Shown here piece by piece: positions 1 to 14,371 of a stretch of 14,371 nucleotides of DNA (position 1 is the first letter of the stretch; every line of letters starts with the position of its first letter). The DNA is taken from the NCBI GenBank assembly GCA_046483985.1, contig JAWOCD010000076.1:1-14371 (forward strand), given 5' to 3'. The translations under genes were made by a program, and so were the position numbers. The notes beneath the pieces are model-generated. The model was not told the origin of the DNA. It was given only the letters and a program-made list of their open reading frames with translations, and made no database searches. The stretch is from Promethearchaeia archaeon (GTDB lineage: Archaea; Asgardarchaeota; Lokiarchaeia; Sigyniarchaeales; SOKP01).

Positions 1-4
1 TTTT

Positions 5-1129
5 TTATAACTTTTCTAACCGGAGTTTGGATATAACATCAGTTAAAGTTTTAAGCATTTCCTCCAATTCCTTGATTGTGATTTCCCCCATATGACCAAT
101 TCGAAACGTTTTCCCGCTGAGATCTCCGTAGCCGTTTACAATACGATAACCTTTTTCCAGCATTTGATTAACCATCTTCGACAAATCGAGATCTAACGTG
201 TTTTTGATGGTGGAAACGGTATTGGATTCATACCCTTTTGCAGAAAACATATCCATATTGATATCCCGTGCAAAAATCCTGGTCCGTTTTCCGAGCCTTT
301 CGTGCCGCTTAAATCGGTTTTCAAGCCCTTCTTCATTTAATATATAATCTAACTGGGCTACTAAAGCCCGAATTTGGGGTATCGGAGGGGTTGTAGGAGT
401 TTGATGAATTTCCCCTTTTTTAAGAAAATAAAGAAAATCAAAATAATGTCCCTGGTTTTCAACTTGCTTTGCCTTATCAATTGCTTCCTCTGAGATAGAG
501 CAGACTGCCAATCCCGGAGGGAGGGCAAAGCATTTTTGAACGGAGGCCAGACAGACATCAATCCCAAGTTTATCCACTTCTAGTTTCATCCCTGCCATAG
601 ATGAGGTGGCATCCACACAGACCAAGGCTCCAGAATCCTTGAGTATGGGAATAACTTCTTCCAAGGGATTATAGACTCCAGTAGACGTTTCATTGGATTG
701 AATAAATACCACAGAATAATCATCTTTTTCTAATGCCGTCTTGGCAACGTCCGGTGTGATCGCGTTCCCCCATTCCACAGATTCTTTTACCGCAGTTTTT
801 CCATTTTTTTTGGCAACTTTATGCCAGCGATCTCCAAAGGCGCCCATTGACAAGAATAATGCTTTATCTTCTTGGGCAACTAAATTACGTACACAAGCCT
901 CCATTACACCTGTTGCCGACGAGGTAAAAATTAAGCATTGGTTATCCGTATATAATAATTTCTGTAATCCTTCAACAGCTTCCTTATGCATTTCAGAATA
1001 GGGTTGCGAACGATGGGTATCATTTGGTTTTTTCAGCTCGTTCAATATTCGTTCCGGAACAGAAACGGGTCCCGGCGTAAAAAGCTTTAATTGCGAGCCA
1101 TCTTCCTTATTAAAATGAATATTAGACAT
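5..1129 (-). CDS. Class V PLP-dependent aminotransferase (serine-pyruvate / alanine-glyoxylate aminotransferase family)
   Basis: 374 aa with family motifs LFTPGP, NETSTGV, VDATSS, the PLP-lysine motif SVQKCFALPPG, TPTTP and C-terminal FRIGHMG. Confidence 0.92.
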   Translation of the reverse strand: MSNIHFNKEDGSQLKLFTPGPVSVPERILNELKKPNDTHRSQPYSEMHKEAVEGLQKLLYTDNQCLIFTSSATGVMEACVRNLVAQEDKALFLSMGAFGDRWHKVAKKNGKTAVKESVEWGNAITPDVAKTALEKDDYSVVFIQSNETSTGVYNPLEEVIPILKDSGALVCVDATSSMAGMKLEVDKLGIDVCLASVQKCFALPPGLAVCSISEEAIDKAKQVENQGHYFDFLYFLKKGEIHQTPTTPPIPQIRALVAQLDYILNEEGLENRFKRHERLGKRTRIFARDINMDMFSAKGYESNTVSTIKNTLDLDLSKMVNQMLEKGYRIVNGYGDLSGKTFRIGHMGEITIKELEEMLKTLTDVISKLRLEKL

Positions 1130-1189
1130 GATTATCTCAAGAGAAAAAACGCAGACTAAAATAAATATCTTATCACAATGAAAAGCACA

Positions 1190-1258
1190 ATCAAATAAAA
1201 ATAATGGAAAAAAGAGAAGAATAAAAAAGGGTTACAGAGAGAAAAGAATTTTTCTTTT
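1190..1258 (-). terminator. Probable terminator of ppsA (short hairpin plus oligo-T/pyrimidine tracts)
   Basis: After the ppsA stop the minus strand reads AAAAGAA-AAA-TTCTTTT, then T-rich tracts (CCCTTTTTTATTCTTCTCTTTTTT). Oligo-U termination is typical of archaea. Confidence 0.4.
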
Positions 1259-1260
1259 AT

Positions 1261-4107
1261 TTAAATCTTATTGATATTCCTTCTATATTTTTCTAACTTT
1301 TCTACATATTTATAGTAAAAGCTGTCGAAATCCTCGAGATTGCCTACTTCTATCGTACTTACGAAACTTTCGGCTATATTCACGATTTTATTGGAAAGAT
1401 CATTATACCTCTCTTTGCTCGCTTCATCATCAAAGTCCAGCGTTTTTAGTTTCCCCCGTATTTGGGCGACCAACTCATCCGCCTCTCGCAAGAATTTATA
1501 GGAAATGTCCTTTTGGCTCTCCTCTAATTTGGATTCTATCGTCTCAGTTCGCCACGTATTTATTTTCCCCCGGGCAAATGTATCAAAATTGAGCGAAATG
1601 GAATCAATGTTTTCTTGTACGAGAAAACGTAGAAATTCGGGATCGTCGGAGGGCGCTTGCCCACAGATGCCTACTTTTTTTCCGTTTTCATGGGCAATCC
1701 GGATAAGTTCTCTTACCGCCCTTCTGATTGCTCCACTGTTGGTGACGTAGTTGAATCGTTCAGCGATGGGTATAAGTTTTTCGTTATCCCGTCCAGACCC
1801 ATAAACCAGCTGAGTTAAATCATTTGAACCGATAGAAAACCCGTCAAAATAATTACAAAATACATCCGCTAAAAAGATATTAGAGGGTATTTCTGCCATA
1901 CAATACACTTTCAAGCCATTTCCACCCCTCACTAATCCGTTTCTCTTCATAATCTTTTCTATTTTATCCGCCTCTTCTGGCGTTCGACAGAAGGGGATCA
2001 TCGGTATGATATTTTTAAGCCCCCACTCTCGTGCGAGTTTAATTGCTTCTAATTCCAAAACAAAGGCATCTTGGAAATCATTAGATACATATCGCGACGC
2101 ACCGCGGAATCCAAGCATCGGGTTGTGTTCATCGCTTTCATAATACCAGCCCCCTATGAGATTCCGATATTCGTTCGTTTTGAAGTCGGACAACCGAACG
2201 ATACAAGGAGCAATGGAGCCGTCTTTCAATTCTTTCCATACCCCTGCCGCAATAGTGGCAATCCCCTCTGCTAACTTTTGCACATAGAATTTCTTTTTAT
2301 CTTCAAAACCCACAGTGATTTTTTCTATTTCATTAATGGTTTCCCGTAACTTATTAATTTCTTGATTGAAGGGATCCTTATAATAGAGTTGCGATTTCTT
2401 AATACTTTCGATCTTCATTCTCTGTTCTTTTAGCTGTTCAAGGCGGTCTTTCAATTTCTCAAAATGGATAAGGGCATTAGGGTGAATTTGGATCTCGTCA
2501 TTAATAATGAACTCCAACCGAGCTAAACCGGTGCCATCGGGATGTTTGCCCGCAGAAAGTGCACCCTTCGGGATTCCCAGATTGACGAGGACTTGGGTTT
2601 CGGTCTCGGGCAATTGATCAAATTCAATGGTATCGTAATCATATTTTACCTTCTTCGTCCAAATGCGCGGCTCTCCCTCACTACAATCGATAGTCAAGTA
2701 ATCTAAATTATCTTGTCGTTGTTTATGAGATATTGTTTCCACGATATTATCTGCGCCGACAATTGAAGCGATGTTAAGTTCTCTTGAGACGATTGCAGCG
2801 TGACACGTGGGACCGCCTCTTTCTGTAATCACCCCTCCTAAATTTTGCATATAAGAGGTCCAATCAGGATTGGTCTCTTCCGTTACCAATATATCTCCTT
2901 CTTCCAGTAAATGCGCTTGGTTAATGGATTCGATGATTTTGAATTTGCCGTGACCAATCCGTCGGCCGATTGCCGTTCCTGAGTTTTGGATATAATATCC
3001 TTCTTTAATTAATTGGTCGGGGTCTTCTAACAAATAGAAAATCTCTTCCTTATCTCCTTTTTGGCTGTGAACGGTCTCTGGACGGGCTTGCACAATATAA
3101 ATATCTTCACTGTTGTCCATAGCCCATTCAATATCCATCCGTCTTCCGTAATGTTCTCTAATTTTTAAGGCGTATTCCGATAATTCCAATACTTGGTCAT
3201 CGGTTAAACAGAATTCCATCTGCTTTTTCTCGGGAACATTTAGTATATCGACTCCCCCCTCATCTCTGTCAAAAACCATCATTTTTTCCTTTCTGATGCG
3301 ACTTCTGTTGATTATCTGGAGACCTTTTGGGTTATGTTTAAACACAATAAATTCATCTCCTTTCTCCGCTCCTTGCACAATCAATTCACCTAACCCCCAC
3401 GTACCTCGAATAACAATTACATTCGGATTTCCCGAATCGGGGTCCTCAGTAAACATCACACCGGAGCTTTTTACACCGTTCGCGCCGCCGGCCATTTCTT
3501 GGACACCAACGCTCAGTTTTACCTCGAAATGGTTGAATCCCGCACGTTCTCGGTATGCGGTGGCTCGAGTGGTAAACACGGAAGCCATATCCTTTAAGAT
3601 ATACTCCAGAACCTCTTCCTCACCGCTAATATTGAGATGGGTATCTTGTTGTCCCGCAAAAGAAGCGTCCGGCAAGTCTTCTGCCGTAGCAGAGCTCCGG
3701 ATTGCAAACGTGGACTCTTTTCCGATCTTTTCGGTCAATTCTCTATACGCATCCAAAATTTCTTCCCGTAAGATATCGGGCATTCTCGCTTGCTCAATAT
3801 GCGTTCTAATATTGGCACAGATCTTATCGACCACTTGTATAGATTTGATATCTTCTCTGTTTAGTTGGCGTGAAATACGCTCAATTTGGGTTTGGATATA
3901 ATCCTTAAGGGAAATAACCTCTCCTTTATATAAAATGTCGTTTGTTTCCAATACATAATCAAAGGCATTGGCGAGTACGGCAAATCCAAGAGGGACAGGG
4001 ATACCGAAGCTTAATAGCTCACCGAGGGAGGCGTTTTTACCGCCTACCGTGCTCACGTCCTTTGAACTTAACTCATTAAAAAATTTAATATATCTATAAT
4101 CTTTCAT
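1261..4107 (-). CDS. ppsA: Phosphoenolpyruvate synthase (pyruvate, water dikinase)
   Basis: 948 aa with VGGKNASLGE, IRSSATAEDLPDASFAGQQDT, DIEWA...QARPETV, phospho-His motif GGPTCHAAIVSRE, GLARLEF, RLSDFKTNEY, NPMLGFRGASRY, FSIGSNDLTQ and GICGQAPSD. Confidence 0.96.
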   Translation of the reverse strand: MKDYRYIKFFNELSSKDVSTVGGKNASLGELLSFGIPVPLGFAVLANAFDYVLETNDILYKGEVISLKDYIQTQIERISRQLNREDIKSIQVVDKICANIRTHIEQARMPDILREEILDAYRELTEKIGKESTFAIRSSATAEDLPDASFAGQQDTHLNISGEEEVLEYILKDMASVFTTRATAYRERAGFNHFEVKLSVGVQEMAGGANGVKSSGVMFTEDPDSGNPNVIVIRGTWGLGELIVQGAEKGDEFIVFKHNPKGLQIINRSRIRKEKMMVFDRDEGGVDILNVPEKKQMEFCLTDDQVLELSEYALKIREHYGRRMDIEWAMDNSEDIYIVQARPETVHSQKGDKEEIFYLLEDPDQLIKEGYYIQNSGTAIGRRIGHGKFKIIESINQAHLLEEGDILVTEETNPDWTSYMQNLGGVITERGGPTCHAAIVSRELNIASIVGADNIVETISHKQRQDNLDYLTIDCSEGEPRIWTKKVKYDYDTIEFDQLPETETQVLVNLGIPKGALSAGKHPDGTGLARLEFIINDEIQIHPNALIHFEKLKDRLEQLKEQRMKIESIKKSQLYYKDPFNQEINKLRETINEIEKITVGFEDKKKFYVQKLAEGIATIAAGVWKELKDGSIAPCIVRLSDFKTNEYRNLIGGWYYESDEHNPMLGFRGASRYVSNDFQDAFVLELEAIKLAREWGLKNIIPMIPFCRTPEEADKIEKIMKRNGLVRGGNGLKVYCMAEIPSNIFLADVFCNYFDGFSIGSNDLTQLVYGSGRDNEKLIPIAERFNYVTNSGAIRRAVRELIRIAHENGKKVGICGQAPSDDPEFLRFLVQENIDSISLNFDTFARGKINTWRTETIESKLEESQKDISYKFLREADELVAQIRGKLKTLDFDDEASKERYNDLSNKIVNIAESFVSTIEVGNLEDFDSFYYKYVEKLEKYRRNINKI

Positions 4108-4139
4108 AGCGATTATCTAATTCATATTAATTTCTCTTT

Positions 4140-4290
4140 CTAATTATAATCTTATTACTTTGAACTACTCACGCCCAAATGCGTGAGATTCATATTCTCT
4201 AATGTGTGTTTAATACATTAGACACTATAGGTTGGTTCTCCAACCGTAAATTACGGTTCTGCTTTTTTTTATATTTACGGACTATATTAA
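4140..4290 (-). ncRNA. Putative TnpB omega-RNA (reRNA) scaffold plus flank-derived guide
   Basis: It overlaps the tnpB-like 3' coding remnant and the right end, as TnpB omega-RNAs do. Stems on + coordinates: 4168-4174/4181-4187, 4198-4205/4215-4222, 4230-4235/4240-4245 and 4242-4248/4252-4258. The guide would begin at 4159 (AGTAATAAGATTATAATTAG). The 5' boundary is approximate and expression is not shown. Confidence 0.55.
4141..4151 (-). promoter_or_regulatory. Candidate archaeal TATA box of ppsA
   Basis: The minus strand reads GATTATAATTA, with the TTATAA core at 4144-4149, about 37 nt upstream of the ppsA ATG (4107). The AT-rich context makes this uncertain. Confidence 0.4.
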
Positions 4291-4314
4291 TGCTAAGGTA
4301 TTAGTCCGAAGCAT
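4199..4314 (-). pseudogene. tnpB: tnpB remnant (N-terminus fused out of frame to C-terminal tail)
   Basis: The ATG at 4314 gives MLRTNTLALI*, resembling TnpB N-termini of the MxRTxxF/L type. A second frame from 4294 gives SINIVRKYKKKQNRNLRLENQPIVSNVLNTH* (stop 4201-4199), matching the tail after the TnpB RuvC-III motif DxNG(A/S)xNIxRKY. Both matches are short and are supported mainly by the flanking IS ends. Confidence 0.6.
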
Positions 4315-4341
4315 TGTATAATTATAAGTTAGATATTGATC

Positions 4342-4351
4342 TATTTAAATA
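4342..4351 (-). promoter_or_regulatory. TATA box inside the miniature element (former tnpB promoter)
   Basis: TTTAAATA on the minus strand (4349-4342, inside the palindrome TATTTAAATA) ends 28 nt upstream of the remnant ATG at 4314. This spacing fits an archaeal leaderless or short-leader transcript. Confidence 0.55.
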
Positions 4352-4523
4352 TATGGTCTTAAGAAATTTAGGAATTGAAACGCAGAATTCATCTCCATCC
4401 TAAGGTGTGAAATTTTTTTTTTGCTTTCTGATAAGACTAAAACTATATACAACAAAGAGAAAAGAAAGAGAATGTAGAATAATTATCATCTAAAATAATG
4501 GAAATTTTAAGGAATTAAGAAAT

Positions 4524-5144
4524 TTAATTGATGGTACGGATCCGTCCCTTTTCAAACTTGAAAGTCTCACGGGATTGTTGAATCCGGTTATCTTGGAGCT
4601 GATACAAAATAACTTCAATGGGATTTTCTTTATAAATGAGTACTTGAATAAATGCGGGGGTCTCAGTTGCCAAAAAAGACCACGCACCTGTAACACTTCC
4701 CGGATTTAATAATAATACGGCTTCTTTCGTTAAATAGATTTCTTCTTTGTGAGTATGCCCCGAGACTAAAATGTGAGAATCACGTTCCAGTGCCAACTGC
4801 TCTAACTGCGAGTGATTTCCGCGATCTTTAATCTGGGCTCCATGCGTGAGCCCTATTCTCAACTCCTCCCCTGTGGCAAATGGGATTTCCAAATACTCCA
4901 TTTTGGGGGCATTCCTATTTCCGCCATAATAATCCATATTTCCGAGTACCCTTAAAACCTCTTCTTCCGTCTTAGAGTTTAAAAAATCAATAAAAGTTGG
5001 GGATTCTATAAGATCTCCGGTAAATAAAATATGATCAAAAAGGGAATCTTTGGTTAGATTATCTATTTCCTCCAGGATCGGATCGGGAACTTCTTTTGCC
5101 CTTTTCGGTATGTGGGAATCTCCTAATACCAATAATCTCATCAT
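4524..5144 (-). CDS. Vps29/MJ0936/YfcE-family metallophosphoesterase
   Basis: 206 aa with the calcineurin-like motifs GDSHIP, FTGDL, VLGNMD, GLTHG, VSGHTH and LNPGSVTG. It starts 13 nt after the tyrS stop, so the two are probably co-transcribed. Confidence 0.9.
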   Translation of the reverse strand: MMRLLVLGDSHIPKRAKEVPDPILEEIDNLTKDSLFDHILFTGDLIESPTFIDFLNSKTEEEVLRVLGNMDYYGGNRNAPKMEYLEIPFATGEELRIGLTHGAQIKDRGNHSQLEQLALERDSHILVSGHTHKEEIYLTKEAVLLLNPGSVTGAWSFLATETPAFIQVLIYKENPIEVILYQLQDNRIQQSRETFKFEKGRIRTIN

Positions 5145-5157
5145 ATTTTACAAAAAA

Positions 5158-6264
5158 TCACGCATTTGATTTATATTTTTTATATTCTCTCTTCACATAT
5201 TCGTAAAGTTCCTTGGCTTCTTCATCCTCTTCGAAATGAGTTCGAATGGGTTCAAGGAATTTATTTAAATATTTTGCCACGGCGGGTTTCAAGTCCGGAG
5301 CACCCAGTTCCCCTTCTATATAGGCATCTTCCAATTCGTTATACGAATTATATTCCACATCCCCTCCGTATTTCTCCGGTCTCTCTATAAAAAAAGTATC
5401 CGCAAGTTCAAAAATGATATACTTGCAGTATTCCAAGATCGGATTTTCTTTTGCATTATTCGGAGGGCAATAGGCTTTGTTAATTTTTCGCCTTACTTCT
5501 TCGGGAGAATCCAACATAAAAATAGCCGAGTCGGGGTCTGATTTCGACATCTTAATATGAATCATCCGGTCTACCCCCCCTTCGGTGGTTTCTGGTGGTG
5601 CAGTAAGCCCCATGAGCATATGATGATGAATAGCCATCGGTTTTGGTCTGTCTAATTTGGAAGCCACATCTCGAGCCAACATATTTACCTTCCTTTGGTC
5701 CAGCCCCAACTGACAGATATCTGCATCAAGATAAAAAATATCAGCGGCTTGCATTAAGGGATAAAGGATTTGGGAAGCGCTGAGCGTGTCGGTATCATCC
5801 CTTCCCATTATTTGCGTGCATCGTAAGACTCGGTTTAGGGTATTATTAATCGCGATTTTCAACACCAATTCCCAATAGTCCGGGTCCTTAATGAGCTCCG
5901 ATGCGTAAATAAATTCAACATTGTCAAAATCCATATCGCATACCTTCCACACTTCGATAAAAAATTGACCTACCTTCCTAATTATATCTAAATCCCCGTG
6001 AAATTTCTGGTTTGCTGCGGCATGCCAATCTGCAATGAGAAATTTAAATTTAATACCAGCTTTGGTGATTTTATTCACATTAATTGCTCGTAAAAGTCCT
6101 TGGGCAATATGAATATTCCCGGAAGGTTCAAATCCATCATATGCGATGATCTCTTTATCGTGGTCCAGTTTCCACTCCAGCATCTCCCGTAATTCCTCTT
6201 CTACAATAATCTCCTCTCCAACTTGCCGTAGCAAATTCATTCTCTCTTCGATAGATAACGTCAT
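5158..6264 (-). CDS. tyrS: Tyrosine--tRNA ligase, archaeal/eukaryotic type
   Basis: 368 aa with YDGFEPSG-x-IHIAQG (HIGH variant), IADWHA, YPLMQAADIF, QLGLDQRKVNMLAR, KMSKS and KINKAYCPP. It has no bacterial S4 domain. Confidence 0.96.
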   Translation of the reverse strand: MTLSIEERMNLLRQVGEEIIVEEELREMLEWKLDHDKEIIAYDGFEPSGNIHIAQGLLRAINVNKITKAGIKFKFLIADWHAAANQKFHGDLDIIRKVGQFFIEVWKVCDMDFDNVEFIYASELIKDPDYWELVLKIAINNTLNRVLRCTQIMGRDDTDTLSASQILYPLMQAADIFYLDADICQLGLDQRKVNMLARDVASKLDRPKPMAIHHHMLMGLTAPPETTEGGVDRMIHIKMSKSDPDSAIFMLDSPEEVRRKINKAYCPPNNAKENPILEYCKYIIFELADTFFIERPEKYGGDVEYNSYNELEDAYIEGELGAPDLKPAVAKYLNKFLEPIRTHFEEDEEAKELYEYVKREYKKYKSNA

Positions 6265-6349
6265 AATATCAAGCTCTTCTATAATTATAAATTATCTAAT
6301 AGTCAATTGGATTAAATCTTTATGAAATTGCTTGAGCACATTTAGATTT

Positions 6350-6400
6350 AAAAAATAGCGAAAAAGTTAAAAAATAAAATAAAGAAAATAATAAAGAAAT
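6350..6400 (-). terminator. Probable oligo-T terminator of ppdK
   Basis: The minus strand just after the ppdK stop reads TTTCTTTATTATTTTCTTTATTTTATTTTTTAACTTTTT. Confidence 0.45.
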
Positions 6401-6404
6401 TACT

Positions 6405-9119
6405 TTAATTTTCACGGTTTTCTAAGATGACTGCTTGGGCTGCTGCTAGTCTGGCAACGGGAATTCTAAAAGGCGAGCATGAAACATAATTTAAGCCTAT
6501 ATCATGGCAAAATATAACTGAGCTTGGCTCTCCACCATGCTCTCCACAAATACCGCATTCCAAGTCGGGCTTTACCTCGCGGGCTTCTTCAATCGCGAGT
6601 TTCATTAACCTCCCGATTCCGTTTTGATCTAATACATCGAACGGATTTTCCTTGATAATACCCTCTTCTAAGTAAATAGGGAGAAATTTGCCTTCCACAT
6701 CATCCCGCGAATAGCCAAATGTCATCTGCGTGAGATCGTTAGTTCCAAATGAGAAGAACTCCGTTTCCTCTGCAATTTCAGCGGCGGTTAATGCTGCCCG
6801 TGGGACTTCAATCATGGTGCCGAAGTTATAATCCAAATCCACTCCGTAATCTTCGATGATATCACCGGCAAGCTTCTCAAATCCTTCTTTGACATAGATC
6901 AATTCATTGACCATTCCTACTAACGGGATCATTACTTCAACTTTAACATCCACACCCTCCCGCTTTAGTTGGCAAGCGGCTTCAAATATTGCTCTCACCT
7001 GCATCTCATTAATTTCGGGCCAAGTGATTCCTAAACGACAGCCTCTTAACCCCATCATGGGGTTTTCTTCCGACATCGATCGTATCTTGGCTATCAATTG
7101 TTTTTTTTTCTCTATCTGATCATCTAATGTGTTCGAGTTAAGGAGTGTTTTTGCGAGAGAATTGGTCATCGTTAATTCTTGATGCTCCAATCGCACCGTT
7201 TCTAAACTAGGCAAGAATTCATGGAGAGGTGGATCCAATAACCGAATAGTGACCGGTTTTCCCTCCATTGTTTTTAAAATTTCGTAGAAATCGTTCCTCT
7301 GCATCGGAAGCATCTCTGCTAAAATTTTATCCCGATTTTTCCTGTTTTCAGCCATTATGAGCTCATGAATCGCCCAAATTCTTCCCTTTTCCATAAACAT
7401 ATGCTCAGTCCTCACCAGACCGATTCCTTCCGCTCCGAATTCGAGCGCGTTTTGTGCATCTTCGGGCGTGTCAGCATTTGCTCTTACTTCTAGTTCTCGA
7501 ATCTCATCGGCATAGCTAAGAAGTTTCGTAAAATCTCCTCGCAATTCCGGTTCTTCCAGAGGCATCTTACCCTCATATATCTTTCCCGTAGTTCCGTCAA
7601 TCGTGATATAATCTCCCTCTTCAATAACGGTATTATCTACTTTGAATAACCGGTTATCTAAATCAATTTCAATCTCTTTTGCTCCGACCACTGCGGGAAT
7701 TCCCATTCCTCTGGCGACTACTGCGGCGTGCGATGTTTTTCCTCCAAATTGTGTCAAAACTCCTTTGGACGAGTATAGCCCATGAATGTCATCAGGTCGA
7801 GTTTGCGGTCTCACCAAAATAATATTTTTCTGCGGACTTCCCCCCATCTCAACATCTTTTGACTCCATTTCCACGGCTCTATCTGCATCAAACACGGCTT
7901 TCCCAACCACGGCTCCCGGAGAGGCTTTAATTCCTTGAGCCAATAACTTCGTTGCGGTGAACGCATCCTCACTAATACTCTTAAAGAGCAAGTTGGAAAT
8001 AATCTTTGGATCGATTGCCATGATTGCCTCTTCTTTCGAAATTAAGCCTTCTTTTACCCTATCTACAGCAATTTTAACCGCTGCTGAAGGGGTCCTTTTT
8101 CCCGTTCTGGTTTGTAATAAGAAGAGTTCCCCATTTTCAATTGTGAATTCAATATCCTGCATGTCTCGATAGTGTTTTTCAAGTTTCTCCATGTATTCCA
8201 TCAGTTCATTGTACACATCCGGGAATTCATCTTGCATTTCGTTCAGAGTTTTGGGCGTCCTAATTCCGGCAACGACATCCTCTCCTTGGGCGTTCGGAAG
8301 ATATTCGCCGAATCGCTTTTTCTCTCCGGTGGAGGGGTCCCTCGTAAAGGCGACTCCCGTTCCTGATTCCCAATTTTTATTGCCAAACACCATAGATTGC
8401 ACATTGACCGCTGTTCCCGTGTTCGGCAGTTTATTCATCTTCCGATAGGTTTTTGCCCTTTTGTTATTCCATGAGTCAAAAACCGCCTCAATTGCCAAAA
8501 AGAGTTGTTTTTTCGGATCTTGCGGAAACTCTTCGCCCAACTCCTTTTTATAAAGGACTTTATAGTCGGCGATGATTTTCTTCAGATCCTCAACAGTGAG
8601 ATCCGTATCTTGGGTGTCCGGGCCTTTTAATTTCTTATAATTATCTAAGATTTCTTCGAATTTCTCAATATCAATATGCATCACCACTTCCCCGAACATC
8701 TGAATGAACCGTCTGTACGCATCATAGGCAAAACGAGGATTATTAGTTTCTTCTGCTAATCCTTCCACCGCTTTATCGTTTAGCCCGAGATTAAGGACCG
8801 TGTCCATCATGCCGGGCATAGATACCGGCGCTCCGCTTCGCACACTCAGTAGCAATGAATTCTTTTCGGCGCCAAACTTTTTTCCTGTCTTTTTCTCTAA
8901 TTCATCTATGTGTTTCAAAATATCAGGTCTGATGGTATCCATAAAATCTGAATCCTTAAAGTAATCGAGGCATGCTTCAGTAGTTATCGTAAACCCCGGC
9001 GGGATGTTAAGGCCCAAATCCGTCATTTCAGCGAGATTTGCCCCTTTTCCGCCGAGCAGTTTCTTCAGTTCTTTGTTTCCTTCTTCAAACGTATAAATAT
9101 ATTTTTTTTTGTCTGACAT
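6405..9119 (-). CDS. ppdK: Pyruvate, phosphate dikinase
   Basis: Motifs LLGGKGANLAEM, SVRSGAPVSMPGMMDTVLNLGLN, NAQGEDVVAGIRTP, LQTRTGKRT, phospho-His GGKTSHAAVVARG, RTEHMF, IRLLDPPLHEFLP, FSFGTNDLTQ and GICGEHGG. The ATG at 9119 is preferred over the TTG at 9125. Confidence 0.97.
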   Translation of the reverse strand: MSDKKKYIYTFEEGNKELKKLLGGKGANLAEMTDLGLNIPPGFTITTEACLDYFKDSDFMDTIRPDILKHIDELEKKTGKKFGAEKNSLLLSVRSGAPVSMPGMMDTVLNLGLNDKAVEGLAEETNNPRFAYDAYRRFIQMFGEVVMHIDIEKFEEILDNYKKLKGPDTQDTDLTVEDLKKIIADYKVLYKKELGEEFPQDPKKQLFLAIEAVFDSWNNKRAKTYRKMNKLPNTGTAVNVQSMVFGNKNWESGTGVAFTRDPSTGEKKRFGEYLPNAQGEDVVAGIRTPKTLNEMQDEFPDVYNELMEYMEKLEKHYRDMQDIEFTIENGELFLLQTRTGKRTPSAAVKIAVDRVKEGLISKEEAIMAIDPKIISNLLFKSISEDAFTATKLLAQGIKASPGAVVGKAVFDADRAVEMESKDVEMGGSPQKNIILVRPQTRPDDIHGLYSSKGVLTQFGGKTSHAAVVARGMGIPAVVGAKEIEIDLDNRLFKVDNTVIEEGDYITIDGTTGKIYEGKMPLEEPELRGDFTKLLSYADEIRELEVRANADTPEDAQNALEFGAEGIGLVRTEHMFMEKGRIWAIHELIMAENRKNRDKILAEMLPMQRNDFYEILKTMEGKPVTIRLLDPPLHEFLPSLETVRLEHQELTMTNSLAKTLLNSNTLDDQIEKKKQLIAKIRSMSEENPMMGLRGCRLGITWPEINEMQVRAIFEAACQLKREGVDVKVEVMIPLVGMVNELIYVKEGFEKLAGDIIEDYGVDLDYNFGTMIEVPRAALTAAEIAEETEFFSFGTNDLTQMTFGYSRDDVEGKFLPIYLEEGIIKENPFDVLDQNGIGRLMKLAIEEAREVKPDLECGICGEHGGEPSSVIFCHDIGLNYVSCSPFRIPVARLAAAQAVILENREN

Positions 9120-9321
9120 CTTCAATTTCCCTTTATCGATTTAAGGTCATTAATTTTTTTTAACAAAATAAGTTCTTAATATAATATCTATAATACACCC
9201 TCGAAAATAAAAATTCTGGTCTTACAAATTATAGATATGGACGAATTTGTCGTAGTTTTAACTTGCTCTTAAATATCAAATATAAATATAAATATGAATT
9301 TTTACTGATTAATATGGCGAG

Positions 9322-9579
9322 ATGAATATGAAAGTTAAAATGCTAAAAATGAGCGGGAACGGAAAAATTAAAATTCCTGCAGAAATTCGAAAACGGTTGC
9401 AACTTGAAAAGGATGACCTATTAGCCATTGCCGCAGAAGATGATTATATCTTTATGAAAAAGGTTGATGTTCTTGATTGGGATGAAATTTTCTCACAGGG
9501 TGATTTGATCTCAAAAGCAAAAAACATCACTCCAGCCGATATCGTGGAGGCGTGTTCTGAAGTGAGACAGGAGAAATGA
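9322..9579 (+). CDS. AbrB/MazE/SpoVT-family DNA-binding protein (type II antitoxin)
   Basis: 85 aa with the swapped-hairpin signature KMSGNGKIKIPAEIRKRLQLEKDDLL. Its stop overlaps the next ATG (ATGA at 9576-9579), typical of toxin-antitoxin operons. Confidence 0.85.
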   Translation: MNMKVKMLKMSGNGKIKIPAEIRKRLQLEKDDLLAIAAEDDYIFMKKVDVLDWDEIFSQGDLISKAKNITPADIVEACSEVRQEK

Positions 9580-9735
9580 CTAGAGTTTTTATTGAACTTG
9601 ATGTTTGTATTTTTGCCTATTTCTGGAACGGTAATGAAAGAAATCTTGTGAAAATTAAGAAGAAAAAGTCACTTTTTAGTAACCAGGGATAAGGATTTAC
9701 TAGTTGAAACTTTAGTATTAAGATCCTTCTCTGAA
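9576..9735 (+). pseudogene. Degenerate PIN-domain (VapC-like) toxin
   Basis: Frame 1 (9576-9692) reads MTRVFIELDVCIFAYFWNGNERNLVK..., resembling the PIN N-terminal consensus MxRVxxDTNVxISAxxWxG with the catalytic D/N altered. A shifted frame from 9670 reads HFLVTRDKDLLV, matching the PIN C-terminal motif YLVTGDKDLL. The middle of the domain is missing and the end coordinate is approximate. Confidence 0.72.
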
Positions 9736-10031
9736 AAAGTGCAGATTAGAGATTCAGAAGTTGCCATAATAACAATGCAGCCTCACAGAAATCCCTGCCG
9801 AACTCGGTTAATTCATAAAAAGAATAGTTCTTGTCCGAAGTATCGGATTTCTTATAGAAGTTATCTATTAAACTGGATGCATCAGTTTTTATAGGTGAAA
9901 ACTAAGCGTGCTTGATTGTAAGTTTGTTAAGTTCTTGAGTCCCGAAAAGGAAACTTTCTCATTTTTGAGAAGAATCAGAATGATATTTTTAAACGAAAGA
10001 GATCAGATGAGAATTTGGATATATTCAAACT

Positions 10032-10406
10032 ATGCTTGTTGAGGACTTAGAGAATTTTGCCGATTTAACTATAAGAGAAAAGAGTACAACAAGCTTGGAA
10101 TTTGCTCACATAAATATATACATTGTCACTTTCAATGGAATACAAGACGGTCTCTCTACAGAAATTGAACACATTATTCATAATGCATCACGTCTATCAT
10201 TTAAAACAATTGTATTTTTTGAAGAAAAAGTTGAAGAAGGAGGGAGAATACGGTCTTTATCTCAACTTCAAATAGATGGACTAATCGAGGGAAACATTAG
10301 ATTTTACTCATTTCGGAAAAGTGAGCGTGCAGATTTATTGAAAACCATAAAAACTAGAGTGTGGGCAGAATATTATCATTATACTGTGCCCGAAAATCGG
10401 TATTGA
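10032..10406 (+). CDS. Hypothetical protein (possibly 5'-truncated; weak TIR/nucleoside-deoxyribosyltransferase-like pattern)
   Basis: 124-aa ORF in an otherwise stop-rich, AT-rich region, convergent with the HAD gene. No family recognised with certainty. Confidence 0.55.
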   Translation: MLVEDLENFADLTIREKSTTSLEFAHINIYIVTFNGIQDGLSTEIEHIIHNASRLSFKTIVFFEEKVEEGGRIRSLSQLQIDGLIEGNIRFYSFRKSERADLLKTIKTRVWAEYYHYTVPENRY

Positions 10407-10444
10407 TATGTTTAACCTAACCCGTGAATCATCGGAATGGTTGC

Positions 10445-11242
10445 TTATAGAATTGGCAAAAGATCCCATAATCCCTCTATTACAAAATCCGGTCGGTAGT
10501 CGCTTGCTTTGAGGGCGGTTTGATCGGTTTCCCCGGACAAGACGCAGCACGTGGTAATGCCAGCTTCGAGGCCCATCCGGATATCGGTGTACAGTCTATC
10601 CCCGAACATGACGGCTTTCTCACGCGGGAGATCCAGTTGGCGTAACTTAAAGAGCAGCATCTCCTTGTTTGGCTTCCCGAATATCTGCGGTTTGCGGTCG
10701 GTGGTTTTGTACAGCATTGAAATGAAGCCGCCGACGTCAGGTATGTAGCCCCTTTGGGTGGGGCAGCGATCATCGGGATGGGTGGCGATATAGGGGATTC
10801 CGTCTTGCAACAAATAGGAAGCTGTGACGAGTTTTTCGTAGGTCAGCTCTTGATCAAAGGCCAGCACGAGAATTTCGGGGTCCTCGTCGGTCAGGTGAAA
10901 TCCCTTCCGCGTAAATTCGTGCTTCAAAGATGTAGTGCCCAACAGAAAGATCTTCTCATAGCCGTTTTCTTTCAAATATTGGATCGTGGGATGTTGGGAG
11001 AGGATTATGTTCCTTTCGGTCACGTCAAGGTTCAAGCGGGTCAGTTTCTTTAAATAATCCTTGGTCGATCTGCTGGAATTATTAGAGAAAAAAAAGAAGT
11101 CTTTCCGTTGCGTTTTTAGTTTTCCAATTACCTCTAATATTCCGTCAAAAAGATGGTCCTCTAAGTATACCGTTCCGTCCAAATCAAAAAAGAATGCTTG
11201 TTTCTCGCGAAGTATTCGTAATTCCTCATCGGGAGTGATCAT
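10445..11242 (-). CDS. HAD-IIA family hydrolase (NagD-like phosphatase)
   Basis: 265 aa with motif I FDLDGTVY, motif II SNNSSRS, GKP and motif IV GDRLYTDIRMG. Confidence 0.93.
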   Translation of the reverse strand: MITPDEELRILREKQAFFFDLDGTVYLEDHLFDGILEVIGKLKTQRKDFFFFSNNSSRSTKDYLKKLTRLNLDVTERNIILSQHPTIQYLKENGYEKIFLLGTTSLKHEFTRKGFHLTDEDPEILVLAFDQELTYEKLVTASYLLQDGIPYIATHPDDRCPTQRGYIPDVGGFISMLYKTTDRKPQIFGKPNKEMLLFKLRQLDLPREKAVMFGDRLYTDIRMGLEAGITTCCVLSGETDQTALKASDYRPDFVIEGLWDLLPIL

Positions 11243-11397
11243 CTTTTTTAGAAGAAAGAAAGAAACTATTAGAATATTCGGAAAAAGGGAATTTTCATTA
11301 AAAATAAAAAGGAGATTTCAAGGAGGAAACTACGAACCAGAAGGCAATTTAAATTTAAGTTTAAATTTATAATTTATATCTATATTTGAATTTATAT

Positions 11398-12549
11398 TTA
11401 TATCCCAATGCCGATAGAATTTCCGATTCCAGCAACAATAACCTTCTCATCCTTTTCGGTTCGAGTCCGAATGGCCATCTTGACTTTTTCTACAAAACCC
11501 GGAACCGATTGCGTAATTGGACGCTTCATAGTGGTGATAGCATCCTCCAAGGATTGCTTACAGATAAGCGCGTCAATGGGAATTCGCTTGTGAGTAGATG
11601 AGTCCTCAATAAAATATTTCTCGACACCCACCCCTCCGATCGCGGCACCGACTCCGATCGTCAGCTCGCCTGTCTTTTCACCCCTGAGTTTCAGCCCCGC
11701 ATCGATCATGATAATGCGAGAAATGGAATTACCGTGTTGATCGATCAATTTTTTTATCGCTTTTCCCGGTTTCCCTACGGTTCCTCCGGGACCTTTTGCA
11801 CGTACCACAAACACCGTCCTGTCTTCAAATTCCATCTCGTGCATAATGGTTTCTTTTGCGATGGTAATACCCTCATATTCCTCTTCGTCCGGCTTAAGGT
11901 CTCTGATAAATTGTCCGGCAACCATCGGTCCTAACGCATCGCCTATGGGACTTCCCTCAGAAAACGCCTTGGTTGCGTAGTGATACGCTTTAGCCAACCC
12001 CAAGATAATGGGCATTTGCATGGAAATTTGCATTAATAAAATCGCCGACTTGGATTTCTTCCCCAAGATAAGGTAATGCTTTATGAGTCTATACATGTAA
12101 TCCACCGCCATCGCCGCCTCCACTAAGTTCTCCAGATCTTGCGTCATCACCTCGTTTGCATCGGGAGCCAGTTTTAAGACCTTTTCCCGAAATCGAGAAT
12201 CCCGATTATCAATGATGTGGTCGAATTTTGCGACGATACCTGCGGGATCCAAAGACACGGGAGAGATGGTGACAAACCTCATAAATTCTTCCAATTTTAA
12301 CATCAAGTCCTTGTCCAATTCCTTCTTATTCGCGTACTTTTTGAAATTAGTTAACAGGATTTGTTTTCCCTCCTCGTCCCAGTTTTTCAGCTTTTCCAAG
12401 CCGGATTCAATTTGCTTGGCCGCTCGCCATGCTTGAATCTTCCGTCCGTAAAACATACTGATGAAAATAAGGAGGAAGAACATCAAATTCAAAACAATAG
12501 AAAAAGGATCGGACCCACCTTGCGCACCCAGTTGAAAAAAATTATACAT
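11398..12549 (-). CDS. DUF1512-family archaeal membrane-anchored protein
   Basis: 383 aa with an N-terminal TM helix (IVLNLMFFLLIFISMFY) and motifs recognised from DUF1512: PVSLDPAGIV, PIGDALGPMVA, AKGPGGTVGKPG, IDAGLKLRGEKTG, GAAIGGVGVEK and GIGNSIGI. Confidence 0.82.
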   Translation of the reverse strand: MYNFFQLGAQGGSDPFSIVLNLMFFLLIFISMFYGRKIQAWRAAKQIESGLEKLKNWDEEGKQILLTNFKKYANKKELDKDLMLKLEEFMRFVTISPVSLDPAGIVAKFDHIIDNRDSRFREKVLKLAPDANEVMTQDLENLVEAAMAVDYMYRLIKHYLILGKKSKSAILLMQISMQMPIILGLAKAYHYATKAFSEGSPIGDALGPMVAGQFIRDLKPDEEEYEGITIAKETIMHEMEFEDRTVFVVRAKGPGGTVGKPGKAIKKLIDQHGNSISRIIMIDAGLKLRGEKTGELTIGVGAAIGGVGVEKYFIEDSSTHKRIPIDALICKQSLEDAITTMKRPITQSVPGFVEKVKMAIRTRTEKDEKVIVAGIGNSIGIGI

Positions 12550-12681
12550 AATTGTTCATTTATTTAGTGTGAAATTCTAATTTAATCTTGCAATGTATAT
12601 AAAATCTATAATAACAAAATTTAATTAATCTTTTAATCTTTTTTATTATAAAGTATTTGAACAAAAATTGGAGTGTACGTG

Positions 12682-13113
12682 ATGATTGACGAAGAGGACG
12701 ACGAGGATGTATTAGAAAAAGGCATTTCTTGGAAAAGCGTCCTAAAAAATCTCTTGGTTATCGTGTTAATTATGATCGGGGCATTTATAATCTATTTCGG
12801 TGGCGAAGAGAATCAGATGACCAATTGGATGATCGGGTTCACCTTTATTTGCATGGGCTCCACGCTTATGCAAGTGAAAAAAGAACCGGACAAACCGCTA
12901 CGGCAAACTCTGACAATCTTAGTGTGCAATTTATGCGGGTTGACCAAGGTAAGGAACTATGAGCACGGCGACTATGTCTTTCAAGATGCGGACGACAACT
13001 GTGAGAAATGTAATGAACCGATGGAAATCAAACAAGTCTATTCGGTAAAACTGAAAAAACCCACGGAAAAGCCGGAAGAATCGAAGGAAGAGCAAAGCGT
13101 TGAAAAAGCCTAA
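12682..13113 (+). CDS. Hypothetical membrane protein with C-terminal Zn-ribbon
   Basis: Two hydrophobic helices followed by CNLC...R..EHGDYVF...CEKC...MEIKQVY. A GGAG at 12670-12673 favours the ATG at 12682 (or GTG 12679) over the GTG at 12673. Confidence 0.8.
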   Translation: MIDEEDDEDVLEKGISWKSVLKNLLVIVLIMIGAFIIYFGGEENQMTNWMIGFTFICMGSTLMQVKKEPDKPLRQTLTILVCNLCGLTKVRNYEHGDYVFQDADDNCEKCNEPMEIKQVYSVKLKKPTEKPEESKEEQSVEKA

Positions 13114-13141
13114 CTTTTTGGAAATTATTTTTAAACTGCAT

Positions 13142-13165
13142 TTACTACTAAAGTTACTACTAAAG
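13142..13165. repeat. Perfect 12-bp tandem duplication (TTACTACTAAAG x2)
   Basis: Read directly from the intergenic region upstream of coaD. Confidence 0.85.
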
Positions 13166-13260
13166 TGCGAGAAAGCACAACTCTTCCTAATCCAAAGAAA
13201 TAAGAAATTTTAAAAATTTAATAATTTATCAGACTTTTAGTTACATAACTGAATTAGATT

Positions 13261-13710
13261 ATGTTTGAACTAGTAGGACTTGGAGGCACATTCGACCATT
13301 TCCATGAGGGGCATGCGCTTCTCATCAAAACGGCGTTGAAAGTTTCAGAGAAGGTTATGATCGGTTTAAGCACCGAAAAATTACTGAAAGATAAGGAATA
13401 CAAGGAAAACCTTGAATCCTATGATGTAAGAAAAAACCATTTAGTTCAGTTTTTGAAGCGCCATTCCGCCTTGGAGCAAGCGGAGGTCTGCGAATTAAAT
13501 GATCCCTTTGGACCGCCTGCCCGCGAGCCTGACTACGAAGGGTTGGTGGTGAGCCAAGAAACCTACGAAGGGGGTCTAAAAATAAACGAACTCCGACAAG
13601 AGAAGGGGTTAGAGCCTTTGGTCCTTATTGTTATCCCCATTTTAACGGATCAGGCAGATAACAAGATAAGCTCCACGGATATTAGAAAATCAACCACAAA
13701 TAAGGAATAA
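13261..13710 (+). CDS. coaD: Phosphopantetheine adenylyltransferase, archaeal/eukaryotic type
   Basis: 149 aa with GGTFDHFHEGH (HxGH), LNDPFGP, LVVSQETYEGGLKINELR, GLEPL and KISSTDIR. Confidence 0.92.
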   Translation: MFELVGLGGTFDHFHEGHALLIKTALKVSEKVMIGLSTEKLLKDKEYKENLESYDVRKNHLVQFLKRHSALEQAEVCELNDPFGPPAREPDYEGLVVSQETYEGGLKINELRQEKGLEPLVLIVIPILTDQADNKISSTDIRKSTTNKE

Positions 13711-13743
13711 AAATTTAACGCATTTACAATTTGGAGTAAAGCC

Positions 13744-14371
13744 ATGCCAAGCCAAGATAAAAGTGAAAAGAAAAAATTAGAAAGAGAACTGGACGAATTA
13801 AGAAGGAAAATAGACTCAATCGATGAAAAATTGCTCTCATTTCTCAATCAGCGCGCAGAAATCGTGAAAGGTATCGGACAAATCAAGCAGGAGTTGGGGT
13901 ATAATGTGTTTCAGCCCAATAGAGAGGAGAAAATCATTAATATGTTGGAGGAGAAATCGGAAACTTTGAGCCACAAAAGTTTAAAAGCCATTTGGAAGGA
14001 GATCATGGCGGCGAGCAAGGAACTGCAAGGACATGTCATTGAAGTGGGATATTTGGGGCCGAAAGGAACCTTTACCCATCAAGCGGCATTAAACTACTTT
14101 CCCAAGGCAAACACCGAATTTGTTCCGTGTACCAATATTGCCGGCATATTCAGTAAAATCGAGAAAGACATTTTGGACTTCGGCGCTATCCCCATAGAAA
14201 ATAATATGCAAGGCACCGTTCGGGAGACCATGGACCTTTTAATTGAGAAGGAGTTAAATATCTACGGCGAAATTGAACTGCGGATTGTTCAAAATCTCAT
14301 CTCCAAACAAGAGACAAAGCTTTCAGACGTGAAAAAGATTTACTCTCATCCGCAGGCTTTTGCACAGACCA
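13744..14371 (+). CDS. pheA: Bifunctional chorismate mutase / prephenate dehydratase (P-protein), 3'-truncated by the window edge
   Basis: Translated by hand from ATG 13744 (GGAG upstream). AroQ domain: LDELRRKIDSIDEKLLSFLNQRA...QPNREEKII. PDT domain: GYLGPKGTFTHQAA, PIENNMQGTV and IYSHPQAFAQ. Open to the end of the window. Confidence 0.93.
   Translation, partial: MPSQDKSEKKKLERELDELRRKIDSIDEKLLSFLNQRAEIVKGIGQIKQELGYNVFQPNREEKIINMLEEKSETLSHKSLKAIWKEIMAASKELQGHVIEVGYLGPKGTFTHQAALNYFPKANTEFVPCTNIAGIFSKIEKDILDFGAIPIENNMQGTVRETMDLLIEKELNIYGEIELRIVQNLISKQETKLSDVKKIYSHPQAFAQT

Follow-up and report, generated by a model that had tools for sequence, protein, structure and literature searches.

A miniature element between two host genes

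The window (the whole stretch of DNA analysed, 14,371 nucleotides) carries a 271-bp element on the minus strand, set between a metallophosphoesterase gene and a gene of the PEP synthase family. Its parts and neighbours, in minus-strand order, are as follows.

4524–5144, minus: upstream host gene, metallophosphoesterase, ending 93 nt ahead of the element
4431–4435, minus: insertion motif (TAM) on the host side, CTTAT here against TTTAT in the family
4160–4430, minus: non-autonomous IS200/IS605 element, 271 bp (palindrome-associated transposable element, PATE, with standalone omega-RNA), delimited by BLASTN copies, a shared junction and sharp ends
4422–4413, minus: A10 run near the left end
4413–4416, minus: left-end DNA guide AAAA at the hairpin foot, fitting target TTAT by the IS608 pairing rule
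4393–4412, minus: left-end hairpin, eroded relative to a perfect family consensus
4342–4349, minus: TATA box that belonged to the tnpB promoter, located 35 nt ahead of the ATG
4293–4314, minus: first 22 nt of tnpB, MLRTNTL, with the ATG at 4314
4292–4294, minus: deletion junction, 4293/4292, with AG microhomology (2 nt), placed by comparison with parents
4199–4294, minus: tnpB C-terminal remnant, 31 residues including SINIVRKY, in another frame than MLRTNTL
4230–4245, minus: omega-RNA stem 1 with GAAC loop, 6/6 pairs retained
4193–4227, minus: omega-RNA long stem, 10/11 pairs retained
4160–4191, minus: right end (GAAT guide, hairpin and TTCAA cleavage motif), as in the family right ends
4191–4188, minus: GAAT guide
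4187–4168, minus: right-end hairpin, 7 bp, 7/8 consensus pairs
4164–4160, minus: TTCAA
4144–4159, minus: predicted RNA guide in the host flank, within the region upstream of the PEP synthase gene
1261–4107, minus: downstream host gene, PEP synthase family (ppsA-like), start codon 52 nt past the element

All minus-strand features named in a preliminary description (TTAT, TATA, ATG-MLRTNTL, the SINIVRKY tail, GAAT and TCAA) are found in the sequence. The junction, which it had put near 4295, exists but falls at 4293/4292 within the shared AG, and the right-end hairpin, called perfect, is paired along its 7-bp stem but lacks the eighth pair present in the family consensus. The fused frame from the ATG at 4314 reads MLRTNTLALI and stops after 10 codons. 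Fold z-scores of the element against shuffles are −4.8 (DNA) and −5.0 (RNA). The left end is eroded, as first described: besides the A10 run, the hairpin at 4412–4393 has 4 Watson–Crick pairs, 2 G–T pairs and 2 mismatches, with 4 substitutions relative to the consensus, all in its 5′ arm. Because this hairpin is broken, the copy is plausibly immobilised.

Elsewhere in the window, the PEP synthase-family gene (1261–4107) and a pyruvate phosphate dikinase-like gene (6405–9125) share a strand and lie 2.3 kb apart, and a HAD-type hydrolase-like gene (10445–11242) contains a 55% GC stretch within the 38% GC window and was possibly acquired.

Parent elements encode TnpB only

Full-length homologues of 414–437 aa, all in other genomes, begin with MLRTNT and end in a tail matching that of the miniature, which identifies both peptide fragments as TnpB termini; they carry the Pfam domains OrfB_IS605 and Cas12f1-like_TNB. 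The 31-residue tail is 43% identical to residues 385–414 of one of them, P0002 (E 5e-6 for the pair). Parent ends match those of the miniature, the stop codon stands 39 nt ahead of the right end in all parents and in the 4160–4430 copy, and the parent loci seen have no adjacent tnpA. In the miniature, tnpB codon 7 is fused to the element's final 133 nt; going by parent lengths, this took out about 1.14 kb of tnpB. The existence of parents with the same architecture and termini bears out the tnpB deletion proposed earlier. We confirm that the 4160–4430 element derives, by internal deletion, from a tnpB-only (IS1341-type) IS200/IS605 element of Promethearchaeota, and the Asgard host suggested in the preliminary description holds. 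TATA-to-ATG spacing in the parents is 30–33 nt, which suggests a leaderless or short-leader transcript.

In IS608 the left-end guide pairs with the target motif, and the parents and the miniature fit this rule. Guide tracks target in the parents, AAAG occurring with TTTAC and AAAA with TTTAT, and the sister IS605 of the same genome has left guide AAGT with TTTAA; the guide/motif matches are thus AAAA/TTAT, AAAG/TTAC and AAGT/TTAA, with GAAT/TCAA at the right end.

An alignment of ten parent TnpB proteins (A1, P0001–P0010) has invariant Asp202, Gly295, Glu348 and Asp381. With Gly295 in place of the usual RuvC-II glutamate but an invariant Glu348, the parent protein appears, from its sequence, to resemble the rearranged RuvC-II site of TnpB2 (PMC10530073).

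Alignment-based scanning recovered the parent loci, whereas a locus scan with an internally deleted protein from contig C74 recovered none, and the viral contigs searched contained no parent. Also on C74 (G000, L031:178–666), an element of the sister subfamily bears an in-frame internal deletion giving a 162-aa TnpB fusion. Many parents (L067–L091) have 8 bases around the tnpB start codon that are complementary to 8 bases at the GSI codons; the deletion cuts inside the GSI-side arm of this complementarity, and compensatory change was not seen there.

An old, dispersed family with one junction

BLASTN against the element's own genome (4.06 Mb in 128 contigs, 97% complete, repeats collapsed in assembly) returns dozens of matches, up to E 1e-88, which end at 4160 and about 4430. 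Seventeen span the junction, with unrelated flanks (6 or 7 of them end to end), giving a family of about 16–17 copies with one common junction. Right ends finish in TTCAA and pass into unrelated sequence, nearly all left ends are preceded by TTTAT, target duplication is absent at the left ends, and shuffled end patterns give 0 hits; the sharply bounded, multi-copy family that had been predicted is present. The element is missing from all 29 orthologous loci of other genera, where a different upstream gene lies within 1.5 kb or the sequence ended too soon. This absence and the dispersed BLASTN copies reject ordinary conserved ppsA upstream DNA as an account of the locus.

Copies diverge from their consensus by 5–14% (10% for the 4160–4430 copy, among the more diverged) and from one another by 6–20% or more, in a mostly star-like pattern with a few small sub-lineages. 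Copies of the sister IS605 in the same genome are 97–100% alike. Since the junction-sharing copies are so much more diverged than these, the deleted form itself transposed, and did so long ago. One copy (L107, G000:C24:95700–96023) has a tandem triplication of about 38 bp in its 3′ part, and another locus (L175, G000:C95:36838–37040) holds a third kind of miniature element, ~210-bp, whose ends are similar and whose scaffold is richer in GC.

About a dozen other deletion forms occur in the genome, of 108–432 bp and in one copy each; only the 271-bp form, with promoter plus scaffold, was amplified. An alternative account is that the minis are pure debris: the omega-RNA region would have come along as a neighbour of the right end, chance timing would have let the mini amplify, and no TnpB would ever have used the RNA. 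Deletion series are common in this family (PMC3119063), in keeping with such an account; TnpA requires terminal hairpins only, yet the 108–193-bp forms that keep both ends stayed single. Taken with the scaffold and the relatives considered below, we hold this account to be unlikely, though it deserves serious weight.

The position of the 4160–4430 copy raises a different alternative, that it was domesticated to regulate the PEP synthase gene or to serve it as an additional promoter. Its end lies 52 nt from that start codon, it has the same orientation and a TATA box, and in 12 of 13 scorable copies the gene downstream runs in the direction of the element. Against this, orientation bias is expected under lagging-strand insertion, the element is absent from the 29 orthologous loci, and the copy's 10% divergence is among the larger ones. 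At the occupied site, moreover, the guide match comes after TTCAA rather than a TAM, so TnpB should not bind there. Domestication is accordingly very improbable.

The omega-RNA scaffold is retained

The 3′ ends of 17 parents share covarying stems, with 93% of cells paired and 12 double-change pairs against 5.4 in shuffles, a figure inflated by kinship of the sequences. The GAAC loop of stem 1, almost invariant, can pair with the terminal GTTC in a candidate pseudoknot, whose columns vary so little that covariation cannot prove it. An RNA model built from the parents only scores the 4160–4430 copy at 82 bits over all 141 positions and matches 57 places in its own genome. This copy keeps 6/6 pairs of stem 1, 4/4 of the pseudoknot, 10/11 of the long stem and 7/8 of the right hairpin; with the TATA box, it has retained promoter and whole scaffold, as the preliminary description had it. 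Rfam gave no relevant match for the element. A second candidate, a conserved pseudoknot across the junction, was not supported: 8 of 15 copies have its first helix complete, and its second is fully Watson–Crick in the 4160–4430 copy only.

Substitution patterns within the family bear on the debris account from both sides. Raw rates are flat (4–10% outside the left-end arm), with stems no lower than spacers, as debris would have it. Base-normalised private substitutions in the two RNA stems number 11 where 17–20 are expected (P 0.016–0.07, from several tests on small numbers), a deficit that weakens to P 0.07 once the comparison is confined to the 3′ part; neither the right hairpin nor relics without the junction have such a deficit. 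Conservation of the scaffold is, on these figures, suggestive only.

Miniature families in relatives

The same IS has two more multi-copy mini families, one of about 210 bp (G003) and one of about 190 bp (G003, G015, G023 and G070); each retains its left and right ends, the TATA box and the scaffold. Their loci are as follows.

L160, L164, L169, L171, L178 and L180 (G003): ~210-bp family, with left end, TATA box, short tnpB tail and scaffold
L162 and L165 (G070); L159, L163, L166 and L174 (G015); L167 (G023); L173 and L181 (G003): ~190-bp family

The ~190-bp family spans two genera and four genomes; its copies are 59–95% alike, with the columns of a predicted 78-nt scaffold as their most invariant part. 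In 9 of 10 copies the TATA box stands 31 nt ahead of the first G of stem 1, the same register as the 30–33 nt between TATA box and ATG in the parents. G070 has three intact cognate tnpB genes, and G003 a tnpA with an open frame.

That these two families keep promoter and scaffold, and that the TATA register of the ~190-bp family fits stem 1, weighs against debris and argues for promoter-plus-scaffold minis as a real recurring design; on the same grounds, the 271-bp family probably worked as such a mini while its TnpB existed.

Guides and present activity

The preliminary description had gone further and raised a distributed guide-RNA system, in which the minis form a dispersed guide library that currently works for a TnpB encoded elsewhere; that of the sister IS605 is a possible candidate. 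The 4160–4430 copy has the equipment for this (stem 1, the pseudoknot pairs, 10 of 11 long-stem pairs and the TATA box are intact), the genome holds a recent IS605 whose tnpB frame is open for at least 409 codons, and standalone omega-RNAs can act in trans according to the summary in PMC10691335. The sister TnpB is, however, distant from the cognate one, differing in its 3′ region and in its motif (TTTAA), and intact cognate tnpB was not found in the assembly, where its pieces, most of them lying well away from contig ends, cover at most about half the protein. When 13 flank guides were matched against the own genome, allowing 1 mismatch, none hit next to a TTAT, the same result as for shuffles, and the guide of the 4160–4430 copy has no exact viral match. 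Every tnpA copy in the assembly has a frameshift or a deletion or runs off a contig end; with 128 contigs and collapsed repeats, the assembly could hide an intact tnpB or tnpA. Given also the 5–14% divergence of the copies, the proposed working system did not hold up, and we consider a present-day guide library improbable. The 271-bp family now looks dead, and the 4160–4430 copy is most likely a relic.

The recent IS605 (tnpA plus tnpB, motif TTTAA) lies on G000 contigs C97, C116, C96, C74, C68, C4, C76 and others, mostly at contig ends.

A proposed history

These observations are drawn together in a history to which we assign a probability of about 0.75. One internal deletion in a tnpB-only IS200/IS605 element joined codon 7 to the last 133 nt, and the 271-bp product retained the entire omega-RNA scaffold together with the tnpB promoter and the two ends that TnpA binds. 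A Y1 TnpA supplied in trans would then have copied the mini to at least 16 TTTAT sites, where the copies and their ends are observed; the TnpA donor was most likely a co-resident IS605 with similar ends. While cognate TnpB was present, each copy probably gave an RNA of ~160 nt plus a flank guide, and TnpB carrying this RNA would cut the mini's own empty site, favouring retention of the mini. The parent would since have decayed into the fragments now seen, leaving the minis as ageing relics; the 4160–4430 copy may still be transcribed, most likely with no protein partner.

A broader reading is tentative, and we put it a little below even odds: this Promethearchaeota IS family would have repeatedly given rise to minis that are double parasites selected for promoter and omega-RNA, using a borrowed TnpA for movement and a borrowed TnpB for the defence of their sites, and the ~190-bp family, with a transcript predicted to start exactly at stem 1, would mark a natural minimal scaffold of about 78–86 nt for an Asgard TnpB with an apparently rearranged site.

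As annotation, the 4160–4430 element is ordinary, one more PATE; what makes it valuable is the natural experiment it offers. Should promoter-plus-scaffold deletion forms be the only ones that spread, this supports the proposed TnpB-guided retention in trans of elements that carry no gene. A further use of the minis is that they mark the 5′ border of the scaffold, pointing to a compact Asgard pair of TnpB and guide (P0002 and relatives; TAM TTTAC or TTTAT). The noteworthy parts are the design, which recurs, and the natural scaffold, which is short; the concept of PATEs and standalone omega-RNAs is itself known.

Relation to known systems

The 4160–4430 element was rightly described as a miniature IS200/IS605 element: it has subterminal hairpins at both ends (the left one perfect in consensus), inserts 3′ of a fixed AT-rich motif with no target duplication and with a variable right flank, carries guide tetranucleotides that match the cleavage motifs, encodes no transposase, occurs in several dispersed copies and shares its ends with a full-length parent. 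Lacking terminal inverted repeats and target duplication, it is not a MITE in the strict sense. Its conserved structured scaffold, with a candidate pseudoknot, reaches the right end as in standalone omega-RNAs. In the same assembly compatible TnpB was found only as fragments, although a draft could hide a copy, and the genome and viral sequences searched gave no TAM-adjacent guide target besides its own empty site. A PATE with standalone omega-RNA is an already described class; a limited literature search turned up no account of this family from Asgard archaea.

The PATE class was established in Haloquadratum (Dyall-Smith et al. 2011, PMC3119063). Compared with those, the present family has an Asgard host, retains promoter and start codon, arose by deletion through a 2-nt microhomology where theirs involved a long palindrome repeat, and consists of copies older than their >90% 'homogeneous' PATEs. 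PATEs often encode omega-RNAs for use in trans (Meers et al., bioRxiv 10.1101/2023.03.14.532601), and mobilised standalone omega-RNAs functioning in trans have been reported (Altae-Tran et al., as summarised in PMC10691335). Like these, as far as that summary describes them, our element consists of ends and omega-RNA, has no effector or transposase and would need TnpA and TnpB in trans; theirs are accompanied by a compatible effector in the genome, whereas in our case the assembly yielded no intact one and the RNA is predicted.

The closest parallels in detail are with IS608 and ISDra2 (PMC10097598), which share the GAAT guide, the TCAA/TTCAA right end and left-end guide–target pairing, and with the ISDra2 omega-RNA, in which a GAA loop pairs with a terminal UUC in a pseudoknot. 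The TAM is TTTAT or TTTAC here, in contrast to theirs, and, counted from stem 1, the scaffold measures about 86 nt (78 nt in the sister mini family), compared with 116 nt for ISDra2 (PMC10097598). Unlike ISDra2 TnpB, the parent TnpB of this Asgard family apparently has a rearranged RuvC-II site (PMC10530073).
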